Position numbers and translations under genes: made by a program | NCBI GenBank assembly: GCA_963555985.3 | Contig: OY820591.1 | Location: 608,001 to 672,000, forward strand | DNA: 64,000 nucleotides | Direction of reading: 5' to 3' | Source of the DNA: Dehalococcoidia bacterium | Lineage (GTDB): Bacteria > Chloroflexota > Dehalococcoidia > Bin125 | Shown here: piece by piece, positions 1 to 64,000 of the stretch | Numbering within the stretch: position 1 is the stretch's first letter | How the letters are laid out: the number at the start of each line of letters is the position of its first letter | Notes under the pieces: model-generated | Database searches by the model: none | Told to the model about the DNA's origin: nothing | What the model saw: only the letters and a program-made list of their open reading frames with translations

Positions 1-263
1 TCCGCCCGTGCCGCGACGTAGAGCGCGTTCGGCGCGCCGCCGCGAGCTGGCTTGCGCTCCGCGAGCTTGGCCGCCTCGCGTAATGCATCCCGATCGGAAT
101 CGATCCCGATCGCCAGACAGTTGGCATATTCGCGTGCGAAACGCCGGGGCCAGGCGCCGTCTCCCGTGCCCAGATCGACCAGCGTCGATGAAAACCGTCT
201 GCGTAATTCGTCGAATTCGGCCTGGTCCAGCTTGCGCGGGCCGCGTCGGGTGATGATCTCCAT
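1..263 (-). CDS. 16S rRNA m1A1408 methyltransferase-like protein (NpmA/KamB family), N-terminal part, runs off window edge
   Basis: Own translation from ATG at 263: MEIITRRGPRKLDQAEFDELRRRFSSTLVDLGTGDGAWPRRFAREYANCLAIGIDSDRDALREAAKLAERKPARGGAPNALYVAARA; DLGTGDG, IGID and KPxxGGxxN motifs as in NpmA/KamB. Not in the ORF track because there is no stop in the window. Confidence 0.75.
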   Translation of the reverse strand, partial: MEIITRRGPRKLDQAEFDELRRRFSSTLVDLGTGDGAWPRRFAREYANCLAIGIDSDRDALREAAKLAERKPARGGAPNALYVAARA

Positions 264-321
264 GCCACTTCCCCGTAGGGCAGACTAGAATCCCCGAGGC
301 ACTGGCTGATCACAAGTAAGG

Positions 322-1446
322 ATGCCTCCTATGCCGACCCCCGCGCGAGTGATTTTTCTGCCCGAAGCCGACGAACCGCTGGCCATTGAACGCGTCGACC
401 TGCCCGACCCCACCGACTTCCAGGTCGTCGTCCGCCAGTTCGCCTCCGGCATCTGCCACTCGCAGTTGCACCAGATGCACAACCCACGCAACGGCGATCA
501 GATCCTCGGTCACGAAGCGACCGGGGAAGTGATCAAGGTCGGCGCACAGGTGACCAACGTGCAGGTGGGCGACATCGTGTTTGTCACCTGGGTGCCGCGT
601 AATGCCGAAACGGCCATCCGCGAGGTGGATGAGATCGTCGTGGAGCGCCCGAACGGCCGCACCGCTACCACCCGCAACGTCTTCACCTGGGCCGACACGA
701 CGATCGCGGACGAGAAGTACATCGTCAAGGTCCCGCAGGACACCCGCCGCGATGTGACCTCGATCATCGGTTGCGCGGTGTTGACCGGCTCCGGCGCGGT
801 CTACAACACCGCCGCCGTGCGCGAGGGCGACAGCGTGGCCATCTTCGGCGTCGGCGGCGTGGGGCTGTCGGCGGTGGTCGCGGCGTCGGTGGTCAAGGCT
901 GATCCGATCATTGCGGTCGATCTCGACGACAAGAAGCTCGAATTCGCCAAGCGCTTCGGCGCCACCCACGGCGTCAACGCGGGACAGGGCGACGCGATTG
1001 AGCAGATCAAGGAACTGACCGGCGGCCCGGCCGGAGTCACGACCAGCTTCGGCGAGCCGATCTCAGGCGTGGACTTCGCCTTCGACTGCATCGGCCGCAA
1101 GGTCACGATGGAGCAGATCCTGCGCGCCGTCCGCCCCGGCATTCTCGGAGCCGAAAGCGGCGGCACCGCCGTCCTGGTCGGCGTCCCGCACGAGGCCGGC
1201 GCCGAGTTTAGCCAGCAGGAGATGATGAGCCTGCTGATCAACGAGAAGAAGTACATCGGCTCAATCGGCGGCAGCTGCCGCCCCGACCGCGACTTCCCGA
1301 TGTTCCTGGCCTGGGCCGAAGACGGCGCACTCGACCTCGACGCGATGGTCACGGAGCGCTTCAAGATCGGTCAGATCAACGAGGCGACGGCGGCGTTGGA
1401 GCATGGCGAGATCTTCGGTCGGGCGATCATGGAGTTCGACGACTAA
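322..1446 (+). CDS. Zn-dependent alcohol dehydrogenase (MDR family)
   Basis: GICHS, GHE, GCAVLTG, GxGGVG motifs. Confidence 0.9.
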   Translation: MPPMPTPARVIFLPEADEPLAIERVDLPDPTDFQVVVRQFASGICHSQLHQMHNPRNGDQILGHEATGEVIKVGAQVTNVQVGDIVFVTWVPRNAETAIREVDEIVVERPNGRTATTRNVFTWADTTIADEKYIVKVPQDTRRDVTSIIGCAVLTGSGAVYNTAAVREGDSVAIFGVGGVGLSAVVAASVVKADPIIAVDLDDKKLEFAKRFGATHGVNAGQGDAIEQIKELTGGPAGVTTSFGEPISGVDFAFDCIGRKVTMEQILRAVRPGILGAESGGTAVLVGVPHEAGAEFSQQEMMSLLINEKKYIGSIGGSCRPDRDFPMFLAWAEDGALDLDAMVTERFKIGQINEATAALEHGEIFGRAIMEFDD

Positions 1447-1495
1447 TCCCCGCTGCACGCGGGGACCCGCTCCCCACTCCCTCATTCCCGCGGCC
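1447..1495. repeat. REP-like palindrome (TCCCCG..CGGGGAC family) plus partial CATTCCCG unit
   Basis: TCCCCGCTGCACGCGGGGA hairpin; related copies near 25640-25720 and 54248-54280. Confidence 0.65.
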
Positions 1496-1511
1496 GGCGT
1501 CCTATGAGGCT

Positions 1512-2276
1512 TCACTCCGAAGCGAGGAACTCGCTGATGTCCGGCTTGTCGGACAGCAACGCCGTCATCGCTTGCACCGCATCCACCACAGAACCGAAGG
1601 ACTGCAAGACGATCTCACCTCTGTCGGACTTCAACAACACCTCGACCTCCGAAAGCCGAGCCGGCAGCGAATCCACGTCGACATCCAAGACACGACCAAC
1701 GGATTCTTGCAGATCAGCGCTGATCACCTTCACGAGATCTGCGCCCACTTGCGCCTGAGCCTCCTCATCCAAATCCTGCCACACGTCGAATGCCGCCCTG
1801 GGTATGTCTCGATTCTTCTCGGGCCAGTCGAAGTCCACATCGTGTTCGAGCAGCGTGCCTACCATGTGCTCGAACGGCACTTCGAGAATCTCGACTCCGA
1901 AACTGCGCAGCAACTCCTTCGACGGCCCGGACCATCTGCCAGCCAGCACCGCGATCGACTTGCGAATCGTCGGGTAGGTTTTGCGAAGATTGTAGTGAGC
2001 CACGCAGAGCCAGCTCACCTTATCGCGATTGTGCTTCGTGTAGCGGATGTACTTGGGATCGATCAGGATGATCGGATTGTCGTCGCTGTCGAACACGACC
2101 GCGTCAATTTGGTAGGTGTTATTGGTCCCATTGACCATTTTCTCCGGCCTGATGCTGCAATCGCGCTCAGCAACCGCTGTCCGCAAGCACTCCACGACGG
2201 CGGCTTCGAACACCTTGCCGACGGCTTCGCCCAACGCGCTCGCCGGATTGGATACCGTCCTCTTCGCAGACGCCAT
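1512..2276 (-). CDS. Putative type II restriction endonuclease (PD-(D/E)xK fold)
   Basis: QIDAVV..IILIDPK motif; 10 bp downstream of a DNA methyltransferase. Confidence 0.7.
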   Translation of the reverse strand: MASAKRTVSNPASALGEAVGKVFEAAVVECLRTAVAERDCSIRPEKMVNGTNNTYQIDAVVFDSDDNPIILIDPKYIRYTKHNRDKVSWLCVAHYNLRKTYPTIRKSIAVLAGRWSGPSKELLRSFGVEILEVPFEHMVGTLLEHDVDFDWPEKNRDIPRAAFDVWQDLDEEAQAQVGADLVKVISADLQESVGRVLDVDVDSLPARLSEVEVLLKSDRGEIVLQSFGSVVDAVQAMTALLSDKPDISEFLASE

Positions 2277-2286
2277 GTCCGACTCC

Positions 2287-3651
2287 TCACTTCGTAACCG
2301 TTACGATGCTCTCTCGGAGCGGAACCTTGTGTCGTTGAGAGTTGTTCGCCCATTTCTCGCCCCTCTTCCGAATGACCTCCACGTCGTAATCGGAAAAGCC
2401 GACCGCAACAGACAACTCGCCGATCAGTTCATCCGTACGGACGTGAACGCCGTACGGCGCTGAGTCGCCAAGCACCAGGATGAAGCTGCCGCCCGGTTTG
2501 AGAACGGCGTAGGCCCCTTGAATGACCTGCAACATATCCTCGAAGTAGCCAGCGACGAGCAGGTCGTATGCCTTCTTTCCGCCCTTCACCATGCGCAGTT
2601 CCGACAATTCCTCAATCATGCCAACCAACTCGGCCTGAATCCCCGGACTCACCGCCTTGACGCCGGGGCACAACCGGACGTCTTGCATGGCCGTCCTCCG
2701 GATCTGCGTCGTCGCGGCGATGATCAGGCGGTCGCGGACTTCGCGCGTGATTTCCCCCCAAGTGTCGTACAGGCCCCAAAAGTAAGTTTCCAAGCGTGTG
2801 CGATCCGCGTAGTCGTAGTTATTCAGGTAGGGGGGTGACGTGAGCATGAGATCGATGCTCTCGCATTCGGCGTGCTCCGTCAGGCTGCGGGCGTCGCCAT
2901 TCACGAGTCTGTGTTCGGAAGGCGGCGTGCTGAGCATCGTGCGCGAGGCCACGTCGTCCAGCATCAGGTTGCACCGCTTGTGAAACTCCTGAAATGCGTC
3001 TCGGGCCATAGTGCGTTTGGCAAATTTGCTCGGTGCGATGTATGGCCACCCGGCGCCGGCCGTGGTCACGATGCGAAGCGTCGCCGTCAGCGCCATCTTG
3101 AGGAAATCCTGACGGTGCTGGTCCGTTTCGAGAGTCAGGATCGCTTCGCGCAACGCGTACAGGTCATGCAGCGTGTTCGTCTCGAAGCACTTATAGACCA
3201 GCGATGGCCACACGTCATCGCAGCTGACGCCCGAACGACTGATGGCGCTCGCCTCTTCGAGCACCCGATGAATGTCGTTCGTCAGCTGATCCAGGTCGTA
3301 GTCGAAGTGCATTTTGGTCTGCGCGACCCAGAACACGAAGGGGTGGGCTTCGACGCCCAGCGAATTGATGCCCGACTCCCTGGCCGCCAGAGTCGTCGTG
3401 CCCGTCCCCAGGAAGGGATCGGCGATCCAGTCCCCCTCGCCCAATCCGAACTGGTCAATCTTGGTCGATACCAGCTTGTGGGAATAGCCCGCCGGATACG
3501 TGAACCAGCGGTGAATCGGGGCGCGGAGGCTGTCCCGGAAGGAGCCGTAGCCGCTCGGATCCTCGCAAACCGCAGCCTGGTCCTCACTGGCGGCAAGCCC
3601 GCCGGGTTCAGAGCGGTCCGCGTAAACAGCGCCTCTGTCGGACATAACCAC
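2287..3651 (-). CDS. DNA methyltransferase, probably N4-cytosine
   Basis: Motif I DPFLGTGTT followed by motif IV TSPPY; IHRWFTYPAGYS N-terminal block. Confidence 0.9.
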   Translation of the reverse strand: MVMSDRGAVYADRSEPGGLAASEDQAAVCEDPSGYGSFRDSLRAPIHRWFTYPAGYSHKLVSTKIDQFGLGEGDWIADPFLGTGTTTLAARESGINSLGVEAHPFVFWVAQTKMHFDYDLDQLTNDIHRVLEEASAISRSGVSCDDVWPSLVYKCFETNTLHDLYALREAILTLETDQHRQDFLKMALTATLRIVTTAGAGWPYIAPSKFAKRTMARDAFQEFHKRCNLMLDDVASRTMLSTPPSEHRLVNGDARSLTEHAECESIDLMLTSPPYLNNYDYADRTRLETYFWGLYDTWGEITREVRDRLIIAATTQIRRTAMQDVRLCPGVKAVSPGIQAELVGMIEELSELRMVKGGKKAYDLLVAGYFEDMLQVIQGAYAVLKPGGSFILVLGDSAPYGVHVRTDELIGELSVAVGFSDYDVEVIRKRGEKWANNSQRHKVPLRESIVTVTK

Positions 3652-3911
3652 CTCCGTTCATCGGAGTCTACCTCACGGCAACCATCCCCGATAGGCCGTT
3701 CGACGATCCTGCCGACGCCAACACCCAATGTCGCCCTGCCGTGGCTGACCGCCTAAGCCCGCCGACGGCTCGGCGATGGCCTCGCCTCAGCCTTCAGCCT
3801 CTCTGGACCCGCTCACATAACCCTCTCTCCATAAGTCATCCGTCTTATCGTATCGGCTGTAATACCTCTCGTACTCTCCAAATAGGCTTTAGACTTATCC
3901 GGTCGTCCGAG

Positions 3912-4874
3912 CTAGTCGCCGACCAGTTCCTCATATCTGATTTCAACTCTACTCGAGGGACTCTCTTTGCTTGCCGATTCTCGCTCGACTCCGATGTCAA
4001 TTGCAATCAGGTAGAAGGTCTTACCGGCGTGCTCAAGCCGAGAGGGCGATTCCAACTCTGCCCCATCGGGCGGAGTGAACACCAAATGACGATTTGAGCA
4101 GTTGAAAACTACTAAGTATCCCAGGCCCTCATTGTAGTCGTTAGCGTATCGCAGTACCTGATGGAAGCCTTGCCTAATGTGGCTCCTGCCTTTGCCCCGA
4201 TCCGGATCAAAGATCTTAACTTCCAAGACGATCGGATCTGCCGACCCGAGCGAAGCAACGATGTCGGCTTTGCCCGAAGGGGACGCAGGCTGCGAGAATG
4301 GATAATCGACTCCTCCGTCGAAAAGACTTTCTCGTAAGGTATGGTCAAGTTGCTTTTCTCCTATACTCGTATCCGCTCGATACAACTGGTACAACTCCTC
4401 GCGCCGAAACCACTCTGTTCTGAATTTGAACCGCTCAACCAGATACAACACATTGCCGGCTTCGTCAAGATGATCATGTAGGAAGTTCAACAACGGGTCG
4501 ACAACCGCTTCCGTTAGATCGCTGAGAATGTCCTGAAAGCGATTTTCATGGCTGAACTTCCCGCCCCAATTCAACGCCTGTCTTTCGCTGTCATCATAAG
4601 CACATTGCTTCAGAATCTCCAGACATACCTTAGCCCTCCCAACTTCCGACTTGGGAAACCGCAGCCCTCTGCTGGTCGAGATGTCGGTGATCCATTGATC
4701 GAATTCCACTGCATCGCTCGATTCGATCATTGCCAGCAGCGAGCGCAGGTAAGGGTTGCTGTCAAGAAACTCCAGCAGAAAGCGCAGTTCGGTCTCATAG
4801 TGCTCGTACTTGATCTTGTACAGGCGATTCCTCCTGTCTTGGAGCTGGACGCGGAGATTGAGAAGATAGCGCAT
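3912..4874 (-). CDS. Hypothetical protein with C-terminal PD-(D/E)xK nuclease-like domain
   Basis: GKADIV..PIVLEVK..QVLRYA; visibly lower GC than neighbours. Confidence 0.6.
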   Translation of the reverse strand: MRYLLNLRVQLQDRRNRLYKIKYEHYETELRFLLEFLDSNPYLRSLLAMIESSDAVEFDQWITDISTSRGLRFPKSEVGRAKVCLEILKQCAYDDSERQALNWGGKFSHENRFQDILSDLTEAVVDPLLNFLHDHLDEAGNVLYLVERFKFRTEWFRREELYQLYRADTSIGEKQLDHTLRESLFDGGVDYPFSQPASPSGKADIVASLGSADPIVLEVKIFDPDRGKGRSHIRQGFHQVLRYANDYNEGLGYLVVFNCSNRHLVFTPPDGAELESPSRLEHAGKTFYLIAIDIGVERESASKESPSSRVEIRYEELVGD

Positions 4875-4881
4875 GTTGCCT

Positions 4882-5124
4882 CTAGCACTTGATCGTGATT
4901 GTCGTGTTGAGTTTTTTGAACTCGCGTTTGAGGTCGTTCAAGGCGCTGTCAAGCTCCTCAGCCGCGCGGTGGGTGCTGGCATCTTGATCCACAAGTCGAA
5001 TGCTGGCTTTGCAGGCAGAGCAAAAGACAGTCTCTTGCAGGCGAATCGCGCGCAGCTGTATATCCATGGCGAACCCACACCGTGGACAATCCACAGTTAC
5101 GCAGTAGTCATCTAGGGGAGGCAT
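4882..5124 (-). CDS. Small Zn-ribbon protein with C-terminal coiled coil
   Basis: CPRC..CSAC pairs; 7 bp upstream of the nuclease-like gene; start moved to ATG 5124. Confidence 0.6.
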   Translation of the reverse strand: MPPLDDYCVTVDCPRCGFAMDIQLRAIRLQETVFCSACKASIRLVDQDASTHRAAEELDSALNDLKREFKKLNTTITIKC

Positions 5125-5412
5125 AGCTCGCTCCAATCTTTGCCCCAGCACGAAGGGGCCACTCACGTGTTGATATTACACCATGTCGGCCCTAAACAGG
5201 CACACCCTCGGCTTCGACAAATCCTCCGCCATCCCGAGGGCCGGGGTCTCGAACTCAAATCGCGCCACGACCGTCGGGGTCGAGACCATGAAGATCGTCA
5301 ACAATGTTCCGCCCCTCGCCGAAATGCACGAGAATGAACGTGCGATATCCACCCGCCCGACGCTGCGCGCCAATCCAGACTCAGGCCGCTAGGCTGATTC
5401 CGGGAGTCCGCC

Positions 5413-5722
5413 ATGCCCACCCAAGTCAGGGCCCGCTACGCCGACGGCACACTCGAGCCGTTTGAGCCGCTCGACCTCGCCGAGGGCTGCCTGGTCACCC
5501 TCTCTGTCTCGGAAGAGCCTGAAGCAGAGCCGGAATCGCTGCTCGAACTGTTCGAGCGCCTGCACCGCGATTAGCCGACGGAGACGCGGGTCCCATGCCG
5601 CCCGACGGCGCCAGGAACTACAAGCACTACCTCTACAGCCACCCCAAGGCAGCGGACTGACGCGAACAGTCTTCGCCGACGCGGGATTCCGGACTGGCCT
5701 GCTCCGTGAAGACCGGCTCTGA
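5413..5722 (+). pseudogene. Decayed DUF104/AF2212-type antitoxin plus 5' stub of a PIN toxin
   Basis: MPTQVRARYADGTLEPFEPLDLAEG.. stops at TAG 5572-5574, resumes out of frame as PPDGARNYKHYLYSHPK (to 5660); then RTVFADAG.. resembling a VapC N-terminus. Confidence 0.6.
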
Positions 5723-5772
5723 CGCAACGGCCCCGTGCGCGGCCTCGGCTACAACCAGTATTCGGATGAGGA

Positions 5773-6321
5773 TTAGTCGGACGAGAGCAGGGCGGTGATG
5801 CGCTGCTGTTGCGACCGCTCAAGCTTGGCGCAACTGGCGCGGGCGCGCAGGGTGTCGGTCAAGGCGGTGAAGACGGCGGCGTTGGGGTCGTTGAGTTGCT
5901 CATCCAACGCTGTGCGAAACCATGCGACGACCTGATCCCATGGCCATTCTGTGCAGTCGCCGTTGACGGCTATGAGCCCACCCGGGAAGTCGCCCGGGCC
6001 GACGGCCCCAGCTATGAGCGCCTCAACACTCCGCTCGCTGTGGCCTGAGCGTTCGGCGATTTGGTTGATTGTCACAAACGACGTGTCAACGACGCCAACG
6101 ACCTTGACCCCGCCGACGCTCTCAACCTGCCGGACTCCGGTGAGCACGGCTTCTTCGAGACACTCCCCGTCTCGCATAAAGCCCGCGTACTGAACGCCGC
6201 TACGCCAATGGGGGCTGATGTCGTCGTTGGTCGATGCCGACGCGTGAGACAGTGCGCTGAGCGCGTCGTCTTCCATCAGGTCGCGGCCTTCGACGATCAG
6301 GTCGAAATCCCAGCGTGTCAT
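5773..6321 (-). CDS. HicB-like/HTH antitoxin-type DNA-binding protein
   Basis: Start MTRWDFDL at 6321 overlapping upstream stop (ATGA); VTINQIAERSGHS HTH; GPGDFP. Confidence 0.6.
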   Translation of the reverse strand: MTRWDFDLIVEGRDLMEDDALSALSHASASTNDDISPHWRSGVQYAGFMRDGECLEEAVLTGVRQVESVGGVKVVGVVDTSFVTINQIAERSGHSERSVEALIAGAVGPGDFPGGLIAVNGDCTEWPWDQVVAWFRTALDEQLNDPNAAVFTALTDTLRARASCAKLERSQQQRITALLSSD

Positions 6322-6560
6322 GTCAACTCTCCATGGCGTTGATGCGGACACCTGGTCATGGCGCGTCGCAGATACTCCGCATGGGCGCCCGGGTTGCGCG
6401 GAGTCGAGAAGATCGGCTCGCGGCATCCTTGCCGGCTGGATTCGGGACAGAGCATGCGTCCCCAGTTGTGACCGCGCGGCGACCGAACAATGCGCCAACC
6501 CGCTCGCTCCGCTTCCCGCAGGGCATCCTCGATCTCCTTCTTCGGATGTCGCTCTCTCAC
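6318..6560 (-). CDS. HicA-like small toxin
   Basis: 80 aa basic protein HPKKEIEDAL..GW..HNWG..STPRNP; coupled to downstream HTH gene. Confidence 0.6.
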   Translation of the reverse strand: MRERHPKKEIEDALREAERAGWRIVRSPRGHNWGRMLCPESSRQGCREPIFSTPRNPGAHAEYLRRAMTRCPHQRHGELT

Positions 6561-6583
6561 GGACTAACGCTAGCTGATGCGAC

Positions 6584-7792
6584 TCAGGCAAGCAGCAGCG
6601 GGATCTCCATCTCCTCCGGACGCAGGCCGGCGTGGTGGCCGATTAGTTTGAACTGGGGATTGCCGGCCTCTCCGTAGGTGATGATTTTGGCCTTGTTCGT
6701 GATCGCGATGTGAGTGCCGATCCGTTCCGCCGAGGCTGCCGACAGCGTGCCCGCGCCGAACAGTTGCAGCGCCTCAAACTCGGCCCGGCTCAGCAGCGCC
6801 CAGTCTTGGCCCCAACGCTCGCGGAATTTGGCCGCGAAGCGGCGTTCGCGGCCGGGGCGGACGCAGAACATCGGCACGCGGGGTTCTCCGAACGGGGCCG
6901 TGTGCAGATCGTCCAGCAACGGATCGTGGGGCAGGATCGTGGCCTTGTCCGCTTCGGCGATGTGGAGTTCGCCGTGATCGGGAGTGACGGCGATCCGCGC
7001 GCGGCCCGCGAACTGATCGCGGAGTTCGGTCAGGGCGCGGTCAACCGCGTTCAGCGCCCGCTGCGCGTCGCTGCTGTTCGGTCCCGCGCGATGCGAAGCG
7101 GCGTCCAGCATGGGCAGGTAGAGATAGTGAACGCCGCCTTCGTTCTGATCGACGATCCGGCGCACGACGGCGGCGACGGCGTTGCGGAGGTGGTCATACG
7201 GATCGGTCGGCCACTCGCCCCGCGAGTAGAGGTTGAATTCGCTGTGAGCGATCTGGCGGGGGTGATAGGTGCGCAGATGTGTATCGATCTGCGCTAGGCG
7301 CGAGGGGTAGGCGAACGCCTCATTGGGACGGACCCCGAATTGGCGCAGGGGGCGATTGCTGATGCGCTCGACGTAGGGCAGGATCGTGGCTGTGATATTG
7401 CGGTCGTGTAAGTGCGTGTTCCAGGCGGGAATGCCGTGTTGGGACGGCCAGACGCCTGTAGCCAACGTCGTCAGCGCCGCCGCCGTCGTCGAAGGGAAGA
7501 CGGCGCGCAGCTGCACCTCTTCCGCGCTGGCGAGGAATCCGTCAGGGCGGGCGCGCTCATGGAACACGCAGCCGAGTCCGTCAACGAGGACGAACAACAA
7601 CGGGCGCTCATGCCCGATCCGCTCAACGAGCTCAGCCGCTCGATCGTCGTCATCGCTCAGCGGAACGCCGCCGATGTTGGAGACGGCGCGGGCGAGGTCA
7701 ACCGTCGAAGGCGGCGCGTCGCCTTCGAAGGGGTGGAGGAGATCGCCGTCGCGGAACCAGCGCTCGACACGCTCAACATCAGCGGACGCCAC
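6584..7792 (-). CDS. Alkaline phosphatase superfamily (nucleotide pyrophosphatase/phosphodiesterase)
   Basis: LVDGLG, FPSTTAAA, DAASH, TPDHG, GHHAG. Confidence 0.85.
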   Translation of the reverse strand: MASADVERVERWFRDGDLLHPFEGDAPPSTVDLARAVSNIGGVPLSDDDDRAAELVERIGHERPLLFVLVDGLGCVFHERARPDGFLASAEEVQLRAVFPSTTAAALTTLATGVWPSQHGIPAWNTHLHDRNITATILPYVERISNRPLRQFGVRPNEAFAYPSRLAQIDTHLRTYHPRQIAHSEFNLYSRGEWPTDPYDHLRNAVAAVVRRIVDQNEGGVHYLYLPMLDAASHRAGPNSSDAQRALNAVDRALTELRDQFAGRARIAVTPDHGELHIAEADKATILPHDPLLDDLHTAPFGEPRVPMFCVRPGRERRFAAKFRERWGQDWALLSRAEFEALQLFGAGTLSAASAERIGTHIAITNKAKIITYGEAGNPQFKLIGHHAGLRPEEMEIPLLLA

Positions 7793-7825
7793 CGCAATCT
7801 CGCAATCCAGCGCCGGCGCCGAACG

Positions 7826-7870
7826 CCCCCTTCAGTCCCTACGGGACAGCTTCCCCCGGAGGGGGAAGCG
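7826..7870. repeat. REP-like double hairpin (CCCCCT..GTCCCTACGGGAC..TTCCCCC family)
   Basis: Reverse-orientation relative of copies at 46475 and 62560. Confidence 0.65.
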
Positions 7871-7884
7871 GGAATCTTCGGCGA

Positions 7885-8742
7885 TTAGATCTGAGAGTAG
7901 CCGGATCCTGGCGAGGTGACGCCGGTGCCGGCCGGCTCCTTGCCGCCCATGTCCCAGCCGAACTCCTTCAGGATCTCCTGCGAGTAGGTCACCCGGCCGG
8001 AGACCTTGTCCAGCGGCTCGGTGGCGAGCAGCAGCGCCGCCTGCGCCATGATCTCGACCGACTCGCTGTCGTTGGGGTCGCGGCCTTCCATCAGGCGATG
8101 GTGGACGACGCCCGGGGTGGGCACGATCTGCGAGGGGCTGTAGCAGGTGACCGAGACGCCGTACTGATGGACCTCGGAGGCGAGTCCCTGCGTGAAGCGC
8201 TCCAGCGCCGCCTTCTCCGCGCCGTAGAGCGTGCCCCCGCCGCCGTCGCCCTCGTACGGGCCTCGGCCCGGGCCGATGGCCGCCGCCGAGGAGACGTTCA
8301 CGATCGCCCCGCTGCCGCGCTCGATCATGCCGCCCTCATTCAGGCAGAGTTGGCTCATGTAGAAGGGGCCGTGGAAGTTGACCGCAGTCGAACGCAGCCA
8401 GCGGCGAATCGGGAAGTCTTTGACCGGGATGAAGTAGGTCAGCGCCGCGTTGTTGACGAGCACGTCGGGCTGGCCGTAGGTGTCGAGGCAGGACTGCACG
8501 ATCCCGGCGCACTCTTCGTACTCGGAGACGTTGCCGGCCACCGCAGTCGCCTCGCCGCCCGCGTCGCGGATGTTCTTGATCGTCATTTCGAGCGAACCGG
8601 GCAGCGGGTGCGTGCCCTCTTGCACCGTCCGCGCGGTCGCGATCACCTTCGCGCCTTCAGCCGCGAAACACTCCGCAATTGCTGCGCCGATCCCGCGGCT
8701 CGCGCCGGTCACGATCGCGACCTTGCCGTCCAACTTGCCCAT
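7885..8742 (-). CDS. SDR family oxidoreductase
   Basis: TGASRGIG, NNA, YGAEK; start MGKLDGK at 8742. Confidence 0.9.
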   Translation of the reverse strand: MGKLDGKVAIVTGASRGIGAAIAECFAAEGAKVIATARTVQEGTHPLPGSLEMTIKNIRDAGGEATAVAGNVSEYEECAGIVQSCLDTYGQPDVLVNNAALTYFIPVKDFPIRRWLRSTAVNFHGPFYMSQLCLNEGGMIERGSGAIVNVSSAAAIGPGRGPYEGDGGGGTLYGAEKAALERFTQGLASEVHQYGVSVTCYSPSQIVPTPGVVHHRLMEGRDPNDSESVEIMAQAALLLATEPLDKVSGRVTYSQEILKEFGWDMGGKEPAGTGVTSPGSGYSQI

Positions 8743-8824
8743 TGCAGTCTCCAGACTCTGATCTCTCAGTGCTTCGAACGTCGCTTGCAGGCAGCATAAC
8801 GCCGACCCGCGATACCCTCCGCCC

Positions 8825-10087
8825 ATGACGAATGCGAACGGCGCGAGTCAGTTGCAGCGCGTAGTCATCGTCGGCGCCTCGCTCGCCGGCCTCAACGCTG
8901 CCGAAACCCTGCGCGCCGAGGGCTACGACGCCGAGATCGTCCTGATCGGCGACGAACCCCACGATCCCTACGACCGCCCGCCGCTATCGAAGCAGTTGCT
9001 CACCGGCGAATGGGACACGGATCGCTTGTCTTTGCGAAGTCCGGAGGAGTTCGCCGGCCTGCGGCTCGAATTCATGCGCGGCCGCCGCGCGACCGCTCTG
9101 GACATCGCCGAGCAGTCCGTCGCGCTGGACGATGGCGAACAGGTCTCGTTCGACGGCCTGATCATCGCCAACGGGGCCGATCCGATCACGCTGCGCGGCG
9201 CTGACGAGTTCGAGGGCGTCCACACCCTCCGCAACCAGGCCGACGCGCTTCGGATCCGGGCTGAGTTCGAGACTGCCGCCGAATCCGGCGGGCGGATCGT
9301 CGTGATCGGCGCGGGCTTCATCGGCGCCGAGGCGGCTTCCTCGGCTCGCGCTCGCGGTCTGGACGTCACGCTCGTCGAGGCGCTGGAAGCGCCGATGATC
9401 GGCCCGCTCGGGCCGGAGCTTGGCGCCTGGGCCGCCCAATTGCACGCAGACGCGGGTGTCGATCTGCGCATGAACACCAAGCTGGATCGACTGCTTGGCG
9501 ACACGCACGTCGAGGCCGTTCAACTCGACAACGGCGAGACCATCCCCGCCGCCGCCGTCGTCATCGGCATCGGTGTCCGACCCGCCGTCGGCTGGCTCCA
9601 GAATTCCGGCCTCAGCATCGGCGACGGCGTGCTCTGCGACCAGTTCTGCCGCGCCGCCCCATTGATCTACGCCGCTGGCGACATCTGCCGCTGGCCCAAC
9701 GCGCTCTTTACCCACTTCACCTACCACCAACCCAACCGCACCATGCGAATCGAGCATTGGACCAACGCTATCGAACAAGGCATCGCCGCCGCCCGCAATC
9801 TCCTGCTCGAAGCCCGGGGCGAGTCACTCGAACCGTTCGCCCCAGCGCCCTACTTCTGGTCAGACCAACACGGCAAGAGCATCATGGCCTCCGGCATCAC
9901 ATCGCCACGAGATGCAGTCGTAGTAGCGCATGGCGCACTGGACGAGCGCCGCTTCGCCGCCCTCTATGGTTTGCGCGGGTATCTGAGCGGTGTCGTAGCG
10001 GTCGGTTGGCCGAGGATGCTGCGGCGATACCAGGCGATGATTCGTGAGCAGGTGTCGTGGGAGGAGGCGCTTCAGTCGGCGGAGTGA
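8825..10087 (+). CDS. NAD(P)/FAD-dependent ferredoxin reductase-like oxidoreductase
   Basis: GASLAG, PYDRPPLSK, GAGFIG, YAAGD, PYFWSDQ. Confidence 0.9.
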   Translation: MTNANGASQLQRVVIVGASLAGLNAAETLRAEGYDAEIVLIGDEPHDPYDRPPLSKQLLTGEWDTDRLSLRSPEEFAGLRLEFMRGRRATALDIAEQSVALDDGEQVSFDGLIIANGADPITLRGADEFEGVHTLRNQADALRIRAEFETAAESGGRIVVIGAGFIGAEAASSARARGLDVTLVEALEAPMIGPLGPELGAWAAQLHADAGVDLRMNTKLDRLLGDTHVEAVQLDNGETIPAAAVVIGIGVRPAVGWLQNSGLSIGDGVLCDQFCRAAPLIYAAGDICRWPNALFTHFTYHQPNRTMRIEHWTNAIEQGIAAARNLLLEARGESLEPFAPAPYFWSDQHGKSIMASGITSPRDAVVVAHGALDERRFAALYGLRGYLSGVVAVGWPRMLRRYQAMIREQVSWEEALQSAE

Positions 10088-10551
10088 ATCAAGGCGGCAT
10101 CGACCGCAGACTCGGCTTCAGGCTGCTCAAAACTGTCCAGTGGAGAGACGGCGTTCGGGTTCATCAATCGCCGCAGTTCAGCTACGCGGGCGACTGCGTC
10201 GCCAACGCGGTGGATAGCGTCTGCAAGTTCGGACGAACGGGAGCAGACGACTTCAAGTTGCCCATCGTTGATGCTGACATCGAGCGTTTGCGCGACATCG
10301 GCGATATGCCCGCGTAGGATTGGCGTGAGCATAGGCGGTGCGAAGTTCGACTTGAGCCAGGGAATGGCGAGGCCGAAGTCGGTGACCACGATCTGACCGT
10401 GTCTGGGTACCAGAAACAGCACGATCGGATCACGATTCGGAAGCAAGAAAGGCGTGTAGACACGCACCTCGCCACGATCCCAACGTTCGCATTCATAGAG
10501 TTGGGCGAGTCCGAGTCCCAGTGCGTGTGCGACTTCGTTGCGCTCGATCAT
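10072..10551 (-). CDS. DUF1828-like protein
   Basis: VYTPFLLPNRDPIVLFL..VTDFG pattern; paired with upstream gene; paralog at 23782. Confidence 0.6.
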   Translation of the reverse strand: MIERNEVAHALGLGLAQLYECERWDRGEVRVYTPFLLPNRDPIVLFLVPRHGQIVVTDFGLAIPWLKSNFAPPMLTPILRGHIADVAQTLDVSINDGQLEVVCSRSSELADAIHRVGDAVARVAELRRLMNPNAVSPLDSFEQPEAESAVDAALIHSAD

Positions 10552-10562
10552 CTCATCTGTCC

Positions 10563-11003
10563 CTAGGTCCGTGGTTCAGAGAGCGTCCCTAAGTGGAGAA
10601 TACGAGCTTCAGCACAGAACTGCCGCCAAGCGGGGCCGGGTTGATCCCAGGAAGCAGTGTTGTCTCCAGATTCATCTGCCCAGTGGTCGCCGTGTTGGGT
10701 AGTCCAGCGATGGAAGTGGACGGGAGCCAGCGGCGTGCCGTCGGGATTCTTATGCCCCTTAAATCCTACGCACATTCTGAGGACAGCGCCGATGTCCGCC
10801 AGAACTACGGTGAAGAACAACGTCTCGCGGTGTGGGTACCAACTGCCATAGACCGTGAGCTGCCAATCAGAATCAGAGGAGATTTCAGCCTGAAACTCCA
10901 TCCCAGGAAGATGGTCGATGTCCGGAAACCAGCGGATATCTCCCACGATCTGTTTCGTGCGGTCGCTCAGAATCTCCTCGAATTCAGCATCGCTCAGCGC
11001 CAT
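10563..11003 (-). CDS. DUF6978-like protein
   Basis: HKNPDG..VHFHRW..FCAEARI; paralog at 24198. Confidence 0.6.
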   Translation of the reverse strand: MALSDAEFEEILSDRTKQIVGDIRWFPDIDHLPGMEFQAEISSDSDWQLTVYGSWYPHRETLFFTVVLADIGAVLRMCVGFKGHKNPDGTPLAPVHFHRWTTQHGDHWADESGDNTASWDQPGPAWRQFCAEARILHLGTLSEPRT

Positions 11004-11012
11004 GAGCGCAGC

Positions 11013-12194
11013 TTATGACCAGCCTCGCGAACCGGAGCCTCGCCGCTCCGCCCATGACGCGGCCACATCCACCAACACCTTCGCCATTCCCAACCGACCC
11101 TGAAACCCCGTATACGTTGCCTCCCCCCGCACGATCCGGCAGAACGCCCGCCAAAACCGATCACTCCGCTGCAAGAGCTGCGTATACGGCCACGGCGTGT
11201 AGTGAAACAGCGCCTGCAACTGGCGCGCGGCCGCGAGTTCCGGTTCAATCTCGTGTTCGATGCTCAGCCGGTAGTCAGTCAGATCAGGCGCCTGCCCATC
11301 GAGATACTCCCGAACCGCCTGAGCCGCCAACTGACCCGAACGAATCGCATTCCCGATCCCTTCGCCCGACAATGGATCGACCAGCCCCGCCGCATCACCA
11401 ACGAACACGGTGGAACCGCTGACCAGAGCGCTCTCCGGATCTCTGAGCGGCAGGTGGTGCGCTCGCAGATCGGTCAGTGTCTCCGGGTCGAACGACTCGA
11501 TCCGTGCGTACTCCGCCAGTTCCTGCCGCAGCGTCGGCGCGGCGCTGGGAAATCCTCCGACGCCCACGTTGCAGTGATCCCCCTTGGGGAAGACCCAGCC
11601 GTAGCCGCCAGGCATCGAGCCGAGCTCAAGTCCGACGGCGTCCGTCCAGCGCTCGCCAGCCGGTCCACTTGACCGAGCAGCGTTGCCCTCGAGCGCGATA
11701 GCCGCCCGAAGTCGAGGCAGACCCAACGCGCGACGCACGACTCCATTCGCACCGTCAGCCGCAATGATCGCGCCCGCCTGGAGTGCATCGCCGTGAGCGA
11801 GCCGAACCGTGATCGTTCCGTTCTGCTCAACCGAACGCACGCCGCTGGAGTCCTGGAACACCGCTCCAGCCGCAACCGCCTGCTCCACCAGGTAGGCGTC
11901 CAGCCGTGAGCGCTGTGTCATGATCGCGAGCGGTTGCTCATAACGATGCTCAAACTCGGATCCGCGCCGATAACGCACCCGAAATGATGTGATCGTCTGC
12001 TCAGTCACCGGATCGAGCGAGAACGGCAACAGCTTGACCGCAGAGACCAGCACGCCCCCACCGCACGGCTTGTCGCGCGGAAAGCTGGCGCGATCCAGCA
12101 ACACCACATCCGCGCCCGCCCGCGCGAGCTCGTACGCAGCGGTCGCGCCGCCCGGCCCCGCTCCAACGACTACGACGTCCCGGCGAGTCGCCAT
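11013..12194 (-). CDS. Geranylgeranyl reductase family flavoprotein
   Basis: GAGPGG, FPRDKPCGGG, GYGWVFPKG, GDAAGLVDPLSGEGI; start MATRRD at 12194. Confidence 0.88.
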   Translation of the reverse strand: MATRRDVVVVGAGPGGATAAYELARAGADVVLLDRASFPRDKPCGGGVLVSAVKLLPFSLDPVTEQTITSFRVRYRRGSEFEHRYEQPLAIMTQRSRLDAYLVEQAVAAGAVFQDSSGVRSVEQNGTITVRLAHGDALQAGAIIAADGANGVVRRALGLPRLRAAIALEGNAARSSGPAGERWTDAVGLELGSMPGGYGWVFPKGDHCNVGVGGFPSAAPTLRQELAEYARIESFDPETLTDLRAHHLPLRDPESALVSGSTVFVGDAAGLVDPLSGEGIGNAIRSGQLAAQAVREYLDGQAPDLTDYRLSIEHEIEPELAAARQLQALFHYTPWPYTQLLQRSDRFWRAFCRIVRGEATYTGFQGRLGMAKVLVDVAASWAERRGSGSRGWS

Positions 12195-12739
12195 TTGTCC
12201 CACACTGTCTTGAGCGCGGCGGATATCGGAGCCGCGAAGCAGAAGATGATCGCCTCGATCGGTTCGCCCAGGGCGACCGCGAGCAGCGGCAACGGCGCGG
12301 CCACGAGCAGGATGCCCAACTCGGCGATCCGCGTGACCAGATAGGTCAGCCCGCCGACCACAAATGTGATCCCGAACTGCCAGGGCATAAAGGCTCCGGC
12401 CGCTCCCAATGCCGTCGCCGCCGCGCGACCGCCGTTGAAGCGCAAAAACACCGGCCACATATGCCCAACCATCACCAGCCCGCCCGCCGCCATCCACCAA
12501 CCGAGCTCCAGACCCCACCAGCGCGCGATCGAGACCGCGAGCAAGCCTTTGCCGATATCGAAGACGATGATCACCGCGCCGAAAAAATGCCCCGCGCCCT
12601 CGCGGGAGGCGTTGGCCGCGCCCACATTGCCGTCGCCCACCTCACGCAGATCCAGACCTGTGCGCCAGCGAAACACCAGCCACGAGACCGGGATTGATCC
12701 CAGCAGATAGGCGAGGACGAGCGTGACCGCCTCGGCCAT
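12170..12739 (-). CDS. plsY: Glycerol-3-phosphate acyltransferase
   Basis: YLLGSIP, GNVGAAN, DIGKG, GHMWPVFLRFNGG. Confidence 0.85.
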   Translation of the reverse strand: MAEAVTLVLAYLLGSIPVSWLVFRWRTGLDLREVGDGNVGAANASREGAGHFFGAVIIVFDIGKGLLAVSIARWWGLELGWWMAAGGLVMVGHMWPVFLRFNGGRAAATALGAAGAFMPWQFGITFVVGGLTYLVTRIAELGILLVAAPLPLLAVALGEPIEAIIFCFAAPISAALKTVWDKWRLAGTS

Positions 12740-12757
12740 CGCAGCCCTCCCGCGCCG

Positions 12758-13687
12758 CTAGTCGTTGGTATAGATCGGCGTCAGCCAGTGCGCGTAAGCG
12801 TCGCGCCGGCCGATGATCGCGTCGAAGTAGAGCCGCTCCAACTGCGCCGTGATCGGCCCCGTCTCGCCATTCCCGACCGTGCGCCGGTCGACCGACGAGA
12901 TCGGCGTCACATGCGCCGCCGTACCCGTCATAAACACTTCGTCCGCCAGCCACAGCTCAGAGCGGTCAAGCGTGCGCTCCACCGTGGGAATACCGAGTTC
13001 CTTCTCCGCCAGCTCCATCACCGTGTTGCGCGTGATCCCGACCAGGATGTTGTCCGAGCTGGGCGGCGTGTAAATCACGCCATCGTTGACGATGAAAATG
13101 TTCTCCCCGCTGCCCTCCGAGACGTGCCCGTCTTCGTTGAGCATGATCGCCTCGTCGAAACCCGCCGTTTCCGCCTCCGTCTTGGCCAGCGCCGAGTTGA
13201 TGTACGCGCCGGTCACTTTGGCCCGAACCGGAATCGACTGATCCTCAGTCCGCCGCCACGACGACGTGACCACATGCACGCCCCCGGTCGTGTCCAGGTA
13301 CGCCCCCCAGGGAATCAGAAAACAGAGAAAGTCGTCCGCAATCCCGTGCAGACGCACCCCCAGCGCCTGGGCCGACTTGTAGACCATCGGCCGCACGTAC
13401 ACGTCCTGCCGAAAGCCGCTCCGCCGCACCAACTCGATCGTGAGCTCGCAGAGCTCGTCGTCCGAGAGCGGCAAATCCATCATCAGCGCATGAGCCGACT
13501 TCCGCAGCCGTTCGTAGTGCTCGCGCATCCGAAAGAGATAGAGCTGTTCGTGTTCCTCGTTCCAGTTCGCGCGAATGCCCTCAAATACGGCCGTCCCATA
13601 ATGCAGGGCATGGGTCATGATGCTGATCTTGGCCTCGGAGAGGGGCAAAATCTCTCCGTGCAGATAGGCCATTTCAGTGCCGGACAT
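12758..13687 (-). CDS. ilvE: Branched-chain amino acid transaminase
   Basis: HALHYGTAVFEG, AKVTGAY, EGSGENIF, ILVGITR, TGTAA. Confidence 0.93.
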   Translation of the reverse strand: MSGTEMAYLHGEILPLSEAKISIMTHALHYGTAVFEGIRANWNEEHEQLYLFRMREHYERLRKSAHALMMDLPLSDDELCELTIELVRRSGFRQDVYVRPMVYKSAQALGVRLHGIADDFLCFLIPWGAYLDTTGGVHVVTSSWRRTEDQSIPVRAKVTGAYINSALAKTEAETAGFDEAIMLNEDGHVSEGSGENIFIVNDGVIYTPPSSDNILVGITRNTVMELAEKELGIPTVERTLDRSELWLADEVFMTGTAAHVTPISSVDRRTVGNGETGPITAQLERLYFDAIIGRRDAYAHWLTPIYTND

Positions 13688-13768
13688 CGCGCGCTCCCAG
13701 AGTGCTTGGTGCAGATGGCGTCAACGCAAACGCATTACCCGCCACGATACACGCGACCTACGGGCTGT

Positions 13769-14415
13769 TCATTGCCCTGGGCGGTGTGCGTCACAACGGG
13801 TCTGGCCGCTCTGCTCCGGGTTGGGGACTAGCGCACCGCGACTGCGGGGTCGGTTGGTCGCGGAATCTGGTACCAGGGCTGATCGCAGACGAAGCGAGCG
13901 ATTCCGGCCTTGTCCGACGAGCCCAGCGCCAGTCCGAGCTTGCCAGGCGCGGAAATTGGACGCGCCCACGTAGCGCACCTTGCCCCAGCGCACGAGATCG
14001 TCGAGGGCCTGCATGGTCTCCTCGATGGGCGTGGACGGATCGGGTCCGTGGAGCTGATACAGATCGATGTAGTCCGTGCCGAGTCGTCGCAGCGAGTCGT
14101 CGACCGCTGAGAGAAGGTGCTGCCTCGAGTTTCCCCGCTGATGCGGCATGGGACCGGTCGGCACGAAACCCTTGGGATCACCTGATCGCGGGGCCGACCG
14201 GCCAGCCAACGGCCAATGCTCTCCTCGGTGCCGCCGATCTCCGTATTGCCTGCCGGATAGGCGTCGGACGTGTCGAGGAAGATCACGCCGGCGTCGAAGG
14301 CGGTATCGAGGATGCGATGGGCCTCCCCCATCTCCGTTCTTGAGCCGAAGGTCATGGTGCCCAGGCAGATTTCTGAAACCCGAAGCCCGGTTCCGCCCAT
14401 CTTGCGGTATCGCAT
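13769..14415 (-). pseudogene. Aldo/keto reductase pseudogene (two frameshifts, truncated)
   Basis: [24 protein letters not shown] in one frame, [27 protein letters not shown] in another, then back; no C-terminal half. Confidence 0.85.
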
Positions 14416-14480
14416 ACACCGTTCCTCTCTAAAGAACCGCATTGGGAGCGGCCAATGTATCGCGTCGAGGGCTGAGAGGG

Positions 14481-14540
14481 CTAAAGCAGCATTTGGGTTT
14501 GGGTGACCTGGGCGACGAGTCTGCCGTCGGGGTTGAGGAT
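14481..14540 (-). repeat. Diverged duplicate of the last 20 codons of the thioesterase gene (15240-15299)
   Basis: 53/60 nt identical by hand alignment; ILNPDGRLVAQVTQTQMLL* vs ILDPEGKLVAQVTQTQMVL*. Confidence 0.9.
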
Positions 14541-14545
14541 GGCGG

Positions 14546-14953
14546 TCAGAAGAGTCGCTCAAGCGCTTCTTGGGGTTCGAGTGCCGGGATAGGCGAGTTG
14601 CTGAAGCCGGTGCGGTCTCTGGTGACGATGTATTCGGCGCCGCAGAGTTCGGCGGCCGCCGCGTGCATCGCATCCTCGAAGTCGGTCATCGGGAGCTCCA
14701 GGGCGCGGAGCAACTGGGCAGTCCCCGTCGGCGGCACTTCCACGCTCGACGCCAACAGCTGCACCAATCTGAGTGCCGTCTCGCGGTCAGCTTCGCGTTC
14801 CGTGATGTAGAAGGCGGTGGCGATGCCGTGCCACGCTACGCATGCCTGGATCCGCCCTCGCCCCACTTCGTTGAGCAGCGCACGCGCGGCCGGCGCGTGC
14901 TCCCCGCGATCAAGGACGACGTCGAGAATCACATTGGTGTCGATCAGGATCAC
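14546..14953 (-). CDS. PIN-domain toxin (VapC-like)
   Basis: ILIDTNVILD, DFEDA, IVTRD. Confidence 0.9.
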   Translation of the reverse strand: MILIDTNVILDVVLDRGEHAPAARALLNEVGRGRIQACVAWHGIATAFYITEREADRETALRLVQLLASSVEVPPTGTAQLLRALELPMTDFEDAMHAAAAELCGAEYIVTRDRTGFSNSPIPALEPQEALERLF

Positions 14954-15207
14954 CGCAAGTGCTTTTCCTTCAGGTAGTTGTGCTTCAGCTGATCGATCTC
15001 CTCATCGGTGTATTGCCTGCCGGTCGGGTTGGCGATGCCGAGCAGCTGATCGCCGAGCCCCGGAGTCTGTGTCTTGGAAGCCTCCCAGATGGCCTGGTTG
15101 ACCCACTCGGACAATGAGAGTCCGCTCTCTTTGGCGCAGCGTTCGGCGACAGGCAATAGCTTGGCGTCGACTCGGACGGTGAGGCTCTCGAGCATGGCGT
15201 TCTCCAA
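14950..15207 (-). CDS. Antitoxin (RHH/DUF6364-like)
   Basis: LTVRVD..GLSLSEWV..YLKEKH; overlaps toxin start. Confidence 0.75.
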   Translation of the reverse strand: MENAMLESLTVRVDAKLLPVAERCAKESGLSLSEWVNQAIWEASKTQTPGLGDQLLGIANPTGRQYTDEEIDQLKHNYLKEKHLR

Positions 15208-15239
15208 TGACCCACGCCAGTCCAGTGTATGCGGAATCG

Positions 15240-15662
15240 CTAGAGCACCATTTGGGTTTGGGTGACTTGGGCGACTAGTTTGCCTTCGGGGTCGAGGATG
15301 TTGGTTTGCCAGACTTGGGTGCGTCGGCCGCGGTGCATGGGACGCGACTCGCCGCGCAGCGTGGCGCCTTCGACGCCGCCGCGGTAGAAGTTGGTCTTGG
15401 ACTCGATGGTGGTCGTGCCCGACTCGTCGTCAAGGTTGGCCATCGTGCCGAGCGCGCCCAGCGTGTCGGCGAAGGCCATCAGCGCGCCGCCGTGCATCAG
15501 CCCCGGCGCCGTGCACAGCTCGCGCGTGACATCGATCTCGGCCACCATCAGGTCGGTCGCGGCTGAGACCAGGCGGATGCCAAGGTGATCGGGCAGGAGG
15601 CCGCGCATGCGCGTGCGGAAGTACTCCAGGTCGAGGTCGCGGCGCTCTTCGCGTGCGGGCAT
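15240..15662 (-). CDS. PaaI family thioesterase
   Basis: MHGGALMAFADTLG, TTTIESKTNF, HRGRRTQVW; start MPARE at 15662. Confidence 0.9.
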   Translation of the reverse strand: MPAREERRDLDLEYFRTRMRGLLPDHLGIRLVSAATDLMVAEIDVTRELCTAPGLMHGGALMAFADTLGALGTMANLDDESGTTTIESKTNFYRGGVEGATLRGESRPMHRGRRTQVWQTNILDPEGKLVAQVTQTQMVL

Positions 15663-15707
15663 TGAGTGTTCCCAGTCCGGATGGTGGCGGCGTGATACCG
15701 TCAGCCC

Positions 15708-16601
15708 ATGGCTGGACTGACCGACGCTACGCCAATCTATCACGTGGGCTCGCGTGAGGTGCGCGTGCTCACCGACGGTGTGATCTGGCTCGACGCGGGT
15801 GCCGTCTTCGGGCTCGTGCCCAAGGTCATGTGGTCGACCGTGACCGGTGAGACCAACGAGCTCAATCAGATTCCGCTGGCGCTCAACTGTCTGCTGCTGG
15901 AGTCCGACGGCAAGACCGTCCTGGTGGAGACGGGTCAGGGCAACAAGGACTTTGAGCAGACGCGGCGTCGCGGTTGGGAGCCGGATCACGGCAAGCTGAT
16001 TGAGGACCTGGCTCGCAACGGGGTTCGGCCGGCCGATGTGGACATCGTGATCAACACCCATCTGCACAACGACCACACCGGTTGGAACACGATCGAAGAC
16101 GGGGACGGGGAGCTGGCCGTGACCTTCCCCAATGCTCGCTACTACATCCAGCGCGGCGAGTGGGAAGACGCAATGCACCCCAACGAGCGCACCCGCGCCA
16201 CCTATCTCCCCGAAAACCTGCTGCCGGTCGAAGCAGCCGGACAGATCGAATTCATTGACGGCGAAACCCGGGTCACTTCCGACATCACCGTGATCGAAAC
16301 CCCCGGCCACACCGCTGCCCACGCCTCAGTCGTGATCGCCGACGGCGGCGAATCCGCGATCTACCTCGGTGACATGATCCAGCACGAAGTCCAACTTGAG
16401 CGCGTCGCCTGGCTCAGCGCCTTCGACGTGTTGCCCCTGGTCAACCTCGAAACCAAGAAGCGCCTGATCGCCGACGCGATCAAGAACCGCTCCCTCCTGG
16501 TCGCCGTCCACAACCCCTTCCCCGGCGTTGGACGCCTCTCCGCCGGAGAACGCGGACGCAACCTCTGGACTCCCGAACCGCCTCACAACGACGACAACTA
16601 A
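15708..16601 (+). CDS. MBL-fold metallo-hydrolase (YtnP-like)
   Basis: THLHNDHTG, TPGHT, GD motifs. Confidence 0.9.
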   Translation: MAGLTDATPIYHVGSREVRVLTDGVIWLDAGAVFGLVPKVMWSTVTGETNELNQIPLALNCLLLESDGKTVLVETGQGNKDFEQTRRRGWEPDHGKLIEDLARNGVRPADVDIVINTHLHNDHTGWNTIEDGDGELAVTFPNARYYIQRGEWEDAMHPNERTRATYLPENLLPVEAAGQIEFIDGETRVTSDITVIETPGHTAAHASVVIADGGESAIYLGDMIQHEVQLERVAWLSAFDVLPLVNLETKKRLIADAIKNRSLLVAVHNPFPGVGRLSAGERGRNLWTPEPPHNDDN

Positions 16602-16637
16602 TCCCGCAGAGCGAGACACCCTGCACGGAGCGAGACA

Positions 16638-17276
16638 ATGGCCTTTGGCGAACACCCGATGCCCGGCGGCGGCATGGACATGGAAGAGGCGCTGCGCAAT
16701 CTGCCCAAGCCCCGCCGCAAAATCTGGCGGCAGGAAGTCTGGGTCGATGACATCTTCCTGATGTACAAGGACCGCACCGAAGAACTGCCCGACCCTGCAC
16801 TGGTCGAACGCATCTTCCTGCTCGTCCGCCGCGGCGACCGTCACCTGGTCGTCCGCCACGGCGGGCGCGGCCAGCCCTGGGAACTGCCCATCCTCGAATT
16901 CGAAATCGAACCCCGGCACGAACCGGACGAACCCGCCACCGATCAGGAGGCGCGCCGCGCCGAACTGACCCAGACCATCCGCTCGGTCGTGCTCGATACC
17001 TGGCAAGTCCCGGTCACCGAGTGGCAGCAACACACTCTGATCCAGATGACCGCCCGCAACAACCAGGACGCCTACGAACCCGGCGTCCGACGCTACGAGC
17101 TGGTCGTCACCGCCCAGTGCGGCGAACCCGAAGACCTCGCCCCAGACACCGAGTGGTCGCGCCGCTTCTTCCGCCCCCGCGAGATGAATCAAGTCCTCCG
17201 CGAGCGCTACATGGACCGCGAAGAAATCGGCCTCGCCCACGAAGCCCAAGTCATCGAAGCCGCCAAATCCGCCTAG
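16638..17276 (+). CDS. Hypothetical protein (possible degenerate NUDIX fold)
   Basis: Host-like codon use, RBS GGAG; LVVR..PWELP but no canonical NUDIX box. Confidence 0.6.
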   Translation: MAFGEHPMPGGGMDMEEALRNLPKPRRKIWRQEVWVDDIFLMYKDRTEELPDPALVERIFLLVRRGDRHLVVRHGGRGQPWELPILEFEIEPRHEPDEPATDQEARRAELTQTIRSVVLDTWQVPVTEWQQHTLIQMTARNNQDAYEPGVRRYELVVTAQCGEPEDLAPDTEWSRRFFRPREMNQVLRERYMDREEIGLAHEAQVIEAAKSA

Positions 17277-17304
17277 ACAACGAGCGAGCAAACCAACCCT
17301 GTTT

Positions 17305-17437
17305 CCGTCATACCCGCGCTTGTCGCGGGTATCTCGCCGCGACCAGCACCCAAGCCCATCCCAAATCCCTCTCCTTCCTTTGCGGGAGAGATGTCACGCA
17401 GAGCCTGACCTCGCGTAGGCGGGAGACAGAGGGGGGC
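17305..17437. repeat. REP-like cluster (GTCATACCCG..CGGGTATC unit plus CCTCTCC..GACAGAGGGGG unit)
   Basis: CCGTCATACCCGCGCTTGTCGCGGGTATCTCG; near-identical units near 21475, 25555, 52995 and 56526. Confidence 0.8.
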
Positions 17438-17459
17438 CATCCACCCCAGCCAAGCGACC

Positions 17460-17780
17460 CCAACCAAGCTGTCACCCCAGCAACACCTTGATCCTCCACA
17501 GAACACCAGTGCATATACAATCGACCACAACCAACCCCTCCTCCACAAACAACGAAACCCGACATGACCACCGCAACCCGCCTAGACAAATCAAGACAAA
17601 CCAGGACACACGCCCCCAATTCCGCTCCAAACACCCCAAATCTGGCCGGATCTGGCCAAATCTGGACTTTTCCGGACTACCTCCAGCCCAATTCCCCGCC
17701 CCCACTCGAAGATTCGCCCAGTTCGCTCAAAAACTTCCCTCCGCACGTCCACGCCTTCATCTCTCTGAACAAACCCCAGG
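17460..17780 (+). repeat. A/C-rich spacer with 10-bp-phased short repeats
   Basis: TCTGGCCGGA TCTGGCCAAA TCTGGACTTT TCCGGA at 17641; AGACAAA-type repeats near 17582; ends CTCTCTGAACA. Confidence 0.55.
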
Positions 17781-18070
17781 CGCTACACTGATTTGGACAT
17801 GCACGCCGCCCCTTCCCGCAGCCCGCGCACGTCAGCGCGCCCGGCCCCCGTCGCTGTACCCGGCGGCCTCGTGTTCCGCGCCTGAGCGTTCGGCGCGCCC
17901 CGACGGAACCAGCGCCGCCCGACCTTCGCCACTCAATCCGGATCACACCAGACAGTTCACAGTGACACCGCTCCCGCACACCTGGTGCCCTGTCTCACCC
18001 CGAACCCACAAGCCGATCCTGCTGCGTTGCCGCGCAGCAACGCGCGCTCATACCCGATAAGGAACACACC

Positions 18071-19750
18071 ATGCGGCTGACCGGCGCTCAAATCCTCATG
18101 GAATGCCTCCGCGCCGAAGGCGTCGACGTCTTCTTCGGCTATCCCGGCGGCGTTGTCCTCCCCCTCTACAACACTCTCCGCGAGTACCCCGACATCAAGC
18201 ACGTCCTCGTCCGCCACGAGCAGGCCGCCGCCCACGCCGCCGACGGCTACGCCCGCGTCGCCGGACGCACCGGCGTCTGCCTCGCCACCTCCGGCCCGGG
18301 CGCGACCAACCTCGTCACCGGCATCACCACCGCCTACATGGACTCTGTCCCGATGGTCGTCCTCACCGGCAACGTCGCCCGCGACCTGATCGGGCGCGAC
18401 GGCTTCCAGGAAGCCGACATCACCGGCATCACCCTGCCCATCACCAAGCACAACTACCTGCTCATGCGCGCCTCCGAGATCGCCCCCGCGGTCAAGGAGG
18501 CCTTCCACATCGCCTCCACCGGACGCAAAGGCCCCGTCCTGGTCGACATCCCCAAGGACGTCTTCATCGAGGAGGCCGAGTGGGACGGCTACCCACAGGG
18601 CGTCTCCCTGCGCGGATACCCGATCATGGACATCCCCCGCGAGGAGGAAGTCGCCCACGCCGCCCAGACCATCAACGCTGCTCGCAAGCCGATTATCATC
18701 GCCGGCCACGGCGTCGTCCAGTCCGGCGCGCACGAGGAACTCGTGCGTCTCGCCGAACAGGCCGATATCCCCGTCCTCACCACCCTGCTCGGCATCTCCG
18801 GGATGCCCGAAGACCACTCCCTCTCCTACGGCTTCCTCGGCATGCACGGACACTTCTACGCCAACATGGCCGCCGACCGCGCCGATGTCGTGATCGGCAT
18901 TGGCATGCGCTTCGACGACCGCGCGATGGGACGCTTCAGCGACTTCAACCCCACCGCCAAGATCGTCCACATCGACATCGACCCCGCCGAGATCGGCAAG
19001 AACTTCATCACCCACGCTCCGGTCAACGGCGATGTCAAGGAGACCCTCGTTCGCCTGCTCCCTCAGATCGAGCACAACGAGCACACCGCCTGGCTGGGCG
19101 AGATCGACCAGATCATGAACCAGCATCCCACCGACTACATCGAAGAAGGCACCGGACTGAGCGGCCCCTGGCTGGTGCAGGCGCTCGCCGAAGTCACCCA
19201 AGGACAGTCCACGATCGTCACCGGCGTGGGACAGCACCAGATGTGGGGCGCACAGTACTACCCCTATAACCGCGCCCGTCAGTGGGTCACCTCCGGCGGC
19301 CTCGGCACGATGGGCTACGAAGTCCCCGCCGCCATGGGCGCCCAGTTCGCCCAGTCCGACCCCATTTGGTCAATCTGCGGCGACGGCGGCTTCCAGATGA
19401 CCTCCCAGGAGCTGCAAACCATCGCCGAGCACAACCTGCCCGTTCGCTTCGCCATCTTCAACAACGGCTTCCTCGGCATGGTCCGCCAGTGGCAGGAGCT
19501 CTTCTACGATCACAACTACCACTCGGTCGACCTCGGACAACCCGACTTCGTCAAGCTGGCCGAGGCCTACGGTGTGCTTGGACTCCGCGCCCAGACCCGC
19601 GCCGAGGCGATCCAGGTCATGCGCCGGATCGAGGGCTACGACGGCCCCGTCGTGATCGACTTCCAGCTCGAACGCGAAGAAAATGTCTGGCCGATGGTGC
19701 CGGCCGGGGCTGCGCTCAACGAAACGATCGAATCCGCCGCCGACCTCTAA
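18071..19750 (+). CDS. ilvB: Acetolactate synthase large subunit, biosynthetic
   Basis: FGYPGG, RHEQ, TSGPGATN, GMHG, GDGGFQM..NN. Confidence 0.96.
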   Translation: MRLTGAQILMECLRAEGVDVFFGYPGGVVLPLYNTLREYPDIKHVLVRHEQAAAHAADGYARVAGRTGVCLATSGPGATNLVTGITTAYMDSVPMVVLTGNVARDLIGRDGFQEADITGITLPITKHNYLLMRASEIAPAVKEAFHIASTGRKGPVLVDIPKDVFIEEAEWDGYPQGVSLRGYPIMDIPREEEVAHAAQTINAARKPIIIAGHGVVQSGAHEELVRLAEQADIPVLTTLLGISGMPEDHSLSYGFLGMHGHFYANMAADRADVVIGIGMRFDDRAMGRFSDFNPTAKIVHIDIDPAEIGKNFITHAPVNGDVKETLVRLLPQIEHNEHTAWLGEIDQIMNQHPTDYIEEGTGLSGPWLVQALAEVTQGQSTIVTGVGQHQMWGAQYYPYNRARQWVTSGGLGTMGYEVPAAMGAQFAQSDPIWSICGDGGFQMTSQELQTIAEHNLPVRFAIFNNGFLGMVRQWQELFYDHNYHSVDLGQPDFVKLAEAYGVLGLRAQTRAEAIQVMRRIEGYDGPVVIDFQLEREENVWPMVPAGAALNETIESAADL

Positions 19751-19786
19751 CCCCGCGCCCACCGAGCAAGGAAGAAACCGCCCAGC

Positions 19787-20374
19787 ATGGCTTCCCGCAA
19801 CACCATCGTCGCCCACGTCGAAGACCGCCCCGGCGTGCTCGCGCGCGTCGCCTCGCTCTTCCGCCGGCGCGGATTCAACATCGAGTCCCTCACCGTCGGA
19901 CATTGCGAAGAGCCCGGCCTCAGCCGCATGACGATCGTCGTCGACGGCGACGACCGCATGGTCGACCAGCTCTGCCGCCAGCTCTTCAAGCTGATCGATG
20001 TGATCTCCGTACACGACATCACCTACACCCCGATGGTCGACCGCGAACTGGCCATGATCAAAGTCGCCGCGAGCAACTTCAATCGCCGCGAAGTGCTCGA
20101 TGTGGTCGAAATGTTCCGCGCCGACGTGGTCGACGTCCACAACGACTCGCTGATCGTCCAAGTGCTCGGCGATGAGGGCAAAGTCAACGCCGCTGTGCAG
20201 ATGTTCGAGCCGTTCGGCATCCTCGAAATGGTCCGCACCGGCCGCGTCGCCATGCGGCGCGGCTCCGAGGCCTCGAAACCCCCGGCCATCTCCGACTCGC
20301 AGCAGGCCGCCGCCGCTGTCCGAGCCATGCTCGGACGCCGCCCAGAAGGCGCGCTCCCCTTCGCCAGCGACTAA
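19787..20374 (+). CDS. ilvN: Acetolactate synthase small subunit
   Basis: ACT domain PGVLARVASLFRRRGFNIESLTVG. Confidence 0.95.
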   Translation: MASRNTIVAHVEDRPGVLARVASLFRRRGFNIESLTVGHCEEPGLSRMTIVVDGDDRMVDQLCRQLFKLIDVISVHDITYTPMVDRELAMIKVAASNFNRREVLDVVEMFRADVVDVHNDSLIVQVLGDEGKVNAAVQMFEPFGILEMVRTGRVAMRRGSEASKPPAISDSQQAAAAVRAMLGRRPEGALPFASD

Positions 20375-20425
20375 TTCACTGCGCACATACACTCAGCCCC
20401 AGCCGCCACCGCTACAGGAGTTCCC

Positions 20426-21430
20426 ATGCCCGCCAAGATGTACTACGACGCCGACGCCGATCTCGAACTGCTCAACGGCAAGAAGATCGCCGTGATCGGC
20501 TTCGGCTCTCAGGGCCACGCCCACGCTCTCAACCTGCGCGATTCCGGCTGCGACGTGATCGTCGGCCTCTACCCCGGCTCGCGCTCCTGGACCAAAGTCC
20601 AGGACGCCGGCTTGCCGGTCGACACCGTTGCGGACGCCGCCGCTGCCGCCGACATCGTGATGGTGCTCACCCCCGATCACGTCCAGAAGCAGATCTACGA
20701 CCAGCACATCGCCCCGACCATGACCGAGGGCAAGACCCTCATGTTCGCGCACGGTTTCGCCATCCACTTCAACCAGGTCATGCCCCCGCCCGAAGTCGAT
20801 GTGACCATGATCGCGCCCAAGGGCCCCGGCCACCTCGTCCGCCGCGTCTTCGAAGAGGGCGGCGGCGTGCCCTCCCTCCTCGCCATCCACCAGGACGCCT
20901 CTGAAACCGCCAGGGAAGTCGCCCTCGCCTACGCCAAGGGCATCGGCGGTACCCGCGCCGGCGTGCTCGAAACCACCTTCCTCGAGGAAACCGAGACCGA
21001 CCTCTTCGGCGAGCAGTCCGTCCTCTGCGGCGGCATCACCGCGCTCATGCAGGCTGGCTTCGAGACCCTCGTCGAAGCCGGCTATCAGCCCGAATCCGCC
21101 TACTTCGAGACCATCCACGAGGTCAAGCTAATCGTCGACCTGATCTACGAAGGCGGTTTCGCCAACATGCGCTACTCCGTCTCCGACACCGCCGAATACG
21201 GCGACCTCACTCGCGGTACCCGCATCATCGACGACTCGGTCAAGCAGCGAATGCAGCAGATCCTCTCCGACATCCAGGACGGCACCTTCGCGCGCGAGTG
21301 GATCATGGAGAACCAGACCGGCCGCCCCGGCTTCGACAAGCTCCGAGCCCGAGCCGCCCGCCACCCCTCAGAAGAGGTCGGCGCCGAACTGCGAGGCATG
21401 ATGTCCTGGCTCAACGAAGAAGCCAGCTAG
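20426..21430 (+). CDS. ilvC: Ketol-acid reductoisomerase
   Basis: [34 protein letters not shown]. Confidence 0.97.
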
Positions 21431-21435
21431 CCTCA

Positions 21436-21605
21436 ATTCCTGCGTTCGGAGACCTGTGCATAAATCAAAGATCGTCATACCCGCGCTTGCCGCGGGTATC
21501 TCGCTGTGATCTACACCGTCGTCGCCAGCACATCGAGATTGCCGCGGCGGAGCGCGGCAATGACGGAGAACATCGACTGATGCACAGGTCTCCGAACGCG
21601 GGAAT
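21436..21605. repeat. Nested inverted-repeat element (MITE/REP composite)
   Basis: 26-bp IR (21436-21461 / 21580-21605, 1 mismatch) enclosing an inverted REP doublet. Confidence 0.8.
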
Positions 21606-21716
21606 CTCACTCCCACCCGCAAGACCGTGGTGAGGGAACGAGATTCTTGGACATGCTGAGAATGAAGAAATTGGGGATTGTGCAAAGGGCTCCCTGCGAC
21701 TGCGCCGAGACTGCAC

Positions 21717-22208
21717 TCACTCATCCAGCGCCGACTCATACGGCAGCGTCTCGCCCAGTCCCAACTCCCGCCAGCCGAACAATTCGTCCGTCAATTCCGC
21801 CAATTGCGACGCCGTTTGCCCGTCCGTCGCCCGCAAGATCTGCTCCACTGCCGCGATCTCCGCGCCGTTGAAGTCAAACAGATTGGCGCTATCCAAGGCC
21901 AGCGGACGCTGCTGCGGGTAGCCGCCAACCGTCTGTTCGACCACCGTCAGCCGCCCTGTCGTTTCCAGCTCTTCCAGCCGCTCCTCGAGCCCGACCGCCC
22001 AGGGGCCGTACTCCCCGCTGACGTACTGCACCCCCGTGATCGATCCGCGCCAGCGGCGAAAGAAGAGCATGTCGCTCATGCAGAGCAGCACATTCAGCTT
22101 GGCCTGACTGAAGGAGCGGTTCGTGATCTGCCGCTCGCAGATGTAGAGCAGCAACTCGTCGAACTTGCGCTCATCGACCTCGGGCACGAACGCAGATGTA
22201 GTAGTCAT
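21717..22208 (-). CDS. Panacea/SocA (DUF4065) antitoxin-domain protein
   Basis: KFDELLLYI..AKLNVLL..D..SITG..Y..YGP..W..LGETLPY. Confidence 0.75.
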   Translation of the reverse strand: MTTTSAFVPEVDERKFDELLLYICERQITNRSFSQAKLNVLLCMSDMLFFRRWRGSITGVQYVSGEYGPWAVGLEERLEELETTGRLTVVEQTVGGYPQQRPLALDSANLFDFNGAEIAAVEQILRATDGQTASQLAELTDELFGWRELGLGETLPYESALDE

Positions 22209-22279
22209 CCCGCTACGCTCCTGTTCTCGCTGCCGAAACCATCACTCGCCGGATCGTTGACACTCGCTTGGGCGAAGGC

Positions 22280-22651
22280 TCATGCACTCCCGCCGCTGGA
22301 CGCCTGCTTGACGCGGTGCGGCACCCCCCGCGCCTCGAACAGATCCATCCATTCGCGTTGGGTGCGAACGCGGAACGCCGAGGTGAGCACGCCCGAGAGC
22401 GCCTCTGCGTGTTGCAGACGCGCCGCTGCCGTCGCAAAGCGAGGGTCGTCGGAGATCTGCAGCTGGTACTGAGGCAGATACGCCTCCCCGTCCGCCGGAT
22501 GGCGCTCGTGGTGATCCCACTGGTGATCGGCCAGCGCCGCCTCGCCCAGCGTGTCTCGCAGACGCAGCCATTCGTCGTCCGTCCGCACGGTCAGATGCAC
22601 CCAGCCGTCGGTTGCCCGATAGGCGCGCTGCAAGGCGTCGTACTCGGCCAT
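22280..22651 (-). CDS. Stand-alone small domain of family III CoA-transferase (fragment or mini-gene)
   Basis: YRATDGWV..DDEW..DPRFATAAAR..EWMDLFEARGVP; no catalytic Rossmann part. Confidence 0.6.
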   Translation of the reverse strand: MAEYDALQRAYRATDGWVHLTVRTDDEWLRLRDTLGEAALADHQWDHHERHPADGEAYLPQYQLQISDDPRFATAAARLQHAEALSGVLTSAFRVRTQREWMDLFEARGVPHRVKQASSGGSA

Positions 22652-22738
22652 CTCTGCGCTTCCCTTCGCTCCGCAACTGCTACTCAGCCTAGCGGTTAGC
22701 CTGACCCCGAATTGAGCAACGCTGGAGAGGAGCGCGCC

Positions 22739-23764
22739 ATGCGTGCAGTCGCATCACGAAACGGTCAACTGCGAATGGTCGAGATCGACCCGCCCGAGCC
22801 CGTTGAGGGCGAAGCGCTGGTCAAGGTGCTGGCCTGCGGCATCTGCGGCTCCGACCTGCACTTCGTCAAGTTTGGGGAGGACATTGTCAGAGGCTCGGTG
22901 GAGTCCGGCAACGGCCGTTTCGCGCCCGACCTCAGCCGCGACATCATCATGGGCCACGAGTTTTGCGTCGAAGTCGTCGCCTACGGCCCCAACACCAGCG
23001 GACCAGTCGGGATTGGCGATCGAGTGACGTCGATCCCCAGCCGCGGCGCCTACAGCAACGACTATCCCGGCGGCTACAGCGAGTACATGGTGCTCGACGC
23101 TTCGCTGCTGCTGCCCGTCGCCGACAGCGTGCCGACCGAGCACGCGGCCACGACCGAGCCGATGGCGGTCGGAATGCACGCCGTCCGCGCGGGACAGCTG
23201 AGCGGCGGCGAGCCGACCGTCGTCTACGGCTGCGGCCCGGTCGGACTCGCCACCATCGCCAGCCTGCGCAACGAGGGCGCAGGCCTGATTGTGGCTTCCG
23301 ACTTCTCTCCGCGCCGGCGCGAGCTGGCCGGCATCATGGGCGCAGACGTCGTGGTCGATCCGCGTGAGACGCCGCCGATCGCCGCGCTCGAGCAGCGCGG
23401 CTACAGCGGCGGCGAAGTGGTGATGTTCGACGCCATCGGCGTGCAGGGCACGATCGCGCTGCTGATGCGCGAAGCCCCCGCAAGCGGCGCGCGTCTGGTG
23501 ATCGTGGGCGTCTGTATGCAGGAGGACACGATCGTCCCGATGGCCGGGATCGAGAAGGAGATCCAGCTCAAGTTCGTGCTCGGCTACACCCCGCAGGAGT
23601 ACGCCGAGACGCTCGACGCCATCACCGGCGGCGGCATCCAGCCGGGGCCGATTGTCACCGGTCGGGTCGGCCTGGACGGAGTGGCGGGAGCGTTCGAGAC
23701 GCTGGGAGATCCCGAAGAGCACTGCAAGATCATGGTCACGCCGCACGAGGACAATGCGCTCTGA
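22739..23764 (+). CDS. Zn-binding dehydrogenase (MDR family)
   Basis: CGICGSD, GHEF, GCGPVG. Confidence 0.9.
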   Translation: MRAVASRNGQLRMVEIDPPEPVEGEALVKVLACGICGSDLHFVKFGEDIVRGSVESGNGRFAPDLSRDIIMGHEFCVEVVAYGPNTSGPVGIGDRVTSIPSRGAYSNDYPGGYSEYMVLDASLLLPVADSVPTEHAATTEPMAVGMHAVRAGQLSGGEPTVVYGCGPVGLATIASLRNEGAGLIVASDFSPRRRELAGIMGADVVVDPRETPPIAALEQRGYSGGEVVMFDAIGVQGTIALLMREAPASGARLVIVGVCMQEDTIVPMAGIEKEIQLKFVLGYTPQEYAETLDAITGGGIQPGPIVTGRVGLDGVAGAFETLGDPEEHCKIMVTPHEDNAL

Positions 23765-23781
23765 GCAGGCTGGCTGCCGGA

Positions 23782-24201
23782 TCAGTCTGCTGCAACGGTG
23801 ACCGGAGTTTCGCTGGATTCCCCGATCTGCGTCACCTCTTGGATGACGCAGGCCATGCGCGTGATCGCTTCTTCCAACTCGGAGAGCTGGAGGCCGTCAA
23901 TGACCAGATCGAGTCCGTTAAGCCGGACTTGACCCGCCTCAGTGATCTCAACAACCCGCGCGTAGGTGGTTGGTTTGAGCTCGTCGCCCTCGAGCATCTG
24001 CCGCAGCGCTGTGGCCCAACCGCCGTCGTGCACGACGTAGCCGCTCTCTTCGGGACAGACGTAGACGTTGATCAACTCGCCTTCTGGTGTCGGTAATTCG
24101 GTGCCGACGCGAATCCAGCCGTCCTCTTCCAGCAGCTCGCAGTCGCGGTAGTCGCTGGGCAGGCTGGCGCGAAGATAGGACGCCAGTTCAGCTCTCTTCA
24201 T
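23782..24201 (-). CDS. DUF1828-like protein, second copy
   Basis: IRVGTELPTPEGELINVYV..VHDGG; start MKRAEL overlapping upstream stop. Confidence 0.55.
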   Translation of the reverse strand: MKRAELASYLRASLPSDYRDCELLEEDGWIRVGTELPTPEGELINVYVCPEESGYVVHDGGWATALRQMLEGDELKPTTYARVVEITEAGQVRLNGLDLVIDGLQLSELEEAITRMACVIQEVTQIGESSETPVTVAAD

Positions 24202-24659
24202 TCGGTCGCCTCCTCCCGTTGCGGCTCGTGCAACTGACCTAGATGCACGATATGCAATCGCGCGCAGATTTGCCGCCAAGCCAGAAGCGTCTGCTCGAGG
24301 CGGGCGGTGATTTCCGGCGCTGCGTAGGCCTGTGTCTTTTGATAGCGCGCGTCCCAGAGATGCAAATGCGCGCCTACGATTCGTGTCCCGTCTTCATTGG
24401 TGTGCGAGACGGCGCCGAGGTCGAGTCCGGCAATCCGCCGTTCGTCGTAAACTAGGGCGAAAGACAACCGTTGCGTCCTGAGCCGCTCGAAGCCGGCGAC
24501 GAACATGCCCGCTCCTCCTGCGTGTTGCACCGGCGCCCGAAACTTGAATCCGCCCGGCTTGTCCAGCTGCGGAGCCCAGACCACATCCCCAACGATCCGC
24601 TTGGACTCGTCGGCGATGATGGCCTCGAATTCGTTTTGGGTCAGTGGCGTGTTTGGCAT
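24198..24659 (-). CDS. DUF6978-like protein, second copy
   Basis: LTQNEFEAIIADESKRIVGDVVW vs LSDAEFEEILSDRTKQIVGDIRW; HTNEDG..HLHLW. Confidence 0.6.
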   Translation of the reverse strand: MPNTPLTQNEFEAIIADESKRIVGDVVWAPQLDKPGGFKFRAPVQHAGGAGMFVAGFERLRTQRLSFALVYDERRIAGLDLGAVSHTNEDGTRIVGAHLHLWDARYQKTQAYAAPEITARLEQTLLAWRQICARLHIVHLGQLHEPQREEATE

Positions 24660-24664
24660 GAGGG

Positions 24665-24850
24665 ATGCGGGTGTTCAGGGAGAAAAAATCTTCTGAGTCT
24701 CCAGCGGCGCGATCTGCCGTGTTTTACTGGCGATCGTGTGTTTGGGGCGGTTAGGGTTGTTCAGTTCTGTGGAGTTTTGTCCAATCTGGTCCAGTTTTGG
24801 TGAGCCCTGGTTCGGCGCTGGTTGGCTCTTGTTTAGCGTTGTTCAGTCGG
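24665..24850 (-). repeat. A/C-rich (minus strand) spacer with phased CTGAAC/CTGGAC motifs
   Basis: Reverse complement contains CTGAACAAC twice, CTGGACCAGATTGGAC and CTCCCTGAACA as at 34078. Confidence 0.5.
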
Positions 24851-25018
24851 CCTGGACGCCGGGGGAATTCGCCTGCCCGCGCGAAAACAGGCTGGGGGCG
24901 TCGGCTGCGGTGACATTGTAGATTGTACATTCTATGATGGCAATCGGCGAGTGTGGCGCGGCTCACAGTTCGGTTGGATATCCTGCGGACAGCGGCGCTG
25001 TGGGAGAGGGAGCGACTC

Positions 25019-25435
25019 ATGGGTGAGATCGTGGTGGACGTTGAGCTGGAGAACCTCAGCGATCGCAACCTGTTCGAGCGCGGGTACCTGGCCGAAGAGG
25101 AAATCAGGCACGTACGGATACCGGCGGTGGCGGACACCGGCGCGGTCATGTTGGCGCTGCCCGAAGATGTGGTGGAGCGGCTTGGCATCGACGAGGTCGG
25201 AACGATCAACACGACCTTCGCCGACGGTCGACGCGGCGAGTTGCCGATAGCGGGCGGAGTGGGCATCCAGATCGGCGACCGCTCGATGATCGGGCGGTGC
25301 ATCGTGGCGCCGACGGGCTCTGACCCGCTGATCGGCCAAGTGAACATGGAGGAGATGGACCTGATTGCCGATTGCACCAATCAGACCTTGCATCCGAGGC
25401 CGGAGTCGCCGGAGCGGCCGTTGCTGCGGCTGTAG
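25019..25435 (+). CDS. Clan AA aspartic protease-like protein
   Basis: ADTGAVMLALP, ADGR, PLIG motifs; start MGEIV at 25019. Confidence 0.8.
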   Translation: MGEIVVDVELENLSDRNLFERGYLAEEEIRHVRIPAVADTGAVMLALPEDVVERLGIDEVGTINTTFADGRRGELPIAGGVGIQIGDRSMIGRCIVAPTGSDPLIGQVNMEEMDLIADCTNQTLHPRPESPERPLLRL

Positions 25436-25492
25436 GGTGCGGCTACGCCTGAACTGCCGATTCCCCGCCCAGTGGGGATTTACGACATCAAC

Positions 25493-25720
25493 CTCCGTCA
25501 TTGCCGCGCTCCGTCGCGGCAATCTCGACGTCCGGGCGACGGCGCTGTTCACGGCGAGATACCCGCGGCAAGCGCGGGTATGACGGAGCTTTAGTGCGCG
25601 GGTATGACGGAATGTTGGGGACGCTGACTAACACTTCCCGTCCCCGATTCACTCGGGGACCCGCTCGGTTGGAGGCACCGTCAGGAGCAGGTCCCCGAGT
25701 AAATCGGGGACGGGGGATTT
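25493..25720. repeat. REP-like cluster (inverted GTCAT doublet plus TCCCCG doublet)
   Basis: Inverted relative of the 21475-21568 doublet; GTCCCCGATTCACTCGGGGAC / GTCCCCGAGTAAATCGGGGAC pair. Confidence 0.8.
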
Positions 25721-25729
25721 GAGCGCCAG

Positions 25730-28447
25730 CTACGTCCCAAACCGACGATTCCGCACCGACGGCTCCTCCGACAGCGCGCGCCGCACCTCCGCCACCCACT
25801 CCCCATCCAGACCCAGCGCCGACGTGACCGCTTCGTCCAACTGCTTGCGCACCGGATCATCGTTCATCTGCGGCAGCGCCAGCAGCACATCATCGCAACG
25901 CCAGTCGTAGACGGTCGCCAGCGCGTCTCGCGCGTCGTCTCCGAGTTGGCCGAAGTCCGGTACGCGCAGCGAGCGCAGGGTGTCGAGCGAGAACTGGGGG
26001 TAGGACGGTTTGCGGTTGTCGCGGCCTCCGAGCAGGCTGAGGATGCCGACGGAGGAATTGAAGTAGACGGCCAATGCTTTGGCAGTCGATTCGTTCTTGT
26101 CGTGCGGACGGCACGGTGCCCAACGTGAACCTACAGTCGGTTGATCAAGCCTCACTGCGCATACGCGAGCACCGGGAAGCCACAGCCGCAGAGCCAAGAG
26201 CAGATGGCTACGCTGACTCCAATATCTGTCCGCCAAGCCTTTCTTCGGTGCTTTCGGTTCGATGTAGACGTCAGTCTGTGCGCGCATCGATAGCGTGACA
26301 GTGGTTTTGTGATCCCAGAGCGCACGCCGGCCGGATGCCGTCGGTGTATCGGAGCGTGTATACGCATCCCGTATGCGCTGGCCAGCTGGTCCAACTTGGG
26401 CGATCTCGGACATCGGGATCATCCCGAACGACTTATCCTCGGTCAACGAGCGGTAGGCCCCGATCAGGAAGGGAGAGAAGAAGTTGACCGCGTTCCAGTC
26501 ACCTTGCGCAATCCGCTCCGGCTCCACATTCTGCACGGTGAACTTGCCGGATTTCCCGCTTGCCAGAAGATTGGCGAGATTAAGTGCGGCGATCGGTGTG
26601 CTCGGATTCTCCGCTAGGTTGACTATTCGCGTCTTCGGCTTCGGCTCTTCGGAGTTCCAGCGGCGGCAGACGATGAGCACTTCGCCGATGTTAGTGTTCT
26701 CGGACATGTAGATGCGTTCGGGGTCGTGGGAACTGACGATTGTGTCCAGGTGAAATTGTTCAGCAAGGAATTGGCGCAATCCTTGACCGGAGGGGCCAGT
26801 GGGAATCAGCGATGGCAGAATAAGCGCAAGTGTCCCTGAAGATTCACGCAACAGATCCTCACCAAACACGCAGAAGGCAGTGCTAGATCCAGAAAAGTGA
26901 ACCGCTTTGCGATACTTGTGATCGGCGAACATTGAAGCTTCGCGCTGTTTGAGGCTCAATTCATCCTTCCGCGAGAACTGATCATGCCGCAGGCTGTCGC
27001 GCGTAAACGGCGGATTCATGATCACCAGATCCATCGCCGGCGGTTGTTCCGGCGCTTGCCCGCTGTCTTCCTCGTCTACCTGCGACGACAGTTGCGGCCA
27101 ATCGATCAGCCGCGCCTGTCCCTCCAGGAATTCGAGCGAGCCGAGATAGGGGACGCCGCCGTAGACGCCGAGGTAGGTGCGGTAGACGCGCATCTTGTTG
27201 AACTGGGTCTTGGGCGAGAGCATCCCCAGCGCGCTGGCGGCCATATGCGTGGCGGTGAGGTTGATGTCATAACCCCAGAGCACGTCTTCGACCAGACAGA
27301 GCGCGAGCGCCGCTTCGTCGTCTTCGCCGCTGGGGCCGGCGGCGGTGCGCAGGGCACGGATGCGGTCGGCGGCGGCCATCAGCAGGGTGCCCGTGCCACA
27401 GGCGGGATCGCAGATACGCAGCTTGGCGACGGCGTCGACGTCGGACCAGTCGCAGTCCTGCTCGCGGATTGCCAGCGCCGCCAACAGCGTCGCCGCCGCC
27501 GTAGAGGTATAGAACGATCCGTCGTAGCGGGCGGTGTCGAGCACGCGGTGGAAGACGCGCCCCAGCAGGTCGTGGCGCATCCCGTGCAGGCTGGAGGCGA
27601 TCCGCTCGATCACTTTGGCGAGTTGGTGGATTGTGAGCGAGGTGTCGGGCGATGCGGGCAGGGCGAAGAGCGCCACTCGGGCGGTCTCGAAGACGGGTTT
27701 GTAATCGACTTTGAGGATCGCGCCCCAGGCGTCGGCGAAGCGTTGGGGCGCGCCTGCCGGTTCGGCGGCGCATTCCGCCGCGCTCGGGGGCGGCCACGTT
27801 CCCTGATATCCGCTCGGAGCGTCTGCCGGCAGATGCTCATGCACGCGGTGATGAAACAGCATCGCCATCGCCACGACCAGCATTCCCCGCTTGGCGGCGG
27901 TGAAGTAGCCGTCGTCCTGGGCGGTCGCTTTGCCGCGCGGCAGGTCGAGCTTCTTGGCCAGCGCCTGTCGCACCGGGGTGCTCAAGCCCTGCACGGCGGT
28001 ATCAAGGCCGTCCGACAGGATCTGCGCGGCCTTGTCCGCGTCGGCGACGGAGTTGGGCGCCTGCCGCACGGCCTCCGCCAACTGCTGCGCCGAGCCGCCC
28101 GACCAGTCACTACTTGGCGTAGGCTTGCCGACGCTCTCGGCGGTGCGCAAGAGCCAGCGCAGCTCCGATCCCGCCAGACCGCCCACGGTCGCGCCGGCCG
28201 GATAGCAGACGGCAAAGGCCAGCGTGGTCAAACCCTGTTTGAACCGAGCGTCGGCGTCCTTGATCGCCTGCGCCTGCTTGTCGAAGCCGGTCTCCGCTTC
28301 GAGCACGACGCGCAGCCCGTCCACGTCGGCGACGACATCGAGTCGGCGTTTGCCCTGCTTAACTTCGGCCTTGGCGGGAATGCCGGACTCGGCGAGGAGT
28401 CCGGCGAGTTCGCCGTTGAGCAGGTTTTCGAGGTCGTGTTTGGCCAT
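25730..28447 (-). CDS. Type IIG-like fused restriction-modification protein (nuclease + N6-MTase + TRD)
   Basis: N-terminal RRLDVV..VVLEAE; DPACGTGT; VIMNPPF; long C-terminal specificity region. Confidence 0.8.
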   Translation of the reverse strand: MAKHDLENLLNGELAGLLAESGIPAKAEVKQGKRRLDVVADVDGLRVVLEAETGFDKQAQAIKDADARFKQGLTTLAFAVCYPAGATVGGLAGSELRWLLRTAESVGKPTPSSDWSGGSAQQLAEAVRQAPNSVADADKAAQILSDGLDTAVQGLSTPVRQALAKKLDLPRGKATAQDDGYFTAAKRGMLVVAMAMLFHHRVHEHLPADAPSGYQGTWPPPSAAECAAEPAGAPQRFADAWGAILKVDYKPVFETARVALFALPASPDTSLTIHQLAKVIERIASSLHGMRHDLLGRVFHRVLDTARYDGSFYTSTAAATLLAALAIREQDCDWSDVDAVAKLRICDPACGTGTLLMAAADRIRALRTAAGPSGEDDEAALALCLVEDVLWGYDINLTATHMAASALGMLSPKTQFNKMRVYRTYLGVYGGVPYLGSLEFLEGQARLIDWPQLSSQVDEEDSGQAPEQPPAMDLVIMNPPFTRDSLRHDQFSRKDELSLKQREASMFADHKYRKAVHFSGSSTAFCVFGEDLLRESSGTLALILPSLIPTGPSGQGLRQFLAEQFHLDTIVSSHDPERIYMSENTNIGEVLIVCRRWNSEEPKPKTRIVNLAENPSTPIAALNLANLLASGKSGKFTVQNVEPERIAQGDWNAVNFFSPFLIGAYRSLTEDKSFGMIPMSEIAQVGPAGQRIRDAYTRSDTPTASGRRALWDHKTTVTLSMRAQTDVYIEPKAPKKGLADRYWSQRSHLLLALRLWLPGARVCAVRLDQPTVGSRWAPCRPHDKNESTAKALAVYFNSSVGILSLLGGRDNRKPSYPQFSLDTLRSLRVPDFGQLGDDARDALATVYDWRCDDVLLALPQMNDDPVRKQLDEAVTSALGLDGEWVAEVRRALSEEPSVRNRRFGT

Positions 28448-28467
28448 TGCGCCCTCTCGCGCCACGT

Positions 28468-29388
28468 TCAGACCTCCGCGAACAGCGGCCGCCGCGTGAT
28501 CACCAATTCCGAGATGCGCGCGTGGTGCGTGTTCTTCATCAGCACCTGCACTGCCTGGAAGCCATGCTCACGCGCCAGCGCCATCGTCTCCGGCGCGTAG
28601 TCGTAGGTCATCAGAAAATCGGCGTCGCAGGCGGACAAGAACTCGAACAGCTGCGGATGGTCGAACTCATGGTGCGCGTAGAGGCGGGCGCCGGCCCGCT
28701 TGCCGCCGGCGGTGTAGGGAGGATCCAAAAACAACACTGCGCCGCTCAGCGTCGCAGTGTCCAACGAACGCAGTACGTCCATCCCGTCTCCGGCGCGAAA
28801 CGTGAGTCGATCGGCGTGATCCCAGATTGCGCTCAACCGTCGCGCGAGCGTGTCCGGATACCAGCGCGAGCGCAGTCCTTTGCCGTTCTCACCGGCGCGG
28901 CTGAGCGCCGCTCCCGGCGCGAGAATTCCGCCGCGGCGCACGCGGTTGAGGACGAGCGTGCGAAATCCGCGCTCAAGGGTGTCGGCCGGCTCGCAGCATT
29001 GCAGTTCATGCACCCGCTCGCGCGTTGGCTCGAACGACTGCACCCGCGCGATCAGCTCGGGCCCGTGCTCCAGCGCCGCCTGCCAGAACGCGGCCACATC
29101 CGCATCCAGTTCGACCATCAGCGCTCGTTCCGCGAAGCCCTCCATCACCGCCGTCAGCGAAACCGTGCCGCCGCCCGCAAACGGCTCAAGCAGCAGCGGA
29201 ACCGTCGCCTCACGCGATCCCAGCCAAGCCCGAATATGCGGAATCAACCAAGTCTTGCCGCCCGGATAGCGAAGCGGACTGCGCTGGGGAACCTCCGCCA
29301 CATTGACCGCCGGAATGCTCGAGAACGGCGCATCGCCGTCTGCCCCTGGTTGAGGCAAGGTGGTCTGCTGCGCGAGACGCTCCGCCAT
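28468..29388 (-). CDS. DNA adenine methylase (Dam/D12 family)
   Basis: SPLRYPGGKT, EPFAGGG, FLDPPY. Confidence 0.9.
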   Translation of the reverse strand: MAERLAQQTTLPQPGADGDAPFSSIPAVNVAEVPQRSPLRYPGGKTWLIPHIRAWLGSREATVPLLLEPFAGGGTVSLTAVMEGFAERALMVELDADVAAFWQAALEHGPELIARVQSFEPTRERVHELQCCEPADTLERGFRTLVLNRVRRGGILAPGAALSRAGENGKGLRSRWYPDTLARRLSAIWDHADRLTFRAGDGMDVLRSLDTATLSGAVLFLDPPYTAGGKRAGARLYAHHEFDHPQLFEFLSACDADFLMTYDYAPETMALAREHGFQAVQVLMKNTHHARISELVITRRPLFAEV

Positions 29389-29479
29389 CCTGCGCTCCTG
29401 TTCGCTCCGTCACGAGGCTAACAGGATCAGTCATCTCTAGGAACGATTGTTCATAATGTGTAGCCTGCGGATCGTCGGC

Positions 29480-29593
29480 GACATCGAGTCGGCGTTTGCC
29501 CTGCTTGACTTCGGCTTTGGCGGGAATGCCGGCTTCGCTGAGGAGTGCGGCGAGTTCGCCGTTGAGCAGGTTTTCGAGGTCGTGTTTTGGCAT
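29480..29593 (-). pseudogene. Displaced 5' stub (38 codons) of the type IIG RM gene
   Basis: 34/38 aa identical to the start of 25730-28447; homology stops after RRLDV. Confidence 0.85.
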
Positions 29594-30036
29594 CAGGCTT
29601 GCCCGCCCGGGGTCACGGTCAGTCCCATCGCGATCGCCGCTTCGGCCTGGCGCTGATCCCAGGTGACGAAGGTCAGCGGGTCGCGTCGGCTTGACGAGAG
29701 TGCGCTGGCGACATGGACGGCGTCGGCGCCGGAGAGGTCGTGTTCGAGCACGATGTCACGCGCGTGCCGGGCAATATCTGCGACCAGTTCGACAATGGCC
29801 GCGCCCTCCCAGATCTCCTCGAACTGATCGAGTGCTAGACCGAGGTCGTGTTCGCTCAGCCGCCCATTGCGGTGCGCCTTGACGATGGCGGAGAACGTTT
29901 CGGGATAGGCGAGGCGGCTGGAGAACACTTGATCGGCTTGATGCCATAGCGAAACCGCGAGCTCACTTCCCTCTTCATCTCGGAGCACGAGTTTCGACAG
30001 GGCGCTCGCGTCGAAGTAGCGGAGCTCATCGCTCAT
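29593..30036 (-). CDS. PIN-domain toxin (VapC-like)
   Basis: YFDASALSKL, E, LSGADAVHVASA, FVTWD. Confidence 0.9.
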   Translation of the reverse strand: MSDELRYFDASALSKLVLRDEEGSELAVSLWHQADQVFSSRLAYPETFSAIVKAHRNGRLSEHDLGLALDQFEEIWEGAAIVELVADIARHARDIVLEHDLSGADAVHVASALSSSRRDPLTFVTWDQRQAEAAIAMGLTVTPGGQA

Positions 30037-30257
30037 CGAATACGGCCGAGGTCGCGCAGCAGATCGTCGTTGGTGCCGTGGTAGCGGATCGGGCGCATCT
30101 TATTGGGATCGGCGCGATCCTCTTTCCTCGGCGGCAGGCCCTTGACCAAACCCCGGTCCAGCAGGTCTTGCCAATGCTCGTCGATTTCAACAGTTTCGTC
30201 GTCTTGCGGCGCTGCGTTGTTCGAGTGTTGCTGCGCCGTGGTCTCGTCTTCGCTCAT
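30033..30257 (-). CDS. Putative antitoxin (no obvious DNA-binding domain)
   Basis: Short acidic ORF overlapping toxin start (ATGA). Confidence 0.55.
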   Translation of the reverse strand: MSEDETTAQQHSNNAAPQDDETVEIDEHWQDLLDRGLVKGLPPRKEDRADPNKMRPIRYHGTNDDLLRDLGRIR

Positions 30258-30361
30258 GGCGATCTCCGATCGATCCGTCCTCTTCCCGATCATATCCGTT
30301 TGAACGCGCCGGATTGGTTAGCATGAGCCACACCACGCACACAGACAAAGGCGACCACACC

Positions 30362-32071
30362 ATGACCTACGACCTCGTGATTCGCGGCGGAACCATCGTC
30401 GACGGCTCCGGCGCTCCCCGCTATCAGGCCGACATCGGCGTCTCCGGCGACCGCATCGCCGCGATTGGACGCATCCCCGAGCAGGGCAAGGAAGAGCTCG
30501 ATGCCCACGGTCTGATCGTCTCGCCCGGCTTCATCGACGGGCACACCCACTTCGACGCGCAGATCTCCTGGGACCCGTATGGCACCTCCTCCTGCTACCA
30601 CGGCGTGACCAGCGTGATCATGGGCAACTGCGGGTTCACGCTCGCGCCCTGTCACCCCGACGACCAGGACCTGCTCATGCGCACGCTGGAGGCGGTCGAA
30701 GACATCCCCGCCGACGCCCAGCGCGCCGGGGTCGATTGGACTTGGCAGACCTTCCCCGAGTTCTTGCAGTTCCTCCACGACAAGCCCAAGGGCATCAACT
30801 ACGGCGGCTACGTCGGACACACCGCTCTCCGCACCTACGTGATGCGCGAGCGCGCCTTCACCGACCAGGCCAGCGACGAGGAAATCGCCGAAATGGCCGA
30901 TATCCTCACCGAAGCCGTCTCGCACGGCGCGATGGGCTTCTCCACCACCCGCTCGCCCGCGCACAAGACGCGCGAGGGCTTGCCCGTTCCCTCCCGTCTC
31001 GCCACTTGGGATGAGGTTCGCACGCTGGTGCTGGCGATGGGCAAGATCAATCGCGGTCTGGTCGAGATCAGCGGCGAGCCGACCATGGGCCAGGACCCCA
31101 ACGACCCCAATCACTACGAACGCCGCTTCCGCGACCTCGCGATCGAGTCCGGCCGCCCGATGTTCTTCCCGGCGCTCTCCAGCCGCCGCGCCGACCCCAA
31201 GGCTTGGCGGCGCTTGTTCGACCACGCACAGGAAGCCGCCGACGATGGCGGCCGCATGTACGGCCAGGCCCACTCGCGCGAGCTCTGCACCAACTGGTCC
31301 TGGCGCACGGAGATGCCCTTCGACCGGCTCTCCATGTGGCGCGAACTCCGAGCCAAGCCGCTCGACGAGCAGATGGCGCTGCTCCAAGACCCCGAAATCG
31401 TGGCCCAGCTCGTCCACATCGCCAACACCGAGGAGGAGGACTTCTCCAAGGTCATGCCCGCCCAGGCGCGCAAGCCATCCGACTGGGATTGGGTCTACAT
31501 CCTCGATCATGTGGACGGCACTCCGAACCGGCGGCTCGGAGAAGTCGCGCGCGAGCGCGAGGAAGACCCGGTCAAGACCATGATCGACGTCGGCGTCGAG
31601 CAGAACCTCGAAACCCTCTACATGGTTCCGCTCGCCAACGAACACCAGGACACGGTGCTGGAGATCATGCGCGAGCCGCGCTCGCTGGTCACCTTCTCCG
31701 ACGGTGGCGCCCACGTCTCCCAGATCATGGACTCCTCGCTCCAGACCCACGTGCTCGCGCACTGGGTGCGCAACGCCGGCGAACTCACCCTCGAACAGGG
31801 CGTGAAGCTGCTCACTTGGGATATGGCGACCGCCTGGGAGCTCCCCGACCGCGGTCTGCTCCGGCGCGGCTACAAGGCCGACATGATCATCTTCGACGCC
31901 GACGAGGTGCAGCCCGAGCGTCCGACGGTCGAATACGACCTGCCCGCCGGCCAGCGCCGGCTCGTGCAGAAGGCGAAGGGCTACCACTACAGCATCGTCA
32001 ACGGCGGCGTCACCATGCGCGGCGGCGAACCCACCGGCGTCACCACGGGACAGGTCCTCACCTCGGCCTAG
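30362..32071 (+). CDS. N-acyl-D-amino-acid deacylase family amidohydrolase
   Basis: PGFIDGHTHFD, GVTSVIMGNCG, SDGGAH. Confidence 0.9.
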   Translation: MTYDLVIRGGTIVDGSGAPRYQADIGVSGDRIAAIGRIPEQGKEELDAHGLIVSPGFIDGHTHFDAQISWDPYGTSSCYHGVTSVIMGNCGFTLAPCHPDDQDLLMRTLEAVEDIPADAQRAGVDWTWQTFPEFLQFLHDKPKGINYGGYVGHTALRTYVMRERAFTDQASDEEIAEMADILTEAVSHGAMGFSTTRSPAHKTREGLPVPSRLATWDEVRTLVLAMGKINRGLVEISGEPTMGQDPNDPNHYERRFRDLAIESGRPMFFPALSSRRADPKAWRRLFDHAQEAADDGGRMYGQAHSRELCTNWSWRTEMPFDRLSMWRELRAKPLDEQMALLQDPEIVAQLVHIANTEEEDFSKVMPAQARKPSDWDWVYILDHVDGTPNRRLGEVAREREEDPVKTMIDVGVEQNLETLYMVPLANEHQDTVLEIMREPRSLVTFSDGGAHVSQIMDSSLQTHVLAHWVRNAGELTLEQGVKLLTWDMATAWELPDRGLLRRGYKADMIIFDADEVQPERPTVEYDLPAGQRRLVQKAKGYHYSIVNGGVTMRGGEPTGVTTGQVLTSA

Positions 32072-32086
32072 AACGGACGCAGCGTC

Positions 32087-32785
32087 GTGACGACCGAAGC
32101 GCCGCAGCGAGTCGAGCCCAAAGGTGGCCAGCAGGAGTTGCCGCCGCTCCCTGCAATGATCCGCGTACCGCTGCCCGAAGGCTGTCTACCAGCCACCGGC
32201 TGCGCGGAAACCGAAGCCTGGTTTCAGCGCGTCTACGAGGCCAATCCGGAGTGGCGGATCGAGCTCACGCCCGAAGGCGAGCTGATCTTCAACGAGTACG
32301 CTGGCGGCGATAGCTCCGATATCGCTGTGGAGATCAGTGCGCAGATCAGCAACTGGGTCGTCAACGACGCCGGCGGCGGACGGGTACGGGATTCCAGCGC
32401 CGGCTATTGGGTCACCAATGCCGCTGGCCGCGACGGAGTGCTGATGCCCGATGTCTCGTGGGTCTCATCGCAGCAGTTCTCCGACGTTCCGGCGGAACAG
32501 CGGCGGCGCGCCTGGCATCTGTGCCCGGCTCTCATCGTCGAGATTCGCTCACCCCGGGATTCGCTCCGTGCGCAGCAGCGGCGAATGGAGCATTGGCTGC
32601 GGCTGGGCGCCCAACTCGGCTGGCTGATCGATCCGCGTTCCTGGGATGTGTGGATTTACCGGCCCAATCAGGATCCCGAACGCCGACACCGCCCCGAGAC
32701 GCTCAGCGGCGAGTCCGTCCTCGCTGGCCTGAGCGTGGATTGCACCCGTATCTGGGAGATGGCCGACGACCTCGCCAGCCTCTAA
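32087..32785 (+). CDS. Uma2 family endonuclease
   Basis: IELTPEGEL, MPDVSWV, CPALIVEIRSP, LGWLIDP. Confidence 0.85.
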   Translation: MTTEAPQRVEPKGGQQELPPLPAMIRVPLPEGCLPATGCAETEAWFQRVYEANPEWRIELTPEGELIFNEYAGGDSSDIAVEISAQISNWVVNDAGGGRVRDSSAGYWVTNAAGRDGVLMPDVSWVSSQQFSDVPAEQRRRAWHLCPALIVEIRSPRDSLRAQQRRMEHWLRLGAQLGWLIDPRSWDVWIYRPNQDPERRHRPETLSGESVLAGLSVDCTRIWEMADDLASL

Positions 32786-32799
32786 ACAACGATCATCCC

Positions 32800-33855
32800 G
32801 TGCGCATCCCCAAATTCGGCCTCAACCGCCAAGACGCTTCCTCACCCGCAGCCTTCGCCGAAGATGTGGCGAGAATCGAGTCTCTCGGCTGGGACGCCGC
32901 CTGGCTGCCCGATTCCCAACTCCGTCGCCGCGACACCTACGTCCTCCTCGCCGCCGCCGCCCAAGCGACCGAGACGATCCAGCTCGGCACGCTGCTGGTC
33001 AACCCCGTCACCCGCCATCCTTCCGTCACCGCCTCCTCCATCGCCACGATCGACGAGCTCGCGCCCGGACGGGTCGCGCTCGGCTTCGGCGCCGGCGACA
33101 CCGCCGTCCGTCTGAGCGGATTGCGTCCCGCGCGAGTCGCCGAAATGGAGGACGCGATCGTCCTCATGCGCCGACTCTTGGCCGGTGAGGAGATCGAGGT
33201 CGGCGCCGAGCGCCCCGCTTTCCTGCCCTTCCACCGGCCGGTACCCGTCTGGCTCACCGCCGGCGGACCGCGCACGCTCGAAATGGGCGGCCGCGTCGCC
33301 GACGGTGTCTTCATGCGCGTCGGTACCCACCACACCGCCATCGCCGATACGGTCAGCCGAATCCGGCGCGGCGCGGAGGCTGCCGGCCGAGACCCGCTCT
33401 CGATCCCACTGGGGATCATCTTCCACACCGTCCTCGTGGACGATCCCGACGATGCCCTCCTGATGGCCAAAGCAATGGCCGCCGGCTACTACGAGTACTC
33501 CCCCATGCTCTTCGAACCCTGCGGCCTCAGCTGGGACGGCCCCGACCCTGAACTGCTCAAGCGGCAGCGCGATGTCTGGCCCGACTTCCACCACGATCCC
33601 GACCTGCTCAAGGCCGGGCGAGCGGTCGACTTCCTCAGCGAAGCCCACGCCGACGCCTTCGCCCTGCGCGGCTCCGCCGACCGGATCATTGAACAACTCG
33701 TGCGCGTCCTCACCGACGCCGCCGGCGACGGCATCGAGTTCGAGCACGTCGTCCTCCACCCGATCCCTAACCCACCTGCACCAGACGATGGATACACCGT
33801 CCGCGTCGCACGCGACATTCTGCCCGCCGTCCGCCAATATCTCTCCGAACACTAG
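32800..33855 (+). CDS. LLM-class flavin-dependent oxidoreductase
   Basis: WLPDSQ, NPVTRHPSVTA, GPRTLEMGGRVADG; GTG start at 32800. Confidence 0.88.
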   Translation: MRIPKFGLNRQDASSPAAFAEDVARIESLGWDAAWLPDSQLRRRDTYVLLAAAAQATETIQLGTLLVNPVTRHPSVTASSIATIDELAPGRVALGFGAGDTAVRLSGLRPARVAEMEDAIVLMRRLLAGEEIEVGAERPAFLPFHRPVPVWLTAGGPRTLEMGGRVADGVFMRVGTHHTAIADTVSRIRRGAEAAGRDPLSIPLGIIFHTVLVDDPDDALLMAKAMAAGYYEYSPMLFEPCGLSWDGPDPELLKRQRDVWPDFHHDPDLLKAGRAVDFLSEAHADAFALRGSADRIIEQLVRVLTDAAGDGIEFEHVVLHPIPNPPAPDDGYTVRVARDILPAVRQYLSEH

Positions 33856-33959
33856 TCCAATCCGTGCTATAGTCGGTCATCAGTGCGAGGACGCCCCGGC
33901 AGGAGGAACCGCCAATGTCCGCAAGCCCATGCCCGTCCCAACCATCCCGTAAGCCCCTG

Positions 33960-34130
33960 ACGGGACGGCAAACGCTGAACAAAGCTGAAAGAAACCTGAA
34001 CGGCTGAAATTGCGATCACCCCATAATTTACAGGTAATTCGTTCAGCTAACCGGCTCTCCGTAGCCGAAAGAAAAAACTCCCTGAACAACCTGAACACCG
34101 CCCCGAACAGCCCGCCACTAGCCTGATCCG
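33960..34130 (+). repeat. A/C-rich spacer with phased CTGAA repeats
   Basis: CTGAA at 33975, 33985, 33996; CTCCCTGAACAACCTGAACA at 34078. Confidence 0.55.
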
Positions 34131-34160
34131 CACCAACCTGCGCTCGCATTGGAAGTGATC

Positions 34161-34889
34161 ATGACCGACCAACCCCCCGACCTCAGCAACATCAAGGCGC
34201 TCGCCTGGGACATCGGCGGCACGATCTTCGACTGGCATCACACGATCCGCGATGAGGTCGCATCGATCGCCCAGGCGCAAGGCGTCGAACTCGACGCCGC
34301 GCGGTTCGCCAACCAGTGGCGCTTCACGATGTTCCGGCGGCTGCAACTCGTGCGTCGCGGCGATCTGCCCTGGCTCAACGCCGACCAGCTCCACCGCCGC
34401 GTGCTCGACGAGGTGATGGACGACCATCCGCAACTCAAGCTCGACATGAACGAGCGCGACGAACTCAACCAAGTCTGGCACCGCATGAACGCCTGGCCCG
34501 GCTCGCCGGAGTGCCTGGAGGCGCTGCGCTCGCGCTACAAGGTGACCGTGCTCACCGTCATGTCCTGGGCCATCGCCGTCGATTGCAGCAAGCACAACGG
34601 CATCAGCTGGGACGGCATTCTCTCCTGCGAGTTCCTGGGCCACTACAAGCCCGAACCCGAGGCCTATCAAGCCAGCGCCAGACTGCTCGGCCTCGACATC
34701 TCCGAGGTGATGATGTGCGCCGCCCACAAAGGCGATCTTCAGGCCGCCGCCCGCGCCGGAATGCCCACCGCCTACGTCCCCGTTCCCAGCGAGCGCGGCG
34801 AGGGCAACGATCCGGACATGTCGCCCGATCCGTCCTTCACCGTCAACGCGACCGACTTTCCGGACCTGGCTCGGAAGCTGCTGGCCTGA
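34161..34889 (+). CDS. Haloacid dehalogenase type II-like HAD hydrolase
   Basis: WDIGGTIFDW, YKP, AAHKGDL. Confidence 0.88.
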   Translation: MTDQPPDLSNIKALAWDIGGTIFDWHHTIRDEVASIAQAQGVELDAARFANQWRFTMFRRLQLVRRGDLPWLNADQLHRRVLDEVMDDHPQLKLDMNERDELNQVWHRMNAWPGSPECLEALRSRYKVTVLTVMSWAIAVDCSKHNGISWDGILSCEFLGHYKPEPEAYQASARLLGLDISEVMMCAAHKGDLQAAARAGMPTAYVPVPSERGEGNDPDMSPDPSFTVNATDFPDLARKLLA

Positions 34890-34913
34890 GCCGGACCGAT
34901 TGCGAGATACACC

Positions 34914-35822
34914 ATGGCGAACGCTGAACCCGTCCTGATCGAGGCTGTGATCAACGGCCAAGCCACCAAAGCGTGGAATCCGAACGTCCCCCGCAGCGTC
35001 GCTGAAGTCCGCGACGAGATCCACGCCGTGCTCGACGCCGGAGCCTCCATGGTCCACAACCACCCCGGCGACGGCGCAACCGGTCATAACGGCTACGACT
35101 TCTACGTCGCCGCCTGGACGCCGGTGCTCGAAGCCCGCCCCGGCGCGATCGTCTACCCAACCCTCGGCGGCGGCGCCACCTACCACGATCGCTTCGGCCA
35201 CGTACCTGCGCTCGCCGAAGCCGGTTTGTTGCATGTCGGCCCAATCGACGCCGGCTCCGTCAATCTCGGCGCGATCGGGCCTGACGGATTGCCCGTGCCC
35301 AACGATTTCGTCTACGCCAACTCGTTCGGCTACATCAACTACGAGATGCAAATCTGCCGCGAGTACCAGCTCGCCCCCACCTTCGCCATCTTCGATCCGT
35401 CCTTCCTGCGCTGCGTGCTCGCCTGGTATCGCGCCGGAGAGCTGCCCCAGGGCGCGTGGCTCAAGTTCTACTTCGGCGGCGACCACGGCTACCCCGGCAT
35501 CGGCGGCCCGGACGGTCGCGGTATGCCCATCGGTCTCCCGCCAACCGAGAAGGCGCTCGACGCCTACCTCGAGATGATGCAAGGCTGCGACATCCCTTGG
35601 GGCGTCAGCGCCGTCGGCGGAGATGTGGTCGAATCCGGCATCGCCGAACTCGCCCTCGAACGAGGCGGACACATCCACGTCGGCCTCGAAATGTTCGCCG
35701 CCGAGAGGCAACCCACCAACGTGGAGCTAGTCGCCGAAGTCGTCGAACTGTGCCAGAAGGTCGGCCGGGAACCGCTGAGGTGGGAAGATTGCGCCTCGTA
35801 CCTGGACTTTCCGTCGGCGTAG
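34914..35822 (+). CDS. Beta-keto acid cleavage enzyme (DUF849/BKACE)
   Basis: NPNVP, GASMVHNH, GSVN, GGHIHVGLE. Confidence 0.88.
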   Translation: MANAEPVLIEAVINGQATKAWNPNVPRSVAEVRDEIHAVLDAGASMVHNHPGDGATGHNGYDFYVAAWTPVLEARPGAIVYPTLGGGATYHDRFGHVPALAEAGLLHVGPIDAGSVNLGAIGPDGLPVPNDFVYANSFGYINYEMQICREYQLAPTFAIFDPSFLRCVLAWYRAGELPQGAWLKFYFGGDHGYPGIGGPDGRGMPIGLPPTEKALDAYLEMMQGCDIPWGVSAVGGDVVESGIAELALERGGHIHVGLEMFAAERQPTNVELVAEVVELCQKVGREPLRWEDCASYLDFPSA

Positions 35823-35852
35823 AATCGCGCGAAAGAGAGGACCGACGGTGGT

Positions 35853-36995
35853 ATGAGCGGAACTCTGACCAAGGCGTCTGTCATAAGCTGGGCTATCGAA
35901 GAGTCCGGCTACAGCGTGCCCCAACTCGCGCAGCAGATGGAGTCGGTGAAGGCGACGGAATCGAAGATCCAGAGTTGGATCGATGGGGAATCAACTCCGA
36001 CCAGGGGCCAACTCACAAAGCTGGCGAAAGTTCTCCGTCGTCCTGTTGCCGTCTTCTATCGATCCGAGCCGCCTCAATCAGATTCGAAACTCTTGCAGCT
36101 TCGCACCGGCCGAGGAGCCAAGAACAGATCGCTGACCCCCGATGAGCGATTTCAGGTGCGCGAGGCGCGTCGGCGTCAGCGCTGGATTTCAGAACTGCTC
36201 TCGGATGAACCGACGGTCGATATCCCCTCGTTCCACAGTGGTGTGAGCGCAACAACCGCCGCGGCGCGACTTCGTCAGTGGTGTGAGGTGGATGCCGAGC
36301 AGATGGCGAGATGGAATAGTGATCACGACGGCTACCTCGCTTGGAAACGAGCACTCGAGAGCCGCGGCGTCTTGGTAATGGAGCTCCAGCTCGGACAAGA
36401 TGGTATGCGAGGGTTCTCACTCGCCGATCCGTATGCGCCGGCCGTAGCGGTCAATACAATTGAGAATGCGGCTGCTCGTTCATTCACCCTGTGGCACGAA
36501 GTTGCCCACTTGGCTCGATCTGACACCAGTTCCTGTCTCGTCTTGGACGAACTGACAGTAGATGGGTCGGAACGCTGGTGCGACCAGGTGGCAAGCGAAG
36601 TGTTGCTGCCGAAGGCGATGCTCGCTGATTTCTGCACTGCACGTCCAACCGCGGAGGGTATCGCGCTCGTTCGTGTGGTGGCGGAGAGATTTCGCACCAG
36701 CCTTCGCGCCACAGCAATGGCGTTGCAAACGCTGGATCCAAAATACGATGGGCTCTACGCCCTGGTGAATTCCACGGTCGGATTTGGCGATGCTGACAAG
36801 GGATTTCGCAGGAGTAGACGGGAATCGAACAGACGCCCACAGCGCCGCTTGCGCGAGACCGGTAGAGTCGGAAGCCGCACGGTGATCGATGCGTTGGCCG
36901 CTGATCGGATTTCTGAACGATCGGCGCGTCGGATACTTCGCCTGGACGGATACGAGCTTGGACGCTTGGGAGAATTGGTTGAGGACCTTGACTGA
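35853..36995 (+). CDS. XRE-HTH + ImmA/IrrE metallopeptidase
   Basis: N-terminal HTH, RSFTLWHEVAH (HExxH), ERWCDQVASEVLLP. Confidence 0.85.
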   Translation: MSGTLTKASVISWAIEESGYSVPQLAQQMESVKATESKIQSWIDGESTPTRGQLTKLAKVLRRPVAVFYRSEPPQSDSKLLQLRTGRGAKNRSLTPDERFQVREARRRQRWISELLSDEPTVDIPSFHSGVSATTAAARLRQWCEVDAEQMARWNSDHDGYLAWKRALESRGVLVMELQLGQDGMRGFSLADPYAPAVAVNTIENAAARSFTLWHEVAHLARSDTSSCLVLDELTVDGSERWCDQVASEVLLPKAMLADFCTARPTAEGIALVRVVAERFRTSLRATAMALQTLDPKYDGLYALVNSTVGFGDADKGFRRSRRESNRRPQRRLRETGRVGSRTVIDALAADRISERSARRILRLDGYELGRLGELVEDLD

Positions 36996-37501
36996 TGCAG
37001 CAGAGAGTGTGGGTGCTTGACGCCTCGGTGGTGATTGACTTCAAGATTCGCATCAATGTTCAGTTCCAGTGGGCATTCTTGCGTTGTCTGGAGCTGATGG
37101 TGAACGCTGGCTTGGCGTACATCACTGAAGACGTCGTTCGAGAAGTTGGTGACGGCGTTTATCCGGACGCGCCGGGTGCGTGGGTGTACGGAGTTCGCAA
37201 CGGAGTCCAGGTTGGCTTCCGCACCAGCGCTGAGGTGCTGGAATTCGTGCTGTCTCGCGCCGCAGATGTCGTCGATCCGGACGATTCGGAAGACGACGCC
37301 GATCCCTCTGTCATCGCGCAGGCCATCGAACTGATCCGTGACGGAAAACACCCAGTCGTGGTGACAAAAGACCGACGAGATCGCCAAGATCACATCTCCA
37401 TGCGCACGGCCTGCGACAGGTTCGACATCCCGACTTGCTCGCTGGACGAGTTCGTCGCCGAAATCGACTGTGACGCTGGAGAACTCAAGCCGGAGGCCTA
37501 A
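36995..37501 (+). CDS. DUF4411-like PIN-fold protein
   Basis: WVLDAS, VVREV, ADPSVIAQA, VVVTKD; TGATG coupling to ImmA gene. Confidence 0.75.
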   Translation: MQQRVWVLDASVVIDFKIRINVQFQWAFLRCLELMVNAGLAYITEDVVREVGDGVYPDAPGAWVYGVRNGVQVGFRTSAEVLEFVLSRAADVVDPDDSEDDADPSVIAQAIELIRDGKHPVVVTKDRRDRQDHISMRTACDRFDIPTCSLDEFVAEIDCDAGELKPEA

Positions 37502-38241
37502 GCCAAGCCGCCCCCATCCACGACAAACTCCGACCCGGTGCTGAAACTCGACTCGTCCGACGCCAGATACAGCGCCAGGTAGGCCACCTCCGACGGATCC
37601 GCGGCACGCCGCAAGGGGGTGTTCCGCAAGAACCGATCACTGTCCGCCTCAAACCCGGGCACCTGATGCAGCATCATCGTATCGATCGGGCCTGGATGAA
37701 TACTGTTCACCCGAATGTTGTAGCGGCCCCACTCTCGCGCTGCTACCTTTGTCATTCCTCTCACAGCAAACTTGCTGGCCGTATACGCAATTGACCCCGC
37801 ACCCCCGCGAAATCCCGCCGTCGAAGAGATATTCACCACCGAACCCGACTGCTGCGCGATCATCTGCGGCCCCACCGCCTTCATCCCCAGCCACACGCCG
37901 ATCTGATTGATCTCGATCACCTGCCGGTACATCTCCTGCGTCATCTCCACGATCGACGCATTCCGGTAGATGCCCGCGTTGTTGATCAGCGCATCCAGCC
38001 GCCCGTGCTGCTCCGCGATCTCCGCCACCAGCGCGTGCCAGGCCTCCTCGTCGGTCACGTCGAGGTGGTGATACGAGGCCGCCGCGCCGATCTTCGCCGC
38101 CGTTTCCGCACCCTCGGCGTCGAGCACGTCCGCCATCACCACCGCTGCTCCCTCCGCCGCGAACAGCTCCGCCTCCGCCGCGCCTTGTCCCCGCGCCGCG
38201 CCCGTGATCAGCGCCACCTTGTCCTTCAGCCGGTCGACCAT
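37498..38241 (-). CDS. SDR family oxidoreductase
   Basis: TGAARGQG, NNAG, YTASK. Confidence 0.92.
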   Translation of the reverse strand: MVDRLKDKVALITGAARGQGAAEAELFAAEGAAVVMADVLDAEGAETAAKIGAAASYHHLDVTDEEAWHALVAEIAEQHGRLDALINNAGIYRNASIVEMTQEMYRQVIEINQIGVWLGMKAVGPQMIAQQSGSVVNISSTAGFRGGAGSIAYTASKFAVRGMTKVAAREWGRYNIRVNSIHPGPIDTMMLHQVPGFEADSDRFLRNTPLRRAADPSEVAYLALYLASDESSFSTGSEFVVDGGGLA

Positions 38242-38344
38242 GATCAGACCCTTCCCGTTTGCAGTCTTGGCCTGCGCAGTCTAGAGAACCACGGCGCGTA
38301 TCCTACGAGTACGCGAAGCAATCCGACGAAGCGGGAGCACGAGC

Positions 38345-39199
38345 ATGGCAGGACGAATCGACGGCAAAGTCGCGGTGATCACGGGCGGCGCCAGCGGCAT
38401 CGGCGAGGGTGCCGTTCGCCTCTTCGCCGAAGAGGGCGGCCGCGTCGTCGTCGCCGACATCCAGGACGAACGCGGACACGCCCTGGTCGAATCGATCGGC
38501 GGCGACACCACCTACATCCACGCCAACGTCGCCAGCGAAGCCGATGTCGCCGGTTCGATCACCCACGCCATCGACCGCTTTGGCCGGATCGACGCGATCT
38601 TCAACAACGCCGGCTACGCGGGCGTGCTCGATCCCATCACCGAAGTCGACGAAGCCGATTACGACTCAACCATGGGCGGCCTGCTCAAGGGCGTCTTCTT
38701 CGGCATCAAGCACGCCGCCCGCGCCATGATCGCCCAGGGCGACGGCGGCTCGATCGTCAGCACCGCTAGCGTCGCCGGCGTTGGCGCGGGCAACGGGCCG
38801 GCCGTCTACAGCGTCGCCAAGGGAGCCGTGATCCACCTCACGAAAGTCGCCGCTTACGAACTCGGCGAGCACAACATCCGCGTCAACTGCATTTGCCCGG
38901 GCGGGATCGCCACTCCCATCTTCGGCAAGTCGCTCGGCCTCTCGGTAGAGGAAGCCGACAAGACCGTCGAAGCGATGGCCGAGGTGATGGGCCAAGCCCA
39001 GCCAATCCGGCGCTCGGGCCGTCCCGCCGATATCGCCCACGCCGCGCTCTGGCTCTCCAGCGACGACTCCTCCTTCGTCACCGGCCACGCCCTCATCGTC
39101 GACGGCGGACTCACCCTCGGCCGCCCCCGCACCGGAGAATTCGACGAGCAAATCGGCGAACTCTTCGACGCGCTCGGGATTGATCGTCCGGCTGAGTAG
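38345..39199 (+). CDS. SDR family oxidoreductase
   Basis: TGGASGIG, NNAG, YSVAK. Confidence 0.92.
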   Translation: MAGRIDGKVAVITGGASGIGEGAVRLFAEEGGRVVVADIQDERGHALVESIGGDTTYIHANVASEADVAGSITHAIDRFGRIDAIFNNAGYAGVLDPITEVDEADYDSTMGGLLKGVFFGIKHAARAMIAQGDGGSIVSTASVAGVGAGNGPAVYSVAKGAVIHLTKVAAYELGEHNIRVNCICPGGIATPIFGKSLGLSVEEADKTVEAMAEVMGQAQPIRRSGRPADIAHAALWLSSDDSSFVTGHALIVDGGLTLGRPRTGEFDEQIGELFDALGIDRPAE

Positions 39200-39232
39200 C
39201 GGCGTATCCTCCAAGTCAGAGGAGCACGGGCC

Positions 39233-39961
39233 GTGGACGACCTGATCTTCGGCATGGATGCCGATACCTACTACCACCGTCTCTGTCGCGGCGGCATGAT
39301 GGGCGGTGATCACCTGGCGGCGTTGTCCGGCGCGACCCCGGCCCAGATTCGCGGCTGGCGCACGCTGGGACTGCTGCATCCCGAGAAGCCGGACCCCTTG
39401 TTTTTCCCGCTCTATCCCAACATGTGGTTGTACTCGTGGGTGGACTACTCGCGAGCTCGCCTCGCCGTCAAACTGAGCGAACGCCGCGTGCCTCGCCGTC
39501 GGCTGCCGGAGCTGTTCGAGCGCCTGGACGCCGCCGTCCCCGGCTGGTATCTGTCGCTCCTGCCGCCCGCGCGTGGACGTGCCATCGTGATCAACCCCGA
39601 CACCGCTCAACTCACGGTGAAACTGTATGCCGACCACCCTGCGGCTCCTCTTCCCTGCTCAGTCAATCAGAATTGCTGCGACGCGGCCGACACGGAACTG
39701 TATGCGGCTGTCGAGATCCTGCGCGAACTCCAGCGTGAGGGATCGCTGGGGCAGCTCAGCCACGTGACCGATCTCATCGTGATAGACCCAGCCATTCAAG
39801 GAGGAGCGCCGACGGTGTTCGGACATCGAATTGAGACCGAGTTCGTCGGCCCGCCAGTGCTTACCGGCGCACAGAGCGTCGAGCAGATCGCGGAGCTCTA
39901 CCGCATCTCTCCCGAGAAAGTGCGGGCGGCAGTTGAGTTTGAACGAGCGTTGGCGGCCTAG
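39233..39961 (+). CDS. DUF433-domain antitoxin with N-terminal HTH
   Basis: IDPAIQGGAPTVFGHRI..IAELYRISPEKVRAAVEFE. Confidence 0.8.
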   Translation: MDDLIFGMDADTYYHRLCRGGMMGGDHLAALSGATPAQIRGWRTLGLLHPEKPDPLFFPLYPNMWLYSWVDYSRARLAVKLSERRVPRRRLPELFERLDAAVPGWYLSLLPPARGRAIVINPDTAQLTVKLYADHPAAPLPCSVNQNCCDAADTELYAAVEILRELQREGSLGQLSHVTDLIVIDPAIQGGAPTVFGHRIETEFVGPPVLTGAQSVEQIAELYRISPEKVRAAVEFERALAA

Positions 39962-39970
39962 GGCGATCGC

Positions 39971-40405
39971 GTGCGCTGCCTCGTGGATGAGAACATGTCC
40001 CCGGCGGTGGCCGCCGTCCTACGGTTCCTCGGTCACGACGCTCAGCACATCAACGACATCGGTTGGGCAACAAGTCGAGACGAAGACTACCTACCGCTCG
40101 CCGTCAACCGTTGGGACCTCTTGATCACCAAGGATTTATTCCGCGGCAAGCTCGAGCGTGAGGTCGCTCGACGGGCAATGCTGGATGGACTGATGATCCT
40201 GCATCTGCGCATCCCTGGTGAAAACCATGAACAAGACCTCCTCGGACAGCTGCGCACGCTGCTGTATCAGTGGCGCGCTGTGGAGCGGGTGATGACGCCG
40301 GGCGGCGATTATCGCTTGGCTGTGATCGCCGACGATGACCTGCGCGCGCGCTTTCGCACGCAGAGCGATGTGGCCGCCATGCCCGGAATCGGCGGCGGCC
40401 GATGA
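39971..40405 (+). CDS. DUF5615/VapC45-like PIN toxin
   Basis: LVDENMSP, GHDA, DEDY, LITKD. Confidence 0.8.
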   Translation: MRCLVDENMSPAVAAVLRFLGHDAQHINDIGWATSRDEDYLPLAVNRWDLLITKDLFRGKLEREVARRAMLDGLMILHLRIPGENHEQDLLGQLRTLLYQWRAVERVMTPGGDYRLAVIADDDLRARFRTQSDVAAMPGIGGGR

Positions 40406-41748
40406 CCATCTTCGGACGGCATATCTTCTACGGCTGGATCGTCGTCGCCGCCGCCTTCATGGCCCAGTTCGTCGCGGTCGGTGTGCAAACCTCCGTCGCT
40501 GCCGTCTTTGCGCCCGAGATGGTCGCCGAGTTCGGCTGGACCCGAACTCAGTTCTTCGCCGCCGACTCACTCGGCCAAGGCATCCTGATGGTGGTCGGGT
40601 TCCTGATCGGGCCGCGAATCGACCGCTTTGGCGCCCGCCCGATCATGCTCACCGCCGCCGCCGTCTGTATCCCCTCGCTGATCCTCATGAGCCAGGTCGA
40701 CCACTACTGGCAGTACCTGATCGTGCGCGGCGTCTTCCTGCTCACCTCCGCCTCCGTGGCCGGCTTCCTCGTGCTCTCGATCGCGGTCTCCAAATGGTTC
40801 GTCGTCAAGCGCGGACAGGCGCTCGGCTGGACTTCGATGGGCGTCTCTATGGCCGGCCTGGTCTGGCCCTCATTTGCCGTGGCCGCTCTGATCGACCCGC
40901 TCGGCTGGCGCACCGCCTGGATCGTCCTCAGCGCCTTCCTCGCCGCCATCCTGATCCCCTCGGCGCTGCTCATGCGCCGCCGGCCCGAAGACTACGGAAT
41001 GCTCCCCGACGGCGGCCCGACCCAGCTCACGCCCGACCAGATCAGGGCTGCCCAGCACGACGATGAGACCTCCTTGACCCGCCATGAAGCCTTGCGCTCG
41101 AGCTGTTTCTATCTGATCGTGCTGATCTTCGGGATCTCCGTCGTCGGTATCTTCGCGATCTTGCTCAACGGCGTCTTCTTCCTGCGTGAGCACGGATTCA
41201 CTTCACTTGAAGCGGCGCTCGCTGTCGCCGCCTTTTCGCTGCTCTCAATGCTGACCAAACCGCCCTGGGGCTACGCCCTCGACCGTTGGGATACGCGCGT
41301 CGTCGGCTTCGCTTCGTTCGCAATGGGCGCAATGGGCTTTGTGCTCGTGATCAACGCCGCGCCGACCGGCAACTGGTGGCTGATCGCCGGAGCGCTCGCC
41401 CTGATGGGACTGGGAATCGGCGGCAACATTCCCATTCAGGACATGTTCTGGGCCGAGTACTTCGGCCGCCGCTATCTGGGCGCGGTGCGCAGCGTCGGTT
41501 TCCCCGTTGCCATGGGCATCAACGCCGTCACCCCTGTCCTGGTCGCCTTCTCCTACGACCTGCTCGGCTCCTACGAGGTCGCCTTCTACACCTGCGCCGG
41601 ACTCTGGGCCGCCTCCGCCCTGCTCTGTATGATGCTCCGCCTCCCGGCCAAACGCCGAACGCCGCTCGGTGAGCTCGCGCGCCGGCTGGCGGCGCTGATC
41701 ACTCCGGCCAACAACCCCGCCGCGCGCCCCGCCGCCCAGAAGCGCTAG
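40402..41748 (+). CDS. MFS transporter
   Basis: IFYGWIVV, GPRIDRFGAR, about 12 hydrophobic segments. Confidence 0.9.
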   Translation: MTIFGRHIFYGWIVVAAAFMAQFVAVGVQTSVAAVFAPEMVAEFGWTRTQFFAADSLGQGILMVVGFLIGPRIDRFGARPIMLTAAAVCIPSLILMSQVDHYWQYLIVRGVFLLTSASVAGFLVLSIAVSKWFVVKRGQALGWTSMGVSMAGLVWPSFAVAALIDPLGWRTAWIVLSAFLAAILIPSALLMRRRPEDYGMLPDGGPTQLTPDQIRAAQHDDETSLTRHEALRSSCFYLIVLIFGISVVGIFAILLNGVFFLREHGFTSLEAALAVAAFSLLSMLTKPPWGYALDRWDTRVVGFASFAMGAMGFVLVINAAPTGNWWLIAGALALMGLGIGGNIPIQDMFWAEYFGRRYLGAVRSVGFPVAMGINAVTPVLVAFSYDLLGSYEVAFYTCAGLWAASALLCMMLRLPAKRRTPLGELARRLAALITPANNPAARPAAQKR

Positions 41749-42464
41749 TCGGCCGCCGGAATCTCGATCGGCGAACTTCGCAGCCATCGCCCTTGATCCG
41801 GATCGATCGGAAAGTAGCGACGCTGCGGCAGAAAATCGTCGAAGCCCGACACCCGGAAGCCGAACTCAGTACGCCCGTTATCGAGCCGGCGCGCGATGAT
41901 CCGCCCGCGAACGCCGCTATCCAACTCAACCACCGAACTGTGCAGCCAGCGCTCGGGGATCGCGTTTGCCGGAAAGAGACGCCGCTCGGGCAAAATCTCC
42001 CTACCCGCCGCGTCGCGCAGGCCGAACTCGATGCGCCCGTCCTCAAGCAATCGGGCAATGATCTGGATGCTGGGCGCAACCGGCGCGGTCGTTTGCGCGC
42101 TGCTGAAATCGCTGAGGCGCACGCGCGTCAGTTCGCCGTAGCGCAACTCGAACTGCCGGCTCAGCCGGATCGAGTCGTTGCTGAGGAGATAGAACCGAAT
42201 CATCCGCCCGTCGTCCGAGGCGAGGTAGAGCAGCCAGCGACCGTCCTCGATCGTGACGGAGCCGAGCTCGGCTCCGTCAACCGCCACAGCGCGGACTTCC
42301 GCTCCCTCGAAGGCGTCAAAGTCGGTACCCCAGAACCAGTGCGGCGGCAGCGGAATACCGTCCTGCGCCTTTGCCGGATCGGCGAGCGTAGCGGCGAAGA
42401 GCAGCAGCGCCGACGCCGCGATCGCGGCGGCCCAATCTCGGCGTCGGCGACCGGGAACGTTCAT
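41745..42464 (-). CDS. Secreted hypothetical protein with two ~50-aa repeats
   Basis: Signal peptide ending AKA|Q; PPHWF; 2x IIAR..GR.EFG..P..R.FP..RWL.SS. Confidence 0.75.
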   Translation of the reverse strand: MNVPGRRRRDWAAAIAASALLLFAATLADPAKAQDGIPLPPHWFWGTDFDAFEGAEVRAVAVDGAELGSVTIEDGRWLLYLASDDGRMIRFYLLSNDSIRLSRQFELRYGELTRVRLSDFSSAQTTAPVAPSIQIIARLLEDGRIEFGLRDAAGREILPERRLFPANAIPERWLHSSVVELDSGVRGRIIARRLDNGRTEFGFRVSGFDDFLPQRRYFPIDPDQGRWLRSSPIEIPAAD

Positions 42465-42542
42465 CGCGCTTTCTGATTCGGCTGGGACGAACAGACCCGC
42501 GCCGAAACGCGGGTCTGTCTGGCTCTGCGCTCAACGGGTTGC

Positions 42543-43304
42543 TCAGCGCGGCGGATTGATCTCAATCTCCGAGCTCCGCAGCCAGCGGTTGTGATCGGGC
42601 CCGCTCGCGGGGAAATACCGCGCCGACGGGAAGATGTCGTCGTAGCCCGCTACGCGGAAACCGAATTCGATCCGTCCGTTGGGATCGCCTCCCTCACGGC
42701 GGGCGATGATCTGCCCGACAAAGCCGTCGCCGAAGTCGATTTCGGAACTGTGCAGGAAGCGATCGTGGCTGGGTCCGGTGGCGGGGAAGTAGCGCGCCCG
42801 CGGGAAGATGTCTTCACCGCTGGGTGAGCGCATCCCGAACTCGACGCGGCCGTCGGGCGCGCGCCGCGCGATGATGCGCACCATCAGCGTGGGCGGCGCT
42901 TCTACCTGGAGATCGTCATCCGGTACCTCGACTACGGTGAACTGCGCGAGCCGGATTCGCGTCAGCTCGGCCTTCTGCACGTCGTATTCGACCGTGGTGC
43001 GCGTGCCGTCGTCCGCGTCAAATTCGAATCTGACCTTGCGATGCTCGGTCGCAATCGTGATTGACCACTGCCCTTGAGTATTGACTGTGGTCGAATCGAT
43101 CGTCGCGCCGTTGGAGTCGACCGCGCGAATGACCGTGCCGCTGTAGTTGTCGTAGCCGATGCCATAGAACCAGTGCGGCGGATCGGGCAATCCCTGCGCG
43201 CTCAGACTGGGGGCAAAGGCCGCGGCCAGGCCCAACAGGGCGGTGAGAGCGGCCAGGCGGAGCGTCCAGCCCCGCCTCATCTCCAGCTTCTGGATCACTC
43301 GCAT
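42543..43304 (-). CDS. Secreted hypothetical protein, paralog of the downstream gene
   Basis: Signal peptide ending LSA|Q; same PPHWF domain and repeat pair; start could be 43280. Confidence 0.75.
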   Translation of the reverse strand: MRVIQKLEMRRGWTLRLAALTALLGLAAAFAPSLSAQGLPDPPHWFYGIGYDNYSGTVIRAVDSNGATIDSTTVNTQGQWSITIATEHRKVRFEFDADDGTRTTVEYDVQKAELTRIRLAQFTVVEVPDDDLQVEAPPTLMVRIIARRAPDGRVEFGMRSPSGEDIFPRARYFPATGPSHDRFLHSSEIDFGDGFVGQIIARREGGDPNGRIEFGFRVAGYDDIFPSARYFPASGPDHNRWLRSSEIEINPPR

Positions 43305-43508
43305 GATGATGTCTTCACCCTTCACTCCGTCGGTACCCACATTCAGCCTGCCGATACACCTGCCCTTGCCGATCCGATAAGCGGACGGTCAAGTAGCCGA
43401 TGCGGTTAACTCTACACGCGCTTTGCACATGGTGATCGGTGAAATCGGGACGGATTTTGCGCTCCGCTTACGCAGCAAGCCCAAACAGCCCCAATCTGGT
43501 AGCGGGAA

Positions 43509-44270
43509 CTAGCGCGCGAGGAAGCCGCCGTCGATCTTCAGCTCCGAGCCCGTGATGTACGAAGCCTCGTCGGAGGCCAGAAAGAGCACGCCGTTCGCCA
43601 CTTCATCGACCTCGCCCGTGCGCCGCAGCGGGATCGCGCGGACGAGCCGCGCGCGCGCGTCGTCGGTCATGCCCACGCTCGAACGCATCGGCGGCATGAA
43701 GCCCGGATGCACCGTGTTGACCCGAATCCCTTGCGGCCCCAGCCGAACCGCCATTGCCTTGGAGAAGTTGCGCACCGCCGCTTTCGAAGCGTGATAGGCC
43801 GGATGCCCCGCATCGGAACCGACGAAGCCGTAGATCGAGGAAATGTTCACGATCGAGCCGCCGTTGCCCGCCGTCAGCATCGCCGCTGAACCCAGCTTGG
43901 TGCCCAGGAAGACGCCGGTCGCGTTCACGTTCATAATCCGGTGCCAACCCTCGGTCGAGTTGGGGTCGTCCACCGAGGTTGATGACAGTCCGGCGTTGTT
44001 GACCAGCACGTCGAGCCGTCCGCCGTGCGCTTCGAGGGTGGAGGTCAGCAGCGCGTTCCACTCCTCCTCGGCGGTCACGTCCATCGAGACGAAGTTGGCG
44101 ACCCCGCCGGCCGAGCGGATCTGCTCCTCAACCTCGCGCCCGCCTTCCTCATAGAGATCGGCGATCACGACCGCCGCGCCCTCGCGGGCGAACAGCCGGC
44201 ACTCGGCCGCCCCCATCCCCGCGCCGCCGCCGGTAACGATGGCGACTTTGCCTTCGAGTCTTCCGGTCAT
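43509..44270 (-). CDS. SDR family oxidoreductase
   Basis: TGGGAGMG, NNAG, YHASK. Confidence 0.92.
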   Translation of the reverse strand: MTGRLEGKVAIVTGGGAGMGAAECRLFAREGAAVVIADLYEEGGREVEEQIRSAGGVANFVSMDVTAEEEWNALLTSTLEAHGGRLDVLVNNAGLSSTSVDDPNSTEGWHRIMNVNATGVFLGTKLGSAAMLTAGNGGSIVNISSIYGFVGSDAGHPAYHASKAAVRNFSKAMAVRLGPQGIRVNTVHPGFMPPMRSSVGMTDDARARLVRAIPLRRTGEVDEVANGVLFLASDEASYITGSELKIDGGFLAR

Positions 44271-44291
44271 GGTGATCTCCTAGCGTTCGGC

Positions 44292-44543
44292 CTACTGAAT
44301 GGGATCCGGTTGCTGATTGTTGGAGGCTTGCGCCCAAGCTCTACGCAGTTCGTCATGATGCTGTTTGGCCCAGTCGCGCAGCTGACGCTCATGTCGCTTG
44401 GACAGCCTTCCCTCGATGACCAACAGACTTTCTACCGCTATCTGCACTTCATCTGTACCCACCCGGGCGTGGAAGTGCGGCGGGTTGTGGTCGCCCGCAA
44501 TCATGAAGACCTTGATTGCGCCGACCCGACAGAGCTCAGACAG
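44292..44543 (-). CDS. DUF4160 family protein
   Basis: DHNPPHFHA..W...H..EL...W; homology extends upstream to in-frame CTG at 44543 (LSELCRVGAIKVFM). Confidence 0.8.
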   Translation of the reverse strand: MSELCRVGAIKVFMIAGDHNPPHFHARVGTDEVQIAVESLLVIEGRLSKRHERQLRDWAKQHHDELRRAWAQASNNQQPDPIQ

Positions 44544-45147
44544 GGGATGGGCTTCTTTCGTAGAGCTTCATGACCTCTTGCCATGGCAGTCCGGTGACGT
44601 CGATGTACAGCGCATAGCCGCATCGCTCGAGGTCGTCGCCCCAGATGACGTCGCTGCTACCGGCCAAACGAACCGACTCAAAGTACTCGCGATCTTGCCA
44701 TCCTGCGAAGGCAGGACCAGATGCCAAGAAGCTGAGATCGGCGATACCACTCGTCCCATCGGCGAACTCAACCCATATGGAATAACCCTCACGCGGCTCG
44801 ACGGCAACTACGTCTGTCGGACTCGGCCCAGAACTGCGTAGGGACCACTCTGGGTCCCACTCGGGATACAAGTCGTCGACAGATATGCCGGTCAGCCGCG
44901 AGTAGACCTCGTCGGCTGACATCTGGGTCTCGTACTCGACCCAGACCAAATCGCCGTACGGGGCGATCTGGATTCGCTCGAAGTACTCGCGACTCTGCCA
45001 GCGCCGGAAGTAGGGCTGATCGGCCAGGTCCGACAAATCGACGAGTCCGCTCACGCCGTCGTCAAACTCGACCCAGATCGTGAAGCCCTCGCGGGCTTCC
45101 ACCCGGATCGGTGTCTTCCACTCAGGCTCAGGGCCAAGTTCCGACAT
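44536..45147 (-). CDS. Tandem DUF2442-domain protein
   Basis: Two copies of VE.REG..IWVEF.DG.SG..DLS.LA..P.F..WQ.REYFE. Confidence 0.8.
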   Translation of the reverse strand: MSELGPEPEWKTPIRVEAREGFTIWVEFDDGVSGLVDLSDLADQPYFRRWQSREYFERIQIAPYGDLVWVEYETQMSADEVYSRLTGISVDDLYPEWDPEWSLRSSGPSPTDVVAVEPREGYSIWVEFADGTSGIADLSFLASGPAFAGWQDREYFESVRLAGSSDVIWGDDLERCGYALYIDVTGLPWQEVMKLYERSPSPV

Positions 45148-45160
45148 GACGGGTTCGCTC

Positions 45161-46357
45161 CTAGCCCCCCGCGGCGGCGCTCTCGTAGATCGAGGCCGGG
45201 GCCGGCGGCAGATGGTAAATCCGCTCCGCCGTCGTCCGCAGCACCTTCTCGCGGATGCCCTCGTCGAGGTCGGTCAGGACTTCGGTGATGTGCTCCTGCG
45301 CCCTCGGGTAGAGACATGTCGGGTGGGGGAAGTCGGTCTCGAACATCACGTTGTCTTCGCCGATCGCCGAGATCGTGGCGCGCGGGCCGAAGTCCTCGAA
45401 CCAGAACGAGGCGAAGATCTGGCGGCGGAAGTACTCCGACGGCTTCATGTTCAGGCCTTCGCGCTCGGTCGGCACCGTCTCCTCGAACTGGTAGTCCATC
45501 GCCTCGAGCAGGAACGGCACCCAGCCGATCCCGGACTCGACCGAGACGAAGTTGAGGCCGGGGTAGCGCTCACAGAGGCCGGAGAAGATCAGGTTCATAA
45601 TCACCTTGAAGTTGGTGATAAACAGGCTGATCGAGATCAACGCCAGCGATCGCTGCGGGCCGTAGCCGGGCCAGAGCAGCTTGTCGGCCACGCCGGCGCC
45701 CGCGCCGATGTGGAAGTTGACCGGCATCTCCATGTCCTGGCAGGTGTCCCAGAACGGGTCCCAGGCCGGGTCGCCGAGGTGCGGCAAGCCGAACGCCTCG
45801 GGCGTGTCGCACATCGTGATCCCGGTCATGCCGAGATCCTTGATCCGCTGCAACTCATCGATGGCGGCCGGGATGTCCCAGAACGGAACCAGGCCCTGCG
45901 GGAAGAGGCGGCCTTCGCCCTCCTCCTGGAACTCGGCGATGGCGTCGTTGTAGACCGTGCAGCAGATGTTGCGCAGCTCGTGATCCTCGATCTTGACGAA
46001 GTTCTGCGAGCCGAAGCCGGCCACGTTCGGGTAGACGATCTGCTGGGCGATGCCGAGCCGGTCGAGCAGCTTGAGCCGCTCCTTGGGGTCGGTCGCGGCT
46101 TTGCTCATCTGCTCGAACGAGGCCAGCGAGATTGAGCCGTACTCCTTGCTGCCGTCCTCGCGCACGACCGTGAATCCGGGCGGGCCAAAGTCGATGTCGT
46201 CGAGCACCGTCCAGCGCTGGTTGCCCTCGTCATTCACCGTGATATGGGGCACGGCGTCCTTGTACTTCGCCGGCGCGCGCGAGGTCCAGAGGTCGGGCGG
46301 CTCGGTGTAGTGCGAGTCGATGTCGATGACGGGAATCCCGTGAACGGTGAGGGACAT
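45161..46357 (-). CDS. Amidohydrolase family 2 protein
   Basis: IDIDSH, NFHIG, VESGIGW, MFETDFPH. Confidence 0.9.
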   Translation of the reverse strand: MSLTVHGIPVIDIDSHYTEPPDLWTSRAPAKYKDAVPHITVNDEGNQRWTVLDDIDFGPPGFTVVREDGSKEYGSISLASFEQMSKAATDPKERLKLLDRLGIAQQIVYPNVAGFGSQNFVKIEDHELRNICCTVYNDAIAEFQEEGEGRLFPQGLVPFWDIPAAIDELQRIKDLGMTGITMCDTPEAFGLPHLGDPAWDPFWDTCQDMEMPVNFHIGAGAGVADKLLWPGYGPQRSLALISISLFITNFKVIMNLIFSGLCERYPGLNFVSVESGIGWVPFLLEAMDYQFEETVPTEREGLNMKPSEYFRRQIFASFWFEDFGPRATISAIGEDNVMFETDFPHPTCLYPRAQEHITEVLTDLDEGIREKVLRTTAERIYHLPPAPASIYESAAAGG

Positions 46358-46474
46358 GATGCGGTCTCCTTGGCAAGGACTGTGTTTGAACTCATGGTAA
46401 CGCCTCAGAATTCGGCTAGGAACGCTCCCAAAACTCTCCCCCTGCATCGCGCCGCGAGACGCGCGTAGAGACTT

Positions 46475-46530
46475 CCCTCACTCTCCCCCGCATCGCGGGG
46501 GGAGATGTCCCGTAGGGACAGAGGGGGGTC
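46475..46530. repeat. REP-like double hairpin
   Basis: CTCTCCCCCG..CGGGGGGAGATGTCCCGTAGGGACAGAGGGGGG, nearly identical to 62560-62615. Confidence 0.8.
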
Positions 46531-46548
46531 CAACCTGGAAGCTATTCC

Positions 46549-47595
46549 CTATCCGGCGGCGACCGCCAACTGCCGCCCGGCAAACTCCAGCGCCGCCGAC
46601 GCCGGCGTGATCCGCTCAGCCTCCGCCCGCGCAAAGACCTCCCGCGTCGTCTCATACACCCCCTCAGCGTGAGCCTCCGCCTGCTCATAACTCCACCCGC
46701 AGACCTCCTGCGCGACCGAGATCACCCCGCCTGAATTCACGACGTAATCCGGCGCATAGAGAATCCCGTGTTCGGCAAGCAGCTCCGCATCCTCCGGATC
46801 GCGTTCCAACTGATTGTTCGCCGCTCCGCAGACCGAACGCGCCGGCAGAAACGGAATCGTCTCCGCATTCAAAAGCCCGCCCAGCGCATTCGGCGAGAGC
46901 AGATCGCAGGGCGTCCTCAGCGCCTCGTCCACCGAGACTGTCTGCGCGCCCAGTTCCGCCGCCAGCGCCGCCGCCCCGATCGCGCGAATATCCGAGAGCA
47001 TCAGCCGCGCACCCTGCTCCGCAAGCGCCCGCGCCACCCGCGACCCCACCTTGCCTACGCCCAGAATCACGATCCGCCGCCCGTCCAGATCAGGATCGCC
47101 GTCCAGCGCCTCCAGCGTCGCCGCGATCCCCGCCAGCACCGTGGTCGCTGTCAGCGCCGAGGTATCACCGCTCCCGCCCAGCGCCTCCGACTTGCCCACC
47201 AGATGTGGCGTCCACTGCGAGAGTTGATCGATCTCGCTGGTCGTCGTGCCCACGTCGGTCGTGGTCAGAAACCGCCCCTCGAAGTGATTGACGAACTCCG
47301 CGTACGAGCGCAGTTGCGCCTCCGTCTTCTGCGACGGATCGCCCAGCACGACCGCCTTCCCGCCGCCAAACGGCAGCAGCGCCGCCGCCGACTTCAGCGT
47401 CATCGCCTGAGCCAACCGGCGGACATCCCTCAGCGCCTCATCAATGTCCGCGTAGGACAGCCAACGAGTGCCGCCGATCGCCGGCCCGCGAACGGTCGAG
47501 TGAATTGCGGCAGCGGCAGTCAGCTCCGCGTCTTCGTCGCGCCAGATGGCGATCTCCTCGTAGTCGTCGGTGGGAATCGTCGTCAGCTCGGCCAC
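46549..47595 (-). CDS. Glu/Leu/Phe/Val dehydrogenase
   Basis: GPAIGGTR, MTLK, GGGKAV, DVGT, GVGKVG, GAANNQL, YAPDYVVNSGG. Confidence 0.9.
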   Translation of the reverse strand: MAELTTIPTDDYEEIAIWRDEDAELTAAAAIHSTVRGPAIGGTRWLSYADIDEALRDVRRLAQAMTLKSAAALLPFGGGKAVVLGDPSQKTEAQLRSYAEFVNHFEGRFLTTTDVGTTTSEIDQLSQWTPHLVGKSEALGGSGDTSALTATTVLAGIAATLEALDGDPDLDGRRIVILGVGKVGSRVARALAEQGARLMLSDIRAIGAAALAAELGAQTVSVDEALRTPCDLLSPNALGGLLNAETIPFLPARSVCGAANNQLERDPEDAELLAEHGILYAPDYVVNSGGVISVAQEVCGWSYEQAEAHAEGVYETTREVFARAEAERITPASAALEFAGRQLAVAAG

Positions 47596-47703
47596 GCTGC
47601 GTCTCCTCACGTTCGCCCCCTCGTGGGGCCGCCAATTCAAAATTAGATCGCCTTGTCGCCGGCCGCGTCCCCGTTCTGCCAGACAATCAGCAGACGTTGT
47701 GTC

Positions 47704-48369
47704 TCAGGGAGCACGCCCGAATTGATCCGCAAATTCCCGCGTGTGCTCCGCAATCAACTCATCCGGCGCTTGCCCTGCGTAAATCCGCACGATCACCCCG
47801 TCCGGATCAACAAAAAACGACCGCGGCGGGCCGTTCGGCCCGCCCCCGCCATAGGCCCGAAACACCGTCCCGCTGTAGTCCATCGGCAAGACGTAGTTGA
47901 TCCCGAACTCCGAAGCGAACTCCTGCGCCGGATCGTCCGCCTCCTCAATGTTCACCCCCACGATCAGCAAACCGCTCTCCCCGTGCTCAGTTTGTGCCCG
48001 AATCAGCGCCGGAACCTCACGCCGGCAAGGGCCGCACCACGACGCCCAGAAATTAATCAGGATCGGCTGCCCGCGATAGTCCGAAAGCCGAAACGTTTCG
48101 CCGTCAAGCGTTTGCAGCTCGAAGTCCGGCGCGAGCTCGCCGCTCCGCGATCCGACCTCGCGTCCGTCCACGACCAACTCGGCCGGCAGCGCGACCACGC
48201 CCCCGTCAGCGCTCGGGCTTGGCTGGAGCAACGTCAACCAGAGCGCCGCCGCGACCGCCGCGACCACACCGACCGCCGCGATCACCGTCCGCGCCCCGTG
48301 ATACTCACGCGGACGATTCGGATTCTCGTGCGGCAAGCCGTCGTCGGGCTGGTGCTCGGATTCACTCAT
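47704..48369 (-). CDS. TlpA/ResA-like membrane-anchored thiol-disulfide oxidoreductase
   Basis: TM helix, APDFEL, NFWASWCGPC. Confidence 0.9.
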   Translation of the reverse strand: MSESEHQPDDGLPHENPNRPREYHGARTVIAAVGVVAAVAAALWLTLLQPSPSADGGVVALPAELVVDGREVGSRSGELAPDFELQTLDGETFRLSDYRGQPILINFWASWCGPCRREVPALIRAQTEHGESGLLIVGVNIEEADDPAQEFASEFGINYVLPMDYSGTVFRAYGGGGPNGPPRSFFVDPDGVIVRIYAGQAPDELIAEHTREFADQFGRAP

Positions 48370-48419
48370 GGGGCGGATATCATGCCCTTGCAACACACTC
48401 GTGAGCGGACGGAGGGACA

Positions 48420-48926
48420 ATGCCGGCTGAGTCGATCCCCGCCGATCAATTCCTCGAAGCGATTCGGGACGCAGGCGTCCAGGACATCGTCCTGGTCCCC
48501 GACACCCACCAGCGTACGCTGCTTGATCTCTTGATGGCCGACCCCGGCATTCGCACAGTCCACTGTTCCACCGAAGACGAGGCCGTCGCCATCTCGGCCG
48601 GCCTGATCATCGGCGGACGGCGGCCGATGATGCAAATCCAGCACGCCGGACTCTACGCCTCTGTCAACAACCTGCGCGGCGTCGCCCTCGACGGACACTT
48701 CCCCATCGTCCTCCTGATCGGCCTGCTCGGCCGCGACCCCGAACTCGACCCGCGCGACGACGGCGGCTCAATGGTCAGACTCTGCGAACCGCTGCTCGAC
48801 ACCCTGGGCATTCCCTCGCACCTGCTCGACAGCGCCGACGACCTCCATCACGTCGCCGCCGCCTTCGCTGAAGCCGCCGAACGCCAGGGCCCTGTAGCTC
48901 TGCTGGTAGGAGCGCCCACCGCATGA
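48420..48926 (+). CDS. TPP-dependent decarboxylase alpha subunit (sulfopyruvate/phosphonopyruvate decarboxylase-like)
   Basis: VPD, EDEAVAISAG, IQHAGL. Confidence 0.75.
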   Translation: MPAESIPADQFLEAIRDAGVQDIVLVPDTHQRTLLDLLMADPGIRTVHCSTEDEAVAISAGLIIGGRRPMMQIQHAGLYASVNNLRGVALDGHFPIVLLIGLLGRDPELDPRDDGGSMVRLCEPLLDTLGIPSHLLDSADDLHHVAAAFAEAAERQGPVALLVGAPTA

Positions 48927-49540
48927 CCGACACCCCCCAAGCCGAACAGACCGACCAGCGCATGTCCCTCGAAGCCGCGCTCGACGTGCTCGCGCGCAGA
49001 CGCGATCAGCAGGTCGTCGTCGGCACCATGACCGCCAACGGCCCCTGGCGCGAGCGCTCTCCCCACGAACTCAACCTCGCCTGCATCGGTTTCATGGGCG
49101 GAGCCTCCGCGCTGGGCTTGGGCGTCGCCCTCTCCCAGCCCGACCGAGACGTCTGGGTGATTGACGGCGACGGCTCCCTGATGATGCAGCTCGGCTCGCT
49201 CGGCACGATCGCCGGCGCCGCCCCAGCCAACTTCGTCCACATCGTCATCCACAACGGCGTCTACGAGACCAGCGGCGCCCAACCCGTGCCCTCGGAGGCC
49301 AGCGTCGACTTCGCCGCCATGGCCGCAGGCGCGGGTTACCGCCAGACCGCCATCTTCGCCGATGTTGAGGAGTTCGACAGCGCCCTGGACGAGCTCCTGG
49401 CCGCGGAAGGCCCAACCCTGATCGAACTCCGAACCCGTCCCGGAGGCAAATTCTTCACCGCCCGCCCCACCCCCGTCGGCAGCACCCCCGCCCTAGCCCG
49501 AATGTGGCCCCCAGTCGCCGAGGCCCTGAACCAAGCGTGA
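48923..49540 (+). CDS. TPP-dependent decarboxylase beta subunit
   Basis: MGGASALGLG, GDGSLMM..HNG TPP motif; ATGA overlap. Confidence 0.8.
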   Translation: MTDTPQAEQTDQRMSLEAALDVLARRRDQQVVVGTMTANGPWRERSPHELNLACIGFMGGASALGLGVALSQPDRDVWVIDGDGSLMMQLGSLGTIAGAAPANFVHIVIHNGVYETSGAQPVPSEASVDFAAMAAGAGYRQTAIFADVEEFDSALDELLAAEGPTLIELRTRPGGKFFTARPTPVGSTPALARMWPPVAEALNQA

Positions 49541-49575
49541 GATCCGAAAGCTGATGAACAGGCTACGGTGAGGCT

Positions 49576-50799
49576 ATGAACGGCAGCTACACCGACGCGG
49601 AACTTAGGGCCATGATGGCGGACCTCGAGTCCGAACTCGTGGAGCGCAAGGCGGTGCTCGCCGGAACCGCGCGTGAGCGGATCCGTGAGGCGATCTGCGC
49701 GTTCGCCAACGATGTCCAGGGCCACGATCGCCCGGGTGTCGTCTTTCTGGGCCTTGAGGACGACGGTTCGCCGTCCGGGATGACGATCTCTGAGCCTGTG
49801 CTGCTCACGCTTGCTGACATGAAGACCGACGGCAACATCCTCCCCCAACCGAGCATGTCGGTGAAGAAACACGAATTGCCAGGCGGGGAAGTGGCCTCGA
49901 TCACAGTCTGGCCGTCCGATTCGCCGCCGCTGCGATACGCAGGCCGGATTTGGGTGCGAATCGGCCCCCGTCGCGGACTGGCGAGCGCCCAGGACGAACG
50001 CATCCTCAATGAACGGCGCAGAATGAAGGACGCGCACTACGACATCCTGCCGGTACCCGGTGCGCGGCTCGAAGACTTGAACCTGCGCCGCTTTGAGGAG
50101 GACTATCTCCCCGCTGCCTTCAGTCGCGAGCTGTTGGATGCGAACGATCGTAATCTCGAGCAACGCCTCGCCGCGCTTCGCATGATCGTCTCTCTCCACG
50201 ATCCTCGGCCAACAATGACCGGCTTGTTGGTCTTGGCGGACGATCCGCAGCGCTATCTGCCCGGCGCGTACATCCAATTCCTGCGCATCGGCGGCGAGCA
50301 ACTCACCGATCCAATTCTCGATTCCTCGGTCTGCAAGGGCAATCTCACGGCCTTGACGAAAGAGCTCGGCTTACACCTGCGCGCGCATAACCGCATCGCC
50401 GTGGACATCACCAGCGGGCCGCTCGAACGCAGATATCCCGACTACCCGATGCGAGCCTTGGAAGAGCTCATCAACAACGCCGTCATGCACCGCGCATACG
50501 AGGGCACCAACGCTCCAATTCGCGTGTATTGGTACGACGACCGGATCGAAATCTCCAGTCCCGGTGGTCCCTCGGGCATCATCACCGCCGACAACTTTGG
50601 CCAGCCCGGTCTCGTTGACTATCGCAACCCCAACCTGGCTGAGGCGATGCGAGTCTTGAATCTGGTGCAGCGCTACGGCGTTGGCCTCTTGATCGCCCGT
50701 CAAGAGCTGCACCAGAACGGACAACACGCACCGGAGTTTCACGTAGATGCACGGCAAGTCCGCTGCATCGTCTGGAAGCAGAAACGACCGGACACCTGA
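49576..50799 (+). CDS. AlbA_2 (Schlafen-like) + HATPase_c_4 domain protein
   Basis: ESELVERK, ICAFAN, YPMRALEELINNAVMHRAY, RNPNLAE. Confidence 0.85.
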   Translation: MNGSYTDAELRAMMADLESELVERKAVLAGTARERIREAICAFANDVQGHDRPGVVFLGLEDDGSPSGMTISEPVLLTLADMKTDGNILPQPSMSVKKHELPGGEVASITVWPSDSPPLRYAGRIWVRIGPRRGLASAQDERILNERRRMKDAHYDILPVPGARLEDLNLRRFEEDYLPAAFSRELLDANDRNLEQRLAALRMIVSLHDPRPTMTGLLVLADDPQRYLPGAYIQFLRIGGEQLTDPILDSSVCKGNLTALTKELGLHLRAHNRIAVDITSGPLERRYPDYPMRALEELINNAVMHRAYEGTNAPIRVYWYDDRIEISSPGGPSGIITADNFGQPGLVDYRNPNLAEAMRVLNLVQRYGVGLLIARQELHQNGQHAPEFHVDARQVRCIVWKQKRPDT

Positions 50800-50813
50800 G
50801 CCGTATCTGCCCT

Positions 50814-51695
50814 CTAGTGACCATCCCCCTCAACCAACTCCGGCTCCGACACACACCCATTCTCCAACGACCCAATCCCGTCAATCTCAATCCGCACCAC
50901 ATCGCCCGCCGTCAGCCACGGCGGCGGCGTCATCGCCGCCGCCACCCCCGACGGCGTCCCCGTCGCAATGATGTCCCCAGGCTCCAGCGTCATCGCTTCC
51001 GTGATGTAGGCCACGATGTCGTAGCAGTCGAAAATCAGGTGCTTCGTGTTTGAGTTCTGACGCAAGTCGCCATTCACATAGGTGCGAATCCCCAGGTTGT
51101 GCGGATCGCCCAGTTCATCCCCCGTCACGATCACCGGACCCACCGGGCCGTGCGTGTCGAACGACTTCCCCATCGTGAACTGCCGCGTCCGGTTCTGATA
51201 ATCCCGCACCGACACATCGTTCACAATCGTGTACCCCGCGATCACCCGATGCGCGTCCGCCGCCGGCACATGCCGGCACGTCTCCCCAATCACAACCCCC
51301 AGCTCGCCCTCATAGTCCACCGCCCGCGACACGCGCGGAATCTGAATCGCCCCGCCCGGATCATTCACGCAGCTCACCTGCTTCGTGAACACGGTCGGAT
51401 AGCGAGGCGTCTCCGACCCCGTCTCCGCGATGTGATCCCCGTAATTCAGGCCAATCGCCAAAAACTTCACCGGGTTCGGTACCGGCGACAGCAACTGCAC
51501 GTCACCCAGCGGCCGCCGATTCCCGCCCCGCTCCACCGCCATCTCCGCCATCACCCGCCCGTCTTCGCCCAGCGCCAGAAACTCGCGCATATCCGTCGGC
51601 GCCTCCGGCTCCGCGAGATACAGATCGACGATCTCGTCGTCCACCACGACGCCGACCCGCACCGTGTCTTCAAAGGAAAAACTGGCCAAGCGCAT
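50814..51695 (-). CDS. Fumarylacetoacetate hydrolase family protein
   Basis: GLNYGDH, DYEGEL, NDVSVRD, GKSFDT, TGTPSG. Confidence 0.92.
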   Translation of the reverse strand: MRLASFSFEDTVRVGVVVDDEIVDLYLAEPEAPTDMREFLALGEDGRVMAEMAVERGGNRRPLGDVQLLSPVPNPVKFLAIGLNYGDHIAETGSETPRYPTVFTKQVSCVNDPGGAIQIPRVSRAVDYEGELGVVIGETCRHVPAADAHRVIAGYTIVNDVSVRDYQNRTRQFTMGKSFDTHGPVGPVIVTGDELGDPHNLGIRTYVNGDLRQNSNTKHLIFDCYDIVAYITEAMTLEPGDIIATGTPSGVAAAMTPPPWLTAGDVVRIEIDGIGSLENGCVSEPELVEGDGH

Positions 51696-51734
51696 TCCGC
51701 GCTCCTCTCATGAGTGGTTGTGACATGTCTCAGG

Positions 51735-54176
51735 CTAGTCGCCCCGAGCCGCGAGCGGAATCGTCCCAATCACGTCGTCCACCTCCATCTGATCGATCTC
51801 CGCCTCAGTCAACAAAGTCAGCCGCGCCAGCACCTCGCGCGTATCGCGCCCAAGCGTCGGCGACGGACGATCGACCTCCGGGCCGCTCCAGTTGCCGAAG
51901 CGGTAGGGCTGCAATGGATAGCGCCGAGCGCCCGCATAGGTGTGCTGCTGGGTGATGAAGAAGTCGCGCGCTTGCAGGTGCTGGTCTTCCAACAAGTCGC
52001 GCCCGTCGTAGACCACGCCGGCCGCAATCCGCAATCCCTGCAACTCGCGCATCAACTGCCCGGCGTCGCGCTCGCGCGTCCACTCGGCGATCGCAGCGTC
52101 GATCTCGCTACGGGCCGCGCTGCGCTCGCTGAAAGTGCCGTAGCGCCGGATCCAGTCCTCCCGACCCATCAGCCGCGCCAGATCGGCGAACTGTACGTCG
52201 CTCTCACACGCAATCGCGATCCAGTGATCGTCCTGACAGGGATAGGTGTTGTGCGGCGCGATCCGCGGGTGATAGTTCCCCACCCGCCCCGGATCTTCGC
52301 CCGAGATCGAGTACGCCGTCACCGCTTCGCCCGTGAACGACGTGGCCGTCTCGGTCTGCGAGAGGTCGATATGGCAGCCGCCCGGCTCACCCTGAGCGTT
52401 CAGCCGACGCCGGCGCTCCAACGCCGACAACAAGGCCAGCGCCCCCATGATCCCGGCCAGCGGATCGCCGCCCGTCGTCCCGCTGAAAATCGGCTGGTCG
52501 TCCGCGTAGCCCGTCAGATGCGGCAGCCCCGACATCTGCTCGGTCGTGTTGGCGAACGCCGTGTAGTGCGACCACGTACCGGTCAGCCCGAAACCAGGCA
52601 TCGAGATCATGATCAGCTCGGGATTGATCTCGCGCAGCTCCTCATACGACAGCCCGAAATTCCCCATCACACGAGGCGTGTAGTTCTCCACGAGAATGTC
52701 GGCCTCTTTGACCATGTGGCGAATCACGTCCGCGCCGCGCCGGTCGGTCAGATTGAGCGTGATCCCATGCTTGTTCCGGTTGACCCAGTTGAACTGCGGC
52801 GCCCACTCCCACCAGAACTCCTCGCTCGCGCCGCCCGCCCGCCAGCCGTCAATCCGCTGCACCGACTCCACCTTGATCACGTCCGCCCCCCCATCCGCGA
52901 AGACCAGCGACGTCATCGGCCCCGACATGAACATCGACAGATCAATCACCCGCAGCCCCTCCAGCGGCCTCTCTCCATTACTCCCGCGCCCTCCTCCGTC
53001 ATTCCCGCGCTTGTCGCGGGAATCTCGATCCCTGGCCTCCCACACTCCCGCCCGAACCTCTGCGTCATGCTCCCCCAGCAGCGGAGTCCGACTCCCTAAC
53101 GGCCGCTCCTCCCCGAACATCCACGGAATCCCCGGCATTCGCACATGACCCGCGCGCGGATGCTCAAAGTCAAAAAAGAACGCCCGCTCCCGATGCGGCA
53201 GCAAGTTCATCACATCGGACAACGTCGGAATCAACCCGAACGGAATCCGCCAAGTCTGAGCGTCGTGAAAGACATCCTCCGCCGTCCGAGGACGAGTCAG
53301 ATCGGCCAACTCGTTCGCCAGTTCGCGGGAGTTGGCCGTTCGCGCCCACGGATCGGCAAACAACGGATCCTCGATGAACTCCGGCTTGCCGAAGAACTGG
53401 CAGAGCATCTCCCACTGCGCCTGCGTCAGCACGTTCGCGCCCACATACCCATCGGAGGTGGGCAGTATGAACGACGGCGCCGGCCCGATATCGGCGCCCC
53501 GCACGCCGATCGTGCCGGTGTAGTCGTAACGCTGCACCGGCAGCAGCGCCGCGTTGACCGCCGTCTCCATCACCGACACATCCACATGATCGCCGCGACC
53601 GCGCTCCTGCGCCGCATACACCGCGATCAGCGTCGCCACCGCCGCATACGCCCCGGTCAGCGTCTCCGTCACCGAAGCCCCCAACTGAAGCGGCTCCCGA
53701 TCCGCCCGCCCGCACAGATGCGTAAACCCGCCCAGCGCCCCCGCGATCAGATGGTTCCACTCCCAATCGGCATACGGCCCCACCGACCCAAAACCGCTCA
53801 CAGTCGTCAGCACGACCCGAGGATTCCGCGCCGACAAGTCCCCATAGCCAAGCCCCCGAGCCGCCAGCGATGGCTCGGTCTCATGCGAGATCACCACATC
53901 AGCCTGCTCAAGCAACCGCGCCCGGAGCGCCAGATCGTCAGGGTTCGACGGATCGATCACCACACTGCGCTTCGACGTATTGGCGTACAGGAACGCAGCC
54001 GAAGCCTCGATGTCCTCAGACCCGGCGAACGGACCGCGCCGGCGCGCCGAGTCCCCCTGCGGCGGCTCCAGCTTGATCACGTCCGCGCCCAGATCGCCCA
54101 GCAACTTCGCCGCAAACGGAGCCGCCAGACCCTCCGAGACGTCCAAGACCCTCAGTCCATTCAGCGCCGTGGTCAT
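51735..54176 (-). CDS. Two-domain family III CoA-transferase (CaiB/BaiF)
   Basis: Two L.GLRV.D.S..GADVIK.E..N..K units. Confidence 0.92.
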   Translation of the reverse strand: MTTALNGLRVLDVSEGLAAPFAAKLLGDLGADVIKLEPPQGDSARRRGPFAGSEDIEASAAFLYANTSKRSVVIDPSNPDDLALRARLLEQADVVISHETEPSLAARGLGYGDLSARNPRVVLTTVSGFGSVGPYADWEWNHLIAGALGGFTHLCGRADREPLQLGASVTETLTGAYAAVATLIAVYAAQERGRGDHVDVSVMETAVNAALLPVQRYDYTGTIGVRGADIGPAPSFILPTSDGYVGANVLTQAQWEMLCQFFGKPEFIEDPLFADPWARTANSRELANELADLTRPRTAEDVFHDAQTWRIPFGLIPTLSDVMNLLPHRERAFFFDFEHPRAGHVRMPGIPWMFGEERPLGSRTPLLGEHDAEVRAGVWEARDRDSRDKRGNDGGGRGSNGERPLEGLRVIDLSMFMSGPMTSLVFADGGADVIKVESVQRIDGWRAGGASEEFWWEWAPQFNWVNRNKHGITLNLTDRRGADVIRHMVKEADILVENYTPRVMGNFGLSYEELREINPELIMISMPGFGLTGTWSHYTAFANTTEQMSGLPHLTGYADDQPIFSGTTGGDPLAGIMGALALLSALERRRRLNAQGEPGGCHIDLSQTETATSFTGEAVTAYSISGEDPGRVGNYHPRIAPHNTYPCQDDHWIAIACESDVQFADLARLMGREDWIRRYGTFSERSAARSEIDAAIAEWTRERDAGQLMRELQGLRIAAGVVYDGRDLLEDQHLQARDFFITQQHTYAGARRYPLQPYRFGNWSGPEVDRPSPTLGRDTREVLARLTLLTEAEIDQMEVDDVIGTIPLAARGD
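52994..53027. repeat. REP unit inside the CoA-transferase coding sequence
   Basis: CCGTCATTCCCGCGCTTGTCGCGGGAATCTCG, 2 differences from intergenic copy 17305-17336. Confidence 0.85.
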
Positions 54177-54307
54177 GTCGCCGCTCCGACCTGCAACTCC
54201 AACCCGTGCAGGGTAATCGTTGTCGATTCCAGTCGAATGGAACTTTCAGTCCCCGCTTCACGCGGGGACCAGCTCGGTCGGTGGGAGCCACTGGCCAACT
54301 CCCAACC

Positions 54308-54544
54308 TCAGCGCCCCGAGCGCTGCTTGTGCATCGGCAACTGCGTCGCCATCCGATGCTCCGGCGATTTGTAGTGCTCGTAGAGCTCTTCGCGCAGCGC
54401 GTCTTCCGCTTCTGAGGAGAACGCCGCCTCGCAAGGATCGCAACTCACCGTCACCGGCCCGGCGTCCGCCGCGACTCCGCGAAAGGCGTCCCGCGCCGTC
54501 CTCCGCGCGAGCTGTTCGTGCAGGCGATTGCGAAAACTTGCCAT
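54308..54544 (-). CDS. Small putative C2H2-type metal-binding protein
   Basis: CDPC..F..L.EHYKSPEH. Confidence 0.5.
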   Translation of the reverse strand: MASFRNRLHEQLARRTARDAFRGVAADAGPVTVSCDPCEAAFSSEAEDALREELYEHYKSPEHRMATQLPMHKQRSGR

Positions 54545-54560
54545 CCCGTTCCAGCTTTCC

Positions 54561-54692
54561 GAGGCCGTTGCAAACTCCCGTTTCCGTCATTCCTGCGAAC
54601 GCGGGAATCCATCCAGCGCATCGAGTGAGACGTGGATTCTCGCGTTCGCAAGAATCACGAAACGCTCAGATCGGGAATCTTGCAAGGCGCTC
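54561..54692. repeat. REP doublet inside imperfect terminal IRs (MITE-like)
   Basis: GAGGCCGTTGCAA..TTGCAAGGCGCTC ends around ATTCCTGCGAACGCGGGAAT and a decayed inverted partner. Confidence 0.65.
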
Positions 54693-54759
54693 CTTTCCCA
54701 GAGACACCTAGACTCAGGCCAGCGTACGGCAAGGTCCGAAACAAGGCTTGGAGTTGGGC

Positions 54760-56328
54760 ATGGTCTGGGAACCCGAAGTCGAAGAACTGCGCCATCGCAC
54801 CGAACTCTCCGCACGCGGAGGCACACCCGACCGCATCGCCCGACAGCACCGACTCGGACGCCTCACCGTCCGCGAACGCATCGAGAACCTGCTCGATCCC
54901 GGTTCCTTCCACGAAGTCGGAGCGCTCGCCGGCCTGGGCGAGTACGAAGACGGCGAATTGGCCAACTTCACCCCCGCCTCCTACGTCATGGGCCTCGGCA
55001 AAATCGACGGCCGCACCGTCGCCGTCGGCGGCGAGGACTTCACCATCCAGGGCGGCTCCGCGCTCTTCCCCATGCAGCGCTCCAAAGGCGGACTCGGCGG
55101 ATTCTGCGAAGAGTTGGCGGTCGAATACCGCGTACCCCTGATCCTCCTGATCGACGGCGCCGGCGCCAACGTCGGCGCGACCAAGAAGATGGGCACGACC
55201 TATCTCCCCAACGGCGGTACCAACTTCGTCACCTCAATTGAGGCGATGCGCAACGTGCCCGTGCTGGCGGGCGTCCTGGGCGCAATCGCCGGCGGCCCCT
55301 CCGGTCGCGCCATGATGGTCCACTGGAGCGTGATGACCAAAGGCCGCTCCGCCATGTTCGCCGCCGGCCCGCCGGTCGTGAAGCGCGGCATCGGACACGA
55401 CGTCACCAACGAGTCGCTGGGCGGATCGCAGGTCCACGTCCACACCTCGGGCTGCATCGACAACGAAGCCGAAGACGAACCCGACGCCTTCCGCCAAATC
55501 CGCACGATGCTCTCCTACCTGCCCGACAACGTGAACGAACTCCCGCCCGCCGCGCCCGCCCTCGACGCCCCCGAAGGCGCGGGCGAGCAGCTGATCGACC
55601 TCGTCCCCCGCAACACCCGCCGCCCCTACTCGATGTACAAGCTGATCCGCTCCGTCGTCGACGGCGGCGAGTTCTTCGAGATCAAACCCCATTGGGGCAC
55701 AGCCGTAATCACCGCCTTCGCCCGCATCGACGGACTCCCCATCGGCATCGTCGCCAACAACCCGCTCAAGAACGGCGGCGCGCTCGATCGCGACGGCTCT
55801 GACAAGCAGACTCACTTCCTCGAGCTCTGCAACTACTTCCACATCCCCATCGTCTACCTGGTCGACGTGCCCGGCTTCATGATCGGCGAGCAGGCCGAGC
55901 GCGAGGGCACCCTCCGCTCCGGCATGAGAGCCGTCTGGGTCGGCCTCCAGGCGACCGTGCCGCAACTCACCATCGTGATCCGCAAGTGCTACGGCATGGC
56001 CGGCATGGCCACCGGCAACCCCCGCCGCCTCAACTACCGCCTCGGCTGGCCCTCGGGCGAGTGGGGCAGCATCCCCATCGAAGGCGGCGTCGACGCCGCC
56101 TACCGCCGCGAAATCGCCAACGCCCCCGACCCCGCCGCCAAGCGAGACGAAATCGAAGCCGACCTCCGCAAGCTCCGCAACGTCTTCCGAACCGCCGAAA
56201 CCTTCGGCATCGAAGAAATCATCGACCCCCGCCAAACCCGAACCTACCTCCAACAATTCGTCGAACGAGCCTACAAAGTCCTCCCCTACGAACTCGAATC
56301 CAAACCCCTCCACGGAGTCCGCCCCTAA
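54760..56328 (+). CDS. Acyl-CoA carboxylase carboxyltransferase (beta) subunit
   Basis: GRLTVRERI, DFTIQGGS, AGPPVV, LGG..VH, DVPGFMIG. Confidence 0.9.
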   Translation: MVWEPEVEELRHRTELSARGGTPDRIARQHRLGRLTVRERIENLLDPGSFHEVGALAGLGEYEDGELANFTPASYVMGLGKIDGRTVAVGGEDFTIQGGSALFPMQRSKGGLGGFCEELAVEYRVPLILLIDGAGANVGATKKMGTTYLPNGGTNFVTSIEAMRNVPVLAGVLGAIAGGPSGRAMMVHWSVMTKGRSAMFAAGPPVVKRGIGHDVTNESLGGSQVHVHTSGCIDNEAEDEPDAFRQIRTMLSYLPDNVNELPPAAPALDAPEGAGEQLIDLVPRNTRRPYSMYKLIRSVVDGGEFFEIKPHWGTAVITAFARIDGLPIGIVANNPLKNGGALDRDGSDKQTHFLELCNYFHIPIVYLVDVPGFMIGEQAEREGTLRSGMRAVWVGLQATVPQLTIVIRKCYGMAGMATGNPRRLNYRLGWPSGEWGSIPIEGGVDAAYRREIANAPDPAAKRDEIEADLRKLRNVFRTAETFGIEEIIDPRQTRTYLQQFVERAYKVLPYELESKPLHGVRP

Positions 56329-56363
56329 ACCAAGAGCCAACCCCCTCCCCCCTCCCCCTTGAA

Positions 56364-56650
56364 GAGACCTGCGCGTAAATCCCCAATTCCGTCATTCCCG
56401 CGAACGCGGGAATCCATGCAGCGTCTCGAATGGCATCCGGACTCCCGCCTGCGGAGACCGTTGCGAAATCCCCACCTCCGTCATCCCCGCCCCAACAAGT
56501 TCCGTCATCCCCGCCCCAACAAACTCCGTCATACCCGCGCCCCGTCGCGGGTATCTCGCCGTGACCAGCACCCAACCCCCAAACCCCACCTCCCCTCTCC
56601 CCCCCTCCGCGGGGGGAGATGTCGCGTAGCGACAGAGGGGGGGACTCCCC
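56364..56650. repeat. Large REP cluster including 24-bp tandem half-units
   Basis: ATTCCCGCGAACGCGGGAAT; TCCGTCAT at 56477, 56501, 56525; CCCTCTCCCCC..GACAGAGGGG unit. Confidence 0.8.
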
Positions 56651-56750
56651 AACCCTCAGTCAACCACGACACACCCCCAAATTACCCACCCGAACACCCA
56701 TCCATATAAGATCAAGTGTCCTTCATTGAGCAAGAGAGGAACCCGGACCC

Positions 56751-57113
56751 ATGCCCTTCAACTACACCTACCAGTCCGCCATGAACGGCGTCGGCGAGCT
56801 CGCCTTCTGCAAGCGCGAACCCGGCTACGTCCGCGCCCAAGCCTTCGCCATCCTGCGCCGCGAACTCTCCCCGGCCAACCCCAAGAGCCGCGAGATCCAC
56901 CACGCGCTCGGCATCGAACCCCACCCCGAGCCCGCGCCCCGCCCCAACCACTCTCACCTGCCCGAAGCGCCGCTCACCCCCGAGCAGCAGAAGGACTTCC
57001 ACCTCAACCCGATCTTCCAAGTCTACGACGAGGTGATGGCGCTCGTGCACGGGGACGACGTCCCCTTCGGCGAAGACGAAGAAAGCACGGAGGAAGAGGA
57101 TGAGCCTCAGTAA
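56751..57113 (+). CDS. Hypothetical 120-aa protein with acidic tail, coupled to terminase
   Basis: RBS-like GAGAGGA, host-like codons, 14-nt overlap with terminase start. Confidence 0.65.
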   Translation: MPFNYTYQSAMNGVGELAFCKREPGYVRAQAFAILRRELSPANPKSREIHHALGIEPHPEPAPRPNHSHLPEAPLTPEQQKDFHLNPIFQVYDEVMALVHGDDVPFGEDEESTEEEDEPQ

Positions 57114-58518
57114 TACCCCTGCCTCGAAGCGGTTGAACCGAGCGTTCGACCGCTTCCACGACGCCCGCGATTTTTTTCCGACGGACAGACAGCGCGAGCT
57201 CTATAGCGCAGTCGCTACCGTGCCTAACCCCGGCCTCGCTCTGGTCGGGTACGGCGGCGCCATGGGCGGCGGCAAGACGCGAGCGCTGGTCGAACTCGCG
57301 ATCGACGCCGCCTTGTTCTACCCGGGCAACGACATCCTGATCGGGCGAGACGCCTACACCAATCTCGCCACCACCACGATGCGCGAGTTTGACCGCCATT
57401 GTCCGTCGGAACTGGTTGTCGCCCGACGACAGAGCCCGACCCATTCCGCCGCCCTGCGAATGCCGCACTGGCCCGACGGGGTCGTCTCCACCGTCCACTT
57501 CCGCCACCTCTCCGACTGGACCGGCCTCGGCTCCCAGCAGTACGGCACCGTGCTGATCGACGAAGCCGGCGAAGTGGCCGAAGAAGCCGCCCAGATGCTG
57601 CTCACTCGCCTCAGACACCCGGCCCAGCCCCAGCGCTGGTTCGTGGCCGCCTCCAACCCCCACCCGGGCTGGTTCGAGCGCTGGTTCGTCCAACGCGAAC
57701 TGAACAAAGCTGAACTGGAGCACGCCGGCGGACAAGCCCGCTTCATCCCCGCCAAGATCGAGGACAACCCCCACCTGCCCGACAACTACGCCGAGCAGCA
57801 GCGCGCCCTGCTCCCGCCCGATTGGGTCGAACGCTTCATCGAAGGCCGCTTCGACGCCTTCGAGGGCCTGGTCTACCCCAAGTTCAACCCCAAACTGCAC
57901 CTCTGGGATAAGCGCCTGCCCAGCTTCGAGCGCTACCTCGGCGGCCTCGACTTCGGCGCTCAGACCGAACAAGCCCACTACACCGCCGGCATCGTCGCCG
58001 GCCTCACTACCCGCTACGCCGTCTGCGGACCCAACGTCTTGATCCGCCTGGCCGAGTTCGAGGACAGAGGCCCCGGCGTCACCCAGCGGCTCGAACAGTG
58101 GATGCTCCAGTGCCGCCGGCGCTTCGGCTCAATCAGTTGGAACGCCGACCGCACACAGTCCGCCTGGATCGATCACCTTCACCGCCGCGGGCGCGACATC
58201 CGCCCCAGCCGGGGCGGGCCCGGCTCCGTCCACCAGGGCATCGGCCTCGTGCAAGAACGCCTTTCGAGCGACCCGCCGACCTCCTTCTACACCCCCGAGC
58301 TCGTCCAGTTCCCGCGCCGCATGAGGGAGTACCAGTGGCGAGACCCCCGCGCCGCCAACCCCCAACCCCGGGACCGCGACGACGACCTCCTCGACGCCGA
58401 CCGCTACTGCCACGAGCTGGCCCAACCCCAACTCGAACCGCCAACCACCCGGATCGAGTTCTTCCACCTCCCGCCGCTCGACCGCGGCCGCATCGCCAGC
58501 ATGAGAAATCAGCTCTAA
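57100..58518 (+). CDS. Phage-type terminase large subunit (orphan)
   Basis: Walker A GYGGAMGGGKT, Walker B VLIDEAGE, coupling ASNP, nuclease GGLDFG and DDDLLDADRY. Confidence 0.85.
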   Translation: MSLSNTPASKRLNRAFDRFHDARDFFPTDRQRELYSAVATVPNPGLALVGYGGAMGGGKTRALVELAIDAALFYPGNDILIGRDAYTNLATTTMREFDRHCPSELVVARRQSPTHSAALRMPHWPDGVVSTVHFRHLSDWTGLGSQQYGTVLIDEAGEVAEEAAQMLLTRLRHPAQPQRWFVAASNPHPGWFERWFVQRELNKAELEHAGGQARFIPAKIEDNPHLPDNYAEQQRALLPPDWVERFIEGRFDAFEGLVYPKFNPKLHLWDKRLPSFERYLGGLDFGAQTEQAHYTAGIVAGLTTRYAVCGPNVLIRLAEFEDRGPGVTQRLEQWMLQCRRRFGSISWNADRTQSAWIDHLHRRGRDIRPSRGGPGSVHQGIGLVQERLSSDPPTSFYTPELVQFPRRMREYQWRDPRAANPQPRDRDDDLLDADRYCHELAQPQLEPPTTRIEFFHLPPLDRGRIASMRNQL

Positions 58519-58537
58519 CCCATGCCCACCCACAATG

Positions 58538-58722
58538 CCGTCATCCCCGCCCCCAAGAATCTCCCCCTCAAGGGGGAGATGCCCCAACGGGGCAGAGGGG
58601 GTGAAACGCCACCCCCAGCACAAACGCCCCCAACCAACCTCCCCTCTCCCCCCCCTCTGCGGAGCCTGTCCCCGCGCACGCGGGGAGGGAGATGCCGCGC
58701 AGGCGGGGGACAGAGGGGGTCC
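58538..58722. repeat. REP cluster downstream of terminase
   Basis: CCGTCATCCCCGCC half-unit and two CTCCCCC..GGGAGATG..CAGAGGGGG units. Confidence 0.75.
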
Positions 58723-58764
58723 GCCCACCCCCACCCCCTACGCTGAACCCAAAAGGAAGCGCCC

Positions 58765-59922
58765 ATGAGCATCGAACTCTCCGAAGCCCAACGCCTGCTC
58801 CGAGACACCGTCCGCGCCTTCGCCAACGACCACATCGACCCCATCGCCGACGACATCGACCGCCACGACCGCTGGCCCGATCACCTCTGGCCGATGCTCG
58901 GCGAACTCGGCCTGCTCGGCGTCACCATCGACGAGCGCTACGGCGGCTCCGACGCCGGACTCCTGGCCGGCGTCATCGCCACCGAGGAAATCGCCCGCGC
59001 CAGCGCCTCCATCGCCCTCTCCTACGGCGCCCACGCCAACCTCTGCGCCAACAACATCCACAGCAACGGCAACGAAGCCCAAAAACAGCGCTACCTGCCC
59101 GGCCTCTGTAGCGGCGAACAGGTCGGCGCGCTCGCTCTCACCGAACCCGAAGCCGGCTCCGACGCCGTCGGCATCCGCACCACCGCCGTCCGCGACGGCG
59201 ACGTCTACCGCCTCAACGGCTCCAAAATGTTCATCACCAACGGCTCCGTCGCCGACACCCTCGTGCTCTACGCCAAAACCGACCCCGACGCCGGCTCGCG
59301 CGGCATCACCGCCTTCATCGTCGAATCCTCCTTCGAAGGCTTCAGCGTCGGCCAACACCTCGACAAGGTCGGACACCGTGGCTCCCCAACCGCCGAACTG
59401 ATCCTCGACGACTGCATCGTCCCCGCCGAAAACATCCTCCGCGCAGAGGGGCGCGGCGCAGGCGTAATGATGCAGGGACTCGCCGTCGAACGCGCCTTCC
59501 TCGCCGGAGAACCCCTCGGCATCGCCCAGGCCGCCCTCGATACCGCCGTCGAATACGCCCGCCAACGACGCCAGTTCGGACAGCGCATCGGCGACTTCCA
59601 ACTCATCCAGGCCATGCTCGCCGACATGTACACCGAACTCGAAGCCGCCCGCTGGCTCGTCTACCGCACCGCCCACATCGTCGAACAAGCCGCCGCTCGC
59701 GGCGAGCGCAGCAACAAAGAAGCCGCCGCCGCCATCCTCTACTCCGCCGAAATGTCCTCCCGCGTCGCCGACAAAGCCGTCCAAATCCACGGCGGCTACG
59801 GCTACATGTCCGAAAGCCGCGTCGCACGCTACGTCAGAGACGCCAAACTCCTCGAAATCGGCGCCGGCACCAGCGAAATCCGACGCCTCCTCATCGGCCG
59901 CGAACTCATCGGCCCAGAGTAA
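58765..59922 (+). CDS. ivd: Isovaleryl-CoA dehydrogenase-like acyl-CoA dehydrogenase
   Basis: LSYGAHANLC, LTEPEAGSD, NGSKMFITNG, RDAKLLEIGAGTSEIRR. Confidence 0.85.
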   Translation: MSIELSEAQRLLRDTVRAFANDHIDPIADDIDRHDRWPDHLWPMLGELGLLGVTIDERYGGSDAGLLAGVIATEEIARASASIALSYGAHANLCANNIHSNGNEAQKQRYLPGLCSGEQVGALALTEPEAGSDAVGIRTTAVRDGDVYRLNGSKMFITNGSVADTLVLYAKTDPDAGSRGITAFIVESSFEGFSVGQHLDKVGHRGSPTAELILDDCIVPAENILRAEGRGAGVMMQGLAVERAFLAGEPLGIAQAALDTAVEYARQRRQFGQRIGDFQLIQAMLADMYTELEAARWLVYRTAHIVEQAAARGERSNKEAAAAILYSAEMSSRVADKAVQIHGGYGYMSESRVARYVRDAKLLEIGAGTSEIRRLLIGRELIGPE

Positions 59923-59954
59923 GAACACGGGGGCAGGCCGCCAGAAAACATCGA

Positions 59955-59983
59955 TTGACAATCGCGAACGAAAACGGCAAGAT
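59955..59983 (+). promoter_or_regulatory. Sigma70-like promoter candidate
   Basis: Perfect TTGACA (59955-59960), 17-bp spacer, CAAGAT as weak -10; no plausible + strand CDS follows. Confidence 0.45.
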
Positions 59984-59984
59984 G

Positions 59985-60120
59985 AGCGACGAGGGCCGAC
60001 GCCTGCGCAGCGGGAATTGGTCCCGTCGCTGGAGGCGGCGAACGCAGGCTCCGTGTCGCGCCGCTGAGACCAAAGGGGCTCGAAGGTCAGCTTCTGCCAT
60101 TGCGGGGGCTGGCCTTCACT
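59985..60120 (+). ncRNA. Candidate structured ncRNA adjacent to DUF3800 gene
   Basis: Three hairpins whose non-Watson-Crick pairs are G-U on the + strand; loops of hairpins 1 and 2 are complementary. Confidence 0.55.
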
Positions 60121-60129
60121 CTCCCACCA

Positions 60130-60858
60130 TCACAGGTTGATCAGGCCCCAGCGACCGTCAAGTCCGTTTGGATCCGGGTGCAGCTTCGAAGAAATGATCC
60201 GCCAGTCTTCATGATCAACCTTGCCGAGTATGTGCCTCCCGATCGGACTCACCACGAGGTCTGCGAGTTCAAGCCCAGCGATGCGATCTCCCTTGTTGTG
60301 GAGCTCGATGCGGGATATTCGTCGCCGAATCGTCAATGCGCGTCGATCCTCTATCCCCTCCTTGCGTATACGCCCCCATTCTCGCTCCAAACCTGCGTCA
60401 AGAACCGGATCTCGACGCTCCACCACGACCCGTCCTCCATGAATACGCGGACCAATCACATCACAGAAGCGATCAATAAGGCGCTGAAAACAAATGTGAT
60501 ACACATCTCCCTGCCATTCTGCGGACATATCTGCTCGGCCGCTCTTGCTCACTGTGCAAGCCAAAACAGTGTATTCAAGACTATGCATCAACCGATTGAG
60601 ATCCTCGAAGGCTTGAGCGCGTCGCCCTGGATGACGCAGTGACCGAAATGCGCCCCGAGCACGAACGAGGTCCGCGCTATGCAGCGTGAAGTCGGTACGC
60701 CCGCAGTGTTCACTCTTGAACTGTCTGATCGCAGCAGCCACCGTCGTTGCCGCGTACTGCTCCTCCATCACCACTCCACCCAGCACAAAAACTGGGTACT
60801 GCGGATCGATCTTGACCAAATTGTGATCCCCCGACTCATCCAGGTAGAGAACGCGCAT
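60130..60858 (-). CDS. DUF3800 domain protein (RNase H-like fold)
   Basis: LYLDESGDH..YPVFVLGG, LHSAD, VVVERR, AGLELADL. Confidence 0.85.
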   Translation of the reverse strand: MRVLYLDESGDHNLVKIDPQYPVFVLGGVVMEEQYAATTVAAAIRQFKSEHCGRTDFTLHSADLVRARGAFRSLRHPGRRAQAFEDLNRLMHSLEYTVLACTVSKSGRADMSAEWQGDVYHICFQRLIDRFCDVIGPRIHGGRVVVERRDPVLDAGLEREWGRIRKEGIEDRRALTIRRRISRIELHNKGDRIAGLELADLVVSPIGRHILGKVDHEDWRIISSKLHPDPNGLDGRWGLINL

Positions 60859-60867
60859 CTGCTGATC

Positions 60868-61395
60868 TCACCCCAGCAAGATCCGAACCCCCTGCTCATA
60901 CCCGTCCAGCGCACGAGCGCACAATTCCTCATCGCTCGCGCTCCCAATCGGATGATCCACCAACGCATACCGAAAATCCGCCAACCCCAGCGTCTTCGCA
61001 ATCATCCGCCCCGTCGGATCAAACGGATGCGTACACAGCACCAGGCTCGGCTTCCCGCTCTGCTCGAAGGTAATCCCGTCATGCACACTGCACGTCGAAC
61101 ACGAGCCTCAATCGCCCACCGCCGTAATCAGAAAGTCAACGTCGTTCGCGATCCGCTCCAACACCTGCGGCTCCGCGATCCGGCTCGCATTCAGCTTGCC
61201 CGTATCGACCACGACTTCGCACTCATGCCGTCGCACAAACTCCTCCGCCGTGAAGCGAAGCAGTCGGTCGGCGTTCACCTTCGCATTCGAGAACAGCCCA
61301 ATCCGCAAACCGCTGAGCGTCTCCAAACGCGGTGCGTGGCGAAAGCCCGTCGCAGCCGGCTCGCCGGTGGGGTCAAAGAGTTCGAGCGGCATCAA
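60868..61395 (-). CDS. UGSC family selenoprotein (TGA at 61110-61108 read as Sec)
   Basis: ORFs 61108-61395 and 60868-61086 are in the same frame; read-through gives AVGD-U-GSCSTCSVHDG; hairpin follows the TGA. Confidence 0.8.
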
Positions 61396-61437
61396 GCATC
61401 CTCTCCCTGGAAATCCGGCAAATCTGACCGGAGAACT

Positions 61438-62511
61438 CTAATCGCAGTCGATGCAAACGCCGATCGCCTTCGTCTGAAAGATCGAACCGCGACCCCGGCT
61501 CCACGACGGCAGAAACGCCGAGTGACCGCCCGCTTCGCCGCCCGCGACTACGATCAGAATGTCCTCCGGGCTGCGCCCGCGATGGAACCGCACCCCGTCC
61601 GCCCGCGTCGGCCCCCGACCGTCAATCGCCGGCGCAAGCCCGTCCTGACCCGCCGCCGACGACCACTTGCCCGCCCGCAGCATCTCCGTCCCGTCCCGCG
61701 CCGCGTGCTCGAACAGGTACTCCTGCACCTCCGCCCGCCCCCAACCGCCGGAGGCCGCAATCGCCGCGTGCTCCGGCGACATCACCACCAGCGATTGCCC
61801 GTCCGTCAAAGCCCCCAGCGAACCCATCGCATCCGCAAACGTGTCCAGCAGCCGCTCCGGATCGCTCGTGTAGTGGTTCTCAACGTTGTAGAAACCCGAA
61901 GCCGCAAACACTGTCACCGTGCTCACCTCCGCAGGAAACCCCAGCGACTCGTGCAACGGCTCCCAAGGGCTATGCAGGATGTTCTCCGCAATGCAAGCGC
62001 TGTACTTCCCCGGCCAGCCCGTCGTCGAACGGTCGGAGACCCCGGGAATCATCTGAAAGATGTTCATGATCACCAGCCGCACCGCCCGCCCAATCGTCGC
62101 GTTCGCCCGATTGCCCGGCCCGAACACGTTCACGCTCGCGTTCATCCCGATCTCATCGCGGATGTCGCCGGAGACCACCAGCACCGGAGCGGAGCCGCCC
62201 GTACTCGCGGTCGAACCGTGGAAGTTGTACTCGTCCTCGGTCAGACCCTCCAGCGCTGCCAGCACCGTCGGAAAATACTGCGGCAGGCAACCAGCCATCA
62301 CCGCGTTGACCGCTGCCGACTGCACGCTGCACTCCCGCCCCGTCGCCGGATGCCGTGCCACGATCTCCTCGGGCGGCCGCCCGGCCGCAGCCAGAAAGCG
62401 TTCGACCCGCTCACGAGCCGGCGGAACCACGGGCAAGCCGTCCGTCCAGCCCTGCTCGTAGCACCAGTCAATCGCGGAAAGTTCGTCGGTCAGCGTGTGT
62501 GTGGTGGTCAT
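61438..62511 (-). CDS. Conserved hypothetical protein typically paired with UGSC proteins
   Basis: GWTDGLPVVPP, AVNAVMAGC, GNRANATIGRA, ENILHSPW. Confidence 0.75.
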   Translation of the reverse strand: MTTTHTLTDELSAIDWCYEQGWTDGLPVVPPARERVERFLAAAGRPPEEIVARHPATGRECSVQSAAVNAVMAGCLPQYFPTVLAALEGLTEDEYNFHGSTASTGGSAPVLVVSGDIRDEIGMNASVNVFGPGNRANATIGRAVRLVIMNIFQMIPGVSDRSTTGWPGKYSACIAENILHSPWEPLHESLGFPAEVSTVTVFAASGFYNVENHYTSDPERLLDTFADAMGSLGALTDGQSLVVMSPEHAAIAASGGWGRAEVQEYLFEHAARDGTEMLRAGKWSSAAGQDGLAPAIDGRGPTRADGVRFHRGRSPEDILIVVAGGEAGGHSAFLPSWSRGRGSIFQTKAIGVCIDCD

Positions 62512-62559
62512 AGCCGCAGTCTAGGGCTTCCTCAAATCCGCCCGAAACGCGAATCCAAA

Positions 62560-62700
62560 CCTCCCCTCTCCCCCCCTCTGCGGGGGGAGATGTCCCGTAG
62601 GGACAGAGGGGGGCTCCTCTCCCTCTGAACAGATGCGATCGCGCGGTAACGGCGATGCCCTTGCCCCTCTGCCTTCGGCGTCTCCCCGCAAGGCAGGGCG
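62560..62700. repeat. REP-like double hairpin plus decayed inverted partner
   Basis: CTCCCCTCTCCCCCCTCTGCGGGGGGAGATGTCCCGTAGGGACAGAGGGGG. Confidence 0.8.
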
Positions 62701-62914
62701 GACTTTCGCAAAGCTCTCCCAATGCGGAGATCACTCGCCGAGCTCGCCGCAGCGGAGCGCCCGGCCCCCGCAGAGACGACGGAGGGCCGGCAAGCCAAGA
62801 GAGTAATCTGCGGGCAACGGAGCTCGCCGGGAGCGGGCGTGAGAGGGATGCGATGAAGGCGAGCGTGCGGTGAGCAGGCGGCCCGGCGCGCGCAGCGGGG
62901 ACTCTCCTGCCGGA

Positions 62915-64000
62915 ATGGACCAGGATCGCCCCTTAGTCACCGGGCCGTCGCTTGGCCCCGTTCCCTATTACTGGGTCGCGGCGATCGTTGTCTGCGTTGG
63001 CACCTTCCTCGGTGTCATGGACAACACGATCACCAACATCGCCCTCCCGACCATGAAGGACGAGTTCGGGCGCCCGCTCGACGACGTGATCTGGGTAGCG
63101 CTCGCCTTCATCGTCGTCAGCACCGGCCTCTCCCTCACGATGGGACGCCTGGGCGACCTCTACGGCCGCAAGATGCTCTACACCTGGGGCTTCGTCGTCT
63201 TCACGGTCGCCACCTTCCTCTCCTCGATCTCCGGATCGCTGGAGGAACTCGTCGGCACGCGCGTGTTGCAGGCCGTCGGCGCCTCGATGACGATGGCGAA
63301 TGGCGCAGCAATCATCACCGCCGCCTTCCCGCCCTCGAAGCGCGGTACCGGCCTGGGCCTGATCGTCTCCACGGTCGGCGCCGGTGCGGCTGCGGGACCG
63401 ATTCTGGGCGGCGTGCTGATCGACCTACTGGACTGGCGCGCGATCTTCTGGACCCGTGTGCCCTTTGGCCTGCTCGCCGCCTTCCTCGCGTGGCGCTTCC
63501 TGACCGACGCGCCCAGCGAGCAGCGGCCCAAGGGTCTTGACATTCCCGGCTCCGTGTTGCTCTTCGGGATGTTGGCTTGCCTCACCTTCGGGATCAACCG
63601 CGCACGCGATCTCGGCCTGACCTCGACCACGGTCACGCTGGTGCTCGCAGCCGGGCTCGTGTTCATGGTCTGGTTCATCATCGTCGAGCGTCGCTCGCGC
63701 TCGCCGGTCGTCGATCTGGGTCTGTTCAAGGGGCGTGGATTCTCATTCGGAATCCTGGCGGCCATCTTGCAGTTCTTCGGCTTGAGTTTCACGTTCTATC
63801 TGATGCCCACGCTGCTTCAGGACGGGCGCGGCTTCAGCGCGACCCAGACCGCGATGATGATGATGCCGCTCTCGCTGATGATGCTGCTCTGGGCGCCGAT
63901 CTCGGGACGCTTATCCGACCGCTTTGGCTCGCGTCCGCTGACGACGGCGGGGATGGTGATCGTCTGCACCGGCCTGATCTTGCTCTCCCGCACCTCGGCC
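62915..64000 (+). CDS. DHA2 (EmrB/QacA-like) MFS transporter, runs off window edge
   Basis: Own translation: GTFLGVMDNTITNIALP..GRLGDLYGRK..WRAIFW; absent from the ORF track because there is no stop. Confidence 0.88.
   Translation, partial: MDQDRPLVTGPSLGPVPYYWVAAIVVCVGTFLGVMDNTITNIALPTMKDEFGRPLDDVIWVALAFIVVSTGLSLTMGRLGDLYGRKMLYTWGFVVFTVATFLSSISGSLEELVGTRVLQAVGASMTMANGAAIITAAFPPSKRGTGLGLIVSTVGAGAAAGPILGGVLIDLLDWRAIFWTRVPFGLLAAFLAWRFLTDAPSEQRPKGLDIPGSVLLFGMLACLTFGINRARDLGLTSTTVTLVLAAGLVFMVWFIIVERRSRSPVVDLGLFKGRGFSFGILAAILQFFGLSFTFYLMPTLLQDGRGFSATQTAMMMMPLSLMMLLWAPISGRLSDRFGSRPLTTAGMVIVCTGLILLSRTSA

Follow-up and report, generated by a model that had tools for sequence, protein, structure and literature searches.

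To our knowledge, terminases have been described only in virions, satellites and gene-transfer agents (GTAs). In GTAs of the RcGTA type, the host has retained a phage-derived terminase under purifying selection and passes it on vertically; the large subunit of this enzyme, TerL, is encoded in a head-tail cluster beside portal and capsid genes. Phage satellites (PICI, cf-PICI and PLE) carry their own small subunit, TerS, or both TerS and TerL along with a partial virion set, and interfere with the packaging of their helpers. They are also integrated at an att site and equipped with an integrase, regulators and a module for replication. IS elements with MITE-like derivatives and REP/RAYT (REPIN) systems form dispersed copies with common ends, and their short derivatives outnumber the full units. 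Type II TA modules with orphan antitoxins have a small acidic upstream ORF that overlaps a larger gene, and are found in multiple copies with extra solo small genes. As judged from the openings of abstracts, we found no paper that deals with orphan terminase cassettes, or repeated ones, in chromosomes, and the word "terminase" has 0 occurrences in the review PMC8987985.

The window (the whole 64-kb stretch of Dehalococcoidia DNA that was analyzed) contains a two-gene cassette in which, by profile and motif comparisons, a complete TerL ATPase-nuclease is joined by translational coupling to a TerS core. The unit, ~1.9 kb long, is repeated elsewhere in the genome, and the window carries its copy B. 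The locus comprises the following features.

54748 to 56328, + strand: left flanking gene, carboxyltransferase (Pfam match, PF01039)
56370 to 56650, no strand: left REP cluster with three hairpin types (DNA-fold z-scores of -2.5 and -4.1)
56651 to 56750, + strand: conserved leader (..CAACCACGACACAC.. up to a GAGAGG-type ribosome-binding site), found in all cassette and solo copies
56751 to 57113, + strand: small ORF, 120 aa, ATG start, intact
57100 to 58518, + strand: TerL ORF, 472 aa, ATG start, intact; copy B among five intact paralogues
57209 to 57224, + strand: internal site CAGTCGCTACCGTGCC at TerL codons ~37 to 42, homologous to the sharp right boundary of solo modules
58519 to 58735, no strand: right REP cluster after the TerL stop codon; hairpins folded; common to four of the five full copies
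58765 to 59922, + strand: right flanking gene, acyl-CoA dehydrogenase (ACAD; family match)

A sequence-only reading of this locus had described an intact TerL gene preceded by an overlapping 120-aa ORF, with host-like C-ending codons, set between two acyl-CoA catabolic genes and bracketed by REP clusters. All of these descriptions were borne out. Both ORFs are as described, their reading frames overlap by 14 nt (ATGAGCCTCAGTAA), and the flanking genes encode the carboxyltransferase and the acyl-CoA dehydrogenase listed above. Codon usage is host-like: 61 to 63% of codons end in C, and GC3 is 0.86 in TerL and 0.88 in the small ORF, compared with 0.82 to 0.86 in the adjacent genes. Hairpin clusters lie on both sides of the pair, and the three types on the left are CCGTCATTCCCGCGAACGCGGGAATCC, a ATACCCGCG..CGCGGGTAT hairpin followed by CTCGCCGTGACCAGCA, and a double G/C hairpin. 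On its left, the repeated unit proper starts with the leader: the near-identity of the five full copies begins at ~56650 in their alignment, and the leader anchor is present in 28 of 28 copies. A scan for consensus promoters and terminators found neither a sigma-70-type promoter in the leader region nor a terminator.

TerL is predicted to carry its ATPase at the N terminus and an RNase-H-like nuclease at the C terminus. It matched the Pfam families Terminase_3 (27.6 bits; cutoff, 23.2) and Terminase_6N (27.1 bits; cutoff, 22) as well as seven TerL PHROGs, the best being phrog_2 at 5.8e-23. Its score against the PBSX equivalog TIGR01547, 41 bits, was under the cutoff of 105, and no PDB sequence matched at E<=0.01. 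Across 50 family members, no variation was seen in Walker A (G50-T60), Walker B (D154/E155), residues A183-N186 or the acidic positions D284, D350 and D428-D434. We take these positions to be the catalytic ones, and with this assignment the claim that both sets of motifs are intact holds. Among the five TerL paralogues, dN/dS was 0.10 to 0.28 at dS of up to 0.31 (0.10 at dS 0.12 for the closest pair), in line with the values below 1 anticipated for a domesticated terminase. A Pfam scan found no known transposase domain in either TerL or the small ORF, and zero PADLOC families matched either protein.

The small ORF encodes a helical hairpin (residues ~7 to 39), a proline-rich linker, a variable cassette segment and an acidic tail ending in ..EEEDEPQ. 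Its homologues lie upstream of, and overlap, TerL at 50 of 63 loci. The best PDB match of the small-ORF profile was the Pam5 small terminase (E 0.034), and phage TerS proteins, aligned over their C-terminal half, made up 21 of the 23 longer library matches. The profile aligns to residues ~55 to 140 of true TerS proteins, with the core beginning at residue ~3 of the small ORF, and in this alignment the N-terminal helix-turn-helix DNA-binding domain of TerS is absent. The small ORF, which had been proposed as the TerS partner, is by these alignments a TerS derivative cut down to the oligomerization core, without the N-terminal DNA-binding domain. A monomer model contained a confident helical hairpin (pLDDT 95 to 97 across residues 11 to 40). 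Fold searches with this model returned generic helical-hairpin matches that were not significant (PaP3 TerS, E 6.2), as was its superposition on NV1 TerS (Z 4.1; rmsd 4.0 over 44 residues). When small ORFs were scanned one by one with Pfam and PHROG, no match reached significance (one of 44 members hit phrog_51, at E 0.053), and a word-based protein search matched only the copies in this genome.

The search for virion genes covered the entire 3.33-Mb genome (96% complete). The window had been said to lack portal, capsid and integrase genes, and for portal and capsid the absence extends to the genome: the Pfam models for Phage_portal, SPP1_portal, HK97 capsid and S78 prohead protease had no match. 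This does not prove that portal and capsid genes are absent, since divergent genes could escape these models. When 18 neighbor proteins of the closest viral TerLs were searched in the genome, TerL alone matched. Phage_integrase had two matches, at 0.96 and 1.45 Mb, both outside the window and near no copy of the cassette. No other phage gene was found beside the cassettes at the loci examined.

TerL had been regarded as a lone orphan, a view that the genome search overturned: full copies, stumps and solo modules make this a repeated cassette. Five full intact copies of TerL (87 to 100% amino acid identity) and at least four N-terminal stumps were found, and the small ORF had 28 matches by tblastn and 30 by profile. 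The five copies form one clade, which indicates expansion within this genome (G000); two other genomes each contain a closely related pair. Nineteen of the small-ORF copies are ~540-bp "solo" modules with one common right end. The CAGTCGCTACCGTGCC motif occurs in 26 of 28 copies, and in 19 of them (18 solos and the copy m18) similarity ends exactly at this motif, with unique flank thereafter. The solo modules sit at unrelated intergenic sites, share a left end beside a REP hairpin and have a 22-nt deletion in common. Their noncoding 3' part is conserved like coding DNA (pi 0.02 to 0.10) and has no unusual DNA structure (z +1.3). Open reading frames of 108 to 126 aa are retained by 27 of the 28 small ORFs, and dN/dS in the solo small ORFs was 0.32 at dS 0.22. 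Codons 12 to 41 of the small ORF are unusually conserved in nucleotides, with pi of 0.017 to 0.048 and pS of 0.089 versus 0.25 to 0.31 elsewhere.

The copies are unevenly spaced, and none was found between 0.92 and 1.69 Mb by tblastn with the small ORF. The number of REP units varies among the five full copies, and in copy E unique DNA begins 12 nt past the TerL stop; thus, REPs are not a required component of the unit. At one locus, two versions have flanks that are 97 to 100% identical, whereas the variable segment of the small ORF is only 68% identical. The alternative segments are common to TerL-linked and solo copies. Gene conversion swaps segments between copies of the cassette.

The nearest homologues of TerL are orphan cassettes in Dehalococcoidia chromosomes (55 to 72% identity). 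TerLs of the nearest viral contigs are 37 to 44% identical and those of cultured phages ~24 to 28%; a single-protein scan of viral contigs gave no match. Because the nearest homologues are chromosomal orphan cassettes, the case for a simple prophage relic, with closest relatives in complete prophages, fails. The cassette family comprises 67 loci, all but one of which are titled Chloroflexota or Dehalococcoidia. The expectation of conserved synteny was also upheld: named Dehalococcoidia genomes have the pair at more than 10 loci that are syntenic, and conservation extends across genera. The largest syntenic locus includes 17 loci, and its flanking genes are 81 to 94% and 76 to 90% identical. 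These flanking genes encode a 578-aa protein and a CoA-transferase. In genus g7, small-ORF matches exceed those of TerL, 11 versus 4 in one genome (G006) and 8 versus 4 in another (G013). The cassette is conserved and chromosomally inherited within one Dehalococcoidia family, free of virion genes, with each copy under purifying selection.

Four gene adjacencies that are kept in relatives are interrupted in this genome exactly at cassette copies. In five relatives, the carboxyltransferase gene directly adjoins its ancestral neighbor, leaving an empty site; the downstream neighbors that it has in relatives lie next to the truncated copy m10 here, at a distance of 95.8 kb. The upstream neighbor of the ACAD gene in four relatives, gene X, is found here next to copy E, at its left end (C1:2031519-2032807), and in four relatives the gene X/ACAD junction has no cassette. 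The junctions of the carboxyltransferase gene with a 271-aa ORF and of gene X with ACAD fit an insertion followed by exchange between copies. At the R_D/R_E junction both halves adjoin right ends of the cassette, and the CoA-transferase gene adjoins a left end; these two junctions require steps beyond insertion and exchange.

Three REP motifs are present genome-wide in 50, 80 and 93 copies, and REP hairpins number in the hundreds. For 22 of the 50 copies of the ATACCCGCG-type REP, the start of a small ORF is no more than 300 nt away. No RAYT (Y1_Tnp, PF01797) was matched at E<=0.001 in this 96%-complete genome, nor did IS110, rve or DDE_Tnp_1 have a match; one TnpB-like gene was the only hit. 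Neither terminal inverted repeats nor target-site duplications were seen by eye in alignments of the ends of full and solo copies. The sequencing runs listed comprised four DNA sets from one study and no RNA set. In these reads, which gave short contigs only, skips over the element connect one REP with another, their short sides measuring 21 to 25 nt, and the REP at 56293 to 56469 has a read depth of 1e4 to 1e5; the reads gave no usable empty-site or excision evidence.

As a whole, this descriptive account (a coupled TerS-core/TerL cassette, inherited without virion genes, multiplied within the genome, subject to gene conversion and associated with broken adjacencies) is very probably correct. 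The cassette is not an ordinary dead prophage, because it is repeated in the genome and conserved in relatives, and virus-particle genes were not found. The long retention of a TerS-core/TerL pair in chromosomes where particle genes were not found implies that the packaging motor-nuclease has a job independent of capsids. The interpretation of the sequence-only reading, a domesticated terminase, survives in part: the non-relic status, synteny, selection and TerS derivation stand, while the single orphan and the dispersed GTA do not. Of the other roles suggested there, a packaging-interference defense and a DNA-processing motor are possible ones.

We tentatively favor a persistent, capsid-less TerS-core/TerL conflict cassette that rarely duplicates and recombines, although we give this reading somewhat less than an even chance. 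Phage TerS restrains or licenses its TerL. By analogy, the TerS core would form a ring and could bind TerL via its acidic tail, and such putative binding would restrain or license the nuclease and ATPase. Having no DNA-binding domain or capsid, the pair might take DNA ends or structured DNA as its direct substrate. It may serve as an abortive-infection or packaging-interference defense, or as an addiction-like pair with the solo TerS cores as spare regulators. New copies would arise by rare duplicative insertion beside REP hairpins, and homologous recombination would then reshuffle their flanks. A small acidic ORF overlapping the start of a nuclease gene, the intact and selected ORFs, the copy numbers, the family-wide synteny, the TerS-core matches, the lack of virion-gene matches, the gene conversion, the excess of solo TerS-core genes over TerL in genus g7, and the small conflict-type genes beside cassettes (PaREP1 four times, and Mrr-like, GIY-YIG, DUF433, AF2212-like and HNH genes) speak for a conflict cassette. 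Zero PADLOC matches and the nonsignificant fold searches with the small ORF speak against it, as do the neighbors, most of which are housekeeping or unannotated in a scan that covered the 60 smaller of the 116 flanking ORFs. Moreover, the 19 solos with their conserved noncoding ends resemble a mobile unit more than duplicated regulator genes.

Such a unit would be explained if the cassette were an autonomous mobile element, with TerL and the TerS core driving its own duplicative spread and mobilizing the solos, and perhaps the REPs, in trans. We consider this unlikely, but it accounts for much of what was observed: discrete units with a common left end by a REP hairpin and one sharp right end in 19 copies, noncoding 3' parts as conserved as coding DNA, empty sites in relatives (five at the carboxyltransferase junction and four at the gene X/ACAD junction), the single clade of G000 copies along with close copy pairs in two other genomes, and hundreds of REP hairpins in a genome with one TnpB-like gene yet no RAYT, IS110, rve or DDE_Tnp_1 match. 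However, orthologous copies keep their locus across many genomes, with purifying selection acting on each copy in place, and one truncation event could account for all of the solos, given their common 22-nt deletion. Inspection by eye revealed no inverted repeats or target duplications, the TerS core has no DNA-binding domain with which to recognize element ends, and we know of no terminase that performs strand transfer or integration. A new class of mobile element, in which a terminase acts as the "transposase" that cuts hairpin-flanked ends and spreads the cassette, its nonautonomous solos and maybe the REPs, with the copies remodeling the chromosome by recombination, is a long shot.

The readings that tie the locus to virus particles are poorly supported. 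Cassettes could be the packaging enzyme of a dispersed GTA or hijackers of helper-phage capsids, with the small-ORF modules as packaging start sites, and would then package and transfer host DNA. In favor of this, motifs for both predicted TerL activities are conserved, many copies are scattered around the chromosome, and the nucleotide conservation of small-ORF codons 12 to 41 could mark a cis-acting site; pac sites are often located within terS. The dispersed GTA that had been suggested gained no support, however: no scattered portal or capsid gene was found in the genome. Two portal families, the HK97 capsid and the prohead protease all went unmatched (divergent capsids could escape the models), the proteins encoded beside viral TerLs have no homologues here apart from TerL, and the copies are unevenly spaced, with the gap at 0.92 to 1.69 Mb. 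The lack of a DNA-binding domain in the TerS core further weakens pac-site recognition, and we regard this explanation as improbable. A prophage remnant that is in decay and no longer has a function would agree with the phage origin of the genes and with the truncated copies, but is already contradicted by the selection (five intact TerL copies with dN/dS of 0.10 to 0.28) and by the synteny and conservation of the pair across genera. Host-like codon usage and the lack of any other phage gene beside the loci examined also argue against it, and we consider it very improbable.

The capsid-independent job could be defense, addiction or self-mobilization, any of which would be a new use of a terminase. 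The cassette is also a candidate explanation for REPs without a detectable RAYT in these Dehalococcoidia genomes, and for genomes that are rearranged despite no match to the common transposase families searched. Both proteins are small and expressible for direct tests.

Compared with known systems, the cassette shares with type II TA modules its operon shape, multicopy persistence, extra solo small genes and nearby TA-like genes; it differs in its large protein, a 472-aa two-domain motor-nuclease, and in matching no TA or defense model. Like IS/MITE and REPIN systems, it is multicopy with common ends at unrelated sites, has unoccupied counterparts of its sites in relatives, is associated with REPs, is a substrate for rearrangement and has short units that outnumber the full ones. 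Unlike in those systems, no known transposase family or RAYT was found and neither inverted repeats nor target duplications were seen, and in contrast to IS/MITE pairs, the short derivative retains an intact, selected ORF and copies persist at orthologous loci across genera.

Phage satellites likewise carry packaging genes without a full virion set, whereas the cassette, compared with PICI, PLE and P4-like elements, is a ~1.9-kb, two-gene unit without integrase, regulator or replication genes, and the only two tyrosine recombinases of the genome are near no copy. A GTA of the RcGTA type also has a selected, inherited terminase; here no head-tail cluster was found, and the terminase itself is repeated. 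In comparison with the pac-type terminase of tailed phages (phrog_51-type TerS and Terminase_3/PBSX-like TerL), the cassette has no portal or capsid match in the genome, no tail genes were found, and its TerS is devoid of the N-terminal DNA-binding domain. It is chromosomal, syntenic and multicopy, and its TerL is only 37 to 44% identical to those of the nearest viral contigs. The two nevertheless have the same gene order, with the small subunit overlapping upstream, the ATPase and nuclease motifs in TerL and a homologous TerS core.

The sequence-only reading had described an intact TerL with an overlapping 120-aa ORF, host-like codons, catabolic flanks and bracketing REP clusters. All were found in the window, at the following coordinates:

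56751-57113, plus strand: small ORF, 120 aa, ATG start
57100-58518, plus strand: TerL ORF, 472 aa, ATG start
56370-56650 and 58519-58735: hairpin repeats (REP), both sides of the cassette
Flanks of the cassette: a carboxyltransferase gene and an acyl-CoA dehydrogenase (ACAD) gene, by Pfam

The two ORFs overlap by 14 nt (ATGAGCCTCAGTAA). In Pfam, the 472-aa protein cleared the cut-offs of Terminase_3 (27.6 versus 23.2 bits) and Terminase_6N (27.1 versus 22 bits); it also matched seven TerL PHROGs, of which phrog_2 was the best (5.8e-23), and is a TerL. The PBSX equivalog TIGR01547 scored 41 bits, below its cut-off of 105, and no PDB sequence matched at E<=0.01. TerL has a GC3 of 0.86 and the small ORF one of 0.88, on a par with the flanking housekeeping genes (0.82-0.86). 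The hairpin repeats folded significantly (z down to -4.1) and had further copies across G000, the assembly under study. Thus, the ORFs, TerL matches, GC3, flanks and recurrent folding hairpins showed the earlier observation to be correct. Just downstream of the cassette, window 60000-61400 looks like recently acquired DNA; its GC content is 0.56-0.61 versus 0.65-0.70 around it, and the DUF3800 gene inside it (60130-60858, minus strand) has a GC3 of 0.58 (neighbours, 0.82-0.88). An 813-aa ORF at 51735-54176 (minus strand), with two CoA_transf_3 stretches, is by its domain content a tandem-fused family III CoA-transferase and is conserved in relatives (68-83% identity).

TerL had been taken for an orphan, which it is not. 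G000 (3.33 Mb, 11 contigs, 96% complete, 7.5% contamination), whose contig C1 includes the window, contains five full-length copies (87-100% amino-acid identity), four N-terminal stumps, and 28 small ORFs by tblastn (47-100% identity) or 30 by the family profile. By profile, small ORFs outnumber TerL matches in genus g7 too (11 versus 4 in G006; 8 versus 4 in G013). Housekeeping genes of unrelated kinds adjoin the copies (sulfite reductase, purL/purQ, ndk, sigma-70, thiolase and others). The near-identical core of the five full copies spans about 56650 to about 58530 in the window; the REP units lie outside it and vary in number, with none on the right of copy E. A ATACCCGCG..CGCGGGTAT-type hairpin is found immediately left of most copies, and for 22 of its 50 copies in G000 a small-ORF start is no more than 300 nt away. 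Nineteen small-ORF copies (18 solos, which have no full TerL, and m18) are ~540-bp units that start with a common leader. On the right, all 19 stop sharply at ..CAGTCCCTACCGTGCC, which corresponds by homology to window 57209-57224 (TerL codons about 37-42), and unique DNA follows. In the solos, what remains of the TerL 5' part carries a common 22-nt deletion. The same leader, sharp end and deletion indicate that the solos descend from one 3'-truncated cassette, subsequently copied as a unit.

The reading frames of all five TerL genes are open, and pairwise dN/dS among these paralogues was below 1: 0.10-0.28 at dS 0.12-0.31, with 0.10 for the closest pair, C and E. Small ORFs are open in 27 of 28 copies (108-126 aa), m08 being broken. 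For the 18 solos, dN/dS was 0.32 at dS 0.22, rows m08 and m17 having been left out beforehand. At the nucleotide level, 17 solos differed least from one another in codons 12-41 (pi 0.017-0.048) and in their non-coding 3' part (pi 0.02-0.10), and more in the leader (0.16-0.28); synonymous diversity was 0.089 in codons 1-55 versus 0.25-0.31 further on. The variable segment of the small ORF (about codons 85-100) exists in four alternative versions, common to TerL-linked and solo copies. Contig C9 repeats the locus at 421.7 kb of contig C1 with flanks 97-100% identical, the upstream REP block 62-80% and the variable segment 68%, a pattern that we read as recent gene conversion between copies. Overall, C9 (17 kb) aligned to C1:415721-427721 at 96.7% identity over 11.4 kb, which reflects either a mixture of strains in the assembly (contamination 7.5%) or a segment duplicated recently.

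Of 63 loci with a candidate ORF, 50 have a homologous one that immediately precedes TerL and overlaps its start. The best PDB match to the profile of the small-ORF alignment was the Pam5 small terminase (E 0.034), over the conserved core, and 114 of 1.84 billion representative proteins matched at E<=1e-3. Phage TerS (phrog_51 and others) made up 21 of 23 longer proteins hand-picked from the 114 for having the match behind an N-terminal extension, and the profile aligned to residues about 55-140 of phage TerS. Since the profile aligns only behind the N-terminal part, the small-ORF family is a TerS minus its N-terminal DNA-binding domain; the proposed TerS identity of the 120-aa partner is thus supported by profile matches for a TerS-derived core. 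The family retains the helical core, and its acidic tail terminates in ..DEPP or ..EEPQ. The AlphaFold model (mean pLDDT 73.9) has a confident hairpin of helices 7-19 and 25-39 (pLDDT 95-97) and is poorly defined in its C-terminal half, and fold searches with it gave no significant match.

We found at least 219 TerL relatives at E<=1e-3 (8000 candidates scored), numerous ones at 55-72% identity. In species-representative genomes 109 stretches encode a relative; the 67 distinct loci kept have Chloroflexota, Chloroflexi or Dehalococcoidia titles, bar one 2.5-kb contig labelled Gammaproteobacteria. TerL was present in 12 of 41 sampled relatives (G000 counted), all of family f1 (genera g1, g3, g7 and g8). 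Cultured-phage matches reached about 24-28% identity only, over at most 61% of the protein, and nine IMG/VR relatives 26-44%, so that the nearest homologues are chromosomal and not, as for a simple prophage relic, in prophages. The best IMG/VR relatives sit in a phage-like array, TerS-TerL-(about 700 aa)-..., and 18 neighbour proteins from the viral loci had no homologue in G000 except TerL. No portal or capsid gene had been seen in the window, and the whole of G000 gave no Phage_portal, SPP1_portal, HK97 capsid or S78 protease match; its only two integrase-family genes are distant from every copy. A full-text literature search brought up no paper on terminase cassettes that are orphan, domesticated or repeated in chromosomes, and a term search found 0 occurrences of "terminase" in the searched text of a review of recruited mobile elements (PMC8987985).

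The five G000 copies formed one clade (support 100) in a TerL tree built from 64 loci, the 5 own copies and 3 viral sequences (72 rows in all, with one partial locus and two short rows left out). Other genomes have 2-4 copies each, in different deep clades. Synteny is conserved: 177 locus pairs, in more than 10 groups, have common genes on both sides. In the largest group (17 loci), the left gene (588 aa) is 81-94% identical to that of the reference locus and the right gene, a CoA-transferase, 76-90%. In G000, the probable ancestor among the copies is D, which adjoins an orthologue of the 588-aa gene (79% identity). The cassettes form a phage-derived TerS-core/TerL family that is chromosomal, long-lived and under purifying selection, with no virion genes found.

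Four adjacencies conserved in relatives are broken in G000, and each broken end abuts a cassette copy. In five relatives with carboxyltransferase orthologues 87-93% identical, the downstream genes have their G000 orthologues at C1:760182-768818, immediately right of m10, a truncated copy; the distance to the window copy is 95.8 kb. The ACAD orthologue (87-89% identity) of four g7 genomes has an upstream neighbour that corresponds to C1:2031519-2032807 in G000, adjoining the left end of copy E. Both cases fit insertion, then exchange between copies. In 11 of 14 f1 relatives, the genes right of D and E are divergent neighbours with 59-442 nt between them; the gap is 1.4-3.7 kb in the remaining three and 76 kb in G000. 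Finally, m10 in G000 adjoins the CoA-transferase gene that belongs to the large syntenic locus.

The whole genome gave no Y1_Tnp (RAYT), IS110, rve or DDE_Tnp_1 match and one TnpB-like gene (C1:1758397-1758594). REP-like hairpins number in the hundreds, at 26-93 copies per motif, without a match to those four families. The REP unit CCGTCATTCCCGCGAACGCGGGAATCC (window 56293-56469) had a summed word depth of 1e4-1e5 versus ~5-140 for unique flanks (contigs, four public runs); therefore, its family is very abundant in the sampled community, probably in many genomes. In several bacterial genomes, a small gene of the "archaeal" PaREP1 family (PF05942) directly adjoins a cassette or a solo. In genus g7, TerL is directly followed by other small genes, which are of the MASMNP..-type, sometimes tandem, and encode 76-86 aa with a hydrophobic C-terminus. 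The loci are:

L027:5131-5481 (G000 C1, by solo m09): PaREP1 gene
L047:7136-7495: PaREP1 gene
L112, L113 and L126, upstream ORFs: PaREP1 genes
L049:7374-7604 (G024): MASMNP..-type gene, no Pfam match
L056:7653-7913 (G013): MASMNP..-type gene, no Pfam match

We favour, tentatively and at somewhat less than even confidence, a conflict module in which the TerS core would restrain or license the TerL nuclease and ATPase. It may serve defence, through abortive infection or packaging interference, or be an addiction-like pair with the solos as spare regulators. This preference is based on the in-place conservation of each copy, the operon shape of small regulator and large nuclease, the loss of DNA recognition by TerS and the recurrence of TA-like genes nearby. 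Its main rival, which we hold less likely, is that TerL itself moves the units. It is supported by the discreteness of their ends, by sites that are empty in relatives and by the lack of another transposase among the families searched (one TnpB-like gene); long-term synteny speaks against it, as do end alignments in which no inverted repeats or target duplications were seen by eye.

Packaging by a gene-transfer agent, as the sequence-only reading had proposed, or by a helper capsid is improbable: portal, HK97 capsid and S78 protease searches found no structural genes in G000, and TerS lacks its DNA-binding domain. A dead relic is barely credible and was rejected, being contradicted by selection (TerL dN/dS 0.10-0.28, five open copies) and by the syntenic loci in relatives.

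In phages, TerS regulates the TerL nuclease, and pac sites often lie within terS. The cassette recurs in G000 in the manner of an insertion sequence: it has solo derivatives, its copies undergo gene conversion, and it plays a part in rearrangement.
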